Shown: positions 1 through 57,574 of the stretch, piece by piece
Position numbering within the stretch: the first letter of the stretch is position 1
Layout: each line of letters begins with the position of its first letter
Origin: Candidatus Ventrenecus stercoripullorum
GTDB taxonomy: Bacteria; Bacillota_I; Bacilli_A; RF39; UBA660
Assembly (NCBI GenBank): GCA_018712835.1
Contig: DVGF01000046.1
Location: 1-57,574 of the forward strand
Direction of reading: 5' to 3'
DNA length: 57,574 bases
The notes under the pieces: generated by a model
What the model was told of the DNA's origin: nothing
What the model saw: the letters and a program-made list of their open reading frames with translations, nothing else
Databases searched by the model: none
Program-made: the position numbers and the translations under genes

Positions 1-8706: not shown

Positions 8707-8880
8707 AATAAAAATTTAAAAACCTGGATTGGATAATATTGAAAAAGTTGGTAAATAATCTGAAAAACAATTTTATGATTTGAAATCTTTGAGTAAGAAA
8801 TTTATTCCGTGAAGTTTATTATTTTTAGAATTGCACTTAAAAATAGAATTATATGGTGCAAAAAACCGCACAAAAAATGC

Positions 8881-8909
8881 TTGACGTACATATAATTTAA
8901 TGTTAAGAT
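8881..8909 (+). promoter_or_regulatory. sigma-A type promoter of the str operon
   Basis: TTGACG (8881-8886), 17-nt spacer, TAAGAT (8904-8909), about 95 nt upstream of rpsL. Confidence 0.55.
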
Positions 8910-9004
8910 ATTTTTGACTTTTAAATGTTGGTTTTACTTCGGTAAAACCTTGTTTAAAGAAATGTTTGATACACCAGGGTGTGTGTAAATAGGAAGGAGA
9001 TTTT

Positions 9005-9418
9005 ATGGCTACTATTAATCAACTTGTTAAAAAAGGAAGAAGTAAGAAAACCAGAAAAAGTAAAAGTCCGGTTTTAAATGTAGGATTAAATACTCTTGAA
9101 AGAAAACAAACTGAACAAAATAGTCCACAAAAACGTGGAGTATGTGTTCGTGTGGCAACTAAGACACCAAAGAAACCGAACTCAGCATTACGTAAATATG
9201 CTCGTGTAAGACTTTCAAATGGTAAAGAAATTGATGCTTATATTCCAGGTGAAGGACATAATTTACAAGAACATAGTGTTGTTTTAGTACGTGGTGGACG
9301 TGTAAAAGACTTAATCGGTGTTCGTTATCATGTTGTTCGTGGTACCCTTGATACTCAAGGAGTTCAAAATCGTCAACAAGGTCGTAGTAAATATGGAACA
9401 AAGAAACCTAAAAAATAA
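9005..9418 (+). CDS. rpsL: 30S ribosomal protein S12
   Basis: '[33 protein letters not shown]' is a canonical S12 sequence. Confidence 0.98.
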
Positions 9419-9436
9419 TAGAAGGAGGAAATAATT

Positions 9437-9904
9437 ATGCGTAAAAGAAGAGCAGAAAAAAGAGATGTTTTACCAGATTCTATTTATAACTCTAAGATTG
9501 TTACTAAGTTAATCAATCAAATTATGCAAGATGGTAAAAAAGGAACCGCTCAAAAAATTCTTTATGAAGCATTTGATATTGTTGCAGAGAAAACTGGTAA
9601 ACCTGCAATTGAAGTTTACCAAGAAGCTCTTGATAACATTAAACCAGCTTTAGAAGTAAAATCACGTAGAGTTGGTGGAAGTAATTATCAAGTGCCAATT
9701 GAAGTTAGTGATGAAAGAAGTCAAACTTTAGCATTAAGATGGTTAGTAAATTATGCTAAAAATCGTAGTGGAAAAGGTATGGCTTATAAACTTGCTATGG
9801 AAATTATAGATGCTGCTAACGGAACAGGTGGAGCAGTGAAAAAACGTGAGGATACTCACAAAATGGCTGAAGCAAATAAAGCATTTGCTCATTATAGATG
9901 GTAG
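9437..9904 (+). CDS. rpsG: 30S ribosomal protein S7
   Basis: Canonical S7 sequence ('GKK..A..I.Y.AF...', 'VEV.SRRVGG..YQVP.EV') in str operon order. Confidence 0.98.
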
Positions 9905-9915
9905 GAGTGTGAGTT

Positions 9916-11991
9916 ATGGCAAGAGATGTCTCTATTGATAAAGTAAGAAATATTGGAATTATGGCTCACATTGATGCCGGAAAGACAACTTGTACAGAAC
10001 GTATTTTATTCCATACAGGAGTTACTCATAAAATTGGAGAAACTCATGATGGTGAGTCTCAAATGGACTGGATGGAACAAGAGAAAGAAAGAGGTATTAC
10101 TATTACTAGTGCAGCAACTACTGCACATTGGAAGGGATATCGTTTCAATATTATTGATACTCCAGGTCACGTAGACTTTACTGTTGAAGTATCAAGAAGT
10201 TTAAGAGTACTTGATGGTGCTGTTTGTTTGATTGATGCTCAAGCTGGTGTTGAACCGCAAAGTGAAACTGTATGGCGTCAAGCAGATGAATTTAAAGTTC
10301 CAAGAATGGTATTTGCTAATAAAATGGATAAGATGGGAGCTGATTTTGAGTTCTCATTAGGTACTTTGAAGTCTCGTTTAGGTATTGATACTAAGCCAAT
10401 TGAATGGCCAATTGGAGCTGAAGATAATTTTAAAGGTATTATTGACTTGGTTACCATGAAAGCATATGAATATGATGGTAAACAAGATGAAAATCCAAAG
10501 GAAATTGATATTCCTGATGATTTGAAGGATTTAGCTCAAGAGAAACACAATGACTTAATTGAAAAAGTTGTGGAATTCGATGATGCTTTAATGGAAAAAT
10601 ATTTGAATGGTGAAGAACTTACTGTAGAAGAAATCAAATCTGCTATTCGTAAGGGAACACTTGAAGTTAAGTTTTTCCCAGTACTTTGTGGTACTGCATT
10701 AGGTAATATGGGTGTTAAGTTATTACTTGACGCGATTATTGATTACATGCCAGCACCTACAGATGTAGAAGCTATTGAATGTTTTAATCCAAAAACTGGA
10801 GAAGATGTATGGCGTCATCCAAGTGATGATGAACCATTTACAGCTTTAGCATTTAAGATTATGACTGATCCATTCGTTGGACGTTTAGCATTCTTCCGTG
10901 TTTATTCAGGACATTTATCAAGTGGATCTTATGTTCTAAATAGTACAAAGGGAGTAAAAGAAAGAATTGGTCGTATTTTACAAATGCATGCAAATTCACG
11001 TAAGGAAATTCAAGAAGTTTACTGTGGTGAAATTGCAGCTGCTGTAGGACTTAAGGATACAACTACTGCTGATACATTATGTGATGAAAAAAATCCTGCT
11101 GTTATGAAAGGTATGGAATTCCCATTACCAGTTATTGATGTTGCTATTGAACCAAAATCAAAAGCAGATCAAGAAAAAATGGCTACGGCTTTACAAAAAT
11201 TAGCAGAAGAGGATCCAACATTTAAGTATAAAACTGACCCTGAAACAGGACAAACTGTTATCAGTGGTATGGGTGAATTACACTTAGATATTATGGTGGA
11301 TCGTATGAAACGTGAATTCCACGTAGAGGCTAATATTGGTCGTCCACAAGTTGCTTATCGTGAAACACTTACTCAAATGGGTGAATGTGAAGGTAAGTAT
11401 ATTAAACAATCTGGTGGACGTGGACAATATGGACACGTTTGGATTAAATTTGAACCTAATAAAGATAAAGGTTATGAATTCGTTGACGCAATCGTTGGTG
11501 GTGTAGTTCCTCGTGAATACATTCCAGTTACTGATAAAGGATTACAAGAAGCTATGGCTGGAGGTATTTTAGCTGGATATCCAATGGTTGATGTTAAAGC
11601 TACTTTATTTGATGGAAGTTACCATGATGTAGACTCTTCTGAAATGGCATTTAAGATTGCTGCATCTATGGCACTTAAAGAAGCGAAAAATAAGTGTAAA
11701 CCAGTACTTCTTGAACCAATTATGAAAGTAACTGTTACAATTCCTGATGAATATATGGGAAATGTTATGGGAGATTTAACAAGCCGTCGTGGTCGTCCAC
11801 TAGGTCAAGAATCTCGTGGAAATGCTTTAGCAATTACTGCTATGGTGCCACTTGCTGAAATGTTTGGCTATGCAACGACTTTACGTAGTAATACACAAGG
11901 TCGTGGGAACTTCAATATGGAATTAGACCATTATGAAGAGGTTCCAAAATCAATCGCTGAAGAAATTATTAAGAAAAACAGCGTTAACTAA
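9916..11991 (+). CDS. fusA: elongation factor G
   Basis: '[14 protein letters not shown]', 'DTPGHVDF', 691 aa. Confidence 0.98.
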
Positions 11992-12056
11992 AAATAATAC
12001 TTGAATTTATTTCAAGCATTAGATAAAATAATTAAGAGAAAGGAGAAAGAAATCAA

Positions 12057-13223
12057 ATGGCAAAAGAAAAATTTGATCGTTCAAAAACACATGTTAATAT
12101 TGGTACTATTGGACACGTTGACCATGGTAAAACAACATTAACTGCTGCTATTACAAAAATGTTTGGACACTTTGTTGCATATGAAGATATCGATAAAGCT
12201 CCAGAAGAAAGAGAAAGAGGTATTACTATCAATACTGCTCACGTTGAGTATGAAACTGAAAAACGTCATTATGCTCACGTAGACTGCCCAGGCCATGCTG
12301 ACTATGTTAAAAACATGATCACTGGTGCTGCTCAAATGGATGGTGCTATCCTTGTTGTATCTGCAGCTGATGGACCTATGCCACAAACAAGAGAGCATAT
12401 CTTATTATCTCGTCAAGTTGGTGTGCCTAGGATTGTTGTTTACATGAATAAGTGTGACCAAGTAGATGATCCAGAATTACTAGATTTAGTAGAAATGGAA
12501 ATCAGAGAATTATTAGGAGAATATGGATTCGATACAGAATGCCCAATCATTCGTGGATCTGCATTGAAGGCTCTTGAAGGAGATCCTGATGCTGAACAAT
12601 CTATCCGTGACTTGATGGCTGCTGTTGATGAATATATTCCAGATCCTGAACGTGATACTGACAAACCATTCTTAATGAGTATTGAAGACGTATTTACAAT
12701 TTCAGGACGTGGTACTGTTGTTACAGGACGTGTTGAACGTGGTACATTAAAACTTAATGACGAAGTTGAAATTGTTGGTTTAAAACCTACTAAGAAGACT
12801 GTTGTTACAGGAATCGAAATGTTTAGAAAGTCATTAGACGAAGCTATGGCTGGTGACAATGCAGGTGTTCTACTTCGTGGTATCGCTCGTGAAGATGTTG
12901 AACGTGGACAAGTTCTTGCTAAACCAGGAAGTGTTACTCCTCATCATAAATTCAAAGCAAGCGTTTATGTACTAACGAAAGAAGAAGGCGGACGTCATAC
13001 TCCATTCTTCTCAAATTACAGACCTCAATTCTATTTCCGTACTACTGATGTAACTGGTGTTATCGAGTTACCAGAAGGTGTAGAAATGGTTATGCCAGGT
13101 GACAATGTTGATATGACTGTTGAACTAATTGCTCCAGTAGCATTAGAGAAGGGTACTAAGTTCTCTATCCGTGAGGGTGGACGTACTGTTGGTGCTGGTG
13201 TTGTATCAGAAATTGTTGAATAA
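12057..13223 (+). CDS. tuf: elongation factor Tu
   Basis: '[15 protein letters not shown]', 'DCPGHADY', 'NKCD', 388 aa. Confidence 0.98.
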
Positions 13224-13234
13224 TATTATAAAAG

Positions 13235-13259
13235 AGTACTGAGAGATCAGTACTTTTTT
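13235..13259 (+). terminator. rho-independent terminator after tuf
   Basis: agtactg-agagat-cagtact followed by a T run. Confidence 0.8.
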
Positions 13260-13306
13260 AGTTGTTTCAAATGGAAAAATGCAATATAATAATAGTGGTG
13301 GTTTTT

Positions 13307-14320
13307 ATGAAGGTAGAGAAACTTAAAAATCATTTTAAATCTTTAATTGTTCTTTTTTTGATATTAATTGTTGTGTGTATTTTTTTCTTGTGGGTTCAAA
13401 GTGAGAACTATCATCAAGTTTCTTATTTTGAAGAGGAACCGGTTTTTCAAGAAACAAATATGCAGAAAGAGGTAGATGCTTACTATCAAAATTGTTTGGC
13501 TTCTCCTTATGTTTCTGAAAAGACAGAGAGTTTAATACAAGAATTTTTAGATAAATACCAAAATGATACTTTTGCAGTATATTTTGAAGATATTAATAAT
13601 CAATATACTATTTTAAAGAATGAAAATACCGTTTATTATGGAGCTAGTTTGATAAAATTATTAGACGCTACTTATTTAATTCGTCAGGCTATGGCAGATG
13701 AAATTAGTTTAGAAGAAACTATAGAGTATCAAGCAAAGCATCAAAGAGCATATAGTATTGGTATGGCGGATTATCATTACGGAGATAAGGTGTGTTTGTA
13801 TGATTTAATTTATTATGCTATTGCTTATAGTGATAATACGGCTCATGAAATGCTTTATGAATATATTGGGGTAGAAACCTTAAGAGAGTATGCTTCTAGT
13901 TTGGGTGTTTCTTTAACGGTTAATCAAGAAGAACATTTTGGAAATTTGACAGTTACAATGGCTAATAATATTTTAAAAGAAGTGTATGATATTTTACTTT
14001 TAGATAATGAATATAGTGAATTGCTTCTTAAAAGTATGAATAATACTTATTTTAATTCTTTGAATTATGATGGTATTGAGATTTTACATAAGTATGGTTC
14101 TTTAGATCCTAACTTTCATGATATAGGTATTTATAATGATTCTGACTATCCGTATTTTATTTCTGTAATGAGTTTGATAGGGGAGCAAGAAAGTCCTAAT
14201 CAAATTACTACGATACATCAGGAAATTAGAGATATTTATAAATCAAATTTATTAGATAAAACATCTTATTGTCTTGCTGAGAAAGAGGAATATGAAAGTA
14301 CATTGGCTGAAAACAAATAA
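13307..14320 (+). CDS. class A beta-lactamase-related serine hydrolase, membrane-anchored
   Basis: N-terminal TM helix, 'ASLIK' (SxxK), 'YSDNTA' (SDN) and 'HKYGS' (KxG-like). Start is ATG 13307 after GGTGG (ORF track 13262). Confidence 0.65.
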   Translation: MKVEKLKNHFKSLIVLFLILIVVCIFFLWVQSENYHQVSYFEEEPVFQETNMQKEVDAYYQNCLASPYVSEKTESLIQEFLDKYQNDTFAVYFEDINNQYTILKNENTVYYGASLIKLLDATYLIRQAMADEISLEETIEYQAKHQRAYSIGMADYHYGDKVCLYDLIYYAIAYSDNTAHEMLYEYIGVETLREYASSLGVSLTVNQEEHFGNLTVTMANNILKEVYDILLLDNEYSELLLKSMNNTYFNSLNYDGIEILHKYGSLDPNFHDIGIYNDSDYPYFISVMSLIGEQESPNQITTIHQEIRDIYKSNLLDKTSYCLAEKEEYESTLAENK

Positions 14321-14347
14321 AAAAATGACTGGTTTAGTCATTTTTTT
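14320..14347. terminator. bidirectional terminator between convergent genes
   Basis: aaaaaatgact-ggttt-agtcatttttt. It overlaps the gmk stop codon. Confidence 0.6.
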
Positions 14348-15026
14348 CCATCTCTAAAGTGAAAGGAGTATTGTCAAATTCTTTTTCTACTAAGAATTCA
14401 TGAATAATTTCCTCTTCATTTTCTACAGATATTTCTTCAATACGATCAACACGGCATTTTTCACTAATTAGAATTGCTTCTATTTTTGTGACAGCGTTTT
14501 CTACTTCATCATTTACTACAACGTAGTTATATTTATTAATTTCATTGATTTCTTTGTATGCAGTTTTAAAGCGGTCAATAATTTGTTCATTGTTTTCTTT
14601 TCCACGAGCTTTAATTCTTCTTTTTACTTCTGTCATACTAGGTGCCATGATAAAGATAAGAATTGTTTCTGGAAATTTTTCTTTGATTTGTTGAGCTCCT
14701 TGGACATCGATTTCCAAAATAACATCTTTTCCTGTTTTTAGTAGTTCATTTACTTCTTCTTTTGGAGTACCAAAATATTCTCCGTAACGAACTTTTGCAT
14801 ATTCTAGGAAGTCTCCATTTTCTATTTTCTTTTCAAATTCTTCATGACTAATAAATTTGTAATCTACTCCTTCTACTTCGCCAGCACGCATTTGTCTAGA
14901 AGTATAAGATATTGCAAGTGTTAAATTGTCGTTTCTTTTTAACAACTCTCCAATAACTGTTCCTTTTCCAGCACAAGTGGTGCCAGAGATAATAATTAAT
15001 TCTCCGTTTCTTTTTTGCTTAATCAT
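14334..15026 (-). CDS. gmk: guanylate kinase (with C-terminal extension)
   Basis: 'ISGTTCAGKGTV', 'SYTSRQMRAGEVEGVDYKF', 'YAKVRYGEYFGTP'. Confidence 0.85.
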   Translation of the reverse strand: MIKQKRNGELIIISGTTCAGKGTVIGELLKRNDNLTLAISYTSRQMRAGEVEGVDYKFISHEEFEKKIENGDFLEYAKVRYGEYFGTPKEEVNELLKTGKDVILEIDVQGAQQIKEKFPETILIFIMAPSMTEVKRRIKARGKENNEQIIDRFKTAYKEINEINKYNYVVVNDEVENAVTKIEAILISEKCRVDRIEEISVENEEEIIHEFLVEKEFDNTPFTLEMEKND

Positions 15027-15037
15027 ATAAACTCTTT

Positions 15038-16291
15038 TTATCCTTTCTTTATTGGTTTTATATCTGGTTTATTAAATATTTTAGCTAAGTTTCCATTTAG
15101 TCTTTGTTTTTTATATTTGGCTGGTAGTATTGGTAAGTCGTATTCCCCAATATATTCATATATTTTTGGTTTAAATCCTAATTTAAATTGATTTAATCCG
15201 TTGTATGGGTTTTCTTTTGTAAAATCACCAGTCATACCATTTAAATCTATATAATCAAATTCTTTTTTATAGTATTCCATAATTTGATAATGTAAGAAAT
15301 AATTTGGAGCAAAATTTTTGTATTTTGTATCATAACCACTGATTAAAATATGAACACGATTTTTGTATTTAATGACTAACGCTCCAGCAATGTATATTTT
15401 ATCTTTAATCTTATTTAGTTCTGTTGCTTCTTGAATATCATTTTTATATGCTAATAGTTTACGGTCTGAATTCATTTTTTTGTTAATAATTTTTTTGTTG
15501 CTTTTTCTTTTTAATTCTTCATTTAATATAGCATTTCTTTCTAGTTCTTCTTCGTAAAGTTTTCTAGAATTGATGAGATATTCTCCAGAATCGATACTTA
15601 CTAAGAATAAATCAATCATTCCTTCTCTATGAAATATATTATAATAATCTTTATAATAGAATGGATTGGTATGTTTTTTCTTTTCGATAAATCTTTGTAA
15701 GATATCTATTCCAGATTTTTCAGAAAGTTCGATATGTAATCCTTTATGAATTCCTTTTTTGATTTTGTTACGACAGTTTTTGGTTAAAGCATCTTCATTA
15801 AATGTTTTTAATGAGACAACTGCTTGAAATCTTGGAAGGATTGACTCGAAATATAGATTGTCTTTTAATTTATAATAGCCGTTGTTTTCTAATATTTCTT
15901 TGATATCATAATTCCAGTTATATGTTTTGACTCCTGTTTTTGGGTCTACTTCACTGATTGCAATTTCTGGATTGATTTTAATAAAACAGATATGTTTTTT
16001 ACGATAGTATTTTATTAGTTCTTCTGTAAATGAACTCAAAAGTTCTTGATTAAAATAATCTAAAATAAAACCTCTTGGTGCATAACCATATTTTATTGAT
16101 TTTTCTTTTTTAATCAATATTAAGGATGCTGCTTTTATTTGGTTGTATTCATTTATAAAGCCAATAAAATCATAGTCATATCCATAGTTTCCCATTAATA
16201 GTGCATAGCTTCTAGTTTGATAATAGGTACCTAGTGGACTACTATTTACAAATTCTTGAAATTCATCGACAGATATTTCTTTAATTACCAT
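15038..16291 (-). CDS. FemAB-family peptidoglycan interpeptide aminoacyltransferase
   Basis: 417 aa with a two-GNAT-like-domain layout and a central coiled coil ('EELERNAILNEELKRKS'). The N-terminus is typical of FemX/FemAB. Confidence 0.7.
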   Translation of the reverse strand: MVIKEISVDEFQEFVNSSPLGTYYQTRSYALLMGNYGYDYDFIGFINEYNQIKAASLILIKKEKSIKYGYAPRGFILDYFNQELLSSFTEELIKYYRKKHICFIKINPEIAISEVDPKTGVKTYNWNYDIKEILENNGYYKLKDNLYFESILPRFQAVVSLKTFNEDALTKNCRNKIKKGIHKGLHIELSEKSGIDILQRFIEKKKHTNPFYYKDYYNIFHREGMIDLFLVSIDSGEYLINSRKLYEEELERNAILNEELKRKSNKKIINKKMNSDRKLLAYKNDIQEATELNKIKDKIYIAGALVIKYKNRVHILISGYDTKYKNFAPNYFLHYQIMEYYKKEFDYIDLNGMTGDFTKENPYNGLNQFKLGFKPKIYEYIGEYDLPILPAKYKKQRLNGNLAKIFNKPDIKPIKKG

Positions 16292-16387
16292 GGCTTCACC
16301 CCTTTTTTAATGGAATTTATTATAGCATAAATCAAAAAAAATGCAATAGGTTCGTATAAATGTTATAATATGAAGGAGAGGGATACT

Positions 16388-17569
16388 ATGAAGAAAAAGG
16401 ATTTGTCTTATATTATGTATATATTTTTATTGTTGTTTCCTTTTATTGATTTTGTTACGGGTATTGCTACCTGGGAAGGATGGCTAAGTATTGGGCTTTT
16501 GGTAAAAGGACTTCTTTTAGTTTATGCTGTTTTTTATTTATTTAAACATGAATATAAAAGAAAACCGTTATGGGTTTTATTCTTTCTTATTTTAGGGTAT
16601 AGTATCGTTTATTTATCTATTCACTCGGAGGCTTTCTTTATAGAGGTTTCTAATTTGATAAAGATTTTTTATTTACCAATTTTAATTTTATTTTTTACGT
16701 ATTATAAAAATCCTTATCTTAATAAAAAGTTTATGACATGGTTATTACTCTTTTACTTGTTATTATATTTAGTTCCTTATGTGTTTGGACTTGGTCATAA
16801 TATTTCTGAAGTTTATCCTAATAAAGAATTATATTTGTCTTATTTTTATATTGGAAATGAACTTGCAAATGTTTTTATTATTCTTATTCCTATTGCTTTT
16901 TCTTATTTGATAATGAATAAGAAAAGTATTTTACTATTGTTTGCTGTTTTGGTATTGTTTATGCTTCTTTTATTAGGGACAAAGGCAATGTATCTTAGTA
17001 TGGTGTTTATTTTGGTTTATTTTCTTTGGTATTATAGAAAGAAGATTGGTACTTTTTTAAAGAGTCATTTTAAGAAGGTTCTTATTCCTATTGTTGTTTT
17101 ACTTTTAGCTATTGGATTTTATTTGCCACGTTCTTCGTTGGTTCAAAATATTAAAACAACGTTAGAATATTATGAAATTGAAACACTCACGGATATGTTT
17201 TCTTTAGAGAGAATCGATCAAGTGATTTATAGTAATCGTCTTACTTTTTTATATAATGTTCATCAAGTTTATATGGATAGTTCTTTATCTTCTAAATTTT
17301 TTGGATTAGGAAGAGCGCAGATAGAGCAAATTAAAGATGTAGAGATTGATATTTTTGATATTTTTTATAGTATAGGAATTGTCGGAACTCTTGTTTATCT
17401 TGGAACTTTTTGGTATGCTATATATAGTATGAAGCTAAAGGGACTTTACTTGTTTGTCTTTTGTCTTTTAATACTTATTTCATGTTTTAGTGGGCATGTA
17501 CTAATTAGTCCGATGGTATCTACTTATTTAGCCTTGTTGGTCAGTGTTTCTAAAAATGAAAATTCTTAG
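16388..17569 (+). CDS. O-antigen ligase/polymerase-like (Wzy_C) membrane protein
   Basis: Polytopic membrane protein. AAGGAGAGGG lies before ATG 16388 (ORF track 16370). Confidence 0.6.
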   Translation: MKKKDLSYIMYIFLLLFPFIDFVTGIATWEGWLSIGLLVKGLLLVYAVFYLFKHEYKRKPLWVLFFLILGYSIVYLSIHSEAFFIEVSNLIKIFYLPILILFFTYYKNPYLNKKFMTWLLLFYLLLYLVPYVFGLGHNISEVYPNKELYLSYFYIGNELANVFIILIPIAFSYLIMNKKSILLLFAVLVLFMLLLLGTKAMYLSMVFILVYFLWYYRKKIGTFLKSHFKKVLIPIVVLLLAIGFYLPRSSLVQNIKTTLEYYEIETLTDMFSLERIDQVIYSNRLTFLYNVHQVYMDSSLSSKFFGLGRAQIEQIKDVEIDIFDIFYSIGIVGTLVYLGTFWYAIYSMKLKGLYLFVFCLLILISCFSGHVLISPMVSTYLALLVSVSKNENS

Positions 17570-17578
17570 GAGGGTCTT

Positions 17579-18100
17579 ATGAAGATTTGGACAAAAAATC
17601 AGTTAAAAAGACTTCGCATTTATCTTATTATTAATAGTGATAAACGAAATCGTTATTTGAAAAAACATGAAATTTTTAAAGAAATGGGGGAAAATGTTTT
17701 CTTTCAGCCTAGAGTTATTCCGTCGGATCCGAAATTGATTAAATTTCATAATAATATTGTTGTTACAAGTAATGTGACTTTTGTCTGTCATGACGTGTTT
17801 CATTTAGGTTTAAATCGTTTAGGAAGTACACAGTATCCTTATTTACAAAGTTGTATTGAAGTAATGGATGATGTGTTTATTGGGTGTAATACGACTATTT
17901 TAGGAGGTGTACGGATAGGACCTAGAGCAGTTGTAGGAGCAGGAAGTGTTGTAACGAAAGATGTTCCAGAGAACTCTGTTGTTGTTGGAAATCCAGCGCG
18001 GGTGATAGGAACGTTTGATGAGTTTTTAGAGAAAAGAAAAAATAAGAAGACAGATTTAGATATTGAGAAATCGTGGGCATTATTTTACGAAGAAAGGTAA
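17579..18100 (+). CDS. hexapeptide-repeat O-acetyltransferase
   Basis: 'IGCNTTILGGVRIGPRAVVGAGSVVTKDVPENSVVVGNPARVI' is a left-handed beta-helix sequence. Confidence 0.8.
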   Translation: MKIWTKNQLKRLRIYLIINSDKRNRYLKKHEIFKEMGENVFFQPRVIPSDPKLIKFHNNIVVTSNVTFVCHDVFHLGLNRLGSTQYPYLQSCIEVMDDVFIGCNTTILGGVRIGPRAVVGAGSVVTKDVPENSVVVGNPARVIGTFDEFLEKRKNKKTDLDIEKSWALFYEER

Positions 18101-18108
18101 GTGATACT

Positions 18109-18810
18109 ATGGCTTTTATTGAAGTAAAGAATTTATCTAAAGTTTATCAGATGGGTGAAGTTACCATTAAAGCTGTAGAAAATATTTCATTTGAAATTAA
18201 TGAAGGGGAACTTGTTGTTGTTTTAGGACCATCTGGAGCAGGAAAGACAACTGTTTTAAATATTTTAGGTGGTATGGATACTCCAACGCATGGGAGTGTT
18301 ATTATTGATGGGAAGAATATTTCTAAATTTAAGAAAAAGGAATTAACGAATTATCGAAGATATGATATTGGGTTTGTTTTTCAATTTTATAACTTAGTTG
18401 GAAATTTAACTGCTTTAGAAAATGTATCTTTAGCAAGTCAGATATGTAAAAATCCAAAAGATAGTTTAGAAACGTTACGACAAGTAGGGTTAAAAGACCG
18501 GGCAAATCATTTTCCAGCACAGCTATCTGGTGGTGAGCAACAACGTGTTTCTATTGCGAGAGCTTTAGCCAAAAATCCAAAACTTTTATTATGTGATGAA
18601 CCGACCGGGGCACTTGATTCGAAAACAGGAAGAATGGTATTAGAGCTTCTTCAAGATACATGTCATAAGGAACATATGACCACGATTATTATCACGCATA
18701 ATGCTGTTATTAGTGAGATTGCTGATAAAGTGATTAAAATTAAAAATGGTCAAGTTTCTGATATTCTTATTCAGAAGAAACCTAAATTAGTAAAGGATAT
18801 TGATTGGTAA
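18109..18810 (+). CDS. ABC transporter ATP-binding protein (MacB/LolD-type)
   Basis: 'GPSGAGKTT', '[15 protein letters not shown]', '[11 protein letters not shown]'. Start is ATG 18109 (ORF track 18073). Confidence 0.9.
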
Positions 18811-21800
18811 TGTTGATTTTTAAAAATAGTTTTAAAAAGATTCAAAAATCTTTAGGTCGGTTTCTTTCTTTGATTTGTATTATTGCTCTTGGTAGTGCGT
18901 TTTTTTCAGGACTTCGGGAGACTTCTTCTGATATGATTAAAACCATGGATCAGTACTATGATGAGTATCATTTAATGGATTATCGTGTTGTTAGTACTAT
19001 GGGACTTACGGATGACGATGTGGAGTCGCTTAGGGCTTTAAATAATGTTTCGGTTGTTGAGCCAATGTACTCTTTTGAAACTGTAGTGGATGGGTATGCT
19101 ACGAAGGTGTATTCTATTACGGAAAATATTAATCAAGTTCATTTGACTCTGGGACGAATGCCTGAAAACGCAAATGAGATTTTAGTAGAGGTTGGGACGT
19201 ATTCTTTAGGCGATACGGTTACTTTTGAAAGTGATAGTTTGGATTATATTTCAAACCAAACGTATACAGTAGTAGGTCTTATCGAGTCACCAATGTATAT
19301 TTATAATAATAAAGGTATTTCTACGGTTGGAAGTGGAAAACTAGATACGTTTATGTATATTTTAAAAGATAATTTTACGTTGGAAGCTTATACTGAAGTT
19401 TATTTGCTTGCGAAAGATAATATTGATACAACTGCTTATATGAGTGATTATGAAATGCAGGCGAGTCTTTTAAATAGTGAACTTCAAGAATTGAAGCCTA
19501 TTCGTGAAACAGCACGTTATGAAGAATTGTTTGAAGCAGCAATGAATGAGGTTTATGATGCACAAGAAGAATTAAATAAACAAAAAAGTGATGGCGAGAA
19601 AGAGTTTCAAGATGCTTGGAATGAAATTTTAAGTAATGAAGCAACTATTGATAATTCATGGAATGAATATAATAATGGTTATGCTACTTTAAATAATACG
19701 AAAAAGAATATGGAAAGTACTTTTGCTAGTACTAGAAGTGAATTACAGGCTAGTGAAACTGCGTTAAATAATTCTTTAGCAAGTCTTAATATTACTATGG
19801 AAGAAATTCCAGGAGTGATGGAGACTACAAAGACACAGATTACTACGTTACAAGGAATGCTTGAAAATTTAGAAGAGGGTAGTGATGAGTATTTAGCTAT
19901 TTCTTCTCAAATATCAGCTTTGCAAAGTTATTATGATAGTCTTTCTAAAATTTTACAAGCAAGAACAGAAATTGATAATGGCTATGCTGCTTTAAATGAG
20001 GGAACTCTTGCTTGGAATAGAGAATATCAAAATAGTTTAAATACTCTTCAAAATAGTTATCAACAGCTTTTAGATGCTGAAGCAAGTTTGGAAGCTGGAA
20101 AAAAGGAATATGAAGCTAATTATCAAAAATTTTTAACTGAGATTAATGATGCTCAGAAAGAAATTGATGAGGCACGAGAAGAAGTTCTTAATATGGAGAA
20201 ACCGGTTTGGTATTTGTTTGATCGGGAAGATAATAGTGGCTATACTACTTTTTATGATACAGCGACTAAAGTGGATGCGATTGCAACCGTGTTTCCAGTA
20301 TTCTTCATTATTGTGGCATTACTTATGTGTTTGAATACAATGACTAGAATGATTGAAGAAGAACGTGGAGAAATTGGATTGTTTACTTCTTTAGGATATT
20401 CTAAAGGAAAAATTGTTGCCAGTTATATCTTTTATGTTTTAATTGCGTCGACAGTTGGTTTAGCTCTTGGATTATCCATTGGATATTTTGTAGTACCAAG
20501 AATTATCTATCAAGTTTATTCGGCATCTTTTACTATTTCTAATTTGATTACGGTCTTTAATATTCCAGTCAGTCTTATTATCATATTTGTATGTTACTTT
20601 ATTATGTCTTTTGTTACTTATATTACGCTTTATAGAGACTTTAAAATTATGCCGGCTAATCTTTTACGACCTGAAGCTCCTAAGATGGGAAAAAGGGTTT
20701 TCTTAGAAAAAATTGGATTTCTTTGGAAGCGACTTTCTTTTACATGGAAAGTAACGATTCGAAATTTATTCCGTTATAAAAAGCGTATTATTATGACTTT
20801 AATCGGTATTACTGGTTGTACAGCCTTGTTACTTACTGGTTTTGGTATTCAGGATAGTATTAGTTCTGTGATGGACATTCAATTTGGAAATATTCAAGTT
20901 TATGATGCGGTAGTGATGCTTGATGAAACTGTTACAGAAGAAAGTAGTGAAGTCAATACTATTTTAGACGAGAATGGTATTACAGAAAAAAGTTATGTGA
21001 ATATGGAGAACTATACGTTTGAAGTCAATAATAAGAATTTAGATGTTTATGTCATGGCGTTTGCTGATGCATCTAGTGTGGACTCTTTTGTTCATTTAAA
21101 AGATGAGGATGGTAACCCTATTGGATTAAGTGATAATGGGGCAGTTATTACACAGAAGACTGCTGAGCTTCTTCATGTAAACGTAGGAGATACTATTTCT
21201 ATCCGTAATAGTGAAAATACTTTGTTTGTTTTGAAAGTAAATGGTATTACAGAAAATTATGTCAATCACTATATTTATATGAATATGAATTATTATAACC
21301 AAATTATGGGAGAAACAGAGTATAATTCTTTGATTTTAAATATGGATGGTGATGTCGAAGAGGTTGGAAATAAGCTCATGGAGTCTGGACATTTTAGTGG
21401 TATTCAATATAGTAGTGACACTATGGAGATGTTTCTTGATGTTATTAATAGTCTTAACAATATTGTGTTTTTAGTTATTGGTTTTTCGACATTCCTAGCT
21501 ATTACGGTTTTGTATAATTTAACAACGATTAATATTAGTGAAAGAACTAGAGAAATTGCCACTTTAAAAGTATTAGGTTTTCATGATAAGGAAGTGTCTT
21601 CTTACGTATATCGTGAAACGATGCTTCTCACTATTGTTGGTATTATCATCGGCTTTGGTTTAGGTGTATTACTTAATTATTTTGTAATGACTGTTGCTGA
21701 GACAGAGGAGATTTTATTTTTGAAAACTGTTCTTCCAATCAGTTATCTATATACATTCTTAATTATGATTGTATTTACTGTTTTAGTACAGATAGTTACG

Positions 21801-21854
21801 CATTTTATTTTGAAAACTATTAATATGATAGACTCTTTAAAGTCTGTAGAATAA
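18810..21854 (+). CDS. FtsX/MacB-type ABC permease with long coiled-coil ectodomain
   Basis: Two FtsX-like 4-TM modules flank an extracytoplasmic coiled-coil region of a few hundred residues. TAATG overlap with the ATPase stop. Confidence 0.85.
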   Translation: MLIFKNSFKKIQKSLGRFLSLICIIALGSAFFSGLRETSSDMIKTMDQYYDEYHLMDYRVVSTMGLTDDDVESLRALNNVSVVEPMYSFETVVDGYATKVYSITENINQVHLTLGRMPENANEILVEVGTYSLGDTVTFESDSLDYISNQTYTVVGLIESPMYIYNNKGISTVGSGKLDTFMYILKDNFTLEAYTEVYLLAKDNIDTTAYMSDYEMQASLLNSELQELKPIRETARYEELFEAAMNEVYDAQEELNKQKSDGEKEFQDAWNEILSNEATIDNSWNEYNNGYATLNNTKKNMESTFASTRSELQASETALNNSLASLNITMEEIPGVMETTKTQITTLQGMLENLEEGSDEYLAISSQISALQSYYDSLSKILQARTEIDNGYAALNEGTLAWNREYQNSLNTLQNSYQQLLDAEASLEAGKKEYEANYQKFLTEINDAQKEIDEAREEVLNMEKPVWYLFDREDNSGYTTFYDTATKVDAIATVFPVFFIIVALLMCLNTMTRMIEEERGEIGLFTSLGYSKGKIVASYIFYVLIASTVGLALGLSIGYFVVPRIIYQVYSASFTISNLITVFNIPVSLIIIFVCYFIMSFVTYITLYRDFKIMPANLLRPEAPKMGKRVFLEKIGFLWKRLSFTWKVTIRNLFRYKKRIIMTLIGITGCTALLLTGFGIQDSISSVMDIQFGNIQVYDAVVMLDETVTEESSEVNTILDENGITEKSYVNMENYTFEVNNKNLDVYVMAFADASSVDSFVHLKDEDGNPIGLSDNGAVITQKTAELLHVNVGDTISIRNSENTLFVLKVNGITENYVNHYIYMNMNYYNQIMGETEYNSLILNMDGDVEEVGNKLMESGHFSGIQYSSDTMEMFLDVINSLNNIVFLVIGFSTFLAITVLYNLTTINISERTREIATLKVLGFHDKEVSSYVYRETMLLTIVGIIIGFGLGVLLNYFVMTVAETEEILFLKTVLPISYLYTFLIMIVFTVLVQIVTHFILKTINMIDSLKSVE

Positions 21855-21953
21855 AGAAAACTAGCATATTTTGACATGTTTTGTCGAAGTGCTAGTTTTT
21901 TTTCTTTTTTCCATTATAATAGGCATCACTTTCTTAGTGAAGGGGGTGAAGTC

Positions 21954-22583
21954 ATGGAAAGTAAGAAAGTAAAAAAGATTTTAAATCGTTTCGGGGTTCA
22001 AGCTGTTTTTCGAGATATTCCAGAGTATTATGGACTTATTCTTTCTAAGATTTTTCAAGTTCCATTAAAACAAATTATGGATAATATGGACTGTTCTCCA
22101 TATTTGAGTGAAGATTTTTTAGATAAATTTGAGTTGCTTTTGAAAGAATATATTTTCGCTTTTTCTTGTGTTCATTCTGATTTTGAAAAGAAAATATTGA
22201 AAAATGGAGAGTCTTGCGACAATATTAATGTGTCTAATTACCTTTTTAAAAAGAAGGCACTTAAAAATGTTGATTCTGTGCTTGTTAATTTAGAATATAA
22301 AGATACCACAGAAATTCCAAAAGAGTTTTATTCGAAATCTGAAAGGTCTAAAGATGATGATTATATCTTTGCCAGTTATTATTTTAATATGAATTATTTA
22401 TTTCATTGCGATATCAACGTTGTAAAAGATCCTAAAAATTTAGAGTATTATTTCTATCCTTTGGTTTGCTATGATGAAAACATATTAATTGAGATTTATA
22501 AGGATGATAGTTTGATGATGGAAGTTGTAAAATATGTTCAAGAACTTTATAATAACCCTTATATCATAGAGTGTTCCTTGTAA
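21954..22583 (+). CDS. hypothetical protein
   Basis: GGGGGTG RBS before ATG 21954 (ORF track 21876). I recognise no motif. Confidence 0.5.
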   Translation: MESKKVKKILNRFGVQAVFRDIPEYYGLILSKIFQVPLKQIMDNMDCSPYLSEDFLDKFELLLKEYIFAFSCVHSDFEKKILKNGESCDNINVSNYLFKKKALKNVDSVLVNLEYKDTTEIPKEFYSKSERSKDDDYIFASYYFNMNYLFHCDINVVKDPKNLEYYFYPLVCYDENILIEIYKDDSLMMEVVKYVQELYNNPYIIECSL

Positions 22584-22588
22584 TTTTT

Positions 22589-22626
22589 GGCTCGTTATTA
22601 TTTTTCTACTTTTCTAGTAACGAGCC
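22589..22626 (+). terminator. hairpin, possible terminator
   Basis: ggctcgtta-(20 nt)-taacgagcc. No clear T tract follows. Confidence 0.35.
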
Positions 22627-22634
22627 TTCCATTT

Positions 22635-22823
22635 CCTAACTTGTAACGCAATCGAACATTTCATTCATTGGAATTAATAAAGTCTCCATCATTCATAATA
22701 TATATATTAAAAATTTAATGATACATAGTTGTTATAGATAATTGAGAAATTTTATGTTAAGAACTTTTTGAATATTCACTTCTTTCTATTATTTATCAAT
22801 GTTCGATTGCGTTATGGGTTAGG
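22635..22823. promoter_or_regulatory. candidate invertible DNA segment (25-bp inverted repeats flanking 139 bp)
   Basis: IR-L 22635-22659 is cctaacttgtaacgcaatcgaacat and IR-R 22799-22823 is atgttcgattgcgttatgggttagg (22/25 complementary). The enclosed AT-rich DNA holds a minus-strand TTAACA-18 nt-TATAAC promoter-like element (plus coordinates 22731-22760). Confidence 0.4.
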
Positions 22824-23004
22824 GAATTTTGTTTGGGCTAAATTATTTTGTAAAATTAATTTGTGGGTTAACATATTATATTACTTGTTTTTTTAGAAAA
22901 TATCTTGCATTAGTAAGTATGATGACATGAAATGTCGCTTCTTTTTTTCTTGCTTTTTTCACTTAGTTGTAGTAACATGTGATGTAGAAAGTAGGGTTAG
23001 TGTT

Positions 23005-24711
23005 ATGAAGAAACAAACAATTATAGCACTAGCAGTCATAGGAGTACTGTTAGTAGGAACGATAGGAGTGACTTTTGCATACTTTGCATCTAGTAGTCAA
23101 AATGATAATGCCGGTATTAATGCAGAAACAGAAGAACTAGGAAGTATTTTGTTAGATGGAACAAAAGTGTTTACTTCTTATGATTTATTACCAGGACAAA
23201 TGGGAGTACAAGAATTTACAATAGAAAAGAATTCAGATACTGGTAATGGTATTTATGAAATTGATTTAGAAGCAACTGTTCCAGAAGAATTTCAAAGTGA
23301 TATAGAAATACTTTTATATAAAACAACAAACCCAGTAAGTAATAATGTTACTGTAAATGTAGCAGATCCAACATTAGAGAATAATCAAATTTATCAGGAA
23401 GATAGTTTAAATATTACAGGAAGTCCAGAACTAGTATATCAAGGAATACTTACAGAAAATCCCCAAATCATCTTAGAACAACAAGATTTTGATGTAACAA
23501 CTTTAGAAAAGACAACCTATTACTTAGTATATCATTATAAAAACAACGGAAATCAAGATGATCAACAAGGGAAGACATTTACAGGAACGATAACTGTGAG
23601 ACTTATTAATGAGAAATTAACAGATTATAAAAAATGTACAGAATTATATGGCGAAGATAATCCTCAATGTGGTATTTTAGCTCAAGTAGATACGACAGGA
23701 AAATGTCCAACAGTGAATGAACAAGGACAAATCTTAGTCAGTGGACCGGAAACAACTGAAAGCCTCGTTTGTAGTGCGCCAGATGATTATGGAACAAGTT
23801 ATTATTATAGAGGAGATGTGGAAAATAACTGGGTAAAGTTTGCTGATGCATATTGGCGAATAGTAAGAGTGAATGGTGATGGAAGTATTAGAATCGTCTA
23901 TGCCGGAGATGCCAACACTATTGATGCTTTACCAAATAAAGAAGAAGTATTACAAAATGGATATGATGATAGTAGTACCGATTATACCCAAATAGGGACC
24001 AGTGCGTATAACTCATCATATAATGATAATGCATATGTAGGATATATGTATGGAACACCAGGAAGTAGTAGTTATGAAGAAACCCATGCAAATATCAATG
24101 ATAGTACAATCAAACAATATATTGATCAATGGTACAAAACAAATATTGTCGATAAAGGATATAGTGAATATGTCAGTGATACGTTATTCTGTAATGACAG
24201 AAGCTTTGTATATGATGAGGCATTTTCAATTGATGGCTTTTATAATGGAAATACAATGACTCAACTAGGCTATGGACAAAACTATACAGCATATCGTTGG
24301 GCAGGGGATCCACAGGCGGCTCAAATGGGCGGAGAGTATGAAAAAGTATTAACTTATCCAAATTTTCGTTGTAGTAATCAAAATGATCGGTTTACAGTAA
24401 GCAGTGGAATAGGGAATGGAGCATTGACATATCCAATAGCATTACTAAGTACTGACGATATCTATGCAGCCGGAGGATTTAGTACAGAAAACTATAACTA
24501 TTATTTGTATACAGGAAATTTGTATTGGTCTTTGTCGCCGAGCAACTTCAATGATGGCTACGCGTACGTGCGTAACGTGTATAACTATGCTAGCAACTAC
24601 GACTATGTGGATGACTCCATCGGCGTCCGTCCCGCAATCAATCTGAAGTCTGGTAGTCTGACGCAAGGCTCAGGAACGGCTAATGACCCATTTGTATTAT
24701 CAGGGAACTAG
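23005..24711 (+). CDS. DGR target protein: secreted TasA/camelysin-like N-domain plus C-terminal variable lectin-like (DUF1566-type) domain
   Basis: Start is ATG 23005 (ORF track 22927). The signal 'LLVGTIGVTFAYFASS' resembles the SipW-cognate TasA/CalY class. The C-terminus '...YWSLSPSNFNDGYAYVRNVYNYASNYDYVDDSIGVRPA' contains the VR. Confidence 0.85.
   Translation: MKKQTIIALAVIGVLLVGTIGVTFAYFASSSQNDNAGINAETEELGSILLDGTKVFTSYDLLPGQMGVQEFTIEKNSDTGNGIYEIDLEATVPEEFQSDIEILLYKTTNPVSNNVTVNVADPTLENNQIYQEDSLNITGSPELVYQGILTENPQIILEQQDFDVTTLEKTTYYLVYHYKNNGNQDDQQGKTFTGTITVRLINEKLTDYKKCTELYGEDNPQCGILAQVDTTGKCPTVNEQGQILVSGPETTESLVCSAPDDYGTSYYYRGDVENNWVKFADAYWRIVRVNGDGSIRIVYAGDANTIDALPNKEEVLQNGYDDSSTDYTQIGTSAYNSSYNDNAYVGYMYGTPGSSSYEETHANINDSTIKQYIDQWYKTNIVDKGYSEYVSDTLFCNDRSFVYDEAFSIDGFYNGNTMTQLGYGQNYTAYRWAGDPQAAQMGGEYEKVLTYPNFRCSNQNDRFTVSSGIGNGALTYPIALLSTDDIYAAGGFSTENYNYYLYTGNLYWSLSPSNFNDGYAYVRNVYNYASNYDYVDDSIGVRPAINLKSGSLTQGSGTANDPFVLSGN
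24530..24636 (+). repeat. DGR variable repeat (VR)
   Basis: 107 bp aligned without gaps to 24847-24953. There are 9 mismatches (24542, 24559, 24565, 24580, 24586, 24598, 24604, 24613, 24620), and the TR base is A at all of them. Confidence 0.95.
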
Positions 24712-24747
24712 AATTATCAGGGGTAAGCCTAAGACGATGAAACGTTG

Positions 24748-24773
24748 CCCAAAAATGACTCCTCATTTTTGGG
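24748..24773 (+). terminator. 11-bp-stem hairpin downstream of the target gene
   Basis: cccaaaaatga-ctcc-tcatttttggg, then ccggcgccatttttt. It could be a terminator and/or a DGR target-proximal hairpin. Confidence 0.55.
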
Positions 24774-24846
24774 CCGGCGCCATTTTTTAAAATTTAGCAT
24801 CAATAAAAATATAGATGTAGGGATTTTCTAAATAGAGGGACTTTTG

Positions 24847-24953
24847 CTTTGTCGCCGAACAACTTCAATGATGGCAACGCGAACGTGCGTAACGTGAATA
24901 ACAATGCTAGCAACAACGACAATGTGGATAACTCCAACGGCGTCCGTCCCGCA
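24847..24953 (+). repeat. DGR template repeat (TR)
   Basis: Non-coding copy of the VR. In the VR frame it reads LSPNNFNDGNANVRNVNNNASNNDNVDNSNGVRPA, which is rich in AAY codons. Noticeably more GC-rich than its flanks. Confidence 0.95.
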
Positions 24954-25160
24954 GATTCCTACTACGATTAGTAAATTACTAATGCACCGAGTGTAAACGG
25001 TCACGGCTTTTTACGAGAGGAAGTAATCACTTTATGTGATAATCTAATCAGATTGGAAACAAGAAAATTCCTAGGGCAAGTCCCTGAATAGAAAATATAG
25101 ACGTTTTGGTCTTCCTTCTAAAAGAATGAGAGGGCGTAAAAACTATCAGCTATATTAGTG
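24954..25160 (+). ncRNA. TR-flanking spacer region of the putative DGR RNA
   Basis: About 200 nt of non-coding sequence between the TR and a strong terminator, with local stems such as caccg-agtgtaaa-cggt. By analogy with the Sp region of the Bordetella phage DGR RNA; function not shown here. Confidence 0.35.
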
Positions 25161-25189
25161 GCAGAAGAAATTATTTCTTCTGCTTTTTT
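25161..25189 (+). terminator. rho-independent terminator ending the TR transcript
   Basis: gcagaagaaa-tta-tttcttctgc followed by tttttt. Confidence 0.75.
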
Positions 25190-25300
25190 CTTTATATTTC
25201 GCTGTGTTTTTTTGCTGCTTTGTTATTTTTAATCTTTTTTTTGATTTTTTCAGCTTTTCAGTTATCGACTATTTTAAGATAAAAAATAATCTATTAAAAA

Positions 25301-25329
25301 TGCAAGAAGGACAATTTATTCTTCTTGCA
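25301..25329 (-). terminator. terminator of the Rpn-family gene
   Basis: On the minus strand: tgcaagaag-(11 nt)-cttcttgca followed by ttttt. Confidence 0.6.
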
Positions 25330-25345
25330 ATGATATAAAAACATA

Positions 25346-26248
25346 CTAACTTTCCTGTAAATTTAAAATCTCTTGTTTAGAAAGACCAGTAGATTTCATA
25401 ATTGTAGGAATATCAATCTTAAGATTTAATAAATTCTTAGCGATTTCAATACTTCGAGTTCTAAGGCCTTCATGCTTTCCTTTTTGAATTCCTTCTTGAA
25501 TTCCTTCTTCTCTTCCTTCTTGAATCCCTTCTTCTCTTCCATTTCTTCGCGCTATCTCTTCATTTTTTCTTGTTAAGCTTTTAAATTTTAAAACAGCTTC
25601 ATCATTTACAAATTCTTCCATCACTTGTGCTAAATCCATAAGTATTTCACTTCCTCTCGCTATTTCTAATCTTTCTTCTTTACTTTTCGCATAAATCATT
25701 TTCATGATTCTACGTAATTCTTCTTTTCTGTCATCATCATAAACCACATCGTCTAACTTGTCAAGGCGATAAATATATCCCTCTACTTTATTAGTAATTA
25801 TCTTATATGTTTTTTTGTTCATAAATAGAAAATCTGTTTCATATTCATCTATGTCAGGAACATGAGAAGACACGCAAAAATTATACTGAGTGACTTTAGG
25901 TTGATTTTGATATTTTTCTCCAATTTCTAATCTTGTTCCATAAATTCTAGTAAGATAAGTAAGACTTTTTTCAAAATCATCTTCTTCGAAAGTCGTATAC
26001 ATTTCAAGGTCGATTACTTCATCTTCGGATTTTGCTAAAACATCTGAAGTAATTCCTTTATCATTTAATTTCGTTTTATCTAAAAAAACTTCATTTAACA
26101 CAGTGACTTTTCCTTTTAAAGAATGTTTTTCATACCCTTTTAAAAGTTCCAATAAATATTCTGTAAATCTCACATTTTTTTGGGTACCAAAAATTTCTTT
26201 AAAGATTAAATCACCATGTAAGGATTCTCTCGTGTGAATTTTACTCAA
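25346..26248 (-). CDS. Rpn-family recombination-promoting nuclease / PDDEXK_2 putative transposase
   Basis: 'DLIFKEIFG...', '..ITSDVLAKSEDEVIDLEMY' (D...E.K-type nuclease core layout) and C-terminal 'EGIQEGREEGIQEGIQKG' repeats typical of this family. Confidence 0.7.
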   Translation of the reverse strand: MSKIHTRESLHGDLIFKEIFGTQKNVRFTEYLLELLKGYEKHSLKGKVTVLNEVFLDKTKLNDKGITSDVLAKSEDEVIDLEMYTTFEEDDFEKSLTYLTRIYGTRLEIGEKYQNQPKVTQYNFCVSSHVPDIDEYETDFLFMNKKTYKIITNKVEGYIYRLDKLDDVVYDDDRKEELRRIMKMIYAKSKEERLEIARGSEILMDLAQVMEEFVNDEAVLKFKSLTRKNEEIARRNGREEGIQEGREEGIQEGIQKGKHEGLRTRSIEIAKNLLNLKIDIPTIMKSTGLSKQEILNLQES

Positions 26249-26849
26249 AAAGACTCCCTCCTTTCTATGTTTATTTCACACACTTTTATATACCCTCACT
26301 AATATTATTACAGAAAAAAATCCAATTTCCTTTTTTTAGAAGAAAATTTTTCGAAAAAAATCATAAAAGATACAATATCTCTTGCTACTTATTAAAAATT
26401 AATTTTGCAACACAGTGATATTATCTTCTTTAGGATTAATATTTAAAAACTTTTCTTATAATATTCTCTACTAATATTAAATAAGAAAGGTATTTTTTTA
26501 ATTCCTATTTTTAATGTTCTATACTGGGTTATCGAGGCTTTAATTTGCGTAATTTATATTTAGCTAAGTAAAACAGAAAAGTAATGCAATATCCCACAAT
26601 TTGTCATTTGCAAACATGTTAATTGAAGAAAGTGATGATATACTATATTATCGAGTCAAAATGATTTGTTAAAAAATAAAAATAGTACGGGGTGCCGCAT
26701 TACGAATGTGATCTAATTAAAAGAGAAAAGAAATAGAAAAATTTTTTTACTCAATTCATTTTTATTTGATTTTTAATAATTCTTAATAATTTCTTCTGTT
26801 TTTAATTAGTATTTTAAGGTATAATAATCATAAGAAGGGAATTTTTCAT

Positions 26850-27905
26850 ATGAGGTTAGAAGTTACAACAACAAATATTTTATTAATGATTGGAGCAACC
26901 TTTTTATTTAGTTTGATTTTAGTTCCTGTTTTTAAAAAAGTTGCTTTTCATATTGGTGCTCTTGATTATCCAAATCAAAGAAGACTTAATAAAGTGCCAA
27001 TGCCAACAATTGGTGGGCTTGCAGTTTTTTTCTCTTTTCTTCTGGGATATATGATTTTTGGAAGAGGAACAACAGAGATGATTTCTATTTTAATTGCAAG
27101 TTTTGTGATTTTGATGGTAGGGCTTATTGATGATATTAAGCCAATTAGTGCAAAGTATCAGTTTATTGGGCAAACGATAGCTGTTTTAATTATTATGTTA
27201 TATGGACATATTACCATTGATAATTTAACGATTTTAGGACATACTTTTGTGTTTGATGCTCCTTGGAATTATATTGTTACTTTGATATTTATGTTAGGTA
27301 TTATTAACGCAATTGATTTATCTGATGGCATGGATGGATTAAGTAGTGGTATTTCTATTATTTACTTTATTACTATCGTTGTTATAGCCTCTATTATTGG
27401 TGGCGGTAAACTTGGTAATATGGATACGACAATAGCTATTTTAATGATTGGTTCTTTATTAGGATTTTTAGTTTATAATTTTCCACCAGCTAAGATATAT
27501 ATAGGGGACTCTGGAAGTAACTTTATGGGACTTATGGTTGCTACAACTGCTTTATATGGATTTAAGCTTGCGACTTTTACTTCTCTTTTAATTCCTCTTG
27601 CTATTTTAGCGACTCCTATTATTGATGTATTGTTCTCTATTATTCGAAGAGGGCTTAAGAAGAAGAATCCATTTACGACTCCTGATAAGGAACATTTACA
27701 TCATCAATTATTAAAAATGAAATTTTCTACAAGAGTTTCGTTAATTATTATTTATATTATTAATTTATTGTTTGCAGGCGTATCTATATTGTATGCTTTA
27801 GGGGAAATTAAATATGCAATTATTTTGTATGTTGCTTTAATGGTTGTGTTCTTGTTTATTGTGCTTAAGACGGATATTTTATTTCCAAGACGTAAGGAGA
27901 AGTAA
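26850..27905 (+). CDS. MraY/WecA-family (GT4) undecaprenyl-phosphate sugar-1-phosphate transferase, TagO-like
   Basis: Polytopic membrane protein with 'GLIDDIKPISAKYQFIGQ', 'NAIDLSDGMDGLSSG' and 'GDSGSNFMG'. Confidence 0.85.
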   Translation: MRLEVTTTNILLMIGATFLFSLILVPVFKKVAFHIGALDYPNQRRLNKVPMPTIGGLAVFFSFLLGYMIFGRGTTEMISILIASFVILMVGLIDDIKPISAKYQFIGQTIAVLIIMLYGHITIDNLTILGHTFVFDAPWNYIVTLIFMLGIINAIDLSDGMDGLSSGISIIYFITIVVIASIIGGGKLGNMDTTIAILMIGSLLGFLVYNFPPAKIYIGDSGSNFMGLMVATTALYGFKLATFTSLLIPLAILATPIIDVLFSIIRRGLKKKNPFTTPDKEHLHHQLLKMKFSTRVSLIIIYIINLLFAGVSILYALGEIKYAIILYVALMVVFLFIVLKTDILFPRRKEK

Positions 27906-27907
27906 TT

Positions 27908-30514
27908 ATGGTGAGTATGTTGAAGGATAAGGAAAGAATACGGGAAGTTGTTAGTTATCTTATTTTTGGAGTGTTAACTACTGTTGTTAGTTTAGCGTTG
28001 TATTATGGGCTTGTTTATACGGTTTTAAATCCAGAAGCGGCTTGGCAATTACAACTTGCGAATGTGATTAGTTGGGTTGGAAGTGTTTTGTTTGCGTATG
28101 TTACAAATCGTAAATTTGTCTTTCATAGTACTAATGAAAATAAACTTCGAGAAGCAGGATCTTTTTTTGGAGCGAGAATTATCACTTTAGTCATGGATAT
28201 GATTATTATGTTCTTGGGGGTTACTCTATGGCATTTTAATGATAAAATTGTTAAACTTGCCAGTCAGGTTATTGTTATCGTGGCTAATTATGTATTTAGT
28301 AAGTTGTTTGTATTTCGAAATAAACAAAAAGAAAAAAAAAGTAAAAAAAAATATTCTTCTAGATTTATAGTTTTTGCTATTTTTCTTATTCCTGTTTTTG
28401 ATATTTTAGGAAGTTTCTTTCAGTGTCAAGAATTATTTTTGTGGATTTCTCTTGGTTATAAAGTAGTTTTGCTAAGTTACTTTTTTCTTGCTTTACTTCT
28501 TAAAAAGAAACATATTGGAACGATTTGTCTTATCCTTTTAGGAATAATTGTTTTAACACTTTTTTCTTATACCAAAGGATTTGATGTTTTGAGTGAGGTT
28601 TCATTTCTTGTTTCAATATTTGCTATGTTTTTATCTATTCTTTATTTCTTAGAGTATCCAAACAGGTATTTGAATTCTTATTTTATTATGATGATGTTTT
28701 TTGCTTATCTCTTAATCTTTGGAGTTTTTTATTTCTTAAACCCTGTAGGGACAGAAAGTTTTTATTATGCAAAGAGAGAAATGATAGGTGTTTTAGCTAT
28801 TTTAATGCCTCTTACTTATCAAACGTTGATTGCTCATAAAAATTATTTTACGAAGATTGTAGGAATGTTACTTATTTTTTTAGGAATATTGTTATGGAAG
28901 TCTATTATTTTAGCTTTTTTATTAGTGCTAGTTATTCTTTATTATTTGGTTCGGAATAGAAAACAGTGGAAGGAGCAAGGAATTTTTGCAATTTGTTTCT
29001 TAGTAATAAGTTTTGTTTTATTAGGTGGTCTTCTTTTCCTAAAGTTTGATGGTAATTTTACTTCTTCTTATTTTTTAGATGTTTATGAAGAAAAGATCAC
29101 TAGTATTCAAAATGAATTTCAAACTTTTGAAACCGTTAATTTAGAAGAACAAATCTTTGGGGTTCAAAGTATGCATGAAGTTATTTTAAAGTTTACTGGT
29201 GTTGACTTTGTAGATATTTTTTATCGGTTGGGGTACTTTGGTATTGGGCTTTATGCTTTATTATTTTTTATTCTTTTATGTAAAATGAAACATACTGTTT
29301 TTAACTTTTATGTTTTACTCTTTCTTGTTTGCATCTCTGTTTTATCAGGACATATATTTACTAGTTTTTCAATAGGTGTTTTACTTGGTGTTGTGATGAA
29401 TGCAGGTACTTTAAAGGAAAAAAGAAGAATTTTGTTAGTTTCTAATATGTATCCTTCTAAGAGATATAAGCATTATGGGTCATTTGTTAAGAATTCGAAA
29501 GAGCAATTGGAAAGTAATGGATTTCAAGTTGATATAGCGGTTAAGAAAAAGAAAGTACTTTTTATATTTAAATTTGTTGATTATATCTGCTTTTATATCA
29601 GTGCAATTTTTCAAAGTTTTTTGAAGTCTTATGATTATTATTATGTTCATTATATTTCTCATTCTGGTTTAGCTGTACTGCCTGCTAAGGCAGTTAGTCC
29701 AAAAACCATTCTTGTTTGTAATGCACATGGCAATGATGTAGTTGTGGACTTAGAAGATGAAATGGCGAATGTAAAACGTAGTAAGTTTGTTTTAAAATAT
29801 ACTAATCATGTTATTGTTCCGTCTTTTTACTTTAAAGATGTCATTATTCATGATTATGGATATCCTGAAAATCAAGTCACTGTTTATCCATCTGGTGGTG
29901 TGAATACTCATGTTTTTCATGAAATGAGTCAAGATGCTTGCAGAGAAGAGCTAGGTTTAGATAAGAAAACTACTTATATTGGTATGGTATCTCGTATTGA
30001 AAAGAATAAGGGCTATGATACTTTATTAGACGCGATTAATCTTTTAAAAAAAGAATCTTTTATGAAACACACGAAGTTGATTTTAATCGGGACTGGAGAA
30101 GAGCAAAGTGAATTTCATTCTTTGATAGATAAGTATCATTTGAAAGATGTTGTTATTCAAAAAGATTTTGTTTATCAGACAGAGTTAGTGAAATATTATA
30201 ATGCATTTGATGTGATGATTTTTCCAACAAAACGTAAAAGTGAGTCTTTGGGGCTTGTTGGATTAGAAGCAATGGCATGTAAGACACCTCTTATTGCGTG
30301 TAATTTGTATGGACCTAGAGAATATGCTGTTGATGGTGAAAATTCTCTTACTTATCAAGATATCAAAGATGGGAAAGAACTGGCTAAAAAAATCAAAGAA
30401 TTTTTCCATATGAAAGAAAGTGAGAAACAAAAATTAATTGACAATGCGTTTGAAACAGCTCAAAAATATAATGTTTTAAAGTCAAATGATATATTAAAAG
30501 ATGTTTTTCAATAA
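27908..30514 (+). CDS. fusion protein: GtrA-like domain + polytopic Wzy/O-antigen-ligase-like domain + GT4-family glycosyltransferase
   Basis: The first ~135 aa is a GtrA-like 4-TM domain ('NRKFVFHS', 'SKLFVFRN'). A Lys-rich linker is encoded by two A9 runs (28332-28340, 28343-28351), followed by about 10 TM helices. The C-terminus is 'RILLVSNMYPS...GLVGLEAMACKTPLIA'. Confidence 0.75.
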   Translation: MVSMLKDKERIREVVSYLIFGVLTTVVSLALYYGLVYTVLNPEAAWQLQLANVISWVGSVLFAYVTNRKFVFHSTNENKLREAGSFFGARIITLVMDMIIMFLGVTLWHFNDKIVKLASQVIVIVANYVFSKLFVFRNKQKEKKSKKKYSSRFIVFAIFLIPVFDILGSFFQCQELFLWISLGYKVVLLSYFFLALLLKKKHIGTICLILLGIIVLTLFSYTKGFDVLSEVSFLVSIFAMFLSILYFLEYPNRYLNSYFIMMMFFAYLLIFGVFYFLNPVGTESFYYAKREMIGVLAILMPLTYQTLIAHKNYFTKIVGMLLIFLGILLWKSIILAFLLVLVILYYLVRNRKQWKEQGIFAICFLVISFVLLGGLLFLKFDGNFTSSYFLDVYEEKITSIQNEFQTFETVNLEEQIFGVQSMHEVILKFTGVDFVDIFYRLGYFGIGLYALLFFILLCKMKHTVFNFYVLLFLVCISVLSGHIFTSFSIGVLLGVVMNAGTLKEKRRILLVSNMYPSKRYKHYGSFVKNSKEQLESNGFQVDIAVKKKKVLFIFKFVDYICFYISAIFQSFLKSYDYYYVHYISHSGLAVLPAKAVSPKTILVCNAHGNDVVVDLEDEMANVKRSKFVLKYTNHVIVPSFYFKDVIIHDYGYPENQVTVYPSGGVNTHVFHEMSQDACREELGLDKKTTYIGMVSRIEKNKGYDTLLDAINLLKKESFMKHTKLILIGTGEEQSEFHSLIDKYHLKDVVIQKDFVYQTELVKYYNAFDVMIFPTKRKSESLGLVGLEAMACKTPLIACNLYGPREYAVDGENSLTYQDIKDGKELAKKIKEFFHMKESEKQKLIDNAFETAQKYNVLKSNDILKDVFQ

Positions 30515-30595
30515 AAAAATTAGAAAGAGTTTCTTCTTTCTAGTTTTTATTTGCTCTTTTTTTTTGTATAATAATATTTAGGAAAGGAAATTCTT

Positions 30596-31441
30596 ATGAA
30601 AACAGGAATAGTCATACTAAATTATAATGATTATGAAAATACTATTAAAATGGTTCATCAAATTAAAGATTACAAGTGTTTGTCTAAAATTGTGATTGTG
30701 GATAACCATAGTAGTGATGAGTCGGTAGAAAAAATTAAGCTCCTCACTAACAAAAGAATTGTATTATTAGAGTCTAAAGATAATAAGGGGTATGCTTCTG
30801 GAAATAATTTGGGTCTTAAATATTTGGAAAAAGAGACGGAATGTGAACTAGCTATTATTTCTAATCCTGATGTAGAAGTAGAAGAAAGTGTAATTGAAGA
30901 ACTTATTTTAGATATGAAAAAAAATGAAGATATCTCTTTTTTAGGTCCAAAGGTTTTAGAATATGGTCGTATTACGAAAGGTTGGAAGTTGCCAAGTTAT
31001 TTTGTAGAGATGCTATCTACTGTAAATTTGTTACATCGATTTAGTTTTCATTTCCAAAAATATCCTGATGATTATTATCAAGAGAAACTTTGCAAAGTAG
31101 AAGTATTACATGGCTGTTTTTTTGTGGCAAGACTGAAAGACTTTAAAAAGATTGGTTATTTTGATCCGAATACATTCTTGTATTATGAAGAAAATATTAT
31201 TGGACATAAAGCGAAAGATAAAGGTCTTTTTAGTTATGTAGATACAACTTTAAGTGTTAATCATTTCGGTAGTAAGACAGTTCAAAAAAATTTGCGAAAG
31301 GTTCGTAAATACAAGGCTATCAAGAAAAGTATGTTTTATTATGAGAAAGAATACAATCATTTAAATCCGATTGGAATGTTTTTCTTGAAAGTCATTTATT
31401 ATATTAGTTTGTTTTTTGCTTATTTAACATTTTGGATTTGA
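30596..31441 (+). CDS. family 2 glycosyltransferase
   Basis: 'IVILNYNDYENT', 'VDNHSSDES', 'NKGYASGNN', 'NPDVEV'. Confidence 0.85.
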   Translation: MKTGIVILNYNDYENTIKMVHQIKDYKCLSKIVIVDNHSSDESVEKIKLLTNKRIVLLESKDNKGYASGNNLGLKYLEKETECELAIISNPDVEVEESVIEELILDMKKNEDISFLGPKVLEYGRITKGWKLPSYFVEMLSTVNLLHRFSFHFQKYPDDYYQEKLCKVEVLHGCFFVARLKDFKKIGYFDPNTFLYYEENIIGHKAKDKGLFSYVDTTLSVNHFGSKTVQKNLRKVRKYKAIKKSMFYYEKEYNHLNPIGMFFLKVIYYISLFFAYLTFWI

Positions 31442-31452
31442 GGTGACATTTT

Positions 31453-32625
31453 TTGAAAAAGCATATTTTTATTGTAGGTGCAAGAGGGTATAAATTTAAT
31501 TATGGTGGATGGGAAACTTTTGTAACAAATTTAATTTTAAATAATAAGGATGAAAGTTTTTCTTTTTATGTGCCACATCTTACTTATGAGAAAGAGAAGC
31601 ATTTACAAAGTGAGCAAATTGATGGAATTACTAGAACATATATTTATACTCCAGAAAAGGGATTTGCTACGATGTTTTTGTTTACGATAAAATCTTTGAA
31701 CTATGTTCGAAAATATATTAAAAAACATCATTTAAAGAATACGGTTGTTTTAATTTTAGGATGCAAAGTTGGACCAATCTTGCCTTTCTGGACTTGGAGG
31801 CTAAGAAATACGAAATTTATTATTAATCCGGATGGTTTAGAATGGCAGAGAGATAAATGGGCTTGGTGGATTAAACAATGTTTTAAATTAAGTGAATTTA
31901 CTTCTATGTTATTTTGTGATTATTGTGTGTGTGATTCGAAATCTATTCAAAGTTATGTAGATAAGAAATATCATTCTTTACATATTCCTACTTCTTATAT
32001 TGCTTTTGGTGCTTATGAAAATCAAAAACCAAAGAAAAATGAAATTGTTAAGAAGCTTTGGAAAGAGTATGATATTAAAGATCATGATTATTACTTAATT
32101 GTTGGTCGTTTTGTTCCAGAAAATAATTATGAGACGATGATTAAGGAATTTATGAAAACGAAAACGAAAAAAGATTTAGTGATTATTTGTAATTTAGAAA
32201 AAAATAAGTTCTATGAACATTTACAAGAAGAAACAAATTTTGAAAAGGATAAACGAATTAAATTTATAGGTTCTTTGTATGACAGTGAGGCTTTGCTTTA
32301 TTTTAGGCAGCATGCTTTTGGTTATTTGCATGGACATTCTGCTGGAGGTACCAATCCTTCTTTATTAGAAGCGTTAAGTAATACTGAGTTAAATATTTTA
32401 TATGATGTTTGTTATAATAGAGAAGTTGGAGAAGATGCATGTTTTTATTACACGAAGGAGCCTAATAATTTAAAGAAAGTCATTGAAAAAGTGGAGCACC
32501 TTTCCCAGAAAGAAATACATGAACTTGGCAAAAAAGCCAAACAAAGAATTCATGATGCTTATACCTGGGATAGTATTGTTACTAAGTATGAAGAAGTTTT
32601 TGATAAATTGTTGGAAGAAAAGTGA
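31453..32625 (+). CDS. DUF1972-containing GT4 glycosyltransferase (RgpA/WchF-like rhamnosyltransferase type)
   Basis: 'IFIVGARGYKFNYGGWETFVTNL' is the DUF1972 hallmark. TTG start after GAGGTGA. Confidence 0.75.
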   Translation: MKKHIFIVGARGYKFNYGGWETFVTNLILNNKDESFSFYVPHLTYEKEKHLQSEQIDGITRTYIYTPEKGFATMFLFTIKSLNYVRKYIKKHHLKNTVVLILGCKVGPILPFWTWRLRNTKFIINPDGLEWQRDKWAWWIKQCFKLSEFTSMLFCDYCVCDSKSIQSYVDKKYHSLHIPTSYIAFGAYENQKPKKNEIVKKLWKEYDIKDHDYYLIVGRFVPENNYETMIKEFMKTKTKKDLVIICNLEKNKFYEHLQEETNFEKDKRIKFIGSLYDSEALLYFRQHAFGYLHGHSAGGTNPSLLEALSNTELNILYDVCYNREVGEDACFYYTKEPNNLKKVIEKVEHLSQKEIHELGKKAKQRIHDAYTWDSIVTKYEEVFDKLLEEK

Positions 32626-32643
32626 AATTTTGAGGTGAAGTCT

Positions 32644-33297
32644 ATGAAAATTGCAATCATATCACGATTGGAAAGTTATCCATCAGAGAAACCATTTGAT
32701 AAAAGGTTTTATATTGATTTATCTTTTAAGGAAATTTTTGATAAGCTTAATATTATATTAATTCCTGTTTTTTCTTTAAAAAATTTGGAGGAGATATGTA
32801 AGTTATGCGATGCTCTTATCTTGCCAGGGAGTTTTATTGGTGTTGACCCAAAATATTATAATGATGTCCCATATCCAGGAAAGAGTTACGATTATGACGA
32901 ATATATTTTGGATAAAGAAGTACTAGATATGTTTGTGAAATATAAGAAACCTATTTTAGGAATATGTGGCGGGATGCAAACATTAAATGTTTATTTTGGC
33001 GGAGATTTAAATCAAAATATTTCTAATCATAAACTAGGAGATGGGCAGATGCATCATATAAATATAGAGAAGCAATCCTTTTTGTATGATGTTTATAAAG
33101 ATATGGAAATGTCCGTTAATTCCTTTCATAGACAGGCTGTTCGTAAGTTAGCTCCAAACTTTAAAGTAACTGCTATGAGTGAAGATGGTATTATTGAAGC
33201 AATAGAGTATGATAATATTGTTGCGGTACAATGGCATCCGGAAGTATTAAATGATATTCATTTTTTTGAGATGTTTGTAAATCGCTTTTTGAAATGA
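32644..33297 (+). CDS. class I glutamine amidotransferase / peptidase C26 family hydrolase
   Basis: 'ILGICGGMQTLNVYFGG' (nucleophile Cys) and 'VAVQWHPE'. Start is ATG 32644 after GAGGTG. Confidence 0.8.
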   Translation: MKIAIISRLESYPSEKPFDKRFYIDLSFKEIFDKLNIILIPVFSLKNLEEICKLCDALILPGSFIGVDPKYYNDVPYPGKSYDYDEYILDKEVLDMFVKYKKPILGICGGMQTLNVYFGGDLNQNISNHKLGDGQMHHINIEKQSFLYDVYKDMEMSVNSFHRQAVRKLAPNFKVTAMSEDGIIEAIEYDNIVAVQWHPEVLNDIHFFEMFVNRFLK

Positions 33298-33439
33298 AAG
33301 GTTACGGTTATTATTCTTATGATAAAATTTGACTTTTTCCAATCGGATGGAAAAAGCCTGAGTTTTTAAAAGTTTTTCCAATTCAACAAAAAAACTTTTA
33401 AAAATGCAGTTTTTGTAGTATCAAATAGAAGGTGAGATA

Positions 33440-34111
33440 ATGATAGAAAAAGTAAAAATGCATGTAAATGAATTGTTAAATAAAGATAATTCTGGACATG
33501 GAATAGATCATATAAATAGGGTTTTAGAACTATCTTTAAAATTTGCAGAAAAAGAAAATGCTAACAAAGATATTGTTTCTTTGATAGCATTACTTCATGA
33601 TGTTGATGATTATAAATTATTTGGTATGGATAATGCCGAAAATTTAACAAATGCAAAAATGATTATGAGAGATTGTAATATTGATAAAAATGCGCAAGAA
33701 CAAGTATGTCTTGCTCTTAATACTATTGGCTATAGTAAAAGATTAAAAGGATTTTGTCCAACAACTATTGAAGGCAAGATCGTATCTGATGCTGATATGT
33801 GTGATGCTTTAGGAGCTAATGGTATTTTGCGAGTTTATACATATAGTTTGAAAAACGGAAGACCTTTTTTCAACAAGGACATATTTCCAATAGAAGATAT
33901 GACAGCTGAAAAATATACAAGAGGATGTGCTGATAGTAGTGTATGTCATATTTTTGAAAAAATATTAAAATTAAAAAATTTAATGTTAACGGAATCTGGA
34001 AAGGAAGAAGCAAAATCAAGACATCAAATTATTGTGGATTTCTTATATCATTTCTTTGATGAAGAAAATGCTTTTGAATGGAAAAGATATTTAGATAATT
34101 ATCTTAAATAA
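33440..34111 (+). CDS. HD-domain phosphohydrolase
   Basis: 'GHGIDHINRV' and 'ALLHDVDDYK' (the H...HD...D motif). Confidence 0.8.
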   Translation: MIEKVKMHVNELLNKDNSGHGIDHINRVLELSLKFAEKENANKDIVSLIALLHDVDDYKLFGMDNAENLTNAKMIMRDCNIDKNAQEQVCLALNTIGYSKRLKGFCPTTIEGKIVSDADMCDALGANGILRVYTYSLKNGRPFFNKDIFPIEDMTAEKYTRGCADSSVCHIFEKILKLKNLMLTESGKEEAKSRHQIIVDFLYHFFDEENAFEWKRYLDNYLK

Positions 34112-34320
34112 AGAGGCTGGGAATTATTATAGAGTATAAATTTAGTGCGGTTTAGTGTGGTTTAGAGAAGAAAACTAATAAAAATTTTCCTTGCATTCCA
34201 CATATGTTTGTGTTACTATTTATTTGACTTTTTTATTTAAGAACACATTTTTATATTTTTACTAGATGGGTCTCGATTTAATCGGGTTTTTTTGCGTTTT
34301 CAATAAAGAAGGAGGTATTG

Positions 34321-36339
34321 ATGAAAAAAGAAGAATTTGATAGCGAAAAAAAGCATTTGAGTGAAGTTTGTGAGGTTTTAAATAACAAGATTAATGAAAT
34401 GAGTGAAGGAATTTATTCTACAGATAAGAGCCTTCAAGAATTCCGACGTTATATGTGGGAAAATAAGGGAGATATGGATGTTCAAGAGTTAAATAGTGTG
34501 CGTTCTAGTAGTGAACAAGAAGCTAAGTTACTTTTGGATAAACAAAAATATTTTCAAAAATTAATTCGTATTCAACCTAGTCCTTATTTTGCGTCTATCC
34601 TTTATCAGGGAGAAGATGAAAATATCCGGAAAATCTATATTGGAATGACATATTTAAAAAAAGATGAAGTGGATAACTATATTACAGATTGGCGGGCACC
34701 AATTAGTAGTTTGTTTTATGATTATGAGGTTGGGGCTTGTTCTTTTGAAGCACCAGAAGGAATGGTACAGGGAGAATTGTTACAAAAAAGACAATATAAA
34801 ATTGAACATCAAGAGTTAATTCATCTGTTTGATAATTCTTTAAATATTAATGATGATGTTTTACAGGCAGTATTAGCAGAGAACTCCAATGAAAAAATGA
34901 AGAATATTGTCAATACCATTCAACAAGAGCAAAATCAAGTGATTCGAAATGTTAGAGACCGTAATTTAATTGTTCAAGGAATTGCGGGTTCAGGAAAAAC
35001 AAGTGTTGCTTTACATAGAATTGCTTTTCTGCTTTATAAAATTCCTAACTTAACTAGTGAGAAGATTTTGATATTTTCTCCTAACCAAATATTTACAGAT
35101 TATATTTCTAATGTTTTGCCAGAGTTAGGTGAGGAAAATACTGTGCAAACAACATTTCATGATTATCTACATAAAATTATTCGTGAGTATAAAGAAGTGG
35201 AAACTTTTGTTCATTTTCTATCTAAGTATTATCAAAATAGTAATATTGATTATGAAACAATTAAGATAAAACAAAGTAAAGAAATTATTTCTGATATAGA
35301 AGCGTTTGTGTGGAATTTTACAAAAAAGGCAAGATTTCAACATGGGTTTGTTGAAAATCATGTATTTGAGTATCAACCTGCTACGCTCAATCATCTTTTT
35401 CATGAACGATATAACACGTTACCTTTTTTTGAGAGAATTGAAGCGATGGCTTTAAAATTTAGTGAGAATAATTATCGTGGTAGTAAGAAAAAACTTGGTA
35501 CATATCGTAAGCTTTTACTTGAAAGTTTAGGGGTTCCTAAAGACTATCGATTATTACTTATAGAGTTTTATCGCAGTGAATATTTTAAGGGACGTTTTAC
35601 GGAAGAAGATGCAAAGAGACTTAAAAGTAATAAATTTATCACTTATGAGGATGCTTTAGTATTGGTTTATTTAAAAGGTCTTTTTGAAGGATTTTTGTAT
35701 GATAAGTATATGGAGCAAGTTGTGATTGATGAGGCACAAGACTATAATTTCTTGCAATATAAGATTTTGTCCAAGATTTTTAAACGAGCTTCTTTTACGA
35801 TTTTAGGGGATGTGAACCAGAATATTAATCCATATTATCATTATGAGAGTTTAGAGGAACTCGGTGAACTTTGGAGCATTAAATATATTAGTCTTACTAA
35901 GACGTATCGTTCTAGTGAAGAAATTATTTCTTATACCAATCATATTTTAGGACTCTCACACGTTAGTGCTATTCGAAAAGAAAATAAAGAGCCTGTTGTT
36001 ATACATTCTCTTTGTGATATGGATAGTGATGTTTCTTGGTTGCAAGAAAAGTATAAAAACTTGGCAATTATTACTAAGAATGAGGAGACTTCTAGTAGGG
36101 TGTATGAACTTTTAAAAGATAAGTATCCTGTTTCTCTTGTTTCTTTCGATACTAAGGAATTTAATAAAGATTTACTTATTCTTCCAGCTTATCTTGCTAA
36201 GGGATTAGAGTTTGATAGTGTTATTGTTTATCAAGATCAAGAGTCTTATTATACCAAAGAAGATGACCATTTATTTTATGTGGCTTGTACTAGAGCTCAA
36301 CATAAGTTAGTAGTATATGAAGCATTATCAATAAATTAA
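34321..36339 (+). CDS. helD: HelD-type UvrD-like helicase (RNA polymerase recycling ATPase)
   Basis: The N-terminal coiled-coil arm is followed by 'VQGIAGSGKTSVALHRIAFLLY', 'VVIDEAQDY' and 'GLEFDSVIV...LFYVACTRAQHKL'. Confidence 0.8.
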   Translation: MKKEEFDSEKKHLSEVCEVLNNKINEMSEGIYSTDKSLQEFRRYMWENKGDMDVQELNSVRSSSEQEAKLLLDKQKYFQKLIRIQPSPYFASILYQGEDENIRKIYIGMTYLKKDEVDNYITDWRAPISSLFYDYEVGACSFEAPEGMVQGELLQKRQYKIEHQELIHLFDNSLNINDDVLQAVLAENSNEKMKNIVNTIQQEQNQVIRNVRDRNLIVQGIAGSGKTSVALHRIAFLLYKIPNLTSEKILIFSPNQIFTDYISNVLPELGEENTVQTTFHDYLHKIIREYKEVETFVHFLSKYYQNSNIDYETIKIKQSKEIISDIEAFVWNFTKKARFQHGFVENHVFEYQPATLNHLFHERYNTLPFFERIEAMALKFSENNYRGSKKKLGTYRKLLLESLGVPKDYRLLLIEFYRSEYFKGRFTEEDAKRLKSNKFITYEDALVLVYLKGLFEGFLYDKYMEQVVIDEAQDYNFLQYKILSKIFKRASFTILGDVNQNINPYYHYESLEELGELWSIKYISLTKTYRSSEEIISYTNHILGLSHVSAIRKENKEPVVIHSLCDMDSDVSWLQEKYKNLAIITKNEETSSRVYELLKDKYPVSLVSFDTKEFNKDLLILPAYLAKGLEFDSVIVYQDQESYYTKEDDHLFYVACTRAQHKLVVYEALSIN

Positions 36340-36353
36340 AAAATGGAATGTTA

Positions 36354-37571
36354 TTATGATTCCATTTTTTTCTCTTCATTTAACCAATTGGCAATATCAA
36401 TGATCTGAATTCCTTCATATTGGTATGTGTCATGTTTGGTTCTAGCAATTAATATTTTGGGATAGGCATCTCTTATTTGTAATAGGGGAGTAACTTCTCT
36501 TTCAAATGTTTTCTCATTGCTAATGTCATCAGATACTTGAATATAAAATTTTTCATCTTTTTTCATAGCTACAAAATCAATTTCTTTATTTTTTAATATG
36601 CCTACATATATTTCATATCCTCTTCTTTTTAACTCAATTGCTACAATATTTTCATAGATTCTTCCATAATTCATATTTTTGGTACCAATTAGAGCATATT
36701 TAAATGATGGGTCGACTAGGTAATATTTATCTTGTGATGCTAAATATTTTTTTCCTTGGATGTCGAATCTTCTTATTTTGTAAAAAGCAAATGCGTTGCA
36801 TAAATAATTTAGATAGTTACTGATTGTTTTATCGCTTACTGAATTTTTTGTTGTGGATAACTCTTTGGCAATATTTCTAGCAGATGTTAGATTTGAAATG
36901 TTATCCATGAGAAAATCATTTAGTTCTTCGATTAATTTTGTATTCCGGATATTATATTTTGTTTTAATATCTCTAATAATTAAAGTATTGTATAAACTTT
37001 TTAGATATTCATATTTTTCTTCCGTTGTTTTATATAAATAAGAACCGGCCATACCTCCTTCAATGACATAGTGGTCGAAGGCATCATCTAAATCATTGTA
37101 ATTATAATATTCTATAAACTCTTTAAAGGAAAATGGGAAAACTTGAATTTCAAAAGTCCGGCCAGTAAATAATGTAGCTAGATCGCTACTGAGTAAAAAG
37201 GCATTGGAGCCTGTGACGTAAATATCATATTTTTCTTCCGCATGTATCCAATTTATGGCTTTTTCAAATTGCTCACACATTTGTACCTCATCAATTAGTA
37301 TAAAGTTCTTTTTTTCTTCTTTAAAGTGATTATTAATATAATCATATAAATCATTGTAATTTTTTAATTCATCAAATTCTTTCATATTAAAATTGATGTG
37401 AATAATATTGTGTTCTTTGATATTATCGGTAATATAGTTTTTAAATGCTTCTAGTAATTTTGATTTTCCACAACGTCTTACTCCAGTAATTACTTTGATA
37501 TCTGGAGTTCCAATTACATTGATTAGTTTTGATAAATAATGTTCTCTTTTTATTAATTTCATTATTGTCAC
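36354..37571 (-). CDS. AAA_14/DUF4143 family ATPase (paralogue of 7507..8706)
   Basis: 'GVRRCGKS', 'ILIDEVQ', and the same overall layout as 7507..8706. Confidence 0.8.
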   Translation of the reverse strand: MTIMKLIKREHYLSKLINVIGTPDIKVITGVRRCGKSKLLEAFKNYITDNIKEHNIIHINFNMKEFDELKNYNDLYDYINNHFKEEKKNFILIDEVQMCEQFEKAINWIHAEEKYDIYVTGSNAFLLSSDLATLFTGRTFEIQVFPFSFKEFIEYYNYNDLDDAFDHYVIEGGMAGSYLYKTTEEKYEYLKSLYNTLIIRDIKTKYNIRNTKLIEELNDFLMDNISNLTSARNIAKELSTTKNSVSDKTISNYLNYLCNAFAFYKIRRFDIQGKKYLASQDKYYLVDPSFKYALIGTKNMNYGRIYENIVAIELKRRGYEIYVGILKNKEIDFVAMKKDEKFYIQVSDDISNEKTFEREVTPLLQIRDAYPKILIARTKHDTYQYEGIQIIDIANWLNEEKKMES

Positions 37572-37786
37572 CTCAAATATATTATAGCATACTATTACGC
37601 ATTTTTTAATTTTTTTTAATTTTGCGTAATAGAAGATTTATGGGAATGAAAATTTATTCTTTTTTGGTTATGTTTTTCTTTAAAAGAGTTTTTAGATTAT
37701 CGTGATTATTTAAGAAAAATTCAGTAGTGTTTACCTACTGTTTTTTTAGAAATTTAAACTGTTTTTAATTTTTTGTTAAAAAGTAG

Positions 37787-37815
37787 TTGACAAATTGTTG
37801 TGTTATTCATATAAT
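37787..37815 (+). promoter_or_regulatory. consensus sigma-A promoter of the NAD operon
   Basis: TTGACA (37787-37792), 17-nt spacer, TATAAT (37810-37815). Confidence 0.75.
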
Positions 37816-37825
37816 GTTAATAACA
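37815..37825. promoter_or_regulatory. candidate repressor operator TGTTA-A-TAACA abutting the -10
   Basis: TGTTAATAACA is the same palindrome core found at 38636-38650 and 39098-39112 (TGTTATTAACA/G there). Confidence 0.45.
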
Positions 37826-37895
37826 GATGGCCAAGCTGTTAAAATTTTTAGGGCATGTTATTCACAAAATGATAATAACACAAAGGAGGAAGGGT

Positions 37896-38633
37896 ATGAA
37901 TTCTGAAGCAAGAGACGTTTTAGCTAAGTCTATAGAGGCATATCAAACTAAAGAAAAAAAGTTAGTCTCGTCCATTCAAGAAGGTTACATAGGAAAGAAT
38001 ACTTATGAAGTTACGTTAGAGAATGGGGAAACGATGATAAGTGACCAAATTACTAAGAGAAAAGATCATGGAAATGCGTCGGTTATTCTAGCAATTACTC
38101 ATAATCATAAATTTTTAGTTGTTGTACAGTCAAGACCTAATACGAAAGAAACCGTGGCAATAGAATTTCCTGCAGGAATGGCAGATGAAAAAGAGGTAGG
38201 AGAAATTACAGCTGTTCGAGAACTGATGGAAGAGACAGGGTATTTACCAGAGACTATTTCTAAACTGGAGGAACATTATCAAGACCAAGGGTGTAGTAAG
38301 GCAGTTATTACGACTTATTTAGCAGAAGGATGTAAAAAGGTTAGGGAACCTAAGTTGGATGCGGATGAAAATTTAAGTTATGTATTGTTAACAAAACGGG
38401 ATATTGAGGAATTAATGTTTGGACAACGTAAAGTTCCGACAAGAGTTAGACAATTTTTAGAAGATGTAATATATGACTTTTTAAAGCGACATCCACAGAG
38501 ATTCGAAAGAGAAAGAAAAAAATTAGAACTTAGAATACGTCAGGATAGCTTAATTAGAGAAATTGGTATGCGTGATGCAAATTCTAAAATTGCTTATTTA
38601 AGTTACAAATTAGAAAGAAAAACATTTTTTTAA
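37896..38633 (+). CDS. Nudix hydrolase (ADP-ribose pyrophosphatase-like) with C-terminal extension
   Basis: Nudix box 'GMADEKEVGEITAVRELMEETGY'. Start is ATG 37896 after GGAGGAAGGG (ORF track 37827). Confidence 0.8.
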   Translation: MNSEARDVLAKSIEAYQTKEKKLVSSIQEGYIGKNTYEVTLENGETMISDQITKRKDHGNASVILAITHNHKFLVVVQSRPNTKETVAIEFPAGMADEKEVGEITAVRELMEETGYLPETISKLEEHYQDQGCSKAVITTYLAEGCKKVREPKLDADENLSYVLLTKRDIEELMFGQRKVPTRVRQFLEDVIYDFLKRHPQRFERERKKLELRIRQDSLIREIGMRDANSKIAYLSYKLERKTFF

Positions 38634-38635
38634 AA

Positions 38636-38650
38636 TTTGTTATTAACAAA
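38636..38650. promoter_or_regulatory. 15-bp palindrome TTTGTTA-T-TAACAAA, candidate operator
   Basis: Perfect palindrome inside a 55-bp intergenic module that is repeated at 39087-39141. Confidence 0.45.
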
Positions 38651-38676
38651 ATATTAGAAAGAAAGGAAAGAGAGAT

Positions 38677-39081
38677 ATGGTATTAAAGATGAACCGTAAA
38701 ATGATAAAGAATATGATTGAACAATATTATCAAAGATTTTATAACATGGAAATTACTGCAGATATTAGAGCAAGTAAGGAATGTATGGGATATTATGAAC
38801 AGGAAGGATGTATGGTAACTATTGTTGCTCGGGGCGTGAAAACGTTAATGGGTGAAAGTATTCCTTATGAGGAGAGAATTACAGAGGAAAAATTAGAGGA
38901 AATTTGTAAGGAAATGCTTGCTTTAGAAGAAATGGAGGTATTACGAATTTCTTTTGATTCAGGACTTACTGATTCGACAGAAGGGTATGGATATGGTGAG
39001 CATACTGTTATAAGAGCTTATTTTCATGGGATTGAAGTTACTGTAAATCCTATTCAGCAAATGAATTTAGTTAGAAAATAA
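38677..39081 (+). CDS. hypothetical 134-aa protein in the NAD operon
   Basis: Good RBS (AAAGGAAAGAGAG). I recognise no motif. Confidence 0.55.
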   Translation: MVLKMNRKMIKNMIEQYYQRFYNMEITADIRASKECMGYYEQEGCMVTIVARGVKTLMGESIPYEERITEEKLEEICKEMLALEEMEVLRISFDSGLTDSTEGYGYGEHTVIRAYFHGIEVTVNPIQQMNLVRK

Positions 39082-39097
39082 AATTATTTTTTTAAAA

Positions 39098-39112
39098 TTT
39101 GTTATTAACGAT
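39098..39112. promoter_or_regulatory. imperfect copy of the palindrome (TTTGTTA-T-TAACGAT)
   Basis: Second copy of the intergenic module, just before pncA. Confidence 0.4.
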
Positions 39113-39138
39113 ATATTAAGAAGAGAGGAAAGAGAGAT

Positions 39139-39723
39139 ATGAAAAATTTAGAAGAAGTTAATAGTGCAATCTTCGTGATTGACATGAATAATGGATTTTG
39201 TGAGGAAGGAGCACTTGCAGATCCAACAATAAAAGGAATTGTTCCAAATATTAGAAAGATTATTATGGATGGTTTGAAAAGAGAAAGTGCTTTGTTTTTT
39301 GTAAATGATAAACATACAGAAGACAGTGTAGAAATAAAAAGATATGCAGGGCATTGTATTACTCCTAGAGAACAAAAAACAATTAAGGAATTAAGTATTT
39401 TTGAAGAATACGCAGATAGAGTTTTTTATAAGAATTCTACATGTGCATTGTTTGCACCAGGAATGATGGAGATGTTACTTCAAATGAAAAACTTAGAAAG
39501 AATTGTTATTACTGGGTGTTGTACCGATATTTGTATTATGAATTTTGCAGTTGCTTTAAGAAATTTTATGGATGAGTGGAATGTCGATATTGATATTGTG
39601 GTACCTATAAATGCAGTAGAGACTTTTCATATTCCGAATGTTCATGAAAGGGAAGAAGCAAACCAATTTGGATACCGTGTTATGGAAAGTAATGGTATTC
39701 GTTTAGTAAAGGAGATGGATTAA
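39139..39723 (+). CDS. pncA: nicotinamidase (isochorismatase-family cysteine hydrolase)
   Basis: 'VIDMNNGF', 'ITGCCTDICI' (catalytic Cys), and adjacency to pncB. Confidence 0.75.
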   Translation: MKNLEEVNSAIFVIDMNNGFCEEGALADPTIKGIVPNIRKIIMDGLKRESALFFVNDKHTEDSVEIKRYAGHCITPREQKTIKELSIFEEYADRVFYKNSTCALFAPGMMEMLLQMKNLERIVITGCCTDICIMNFAVALRNFMDEWNVDIDIVVPINAVETFHIPNVHEREEANQFGYRVMESNGIRLVKEMD

Positions 39724-39724
39724 T

Positions 39725-41194
39725 ATGAACGAACTTAATTTAGCAATGGCTACTGATTTGTATGAACTTACAATGAGCCAAGGATATTTTAATGAAAAGA
39801 AAACAGAAGAGGTTGCTGTATTTGATGCTTTTTTTAGAAAGATGCCATTTGATTCAGGCTATGCTATTATGGGTGGACTAGATGAAATTATTCGGGTTAT
39901 TCAAAATTTTCGTTTTACAGAAAAAGATATTGAGTATTTTAGAGAATTGCATTTGTTTACAGAACCATTTTTAGAATATTTAAGAAATTTTCGGTTTCAC
40001 GGTAGTATTTATGCTATACCAGATGGTACGGTGGTGTTTGGTGGAGAGCCACTTGTAACGGTGAAAGCTCCTTTGATAGAAGCCCAGCTTGTTGAAACGG
40101 TGCTATTAAGTTATTTGAATTCTCACATTGCTTGGACAACTGCTTCAAAAAGAATTAGTGAAGCGAGTGGGGGAAGAGCTATTAGTGAGTTTGGTCTTCG
40201 AAGAAGTATGTCGCCAATTGCTGGGCTTTATGCTAGTAAGTGTAGTTTTATAGGAGGATGTAAATCTACTTCTAATGTGCTTGCTGGTGAGGTTTATGGT
40301 ATTCCTGTTAGTGGGACGATTGCACATAGTTATATAACGTCTTTTGACTCAGAGTATGATGCATTTTTAGCTTATGCTAAAGCTTATCCTCATGCTTGTA
40401 CATTACTTGTCGATACTTATGATGTGTTAACAAGTGGGTTACCTAATGCTATTCGTGTAGCAAAAGAGTTTTTAATTCCAAATGGACAAAAATTACAAGC
40501 AATTCGGATTGACTCTGGAGACCTTGCTAAGTTATCGAAGAAAGCCCGAAAGATGCTTGATGAAGCAGGACTTACTGAAACTCATATTTGTGTATCGAAT
40601 GGATTAGATGAAAAAGCAATTCGTTCTTTATTAGAACAAGGAGCCCCAATAGATTTCTTTGGGGTTGGAGATAATATTGTACTTCCTAATTATGCTAGAG
40701 TGGGTGTTGTTTATAAAAATGTTGCATTACAAAAAACGAAAGATGAAGAATTTATTTCTAAGATAAAGGCTAGTAATGATGAAGCAAAAGCAATTACTCC
40801 GGGATATAAAAAAGTTTATCGTTTTTATGATAATGAAAGTAATTTGGCTTTAGGGGATGTGCTCGCATTTCATAACGAAGAGATACCACAGAATGAATTT
40901 ACTTTAATTGATCCGGTGAATAACTTAAATCAAACAACGATTCGAAATTACAGGGTTCGTGAGCTACAAGTTCCAATTTTCTTAGATGGTAAATTGGTTT
41001 ATAAAGAGCCTTCTATTTACGCAAAACAAGCTTATTGTGATGCGGAAATGTTAACTATTCCAGAAGAAGTAAAACGTTATGAAAAACCTCAAAAATACTT
41101 TGTTGATATGACGAAGGATCTTATTCAAAAGAAAAGAGAGTTACTTACTCTTGCGAAACATCAAGGAATGTCTTTAACAAGAAAAGTTGGTTAG
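39725..41194 (+). CDS. pncB: nicotinate phosphoribosyltransferase
   Basis: 489 aa with 'ATDLYELTMSQGYF', 'GTIAHSYI' and 'IRIDSGDL'. Confidence 0.9.
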   Translation: MNELNLAMATDLYELTMSQGYFNEKKTEEVAVFDAFFRKMPFDSGYAIMGGLDEIIRVIQNFRFTEKDIEYFRELHLFTEPFLEYLRNFRFHGSIYAIPDGTVVFGGEPLVTVKAPLIEAQLVETVLLSYLNSHIAWTTASKRISEASGGRAISEFGLRRSMSPIAGLYASKCSFIGGCKSTSNVLAGEVYGIPVSGTIAHSYITSFDSEYDAFLAYAKAYPHACTLLVDTYDVLTSGLPNAIRVAKEFLIPNGQKLQAIRIDSGDLAKLSKKARKMLDEAGLTETHICVSNGLDEKAIRSLLEQGAPIDFFGVGDNIVLPNYARVGVVYKNVALQKTKDEEFISKIKASNDEAKAITPGYKKVYRFYDNESNLALGDVLAFHNEEIPQNEFTLIDPVNNLNQTTIRNYRVRELQVPIFLDGKLVYKEPSIYAKQAYCDAEMLTIPEEVKRYEKPQKYFVDMTKDLIQKKRELLTLAKHQGMSLTRKVG

Positions 41195-41210
41195 TAGGAG
41201 GTTGATACAA

Positions 41211-42125
41211 ATGAATTATAAGGTTTTCTCTAGTAGTGAAGGGAATGTTTGGAAATATGTTTTTACAAAAGAAGATATGGTAGCAGAAGCTGTTTTGTAT
41301 CGGTATTCAGACTTTTATGAAAGAACAGTGATTTGTTGTAGCGTCATGAGTGGGTGTCCTGTTGGATGTAAATTTTGTGGAACTGGTGCTAAATTTGTTA
41401 GAAATTTAATAAGTGAAGAAATTGTAAAACAAATAGAACTTGTTTTAACAGATAAAAATCTTATTTCTGACATTAATTCTAAATGCAAAAAACTTCAATT
41501 TATGTTTATGAGCATGGGTGAACCTATGTTAAATTGGGGGCAGGTAGAATTTGCAATTCGCACATTACATAAAAGATTTCCTAATGCTCAGTTACTTATT
41601 TCTACAGTGGGCTGTGACGATGATGTTGTATTTTCTAAAATCATTCAACTATCTAAAGAAATTGATAAGGTAGGGTTACAATTTTCAATTCATAAATCTA
41701 ATGATAAGGAGCGAGATCAGTTAATTCCTTTTCAAAAGAAAATGTCTTTGGAAAAAATTCGTGATGCTGGTATTGTTTGGTGGAAAGAAACTGGTAGAAA
41801 ACCTTATTTAAATTATTGTATCGATGGTACTAATAATTCATCGAAAGATTTTCGTAGGTTGGCACATTTATTTTCACCGGTTGTATTTTGTTTTACTTTT
41901 AGTGTTGTTTGTTCCTCAGATGAAACTATGAAAGATAGTGCTTTTCGAAATTTAGGGATTATTCAGAAATTTCAAGAACGTTTTTTAGAAAAAGGATATA
42001 ATACACGTATTTTTGATCCTGCTGGTCAAGATGATATTGGTGGCGGTTGTGGTCAATTATGGTATGTTCAAAATTGGTTAAAGGAGCATCGAAAAAACGA
42101 AAGGAGTAGAGATAGATATGAATAA
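41211..42125 (+). CDS. RlmN/Cfr-like radical SAM protein (divergent, short)
   Basis: 'TVICCSVMSGCPVGCKFCGTGAKFVRNLISEEIVKQI', 'FMSMGEPMLN' and C-terminal 'GGGCGQLW' parallel the RlmN motifs. AGGAGG lies before ATG 41211 (ORF track 41187). Confidence 0.6.
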   Translation: MNYKVFSSSEGNVWKYVFTKEDMVAEAVLYRYSDFYERTVICCSVMSGCPVGCKFCGTGAKFVRNLISEEIVKQIELVLTDKNLISDINSKCKKLQFMFMSMGEPMLNWGQVEFAIRTLHKRFPNAQLLISTVGCDDDVVFSKIIQLSKEIDKVGLQFSIHKSNDKERDQLIPFQKKMSLEKIRDAGIVWWKETGRKPYLNYCIDGTNNSSKDFRRLAHLFSPVVFCFTFSVVCSSDETMKDSAFRNLGIIQKFQERFLEKGYNTRIFDPAGQDDIGGGCGQLWYVQNWLKEHRKNERSRDRYE

Positions 42126-44037
42126 AGAATTTGGTTATGTTAGAGTCGCGGCAGTTGTGCCAGAGTTAAGAGTTGCTAATCCTATATTTAATACAGATGT
42201 AATTTTAAAAGAGGTGGATGTTTTGGAAGAAAAGGGTGTACAAATTGCCCTTTTTCCAGAACTAAGTTTGACTGGTTATACTTGTGGAGATTTGTTTTTA
42301 CAAGATGTGTTGTTAGAAAAAGCTAAGGATAGTTTGATAAAACTTGCGCATGCGACTCAGGATAAAAACATTTATGTGATTGTTGGTCTTCCTCTTCTTG
42401 TTGGCAACGAACTTTATAATTGTGCAGCAGTCGTTGGAAGAGGGCATATTCTAGGAATTGTTCCGAAAACTTATATTCCAAATTATCAAGAGTTTTATGA
42501 AGCAAGATGGTTTTCTTCTGAAGCTCATTTACAGATGACAGAAGTTACTATTGAAAATGAAGTCGTGCCAATTGGTCGGGATTTGCTTTTTCAGGATACA
42601 GAAAAGAATGCGATTACGTTTGGTATTGAAATTTGTGAAGACGCTTGGGCACCAAATTCGCCAAGTACACATCTTTCTCTTTCAGGGGCAACTATGATAT
42701 TTAATTTATCTGCTAGTAATGAAGTGATTGGTAAGTATGAGTATCGAAAAGATTTGCTTAAAATGTTATCTTCTAAAAATACTTGTGGTTACGTGTATGC
42801 TTCTAGTGGAGTAAATGAGTCTAGTTCTGATTTGGTTTTCTCAGGGTTTGCTGGGATATTTGAGAATGGAACGTTGTTACAAGAAAACGACCGATTTTCT
42901 TTTGAGACAACTCACATTATCGAAGATGTAGATATCGAGAGAATTATGAGTGACCGGAGAAAAAATAAGAGTTTCTTTGGTCAAAATACACAGGTGTCAC
43001 GTGTAATACCAATTACGATTGTTGATAACAATACTGATTTTTTAAGAGAGTATTCTACTACGCCATTCGTACCAAAGAATGAGGGACTTCGTCAAGCACG
43101 CTTTGAAGAAATTATTCGTATTCAAGCTTCTGGACTTGCGAAAAGAATGAAAGCAACAGGTATTAAAAAGTGTGTGTTAGGACTCTCTGGAGGACTTGAC
43201 TCTACTCTTGCATTTTTAGTGATTATGGAAAGTTTTAAGATGTTACATATTCCTTTTCGGAATTGTATTGCAGTTACTATGCCAGGTTTTGGAACAAGTA
43301 AGAGAACTCTTGAAAATTCTTTAAAACTTATTGAAGCTTATGGAGTTACTGGCATGGAAATTTCTATTAAGGATGCTAGTTTACAACATTTTAAAGATAT
43401 TGGACTTGATGTGTCTAAAAAAGATGTTACTTATGAAAATACGCAGGCACGTGAGAGAACGCAAATACTGATGGATCTTGCTAATTTACATCAAGCGTTA
43501 GTCATTGGAACTGGTGATTTATCAGAACTGGCACTTGGCTGGTGTACTTATAATGGAGACCATATGTCTATGTATGCTGTGAATACTTCTATTCCTAAGA
43601 CTTTGGTAAGATATTTAGTTCAGTATTTTGTAGAAAAAGAAAAAAATGAAAGCATTAAAAAGACGTTAAAAGACATTTTGGATACGCCGATTAGTCCTGA
43701 ACTTTTGCCTCCTGATACACTCGGAAATATTACGCAGAAAACAGAAAGTGTTGTAGGTCCTTATCTTTTGCATGATTTTACGATGTATCACTTTTTGAGG
43801 TATGGAGCAAGTCCAAAGAAGATTGAGTTTTTAGAAAATCATGCTTTTCAAGGAATGTATTCTAAGGAAGAAATTCATAAATGGTTAGATTTTTTCTTTC
43901 AAAGATTTTTTAGTCAACAATTTAAAAGGAATTGTATGCCAGATGGGGTAAAAGTTGGAACGATTAGCGTTTCTCCTAGAGGAGACCTTAGAATGCCTAG
44001 TGATGCTGATGCAAGTATTTGGAGAGATGAATTATGA
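42118..44037 (+). CDS. nadE: glutamine-dependent NAD+ synthetase (nitrilase + synthetase domains)
   Basis: 639 aa. An N-terminal CN-hydrolase domain ('FPELSLTGYTCGDLF', 'ICEDAW') is followed by 'GLSGGLDSTLA'. Confidence 0.9.
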   Translation: MNKEFGYVRVAAVVPELRVANPIFNTDVILKEVDVLEEKGVQIALFPELSLTGYTCGDLFLQDVLLEKAKDSLIKLAHATQDKNIYVIVGLPLLVGNELYNCAAVVGRGHILGIVPKTYIPNYQEFYEARWFSSEAHLQMTEVTIENEVVPIGRDLLFQDTEKNAITFGIEICEDAWAPNSPSTHLSLSGATMIFNLSASNEVIGKYEYRKDLLKMLSSKNTCGYVYASSGVNESSSDLVFSGFAGIFENGTLLQENDRFSFETTHIIEDVDIERIMSDRRKNKSFFGQNTQVSRVIPITIVDNNTDFLREYSTTPFVPKNEGLRQARFEEIIRIQASGLAKRMKATGIKKCVLGLSGGLDSTLAFLVIMESFKMLHIPFRNCIAVTMPGFGTSKRTLENSLKLIEAYGVTGMEISIKDASLQHFKDIGLDVSKKDVTYENTQARERTQILMDLANLHQALVIGTGDLSELALGWCTYNGDHMSMYAVNTSIPKTLVRYLVQYFVEKEKNESIKKTLKDILDTPISPELLPPDTLGNITQKTESVVGPYLLHDFTMYHFLRYGASPKKIEFLENHAFQGMYSKEEIHKWLDFFFQRFFSQQFKRNCMPDGVKVGTISVSPRGDLRMPSDADASIWRDEL

Positions 44038-44735
44038 AAAGTTTACAAGTAGTTACACCAAGTGAACCGTGTATTTATCATTGTCCATTTTGTATTTCTA
44101 AAACACATCGGCACTTTAATCGATTTCAAAATGTTTATCAAGAAGATTTTCAAACATGGAAAACATCTTTGGAACAAGTTTTAGAAGAAAATAAAGATTT
44201 AAAAACAGTTGTTATTACAGGGACGAATGAACCAATGCAAATGCCAAAGTGTGTTAAAGATATTTTGGATATTGTTCGAGCAAAGAGAAAAGATGTTACG
44301 GTAGAAATTCAAACAAGACGTTATTTGCCTAGTCGTCTTTATGAAGAAATTGATATTGTGGCCTATAGTATAGCTTCTTTTTCTCTTTTGGATAAAATAG
44401 AGGTGTGTGGCAAGAAAGCACGTTATGTTATTATTCTTACCGATTCTTTTTCACATAAATCTTTACAAGAAATTTTAGCAAACATTCCCGATACGGTATC
44501 ACAAGTTACGTTTAAGGTGTTACAAGAAAGTATTGATGGAAATACCGAAGTGGATAAATGGATTCAAATTCATAAGGCAGATGATGAGACTGTGCAAAAA
44601 ATAAAAGAGGATATCTCGAATTATCATGGAACTAAATCTATTTTCTTTGATGAATGCTGCATGAATGCTAAAGCGCGTTATGAGATATTTCGCTGTGATG
44701 GTAAGGTTTATAAAGATTGGGATGAAGTGAAATGA
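44034..44735 (+). CDS. small radical SAM-motif protein
   Basis: 'PCIYHCPFC' (CxxxCxxC) near the N-terminus and 'ITGTNEP'. ATGA overlaps at both ends. Confidence 0.55.
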   Translation: MKSLQVVTPSEPCIYHCPFCISKTHRHFNRFQNVYQEDFQTWKTSLEQVLEENKDLKTVVITGTNEPMQMPKCVKDILDIVRAKRKDVTVEIQTRRYLPSRLYEEIDIVAYSIASFSLLDKIEVCGKKARYVIILTDSFSHKSLQEILANIPDTVSQVTFKVLQESIDGNTEVDKWIQIHKADDETVQKIKEDISNYHGTKSIFFDECCMNAKARYEIFRCDGKVYKDWDEVK

Positions 44736-45292
44736 AAATAGGAATTTTTGGAGGAAGCTTTAATCCTCCACATAAAGTTCATAGACAAATTGTAGAGACT
44801 TTAAAAAAGCAGGGATATGTAGATAAAATCATTATTGTGCCTACAGGAATTCATTATGAATATAAAAGTAACTTAGTGGATAATCGTTATCGATTGGATA
44901 TGTTACATCTTTTGTTTTATGACTTAGATTACGTTTCTATTAGTGATTATGAAATGAAAGCGTATCCTGTATATACTTATCAAACCTTAGATTATTTTAA
45001 TAAGCAATATCCACAGGATGACATTTATTTTATTTGTGGTGTCGATAATTTAAGTTATATGAATGAGTGGAAGCATCCAGAAGTAATAAAGAAGTATCCT
45101 TTGCTTGTTTTGGAAAGAGGAAATGTTAGTATACCTAGTTGTAATTTTGATGTGACAATGGTTTCTTTTTCTAGATCTAATATTTCTTCTACATTGGTAC
45201 GTGAAAAAGTAAAACATAAGGAGTCAGTTCTTTCTTATGTTCCTAAGGCAATTGCTGATTATATTTTAAAGTATCAATTATATAAGGAGTGA
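44732..45292 (+). CDS. nadD: nicotinate-nucleotide adenylyltransferase
   Basis: 'IGIFGGSFNPPHKVH' and 'ISSTLVR'. Confidence 0.9.
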   Translation: MKIGIFGGSFNPPHKVHRQIVETLKKQGYVDKIIIVPTGIHYEYKSNLVDNRYRLDMLHLLFYDLDYVSISDYEMKAYPVYTYQTLDYFNKQYPQDDIYFICGVDNLSYMNEWKHPEVIKKYPLLVLERGNVSIPSCNFDVTMVSFSRSNISSTLVREKVKHKESVLSYVPKAIADYILKYQLYKE

Positions 45293-45297
45293 TTTTT

Positions 45298-45765
45298 GTG
45301 GATATGATTGAAAAGTTAGTACATGAATTAACGGAGAAAAAGCTTACGATTTCTTTTATGGAAAGTGCTAGTGGTGGTGGACTAGCTAATGCCGTTACAA
45401 ATGTAGAAGGGGCAAGTGAAGTATTAGGATTTAGTGCGGTAACCTATAGTAATGAATTTAAAATTAAAATGGGTGTACCTCAAGATGTTATTCTTAAATA
45501 CACAGTTTATAGTATGGAAACTGCAAAAGAAATGGCTCGTAGCATTAAAGAGTTTAGTCATTCTTCTATTGGTGTAGGAGTTACTGGCAAACTAAATCGT
45601 GTGGATAAGTACAATTTATACGGGGATGATCATGTTGTTTTTGTAGCAGTTTTTTATCAAGGACAGTTTTATGAGTATTCTTATCGTGCTCAAAAGAAAA
45701 GTCAAAAAGAGAATAAGGAAGATTTGATTTTATTTATTGCAGAAAGAATATTGGAGTTATTATGA
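45298..45765 (+). CDS. pncC: CinA C-terminal domain / nicotinamide-nucleotide amidase-like
   Basis: 'ISFMESASGGGLANAVTNVEGASEVLGFSAVTYSNEFK'. Start is either GTG 45298 (8 nt after AAGGAG) or GTG 45289. Confidence 0.7.
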   Translation: MDMIEKLVHELTEKKLTISFMESASGGGLANAVTNVEGASEVLGFSAVTYSNEFKIKMGVPQDVILKYTVYSMETAKEMARSIKEFSHSSIGVGVTGKLNRVDKYNLYGDDHVVFVAVFYQGQFYEYSYRAQKKSQKENKEDLILFIAERILELL

Positions 45766-46550
45766 AACGGGTAAAGTTGTTTGTAAATCATACTGAGAAA
45801 GCACGTAAGGTAGCTAGTGAGTTAGAGCAAGAACTCATAGAAAACGGACTATCTAATTCTCTTCGACCTCAACTGGGGATTAGTGTAGGTGGTGATGGTG
45901 CTTTTCTTCGTATGGTGAAACAGTGTCACTTTAATGAAAATATGTATTTTGTAGGAATTCATGCGGGTACACTTGGGTTTTTACAAGAAATTGATGTGGC
46001 GCGGATGAAAGATTTTGTAAGTCGTTTAAAAGAGAATGATTATAAAATTGAAACGTTAAATTTAATCGAGGTACGTGTGGTTACAAAGATGCGTCAGTAT
46101 GTTTTTACAGCGTTAAATGAAGTTGTCGTTCGTGATAAATCGTTTCGAACTTTGAAACTCAAAGTAGAAGTTGACTCAGAACTATTAGAGCATTATGTTG
46201 GAGATGGGCTATTGATTAGTAGTTCGACAGGTTCTACTGCATATAATATGAGTTTTGGTGGGGCGATTGTTTATAATACTTTAGATACCTTACAAATTAC
46301 ACCGATTGCCCCTTTAAATAATCGAGTATACCAAACGTTATCTAATTCTTTTATTCTTCCTTCTGATAAGCATATTATTCTTTCTTTGGAAGGAGAATAT
46401 TCTAATCTTTTCTTATCTATTGATGGGGTGAATAAGACTTTCCAAGATGTTGTAAGAGTTGAGACTAAGATTAGTGACAAGAAATTAAGTGTTCTTCGGA
46501 TGCAAGATTTTCATTTCGTGCGAGTTGTTCATGAAAAACTTTTGGATTAA
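45762..46550 (+). CDS. nadK: NAD kinase
   Basis: 'GGDGAFLR' and 'GLLISSSTGSTAYNMSFGG'. Confidence 0.9.
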   Translation: MKRVKLFVNHTEKARKVASELEQELIENGLSNSLRPQLGISVGGDGAFLRMVKQCHFNENMYFVGIHAGTLGFLQEIDVARMKDFVSRLKENDYKIETLNLIEVRVVTKMRQYVFTALNEVVVRDKSFRTLKLKVEVDSELLEHYVGDGLLISSSTGSTAYNMSFGGAIVYNTLDTLQITPIAPLNNRVYQTLSNSFILPSDKHIILSLEGEYSNLFLSIDGVNKTFQDVVRVETKISDKKLSVLRMQDFHFVRVVHEKLLD

Positions 46551-46577
46551 TGGTATACTAGTAGTGGAGTTGATATT

Positions 46578-47393
46578 ATGTCGTATAAAAATGAAGAGGA
46601 GTTTTTAGCTCATTATAATCCGAATGAATTTGATAGGCCTTCTGTGACAACTGATATATTAATTGTTAGTATTAGTGATGAGGCCCCAACTAATTATCGT
46701 AAAAGTAAGAAGAAATCTATGAGTATCTTGCTTGTGAAGAGAAATGACTATCCTTTTAAAGATATGTGGTGCTTGCCGGGTGGATTTCTTAGAATGGACG
46801 AGGAGTTAGAAGACGCACCAAAAAGAATTTTGGCAACCGAAACAAATTTACGAGACATTTATTTAGAGCAGTTATATACGTTTGGTGGTGTTCATCGTGA
46901 TCCACGGATGCGGGTGTTATCAGCTTCTTATATCGCTTTAGTAGATAAAAATAAGTTGCCTGAAAAAATTCATGAAAATGCAAAGTGGTTTGATGTCGAT
47001 TATGTCGAAGATCATGATCACGTGAAAGTGTATCTATCTAGTGAGGAAGAAAATTTCTCTTTTGAGATTAAGAAAATTTTGCACGAAAAAACAACGGACC
47101 GTTACCGTTTTGAAATTGTTTCAAATGCTGCTTTAGCATTTGACCATCCACTTATCATTTGGAGTGGAATTGAAAGACTTAAGAATAAGATTAGTTATAC
47201 GGATATTGTCTTTAATATGATGCCAGAGTATTTTACACTTGGAGAACTTCAAAAAGTTTATGAAGTGATTTTGCATAAGAAACTGCTTGATCCTGCTTTT
47301 CGTAGAATTATTGCTGATAAAGTAGAAAAGACAGAATTTATGGAAACAGGGGCAGGACATAGACCATCTTATATGTACCGATATAAGAAATAA
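46578..47393 (+). CDS. nrtR: NrtR-like Nudix-related transcriptional regulator
   Basis: An N-terminal Nudix-fold ('WCLPGGFLRMDEELEDAPKRILATETNL') is followed by a C-terminal winged-helix-like region ('FTLGELQKVYEVILHKKLLDPAFRRII'). It is the last gene of the NAD operon. Confidence 0.7.
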   Translation: MSYKNEEEFLAHYNPNEFDRPSVTTDILIVSISDEAPTNYRKSKKKSMSILLVKRNDYPFKDMWCLPGGFLRMDEELEDAPKRILATETNLRDIYLEQLYTFGGVHRDPRMRVLSASYIALVDKNKLPEKIHENAKWFDVDYVEDHDHVKVYLSSEEENFSFEIKKILHEKTTDRYRFEIVSNAALAFDHPLIIWSGIERLKNKISYTDIVFNMMPEYFTLGELQKVYEVILHKKLLDPAFRRIIADKVEKTEFMETGAGHRPSYMYRYKK

Positions 47394-47418
47394 AACAGGG
47401 TTAGTAGCCTTGTTTTTG
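47394..47418 (+). terminator. rho-independent terminator after the NAD operon
   Basis: aacaggg-ttagtag-ccttgtt followed by ttt. Confidence 0.6.
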
Positions 47419-47439
47419 CTTTGATAGATTTTATAAAAA

Positions 47440-47468
47440 TTGATATTATTTTTCATATTTGTTATACT
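47440..47468 (+). promoter_or_regulatory. promoter (copy 1 of a duplicated 38-bp module)
   Basis: TTGATA, 17-nt spacer, TATACT. The module 47437-47474 is identical to 49027-49064. Confidence 0.6.
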
Positions 47469-47492
47469 ATTAATGAAATTTTGGAGGTCTTT

Positions 47493-49025
47493 ATGAAAAA
47501 AGTTTGGCAATTTATTAAGGAACATCGTATAGCTATTATTTTTTTTGTGTTTTTTGTTCTTGTTTTTATACAACATCAATTTATATGGTTACATCATGAT
47601 GATTATGCTTATGCATCTTTAAGCTATGTTGATATTGGAAATGTTGGTAACCAATTTAGTTTAGGAAAATTGTTTGAATTTTTGTTTGTTCATTATATGA
47701 AATGGGGAGGCCGGATTCTTTGCTTTTTTGTTGAATGTTCATTATTGCGATTTGGTTTGCCTGTTTATCGTTTTGTCCAAAGTTTTGTTCTTGTTTTTAT
47801 ATTTTATTTTATATATAAGTTATTGCTATCAAAAACCAAATTAAAAGATTATCAATTGGCGCTTTTTGTTGTTTCAATGTATGGTTTTTTAGATATTATG
47901 CTATTAAGAAATAGTATTTTTTGGGCTTCTGCTTCGACTGCTTATTTGTTTCCTTTACTACCATTTTTTATGTTAGTGTATGTGACACAGAAAAAATCTG
48001 AAAGATACATTATAAGCGCTTCGATTTTAAGCTTTTTAGCTGCTTTTTCTCAAGAACAAATTGCAGCGTTAACAATTGTTTATATTATTTTTTATATTGT
48101 TATAGAGTGGTTTTTAAAAAGGCAAAAAGATAAGAAACAAATTGTATTTCTTTTATTTTCTTTATTAGGTTTTGGTATTCTGATGCTTGCACCTGGAAAT
48201 CAAATGAGATTGGATACTACTTCTTCTTTTGCAAATCTAGGGTTGTTCCAAAAATTAATGACAACAATTCCGGCTATTATCAGTGGAGTATTTGCTACTT
48301 ATAATGGAATGTTTTTAACTCTATTTTTTATCGCGGTGTTTATTATTTCTTTTATCAATTTAATCAAGTATCGTTCTAATCTTTTGATCAAGTTTTGCTC
48401 TTTTTCTAATGTTATTATTGTGTGTTTATCATTACTTATGGAAGGCAATAACTATTTTACTTATTTTGCTTCGATGACTTCTAATTCTACTATTTTACTT
48501 TTTATAAATTTTATTTATTTGGCGCAACTTTTGGGTATGGTGATTAGTATTTGTTATTGTTGTTATAAAGAGCGTGAATTTTTAATGCTAGAATTATTTT
48601 TAGGCGGCTTGGCTAGTTTGGCAGTAATGCTATTTGCTCCTTATTATCCACCACGTTCTTCTATACCTTTTATTTTTGTTATGTTTATTCCGATTATTTA
48701 TGTTATTGGCAATGTTCTTGCAAAAAGAAAGGATATTTTTAATATTTTAATTTGTACCCTATGTATTATTTCCTTTATTAATTATGCTACAATTGTACGA
48801 GGATATTTTAAAAATAATGAAGCGAATCAATATAATGATAGCGTACTTATTTCTTCTGCTCAAAAAATTCAATCAGGGGAGAAACTAGATAAAATTGTAT
48901 TAAAGAAGTTAGTTGATCCAACTTATGGTGGTGATATGCCATATTATGAAAACTGTGAATATATATTAGAATGGATGAAAAATTACTACTCAATTCCACA
49001 AGATGTTGAAATTATTTATGAGTGA
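47493..49025 (+). CDS. polytopic membrane protein, putative GT-C-type glycosyltransferase/polymerase
   Basis: GGAGG lies before ATG 47493 (ORF track 47421). It has about 12 TM helices and sits in a glycopolymer context. Confidence 0.55.
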   Translation: MKKVWQFIKEHRIAIIFFVFFVLVFIQHQFIWLHHDDYAYASLSYVDIGNVGNQFSLGKLFEFLFVHYMKWGGRILCFFVECSLLRFGLPVYRFVQSFVLVFIFYFIYKLLLSKTKLKDYQLALFVVSMYGFLDIMLLRNSIFWASASTAYLFPLLPFFMLVYVTQKKSERYIISASILSFLAAFSQEQIAALTIVYIIFYIVIEWFLKRQKDKKQIVFLLFSLLGFGILMLAPGNQMRLDTTSSFANLGLFQKLMTTIPAIISGVFATYNGMFLTLFFIAVFIISFINLIKYRSNLLIKFCSFSNVIIVCLSLLMEGNNYFTYFASMTSNSTILLFINFIYLAQLLGMVISICYCCYKEREFLMLELFLGGLASLAVMLFAPYYPPRSSIPFIFVMFIPIIYVIGNVLAKRKDIFNILICTLCIISFINYATIVRGYFKNNEANQYNDSVLISSAQKIQSGEKLDKIVLKKLVDPTYGGDMPYYENCEYILEWMKNYYSIPQDVEIIYE

Positions 49026-49029
49026 TAAA

Positions 49030-49058
49030 TTGATATTATTTTTCATATTTGTTATACT
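49030..49058 (+). promoter_or_regulatory. promoter (copy 2 of the duplicated module)
   Basis: Same TTGATA-17 nt-TATACT. It begins 2 bp after the upstream stop codon. Confidence 0.6.
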
Positions 49059-49084
49059 ATTAATAGTTATTTGAGGTGAAGCTC

Positions 49085-49828
49085 GTGAAAAATATTAAAA
49101 ATGAAAATGCAATTGAAGTAATTGATGTTACGAAAACTTTTAAAATTTATTATGATAAAGCTAGTACTTTGAAAGAAAAAGTGTTTTTTTGGAAACGAAA
49201 TCAAAGTGAAGTTTTTACTGCTTTAAAGGATATTAATTTGACCATAAAAAAAGGCGAGACGGTTGGTCTTGTTGGCGTGAATGGTTCTGGGAAGAGTACG
49301 CTTTTAAAACTTATGACAAAGATTATTTATCCGAATAAAGGTAAAGTAGTGACACACGGAAAGCTTACTAGTTTGCTGGAACTTGGAGCTGGATTTCATC
49401 AGGATTTTACCGGAAGAGAAAATATTTATTTTAATGCGGCTATTTTTGGACTTACGAAACAAGAGATTGATAAGAGAATAGATACGATTATTTCTTTTTC
49501 AGAACTAGGTGAGTTTATCGATAATCCGGTTCGTACTTATTCTTCTGGTATGTATATGCGTCTTGCTTTTTCGATAGCTATTAATGTAGATGCTGATATT
49601 CTTTTAATTGATGAAATCTTAGCGGTTGGAGATCAACATTTTCAGGATAAGTGTTTTCAAAAATTAGAAGAGTTAAAAAATAGTGATAAAACTATTGTGA
49701 TTGTTAGTCATAGTTTGGATCAGATTGAAAAATTATGTACAAGAGCAATTTGGATTAATGAGGGTGTTGTTGCTATGGATGGACAACCTCATAACGTTAT
49801 TTTAGAATACTTAAAGAAATGCGGGTGA
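49085..49828 (+). CDS. polysaccharide/teichoic-acid ABC exporter ATP-binding protein (TagH/Wzt-like)
   Basis: 'GVNGSGKSTLLK', 'YSSGMYMRLAFS' and 'LLIDEILAVGD'. Start is GTG 49085 or 49076. Confidence 0.85.
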   Translation: MKNIKNENAIEVIDVTKTFKIYYDKASTLKEKVFFWKRNQSEVFTALKDINLTIKKGETVGLVGVNGSGKSTLLKLMTKIIYPNKGKVVTHGKLTSLLELGAGFHQDFTGRENIYFNAAIFGLTKQEIDKRIDTIISFSELGEFIDNPVRTYSSGMYMRLAFSIAINVDADILLIDEILAVGDQHFQDKCFQKLEELKNSDKTIVIVSHSLDQIEKLCTRAIWINEGVVAMDGQPHNVILEYLKKCG

Positions 49829-49834
49829 TATGCC

Positions 49835-50602
49835 ATGTTTAAAAATTTGTATCAATATCGAGAACTATTAAAGACCAATGTTCAAAAGGAAATACGAGGA
49901 AAATATAAGGGTTCTTTTTTAGGTGTTTTGTGGAGTTTTTTTAATCCTTTACTTATGGTACTTGTTTATGCCATAGTATTTCCATATATTATGAGAACTA
50001 ATATTGATAATTATTTGGTTTATTTGATTACTGGTGTTATTCCATGGAATTTTTTTACGACTTGTATTACGACTGGTTGTAATTGTGTATGGATGAATGG
50101 TGGAATTATTAAGAAAGTATATTTTCCAAGAGAAATTTTACCTATTAGTGTCGTGGCAGCTGGATTCATTAATTTCTTGATTTCTTGTGTGATTATTTTA
50201 CTTTTTGTACTCTTTAGTGGAATTGGATTTAGTATACAGTTGTTATGGCTTCCTCTTATTGCTATTATTCAAGCAATTTTAAGTTTAGGACTTTTATTTA
50301 TTTTAAGTGCTATTAATGTATATGTAAGAGATATTGAATATATTGTAGGGTTCTTCCTTAATTTACTTTTTTATGCTACCCCTATTTTATATACTGTGGA
50401 TATGTTTCCACCAAAATTTCAATGGATACTCTATTTAAATCCAATGACTCATTTGGTAGATGCTTATCGTGATATTTTCTATTATAAAGCGATGCCTGAT
50501 GTATCTTCTTTGGTTTTTATTGCAATTTTTTCTTTGCTTGTCCTAGGTATTGGGTATATAATATTTAGGAAACTAGAAAAGGGTTTTGCTGAAGAGGTTT
50601 AG
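49835..50602 (+). CDS. ABC-2 type exporter permease (TagG/Wzm-like)
   Basis: 6-TM ABC-2 layout, directly after the ATPase. Confidence 0.85.
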   Translation: MFKNLYQYRELLKTNVQKEIRGKYKGSFLGVLWSFFNPLLMVLVYAIVFPYIMRTNIDNYLVYLITGVIPWNFFTTCITTGCNCVWMNGGIIKKVYFPREILPISVVAAGFINFLISCVIILLFVLFSGIGFSIQLLWLPLIAIIQAILSLGLLFILSAINVYVRDIEYIVGFFLNLLFYATPILYTVDMFPPKFQWILYLNPMTHLVDAYRDIFYYKAMPDVSSLVFIAIFSLLVLGIGYIIFRKLEKGFAEEV

Positions 50603-50603
50603 T

Positions 50604-51455
50604 ATGGTAGCTTTTGTTATATTGCATTATAAAAATTTTAATGATACTTTAGATTGTATATCTTCTATTAAGAAATTATCTGGTGTTAAAAAGATTGTCG
50701 TTGTGGATAATCATACTTTGCAATTTGATGAAAAAAAGCAATTAGAAGATACTTGCGATAAATTGCTTTGTTTAAAAAAGAATGAAGGCTTTGCTAGAGC
50801 TAATAATATTGGCTCTCGATTTGCTATTGAAAATTATCATCCGGATTTTTTGGTGGTGATTAATAATGATACAGTTATCAAGCAGAAAGATTTTTTGAAA
50901 ATTATTCAAAAGAAATATCTTAAATACCATTTTGATATTTTAGGGCCTCGAATTATATGTGAAGAAGGAAGCGGATCAGTAAATCCCTATCTTCCATTAA
51001 AAAATATAGAAGAGGTCCAAAAAGAGCTACAAGTGCAAAAGCGTTTGTTGAAGTTTTATCGACATACTTTTTTATATTTAGGATTAGTTCTTTATATGAA
51101 ATTGAAACATTTATTTGTAAAAAAAAATGTCTTTAAAAATGGGGAAGAAGAAATGCTTGGCGTTGCATTGCATGGATGTGCTCTTATTTTTTCTAAGCAA
51201 TACTATCATAAGTTTCAAAATGTTTTTTGCGAGAAAACGTTTTTGTATCATGAGGAATCCTTTTTGTATTTAAGGTTGCAGCAGCATCATTTAATTAGTC
51301 TTTATTCTCCAGATTTAGAGATTGTTCATAAAGAAGGGGCAAGTTTAAATATTTTATATCATAATCAAAGAAAACGAAATTTATTTCGTACACAAGAAAT
51401 AATAAAATCTTTAAAAATATTAGAAGATGTTATGAAGAAAGGGGAAGAAGTATGA
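50604..51455 (+). CDS. family 2 glycosyltransferase
   Basis: 'FVILHYKNFNDT', 'VDNHT', 'NEGFARANN', 'NNDT'. Confidence 0.8.
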   Translation: MVAFVILHYKNFNDTLDCISSIKKLSGVKKIVVVDNHTLQFDEKKQLEDTCDKLLCLKKNEGFARANNIGSRFAIENYHPDFLVVINNDTVIKQKDFLKIIQKKYLKYHFDILGPRIICEEGSGSVNPYLPLKNIEEVQKELQVQKRLLKFYRHTFLYLGLVLYMKLKHLFVKKNVFKNGEEEMLGVALHGCALIFSKQYYHKFQNVFCEKTFLYHEESFLYLRLQQHHLISLYSPDLEIVHKEGASLNILYHNQRKRNLFRTQEIIKSLKILEDVMKKGEEV

Positions 51456-53359
51456 AAAAGCCTAGAATATCTGTAATTGTAAGTGTCTATAATACAGAAA
51501 AATATGTGGAGAAATGTATCGAGTCTATTTTGGGGCAAACGTATTCTAATCTTGAGTTAATATTAATTGAGGATTGTAGTACGGATCATTCTCGAAAGAT
51601 ATTAAGAAAATATAAAAATTATCCTAATGTAATTTTAATAGAAAATCAGAAGAACAGTGGTTTGTCTTATTCTAGAAATGTGGGACTAGAAAATAGTACG
51701 GGAGAATATATTGGATATATTGATTCTGATGATTATATTGATTCTAATTATTATGAAATGCTAATAAATGCTATTATGCGTGAAAAAGCTGATATTGCCG
51801 TTTGTGATATGAAACTTTTTTATGAAAAAAGTAATACTTATCAAATTACTAGAGGTTGCGATGGAAATGATAAAATTGATTTTATTAATAATGGGCTTGC
51901 GGCTTCTGCTTGTAATAAACTTTTTAAAAGGAGTATTATAGAAAAATATCCTTTCGCAGAAGGTAAAGTAAACGAAGATATTGCGGTTGTTATCCCTGCT
52001 TTAGTGGAGGCACAAAAGATAGCATATGTTCCAGATGTATATTATTATTATGTTCAAAGAGAACATTCTATTCAGAATTCTACTTTTAGTGATAAAAGAT
52101 TTGATATTTTTCTTGGAGTAAATAGTACTTTGAAAAGAATTAAGCATCATAAGAATTATGAATTATATAAAGATGCAATTACTTATAATCAAATTATTTG
52201 TTTATTTATTTATGTATTTCCAAAAATTAAGGATTATCAAATGCGGAAAAAATATATAAAAAAATTTGCAGAATTATCGAAAGACTATAATATTCGTCAA
52301 AATCGCTATTTTTGGAAATTTTTAAGTTCTATGAATTTTAAAAGCCGAATTTATTATAAATTATTATTTAAATTTGTTTATACTAAACATTATTCTTTAG
52401 CTAGTTTGTTTATTTCATTTCTTAATTTTTTTAAAAAAAATTTAAAAAGAAAAATTATTCCTTCTATTGATATGGAAAAATTGATTTCATTAGCACAAAA
52501 AAATCAAAAGATGAAAGAAATTATTTCTATTTCAGTCGTTGTTCCTAATTATAATTATGAAAGATATTTGGAAGAACGTTTATATAGTATTTTGAGTCAA
52601 AAAGTAAAGATATTTGAAATTCTTTTATTAGATGATTGCTCTACGGATAGTAGCCGTAAAAAAATAGATGATTTGGTGAAAAAATTGTCACCTTATATTA
52701 CAATCAAAAAAGTTTATAATGAACAAAATAGTGGCTCTGCTTTTAAACAATGGGAAAAAGGATTCCAATTAGCAAAAGGACAGTATATTTGGATTGCAGA
52801 AGCAGATGATTATTGCGATAAAAATATGTTGAAGTATTTAGTAAGACCAATTAAAAAGAATAAGAATGTTATGATTTCTTATTGTGATACAGCATTTATT
52901 GATGGAGTTGGTAAAATGATTTTGCCAAGTATTAAAAATGAAATCGATATTATGAAAACGGGGCATTGGGATCATAATTTTGTTAATTCTGGTGTAGATG
53001 AAATTCAGCACTATTCGTTTTTGAATTGTACAATTGCTAATGTTTCATCTACTTTAATAAAGAATGGAAATTATCAAGAGTATTTTAAATTGTCTGGTGA
53101 GTTTAAACAATCTGGAGACTGGTTGTTTTATGTGAATATAATGCAACATGGTGATATAGCATATAATACTAAAACTTTAAATTATTATCGAGTCCATGGT
53201 AATAATGTTTCATCTATTATGAAAAAAGACGCTCATTTAAAAGAGATTAAACGAATTCATCATTATATTAATGAAAAATTTCCTTTTGATAGTTTTCAGA
53301 AAAAGGAAATTAAGAAACGTTATTCTTTTTTAGAAAAAGTATGGAATTTAAAAAAATAA
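51452..53359 (+). CDS. tandem two-domain family 2 glycosyltransferase
   Basis: Two GT2 modules: 'ISVIVSVYNTEKYV...IEDCSTD...DSDD' and 'ISVVVPNYNYERYL...LDDCSTD...AEADD'. Confidence 0.85.
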   Translation: MKKPRISVIVSVYNTEKYVEKCIESILGQTYSNLELILIEDCSTDHSRKILRKYKNYPNVILIENQKNSGLSYSRNVGLENSTGEYIGYIDSDDYIDSNYYEMLINAIMREKADIAVCDMKLFYEKSNTYQITRGCDGNDKIDFINNGLAASACNKLFKRSIIEKYPFAEGKVNEDIAVVIPALVEAQKIAYVPDVYYYYVQREHSIQNSTFSDKRFDIFLGVNSTLKRIKHHKNYELYKDAITYNQIICLFIYVFPKIKDYQMRKKYIKKFAELSKDYNIRQNRYFWKFLSSMNFKSRIYYKLLFKFVYTKHYSLASLFISFLNFFKKNLKRKIIPSIDMEKLISLAQKNQKMKEIISISVVVPNYNYERYLEERLYSILSQKVKIFEILLLDDCSTDSSRKKIDDLVKKLSPYITIKKVYNEQNSGSAFKQWEKGFQLAKGQYIWIAEADDYCDKNMLKYLVRPIKKNKNVMISYCDTAFIDGVGKMILPSIKNEIDIMKTGHWDHNFVNSGVDEIQHYSFLNCTIANVSSTLIKNGNYQEYFKLSGEFKQSGDWLFYVNIMQHGDIAYNTKTLNYYRVHGNNVSSIMKKDAHLKEIKRIHHYINEKFPFDSFQKKEIKKRYSFLEKVWNLKK

Positions 53360-53378
53360 AAAAACTCGGAGTGTGAAT

Positions 53379-55511
53379 ATGAAAGAATATGAATATCGAA
53401 AAGAAGTGTATGAGTTAAGACAGAAAGTGAAAGATTTAGAAAATAAAAATTACAACTTAGAGAATACTTTGAATCAAATTTTACAAAGTAAAGGCTGGAA
53501 ATTTCTTGAAAAAGCTAAGAAGGTAAAAAATAAATGTTTCACTATCAAAGGAGTTCTTCCGACCTCTACTGTAAATCCTTCAAAGTCTTTTTCTTATGAT
53601 TATAAAACTGAACCTTCATATGTTAGTCATTATCAGGATAATATTGATTTTAGTGATTTACCAGTTTATATTAAAACTTTAGCTTTTTATTTGCCGCAGT
53701 TTCATTGTATTCCAGAAAATGATAAATGGTGGGGGAAAGGGTTTACTGAGTGGACTAACACTAAGAGATCTAAGCCCTCATTTGATGGTCATTATATACC
53801 CAGAATTCCTCATAAAGATATCGGTTATTATGATTTGAGTAATGTTTCTGTTTTAAAAAAACAAGTGGCATTAGCCAAACAGCATAAAATATATGGTTTT
53901 ATATATTATTACTATTGGTTTTCTGGAAAAAGACTTTTGGAAAATCCTTTAGATTTATTATTAGAACATCAAGAAATTGATTTTCCATTTGTTCTTTGTT
54001 GGGCTAATGAAAATTGGACTAGAACTTGGGATGGTTTGGAAAAAGAAGTTCTAATGGAGCAAAAATATTTGCCAAACGATCCAGAAAATTTTATTAAAGA
54101 TTTACAAAAGTATGTGTCGGATTCTCGTTATATAAGAATTAATAATCATCCTTTAATTTTAGTCTATAATCCTGATGCGATTCCTAATTTTTCTTCTGTG
54201 TGTCGTAAATGGAGAGAAACTGCTAAAAAAATTGGAATTGGCGAAATTGTAATATGGAGCAAAACGGAGATTGGCAATCCTTCTTATAAAAATACAGAAT
54301 TTGTTGATGGGGAATTTGATTTTGCGCCTCATGGCTTTTATCTACCCAATGATAAAATTACGGGTATTTCTAATGCTTCTTCTGTCGTTAATTATTCTAA
54401 ATTGGTTTATAATTTGTGGGAAACTTATATAAATCATTATCCCTTAAAACCATTTAGTTATTCTATTACTATGGGATGGGATAATTCTGCCAGAAGAAAA
54501 GAAAATTTTAAAATTTATTATCATTACTCTTTGGAATCTTTTTATTTATGGACGACAATGGCTGTAAAAAAGATGAATTTTAATTCGTTTTCGGATGTGT
54601 TTTTGTTAGTAAATGCGTGGAATGAGTGGGGAGAAGGGACTTATTTGGAGCCCGATGAAAAATATGGATATGCAAATATTAATACTTTATCTAGAGCTAT
54701 TTGTAAAATTCCTTTTCAAGCAAATTTTAAAGTGTTTCATTCTGAGCATAGCTTAAAAGATATTCAACCTAAGATTGCAATTCAAGCTCATGTTTTCTAT
54801 GAAGATTTATTTGAAGATTTGCTAAAGCAGCTAATGGTTATTCCTTATTCATATGATTTATATGTTTCTACTGACACCGAACAAAAAAAGGCTAAATTGA
54901 TAGATATGTTGAATAAATTTTCTTTTCAAAATTATTCTGTTGAAGTTTTTCCTAATAAAGGAAGGGATATTTATCCTATGTTAATACAAATGAAAGAACG
55001 TATTGATCAGTATGAATACTTACTTCATATTCATACTAAAAAAACTATTACCCAAGATTATGGAGATGAATGGAGAAATTATTTGTGGCATAATTTATTG
55101 GGATCGTCGGCTAATGTAAAGAATATTTTTTTTGAATTTGGAACACATCGTCAAATAGGTATTATTTATCCTATCATTTATTATAAAGTTTTTGATCAAT
55201 TGGTAAATCCTTACGGTTCTGTTGGTAAAAGTAATCAAAAAAATTTGGAATTGCTGTGTTCGAGATTACATATTTCTAAAGATAAGTTACAGCCAAACAT
55301 GACATTTCCTGTGAGTTCTATGTTTTGGGCTCGCACTGATGCTATTCGTGAACTTTTTTCCATTAGCGATTTGTTGGATTTTGCAAATGAGTGTGGTCAA
55401 GTTGATGGAACTATGGCTCATGCAGTAGAAAGAATTTTTGATTTGCTGGCTGAGAAAAATGGATATGAGACTTTAGAAATTTTAAATCAATTAAAACAAG
55501 GGGAGTTGTAA
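53379..55511 (+). CDS. WbsX-family glycosyltransferase fused to rhamnan-synthesis-F (RgpF)-like domain
   Basis: 'AFYLPQFHCIPENDKWWGKGFTEWTN' (WbsX hallmark) and C-terminal 'IAIQAHVFYEDL...VSTDT...PNKGRDIYPML'. Confidence 0.75.
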   Translation: MKEYEYRKEVYELRQKVKDLENKNYNLENTLNQILQSKGWKFLEKAKKVKNKCFTIKGVLPTSTVNPSKSFSYDYKTEPSYVSHYQDNIDFSDLPVYIKTLAFYLPQFHCIPENDKWWGKGFTEWTNTKRSKPSFDGHYIPRIPHKDIGYYDLSNVSVLKKQVALAKQHKIYGFIYYYYWFSGKRLLENPLDLLLEHQEIDFPFVLCWANENWTRTWDGLEKEVLMEQKYLPNDPENFIKDLQKYVSDSRYIRINNHPLILVYNPDAIPNFSSVCRKWRETAKKIGIGEIVIWSKTEIGNPSYKNTEFVDGEFDFAPHGFYLPNDKITGISNASSVVNYSKLVYNLWETYINHYPLKPFSYSITMGWDNSARRKENFKIYYHYSLESFYLWTTMAVKKMNFNSFSDVFLLVNAWNEWGEGTYLEPDEKYGYANINTLSRAICKIPFQANFKVFHSEHSLKDIQPKIAIQAHVFYEDLFEDLLKQLMVIPYSYDLYVSTDTEQKKAKLIDMLNKFSFQNYSVEVFPNKGRDIYPMLIQMKERIDQYEYLLHIHTKKTITQDYGDEWRNYLWHNLLGSSANVKNIFFEFGTHRQIGIIYPIIYYKVFDQLVNPYGSVGKSNQKNLELLCSRLHISKDKLQPNMTFPVSSMFWARTDAIRELFSISDLLDFANECGQVDGTMAHAVERIFDLLAEKNGYETLEILNQLKQGEL

Positions 55512-55512
55512 A

Positions 55513-57183
55513 ATGATAAAAAAGTTAAAAAATATAGATAAGTATTATTTTTTGATATTTGGAATTTCTATTTTTGTGTTTTTGCCATTTGTTTCGAAGT
55601 TTTATTTTTGGGGACACGATACACATTATCATGTATCAAATATATTAGCTTTAGATCAGGTATTTCGTTGGGACAATTTGTTTCAATTAAAAATATTTCC
55701 GATAATTGCTCGTGATTTTGGCTATGGATCCGGAATTTTTTATCCTCAATTGTCTCATTTTGTTGCTGTTATTTTTTATAAGCTCTTATCGCCTTTTCAT
55801 TTAAATGTGACATATGCTTTGAAATTGACTCATTTTTCTGCTATGTTTTTATCAGGAATATTTATGTATTTATTATTACAAAATATATGTAAAAATAAAA
55901 AAATTTCTTTTGTGGGCTCTTGTTTTTATATGACTATGCCTTATCATATTATAGATACAATTATTAGAGATGCATTTGCAGAAATTTTTGTTTTTACGTT
56001 TTTGCCTTTAGTATTTTTGGGCATTGTTTATTTGTTTCAAGGTAAGTATCGGGGATTTTATATTTCATTTGTGTTTGGATATATTGGATTGTTTTTTTCT
56101 CATCTAGTTTTAACTGTTTATGTAACTATTTTTTTAGGCATCGTTTTGCTCTTAAATTTTAAAAAAGTATTTAAGAAAAAAATTTTTTTTCGATTGGTTT
56201 TAGCAACTTTTATTGTTATTTTGTCTGTTTTATGTTTGTTAGTGCCACTTTTGGAACATCGTTTTTTAGGAAATTATGCTGTTTTTTCTGATAACTTTAT
56301 GGCTAGTGTTCCTATTTTAACGAGGCATTCTCTTAATATTTTTGAGTTGTTTTTATGGCAGCAAAGATCTGATACTCATCTTTTGTTTTATATAAATATT
56401 GTGCCCTTTCTACTTGCCCTTTATGGTATTTATAAAAGGAATTTTTATAAAGAAAATGATTGGTTATTTCGAGGCGCTGTTCTTATTGCTGTTTTGTGTA
56501 TAATAATGATGTCTATATTTTTTCCATGGAGTAAAATGCCTTCTTTTTTACAGATGATCCAGTTTCCTTGGAGATTAGAAATATTTTTTATATTTTCATT
56601 ATGTATATTAGCTGTTTTTGCTTTAATGACCTTTTCTAAAGAATTACGTCCAGTGCTTGTTTGTGTTAGTATTTTATCTTGTTTGTTTTATACGGTTCAA
56701 GTGTTATCTTTGCAGAATTATTCTAAAATAGATTTAAATGAAATAAATTTTAGTTCTTCTGGAACAGGTGGTGGGGAATATTTTCCTGTTAATGTAATTA
56801 ATAATTTTGATTATTATGAAAATAGAAGTAATGATATTTTAGTTACTTCTGGCATAGCAGATATTTCTATTTTAGAGAATAATACACCTGATTTAACATT
56901 TAAAGTCAATGCGCTTTCTGATGTTACATTAGAATTACCAAGGATTTATTATTTAGGCTATCAAGTTGTTGCAACTTATGAGGATGGTTCTTCTGAACTT
57001 TTATCTTATGTAGAAAATACAAATGGCTTTATTGAAGTAAATTTGCATCGTAGTGCTAATGTGCAAGTTACTTATTCAGGCACTGTTTTGGACAAACTCT
57101 CAAATATTATTAGTTTTATTGTAATGGTTTTATTTTCCCTCATTATGATTGGCTATAAAAAAATTAAGTTATTTAAAAAGTAG
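55513..57183 (+). CDS. polytopic membrane protein, putative GT-C-type glycosyltransferase
   Basis: About 13 TM helices followed by a C-terminal extracytoplasmic beta-rich domain. 'WGHDTHYHVSN' near the N-terminus. Confidence 0.55.
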   Translation: MIKKLKNIDKYYFLIFGISIFVFLPFVSKFYFWGHDTHYHVSNILALDQVFRWDNLFQLKIFPIIARDFGYGSGIFYPQLSHFVAVIFYKLLSPFHLNVTYALKLTHFSAMFLSGIFMYLLLQNICKNKKISFVGSCFYMTMPYHIIDTIIRDAFAEIFVFTFLPLVFLGIVYLFQGKYRGFYISFVFGYIGLFFSHLVLTVYVTIFLGIVLLLNFKKVFKKKIFFRLVLATFIVILSVLCLLVPLLEHRFLGNYAVFSDNFMASVPILTRHSLNIFELFLWQQRSDTHLLFYINIVPFLLALYGIYKRNFYKENDWLFRGAVLIAVLCIIMMSIFFPWSKMPSFLQMIQFPWRLEIFFIFSLCILAVFALMTFSKELRPVLVCVSILSCLFYTVQVLSLQNYSKIDLNEINFSSSGTGGGEYFPVNVINNFDYYENRSNDILVTSGIADISILENNTPDLTFKVNALSDVTLELPRIYYLGYQVVATYEDGSSELLSYVENTNGFIEVNLHRSANVQVTYSGTVLDKLSNIISFIVMVLFSLIMIGYKKIKLFKK

Positions 57184-57238
57184 TTAAAAATTAAAAGAAA
57201 GGACGGAGTCTAAATTTATCGGATTCAAATAAAGTGTA

Positions 57239-57574
57239 TTAAATAAAACTATGTAAAGCATGAGAAACATTAGAAGAAGAGCTTAAAATAGGCATGTTAG
57301 AAGTAGACGATTCAAATACAGAATAGTTTACTTCTTTTTCATTGTTGAATTCATAATTTTCATTAGAATTATATGTATCTAGATAATATCCAAAAATAGA
57401 AACTCCGTTTAAAAACATTTCTTGCAATTTCATATAGGTTTCGATATTTTTTCTAGAATAACCTTTAGGAACAGAAGAAAAAGCAGATGCCATGCAATGT
57501 TCTATATGAGCTTCCATAGAAGATTTACACAAAGAATTTTTCATATTGATAATTCCTTTCCAATGTTTCAAAAT
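57239..57574 (-). CDS. ISLre2/UPF0236-family transposase, C-terminal part (gene runs off the window)
   Basis: 'SSMEAHIEHCMASAFSSVPKGYSRKNIETYMKLQEMFLNG' matches the conserved C-terminal region of UPF0236 transposases. The true start lies beyond 57574. Confidence 0.6.
   Translation of the reverse strand: MLKHWKGIINMKNSLCKSSMEAHIEHCMASAFSSVPKGYSRKNIETYMKLQEMFLNGVSIFGYYLDTYNSNENYEFNNEKEVNYSVFESSTSNMPILSSSSNVSHALHSFI

Follow-up and report, generated by a model that had tools for sequence, protein, structure and literature searches.

A DGR-type repeat pair in a module without its own reverse transcriptase, and a mobile-element-interrupted reverse transcriptase upstream of it

The window (the whole stretch of DNA analysed, 57,574 nt) carries a reverse transcriptase (RT) cassette of DGR type at its 5' end and, around 24 kb, a target gene followed by a non-coding near-copy of part of its 3' region. 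We refer to the latter arrangement (target, VR, TR, spacer and terminator) as module B; its features are listed below.

23005..24711, forward strand: target gene B, 568 aa, with a SipW-type signal peptide, a TasA-like N-terminal beta-sandwich and a C-terminal DUF6273-type VR domain (predicted)
24530..24636, forward strand: VR-B, inside target gene B, codons for ...LSPSNFNDGYAYVRNVYNYASNYDYVDDSIGVRPA; 9 A-site differences from TR-B
24621..24636, forward strand: GC-rich invariant 3' end of VR-B, CGGCGTCCGTCCCGCA, a putative IMH-like boundary
24747..24774, forward strand: 12-bp hairpin after the target stop codon, predicted by folding, with a U-run at 24783-24788
24847..24953, forward strand: TR-B, non-coding, with 33 A and 14 in-frame AAY codons
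24954..25060, forward strand: spacer 3' of TR-B, homologous to spacers after RT-adjacent TRs of the same DGR clade
25160..25194, forward strand: predicted intrinsic terminator (11-bp stem and T-run) at which a stand-alone TR-B transcript would stop

Alignment of 24530-24636 with 24847-24953 by MAFFT and by direct comparison gave 107 columns, no gaps and nine mismatches (repeat positions 13, 30, 36, 51, 57, 69, 75, 84 and 91), exactly the counts of a preliminary description of this DNA. As that description had also reported, TR-B has A at all nine positions, where VR-B has T (seven times) or G (twice), and each mismatch falls on codon position 1 or 2 of a TR-B AAC/AAT codon in the target gene frame, changing N to S, Y, Y, Y, Y, Y, Y, D and I from TR-B to VR-B. 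Because TR-B holds 33 A among its 107 nt, the probability that nine of nine mismatches would lie on A is 1.1e-5; realignment placed none at a non-adenine TR position. Homology ends sharply at both sides, and the GC content of the pair is about 50% vs 29% for the window, in which we found no other long repeat of the VR/TR kind and, in a scan allowing any change at A positions, no further VR/TR copies. The last 16 nt are GC-rich and the same in VR-B (24621-24636) and TR-B (24938-24953), as described before, whereas the IMH-like role then proposed for them is an analogy: the TRs of relatives have similar GC-rich ends (…TCCCCCGC[AC]), which suggests that this end may act as an IMH. No IMH versus IMH* difference is visible within the repeat.

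Natural alleles of the module follow the same pattern. The VR of L011-L014 and that of L015 are two further alleles, each with 12 A-site and no non-A differences from the TR, and in L011 and L014 the TR is that of the window at 100% identity although the VR is not. When the three VR alleles were pooled, 20 positions varied, all 20 of them TR adenines (P = 2.4e-13), and none of the 74 non-A positions did; the varying codons are 13 of the 14 AAY codons and one AGC, at positions 1 and 2 only. The restriction of population variation to A-templated sites, which the preliminary description had proposed as a check, was thus borne out across three alleles. Between the window and L011, 13 VR-B sites differ and so does 1 of about 2,900 other positions in 22500-25500, such that VR-B holds 13 of the 14 differences in this ~3-kb segment, while the flanks outside it are 1-3% divergent. 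These counts show that the VR-B differences among strains are of very recent origin. The earlier claim of a mutagenic retrohoming signature holds, since variation in the coding copy is confined to template adenines and the non-coding copy is invariant between strains; the accompanying claim that the element had been active in this lineage is supported by the same invariant TR, by VR variation at A only and by the presence of a DGR-type RT in the window.

Beyond these alleles, target B forms an allelic island, with 80-84% identity within 99%-identical flanks. Two other module B allele groups have 11 and 25 non-A mismatches between VR and TR, and one TR among these drifted groups has an in-frame TAA; no RT adjoins TR-B in any of the three allele groups of the one species. 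A reading of L006 and L037 as two sister species, under which the RT-less layout would be older than speciation, was rejected: in the flanks both match the window at 99% identity, and they are therefore strains with divergent module alleles. A scan of reference genomes returned only relatives at 68-73% identity, the species itself being absent from that collection, and TR-B with its spacer had no match in viral contigs. Samples with this species include those behind ERZ28573989, ERZ15236212, ERZ2916408 and ERZ28614402.

Target gene B encodes 568 aa from the start at 23005 and 594 aa from an upstream ATG at 22927, and exact gene calls of both lengths are present in public data. Its cognate_SipW match is weak, and VR-B corresponds to codons 25 to 61 counted from the stop. 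AF2 models of the protein match in fold the TasA fibre 8aur, the IgAse 9qa6 and DUF6273 viral proteins. For the VR domain model (pLDDT 85.6) the sole PDB match is 9qa6 (probability 1.0, TM 0.39; the aligned region of 9qa6 is not given in the fold-search output), and DUF6273 viral proteins match its fold with probability 1.0. The fold search with this domain gave no direct match to Mtd or TvpA, a profile search of the PDB gave none at the sequence level, and the fold search with the full-length protein returned nothing informative on the domain. The N-terminal domain of IgAse 9qa6 is described as C-type-lectin-like in the paper on that protein, and by this indirect route, through one match at TM 0.39, the VR domain may be C-type-lectin-like. 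A TasA-like N-terminal domain with a DUF6273 lectin-like tip suggests a diversified surface or fibre adhesin.

The surroundings of the repeats resemble those in RT-adjacent modules, to which the module B flanks are homologous in the hairpin, an AGGGA box and the post-TR spacer. Alignment places a GC-rich hairpin at the equivalent position in the RT-adjacent modules of relatives, and the hairpin at 24747..24774 may be terminator-like or else of the DGR-associated kind. In the spacer, alignments yield the pattern GAKTCCTWMTAYGATKAGT … GAGAG.GAA.TAA … hairpin … AAYCTAA, and 24954..25060 is presumably where RT and Avd recognise the TR RNA and priming takes place. From one allele group to another the spacer hairpin changes in a compensatory way (ATCAC/GTGAT vs ATCAT/ATGAT), although the covariation found by RNAalifold is suggestive only, because it comes from two sequence clades and an uncertain alignment. 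The position of the terminator looks conserved, by eye in alignment, in the allele groups of L006 and L037. A promoter scan upstream of TR-B gave no plus-strand sigma-70-like site, an Rfam scan of 24600-25400 gave nothing near gathering thresholds, and single-sequence folds of the inter-repeat region and the spacer were unexceptional (z -1.4 and -1.7). No RT lies beside TR-B, the neighbour being an Rpn/PDDEXK_2 gene on the opposite strand.

The single RT of the window lies far upstream: its start precedes the beginning of TR-B by 24.0 kb and its stop does so by 19.5 kb. Its cassette consists of the following.

1..82, forward strand: spacer after TR-A; TR-A lies just outside the 5' end of the window, beside its own target gene and VR-A
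83..508, forward strand: candidate MutS-like (MSL) accessory gene, 141 aa; Pfam MutS_I E 0.046, under cut-off
505..831, forward strand: candidate Avd-like accessory gene, 108 aa; NCBIfam DivGenRetAVD E 9e-4, 19.5 bits against a cut-off of 80
803..1410, forward strand: DGR RT, N-terminal part, residues 1-203, ending …GKGLPIG; the ORF runs 64 nt into the insertion, to 1474
1411..4866, forward strand: putative RIT (recombinase-in-trio) element, 3,456 bp, with three tyrosine recombinase genes and inverted repeats
1498..2772, 2765..3703 and 3715..4728, forward strand: tyrosine recombinase genes of the RIT; Pfam Phage_integrase E 1e-22 to 3e-34
4867..5338, forward strand: DGR RT, C-terminal part, NMTSQFLSIFYL…YMDD…; RVT_1 E 8e-10

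When 803..1410 is fused to 4867..5338, the result is a continuous ORF of 359 aa with GLPIGNMTSQ and YMDD motifs, collinear across the junction with more than 100 intact homologues of 350-375 aa. The best PDB match of the rebuilt protein is a 328-aa RT, 8ub7_A (GIPIGSLTSQ; E 9e-19), which we take to be bRT, its database name being only 'Reverse transcriptase'; a group II maturase matches at 7e-5, and none of the NCBIfam models for group II, retron and DRT enzymes is matched above its cut-off. Phage matches at no more than 35% identity include Bordetella phage records, presumably of DGR-bearing phages. Judged by its sequence, the window RT is a DGR-type enzyme. The 141-aa ORF is constant in size and position in all related cassettes, with a weak MutS_I annotation in L044 and L045. 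The 108-aa ORF aligns over 92 of the 104 DivGenRetAVD profile positions and is conserved in size and in its position upstream of the RT, where PF22296 bAvd is annotated in L044 and L045; it had no Pfam or PDB sequence match. Related MAGs have the target-VR-TR-141aa-108aa-RT layout intact.

The cassette has a repeat pair of its own. Contig ERZ28573989 scaffold_980 (L017) is, from its position 1564, the window at 100% identity, and carries VR-A at 1143-1232 and TR-A at 1462-1551, 90 nt each, with 13 A-site mismatches and no others. TR-A sits within the RT cassette, as is usual for a TR (within ~1-2 kb of the RT), whereas TR-B does not; the two TRs differ in sequence, and their spacers are moderately similar, that of module B having a 20-nt insertion. 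The preliminary description had called the DGR 'textbook', which is apt for the repeat pair but not for the locus, where no RT adjoins TR-B and the window RT is split and has its own TR and VR.

The split follows codon 203 of the RT, at the IG|N codon of the GLPIGNMTSQ motif. The inserted element has terminal inverted repeats of 103 nt (1405-1507 and 4738-4840; 96% complementary) and TATTGG at both junctions (1405-1410 and 4861-4866), and cutting out 1411..4866 restores the RT ORF exactly. We assign it to the RIT class by its gene trio and inverted repeats. Among the recovered contigs, all those with either RT half contain the RIT or end at its inverted repeat. The insertion looks old, because RIT-bearing alleles of this RT (RT1) come from strains up to 1.6% divergent and some have extra lesions, including frameshifts. 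The empty site expected of RT1 without the RIT, GGGTTACCTATTGGAAATATGACTAGTCAG, had no exact match in the metagenome collection, where the single match to the left junction was occupied; no intact RT1 allele was found among the 40 of 198 cluster members read, and exact look-ups of ten rebuilt intact RT proteins in the protein collection were negative. A stronger statement from the homology search, that no intact RT allele exists, had to be weakened, as the search lists cluster representatives and both RT halves fall in one 198-member cluster. The element may not be confined to RT1: in L026 the C-terminal half of another DGR-type RT (RT2; …IG|NETSQILAIYYL…YMDD…), whose locus lies next to an mraY-like gene, abuts sequence that matches the window at 99.93% identity. 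That RIT elements target DGR RT genes generally, to which the shortness of all RT2-like matches had initially pointed, was not supported: L041-L045 are split by a conserved in-frame TAA and not by a RIT, and a RIT-interrupted RT was seen only for RT1 and the L026 junction.

The A-only pattern, the invariance of the TR against the variability of the VR and the DGR-type RT cassette in the window are direct observations. With high confidence we interpret TR-B and VR-B as a DGR pair, and module B as an RT-less satellite that is most likely served in trans and whose diversification is probably off now. Within this reading, a satellite without its own RT is the most likely nature of module B, because no RT adjoins it and the RT cassette of the window has its own VR/TR pair and is split. 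We infer from the arrangement of the locus that an RT encoded elsewhere may have acted on module B in trans. TR-B and its conserved 3' spacer would be transcribed, and a DGR RT with Avd-like and MutS-like proteins would copy the RNA, misincorporating opposite template adenines. The cDNA would then take the place of VR-B as far as the GC-rich 3' boundary, and in this way at most 14 Asn (AAY) codons, together with one Ser (AGC) codon, would be recoded on the predicted ligand-binding face of the DUF6273 domain, which would form the C-type-lectin-like C-terminus of a secreted TasA-like surface protein. Since the RT is split by the RIT, diversification of VR-B is probably switched off in the genome as sequenced, the present VR stemming from earlier or imported activity.

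An alternative to any DGR is that the repeats arose by ordinary segmental duplication, followed by point mutation and selection. Nothing favours this beyond the existence of a direct repeat, and it is effectively refuted by the coincidence of all 20 variable positions with adenines of one copy, by the invariance of the other copy between strains, by the limitation of variable sites to AAY codon positions 1 and 2, by the DGR RT, Avd-like and MSL genes nearby and by the same layout with intact RTs in relatives. Which RT acted on VR-B is less clear-cut. RT1 (803..5338) may have diversified VR-B in trans before the RIT inserted, leaving module B a frozen relic, a scenario that we hold to be possible but doubtful. 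RT1 is the sole RT of the 57.6-kb window, the module B spacer is homologous to RT-adjacent TR spacers, RT1 is split and decaying, and the two other allele groups have lost the A-only match, as expected once activity stops; moreover, trans supply of avd-TR-RT works in the Bordetella system (Wu et al., PMC5758913). However, the group-I VR alleles lie on a segment with one other difference in ~2.9 kb while RT1 alleles that contain the RIT diverge by as much as 1.6% and have extra lesions, and a simple clock puts the VR changes after the RIT insertion; an old insertion and young VR-B differences make RT1 hard to reconcile as the responsible enzyme.

Another RT may instead have acted, either a second DGR RT such as the RT2 of L026 or that of another population that donated the ~3-kb module through recent recombination, and we regard this as a serious candidate, if a tentative one. 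Near-identity over 22.5-25.5 kb between flanks that diverge by 1-3% suggests recent recombinational spread, the target-B allelic island (80-84% identity in 99%-identical flanks) fits such an import, and the RT2 C-half in L026 abuts the stretch that matches the window at 99.93% identity. But RT2 is joined there to the RIT end at the same codon and so is interrupted too, L026 may be an assembly chimera across the inverted repeats, and the search found no RT2 protein, intact or exact; for the genome itself, the survey of RT genes covers the window, the species being missing from the reference genomes scanned. The timing puzzle would also be resolved if the RIT now and then excised precisely at TATTGG, restoring RT1 for a burst of transient hypermutation. 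The same 6 bp lie at both junctions and joining them restores the ORF exactly, three apparently intact tyrosine recombinases are encoded, and the element is at the same codon of two different RT genes, which implies site-specific recombination. We consider excision quite unlikely, because no empty site was found in the metagenome collection, the ten rebuilt proteins are absent from the protein collection and the added frameshifts in some RT1 alleles argue for decay and not for a maintained switch. The broader proposition that a satellite template borrows an RT while the RIT serves as a site-specific, possibly reversible RT interrupter gating hypermutation would explain recent VR diversification where every assembled RT copy is interrupted; it is improbable in our estimation, though conceivable. 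Our preferred reading is still that of a satellite module served in trans.

DGRs are, to our knowledge, the only natural system of targeted protein hypermutation in prokaryotes. Thousands have already been catalogued, and one more VR/TR pair is therefore no news. What the locus offers, from an uncultured gut organism that has a low GC content and is Bacilli/'Tenericutes'-like, is clean evidence from nature that retrohoming took place very recently: the three alleles have A-only differences, on a 3-kb segment that is otherwise nearly identical. A target with its own TR and spacer but no RT would be missed or mis-assigned by detectors that need RT proximity, and inactivation of the sole visible RT by a mobile element bears on the ways in which natural populations lose, share or switch DGR activity.

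The DGR of Bordetella phage BPP-1 (mtd-VR, avd, TR, brt) is the experimentally characterised prototype. The window shares with it A-to-N mutagenesis, an AAY-rich TR and a GC-rich invariant VR/TR 3' end, and may also share the placement of the VR in a C-type-lectin-like C-terminal domain. RT identity is about 30% or less, the gene order is target-VR-TR-MSL-avd-RT and not target-VR-avd-TR-RT, no IMH/IMH* difference lies inside the repeat, and the scaffold is a chromosomal host protein, TasA-like with DUF6273, where BPP-1 has a phage tail fibre. DGRs with MSL and avd have been termed 'Architecture D' (Wu et al. 2018, NAR 46:11; PMC5758913). The cassette resembles these in its DGR-clade RT (IGNxxSQ, YMDD), with a candidate MutS-like and then a candidate Avd-like ORF upstream of it, in A-specific TR/VR differences, in a VR at the target gene 3' end and in being chromosomal and not phage-borne; its Avd and MSL, however, match only under curated thresholds. 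It departs from Architecture D in that TR-B lies outside the RT cassette, accompanied by a target, spacer and terminator of its own, in that another TR/VR pair belongs to the cassette, and in that a RIT interrupts the RT.

Targets not adjacent to their DGR are known in Treponema denticola, Legionella and others, and a DGR with two TRs in Stenotrophomonas sp. SKA14 (Yan et al. 2019, PMC6642488), such that one RT cassette can serve distant sites and an element can have more than one TR, as may be the case here. Known remote VRs are, however, templated by the RT-adjacent TR, whereas the remote target here has its own, different TR and spacer; a shallow literature search returned no description of a target with its own TR and spacer as a stand-alone module. 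RIT elements are defined as recombinases in trio (Van Houdt et al. 2012, PMC3414803), and the inserted element conforms in its three same-strand tyrosine recombinase genes (8-bp overlap between A and B, 11-nt gap between B and C) and in the flanking inverted repeats of ~100 nt that delimit the insertion. Whereas that paper found RITs predominantly in alpha- and beta-proteobacteria, the present one is in a low-GC Bacilli/'Tenericutes'-like gut organism and sits inside a DGR RT gene, at a conserved motif-4 codon.

The coding repeat VR-B (24530-24636, inside target gene B at 23005-24711, + strand) and the non-coding repeat TR-B (24847-24953) are a bona fide DGR TR/VR pair, of a DGR lineage of the MSL-avd-RT type (MSL, MutS-like ORF; Avd, DGR accessory protein). 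Sequence reading and alignment bore out what the preliminary description had claimed for this pair: a 107-nt gap-free match; nine mismatches, with A in the downstream non-coding copy in 9/9 and T (seven times) or G (twice) in the coding copy; their position at the first or second base of AAC/AAT codons in the frame of the gene ending at 24711 (N to S, Y six times, D and I); and an invariant shared 3′ end, the final 16 nt (CGGCGTCCGTCCCGCA) being the same in both copies. Homology between the copies stops sharply at both ends and, with adenine at 33 of the 107 TR-B positions, the probability of all nine mismatches falling on adenine by chance is 1.1e-5. No further repeat of this type was found elsewhere in the window, even allowing any change at A positions.

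It had also been proposed to test whether natural variation is limited to A-templated sites, and in public assemblies all variable sites were indeed TR adenines. Three distinct VR sequences occur in the 90%-identity cluster of target protein B; those of contigs L011-L014 and of L015 each show 12 differences from the window's TR-B, all at TR adenines, with 0 of 74 non-A positions changed at the DNA level, and TR-B is 100% identical in L011 and L014, the contigs that reach it. Pooled over the three VR alleles, 20/20 variable positions are adenines (P = 2.4e-13), and the codons affected (13 of 14 AAY, one AGC) vary at positions 1 and 2 only. Window and L011 differ at 14 positions over 22500-25500, 13 of them inside the VR (24541-24620), and the flanks are 1-3% different. 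The coding copy has therefore undergone directional, adenine-specific rewriting very recently. Duplication followed by ordinary mutation, a non-DGR origin, is effectively excluded by the A-only variation across alleles. An IS with a DDE_Tnp_1 transposase lies just upstream of target gene B in the VR-allele-2 strains (L012/L013 8659-9927, between window 22942 and 22932).

Target protein B has more than 7,900 homologues, the named ones being from uncultured Bacilli MAGs, and weakly matches a SipW-type signal peptide. In a full-length AlphaFold2 model (pLDDT 79.7) the N-terminal beta-sandwich matches the TasA fibre subunit; the C-terminal 341 residues are modelled confidently (pLDDT 85.6, pTM 0.89) and match DUF6273 proteins of uncultured phages (probability 1.0), with the Thomasclavelia ramosa IgA peptidase 9qa6 as sole PDB match (probability 1.0, TM 0.39). 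The N-terminal domain of 9qa6 has been described as C-type-lectin-like, akin to the C-terminal domain of Legionella Lcl. Over the VR region, the one Pfam match is to DUF6273 and falls below threshold. On the matches of the modelled domain to DUF6273 and 9qa6, an indirect link, VR-B probably decorates a lectin-like ligand-binding tip. Such a placement of the VR is also found in other DGR targets. The setting is ordinary chromosome, not prophage, and includes rpsL, rpsG, fusA, NAD metabolism genes and cell-wall glycosyltransferases. A 66-nt direct repeat (38614-38679 and 39076-39141, 88% identity), each copy of which runs up to the ATG start of one of two consecutive NAD-salvage cluster genes, may be a shared operator or leader; the second gene is of the isochorismatase family, and an NrtR-like regulator lies at 46578.

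No RT lies beside TR-B, where the next gene, on the opposite strand (25346..26248), is of the Rpn/PDDEXK_2 family. Scanning all six frames for RT motifs gave a single one of YxDD type in the window, YMDD near 4958, in RT1, a DGR reverse transcriptase split by a RIT (recombinase in trio) element. The cassette of RT1 has its own repeat pair, TR-A/VR-A, just outside the 5′ edge of the window on contig ERZ28573989 scaffold_980 (L017), at whose position 1564 the window begins.

Features of RT1, its cassette and module B (window coordinates unless L017 is named)
L017 27-1551 (region): target gene A, 426 aa, directly upstream of window position 1
L017 1143-1232: VR-A, 90 nt
L017 1462-1551: TR-A, 90 nt; 13 adenine-site mismatches with VR-A, 0 others
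1-82: spacer after TR-A
803-1474, + strand: RT1 N-terminal ORF, ending …GKGLPIG, then 20 unrelated residues
1405-1507 and 4738-4840: RIT terminal inverted repeats, 103 nt, 96% complementary
1411-4866: RIT element, 3.46 kb, three tandem tyrosine recombinase genes between the RT1 halves
4871-5338, + strand: RT1 C-terminal ORF, starting MTSQFLSIFYL… and containing YMDD
24747-24774: hairpin after the target-B stop codon

With 1410 joined directly to 4867, the reading frame is uninterrupted over 359 aa, collinear with intact homologues of 350-375 aa and with no gap or insertion at the junction; the insertion point of the RIT is precisely the G/N codon boundary in the conserved GLPIGNMTSQ, with TATTGG at both junctions, and the insertion fits the published RIT definition (PMC3414803). 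The best solved-structure match of the rebuilt RT1 is the 328-aa RT 8ub7_A (GIPIGSLTSQ; E 9e-19), group II intron maturases reaching only 7e-5, and it scores well under the NCBIfam cut-offs of group II, retron and DRT models. Upstream of RT1, a 108-aa ORF weakly matches the NCBIfam Avd model over nearly the full length (E 9e-4) and a 141-aa ORF gives a weak match to MutS domain I (E 0.046); both are present at equivalent positions in relatives and annotated bAvd and MutS_I in L044/L045. With these candidate MSL and Avd ORFs before the RT, the cassette is like the MSL+avd layout, 'Architecture D', of Wu et al. (PMC5758913). The canonical order with an intact RT (target-VR, TR ~320 nt downstream, 141-aa ORF, 106/108-aa ORF, RT) is seen in three related MAGs (RT 68-73% identical) and in contig L001. 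The VR-A sequence is identical across five contigs. In L005 (1131-1270), from a strain that shares 98.4% identity with window 1-1480, only ~45 nt of TR-A remain, with a phage-type integrase gene and a terminator before them; target, VR and most of the TR are gone from this RT cassette, on top of the RIT insertion. Three consecutive small ORFs downstream of RT1 (5504-6608; 118, 131 and 118 aa), each with an N-terminal hydrophobic segment and no Pfam match, are kept in all strains. A different RIT (90-nt inverted repeats, three integrases) has inserted directly at the stop of a target-B homologue of 79% identity on another contig (L010 9683-12991).

Since the RT1 cassette has its own TR-A/VR-A, target B with TR-B and its spacer (module B) is a second module, its TR different in sequence from TR-A, 24 kb downstream of the RT1 start. 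When B-type modules and the A-type modules next to an RT are aligned starting at the stop codon of the target, they share one plan: a hairpin after the stop, an AGGGA box immediately before the TR, then the TR, a post-TR spacer that is conserved (GAKTCCTWMTAYGATKAGT … GAGAG.GAA.TAA) and a second hairpin, which shows a compensatory change between allele groups. The MSL start codon comes next in A-type modules; the B type continues to an intrinsic terminator at about 25160-25184. Compensatory pairs in the spacer (RNAalifold) are suggestive, coming from two clades only and an uncertain alignment. Upstream of TR-B the plus strand showed no promoter consensus, and TR-B may therefore be co-transcribed with the target gene. 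The RT-less layout recurs in two further allele groups of the locus (L006-L009 and L037/L038), which match the window at 99% identity in the flanks and at only 80-84% in the module; their VRs differ from their TRs at 25 and 11 non-A positions, respectively, and an in-frame TAA occurs in one of the TRs, non-A mismatches being expected from drift once retrohoming stops. The module (about 22830-25190) is a hypervariable allelic island of three allele groups 80-84% identical to one another, with perfect A-only VR/TR correspondence only in the window's group. Directly downstream is the Rpn-family PD-(D/E)XK nuclease/putative transposase gene (25346-26248, − strand); several assemblies end inside this gene or shortly before it, a pattern suggestive of a multi-copy sequence.

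Remote DGR targets, trans complementation and two-TR elements have already been reported (PMC5758913; PMC6642488), so the mechanism needs nothing new. What is unusual is that a remote target brings its own TR and spacer and no RT, and that the sole RT seen is RIT-interrupted, yet diversification is very recent; a satellite module served in trans and a RIT-gated RT are possible, more novel readings.

In all contigs with either RT1 half, the RIT occupies the identical junction, or else the contig breaks at a RIT inverted repeat. In the metagenome collection the exact empty-site sequence had no match and the only match to the junction-flank pattern was likewise RIT-occupied; ten rebuilt intact RT proteins were absent from the protein collection, and the host species is missing from the reference-genome collection. 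RIT-bearing RT1 alleles are up to 1.6% apart at the DNA level, and some carry extra lesions (a 74-aa frameshifted form on 16 contigs; a form without YMDD). On these grounds the insertion looks old and RT1 has the appearance of a pseudogene in decay, yet the VR-B differences look much younger than the insertion. We caution that the RT1 homology search lists cluster representatives only and that 40 of the 198 members of the cluster holding both halves were read, which weakens the inference that no intact RT1 allele exists. Although the two RT1 halves (N-half, 223 aa; C-half, 155 aa) have no sequence in common, both fall in this one 90%-identity cluster, that of P0006, which hints at a bridging full-length member.

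RT1 may have acted on VR-B before the RIT insertion, the apparent timing being blurred by recombination. Alternatively, recent transfer from a population whose RT is active may have brought in the ~3-kb module, or the RIT may excise occasionally. Another RT could also act on VR-B: in contig L026, sequence identical to the window runs into the C-half of RT2, a second, distinct RT of DGR type, and a RIT end adjoins RT2 as well, again at the IG/N codon. In L026 (ERZ28574184 scaffold_3074), positions 1-830 hold the reverse complement of the RT2 C-half (…IG/NETSQILAIYYL…YMDD…), left of the RIT, and then an MraY-like gene start; the right part equals window 1406-11338, and RT2 meets the RIT end at the codon interrupted in RT1. 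Either two RIT copies occupy the two RT genes, and L026 crosses from one copy to the other by an inversion or an assembly switch, or the RIT is site-specific for the motif. RT genes of an RT2-like clade (L041-L045; for example L044 7509-8519) stand with MutS_I and bAvd genes and an fn3/PKD target of ~970 aa; in several samples they carry a conserved in-frame TAA (…ILIKKL*KDIPDKDL…), which could mark a pseudogene or recoding.
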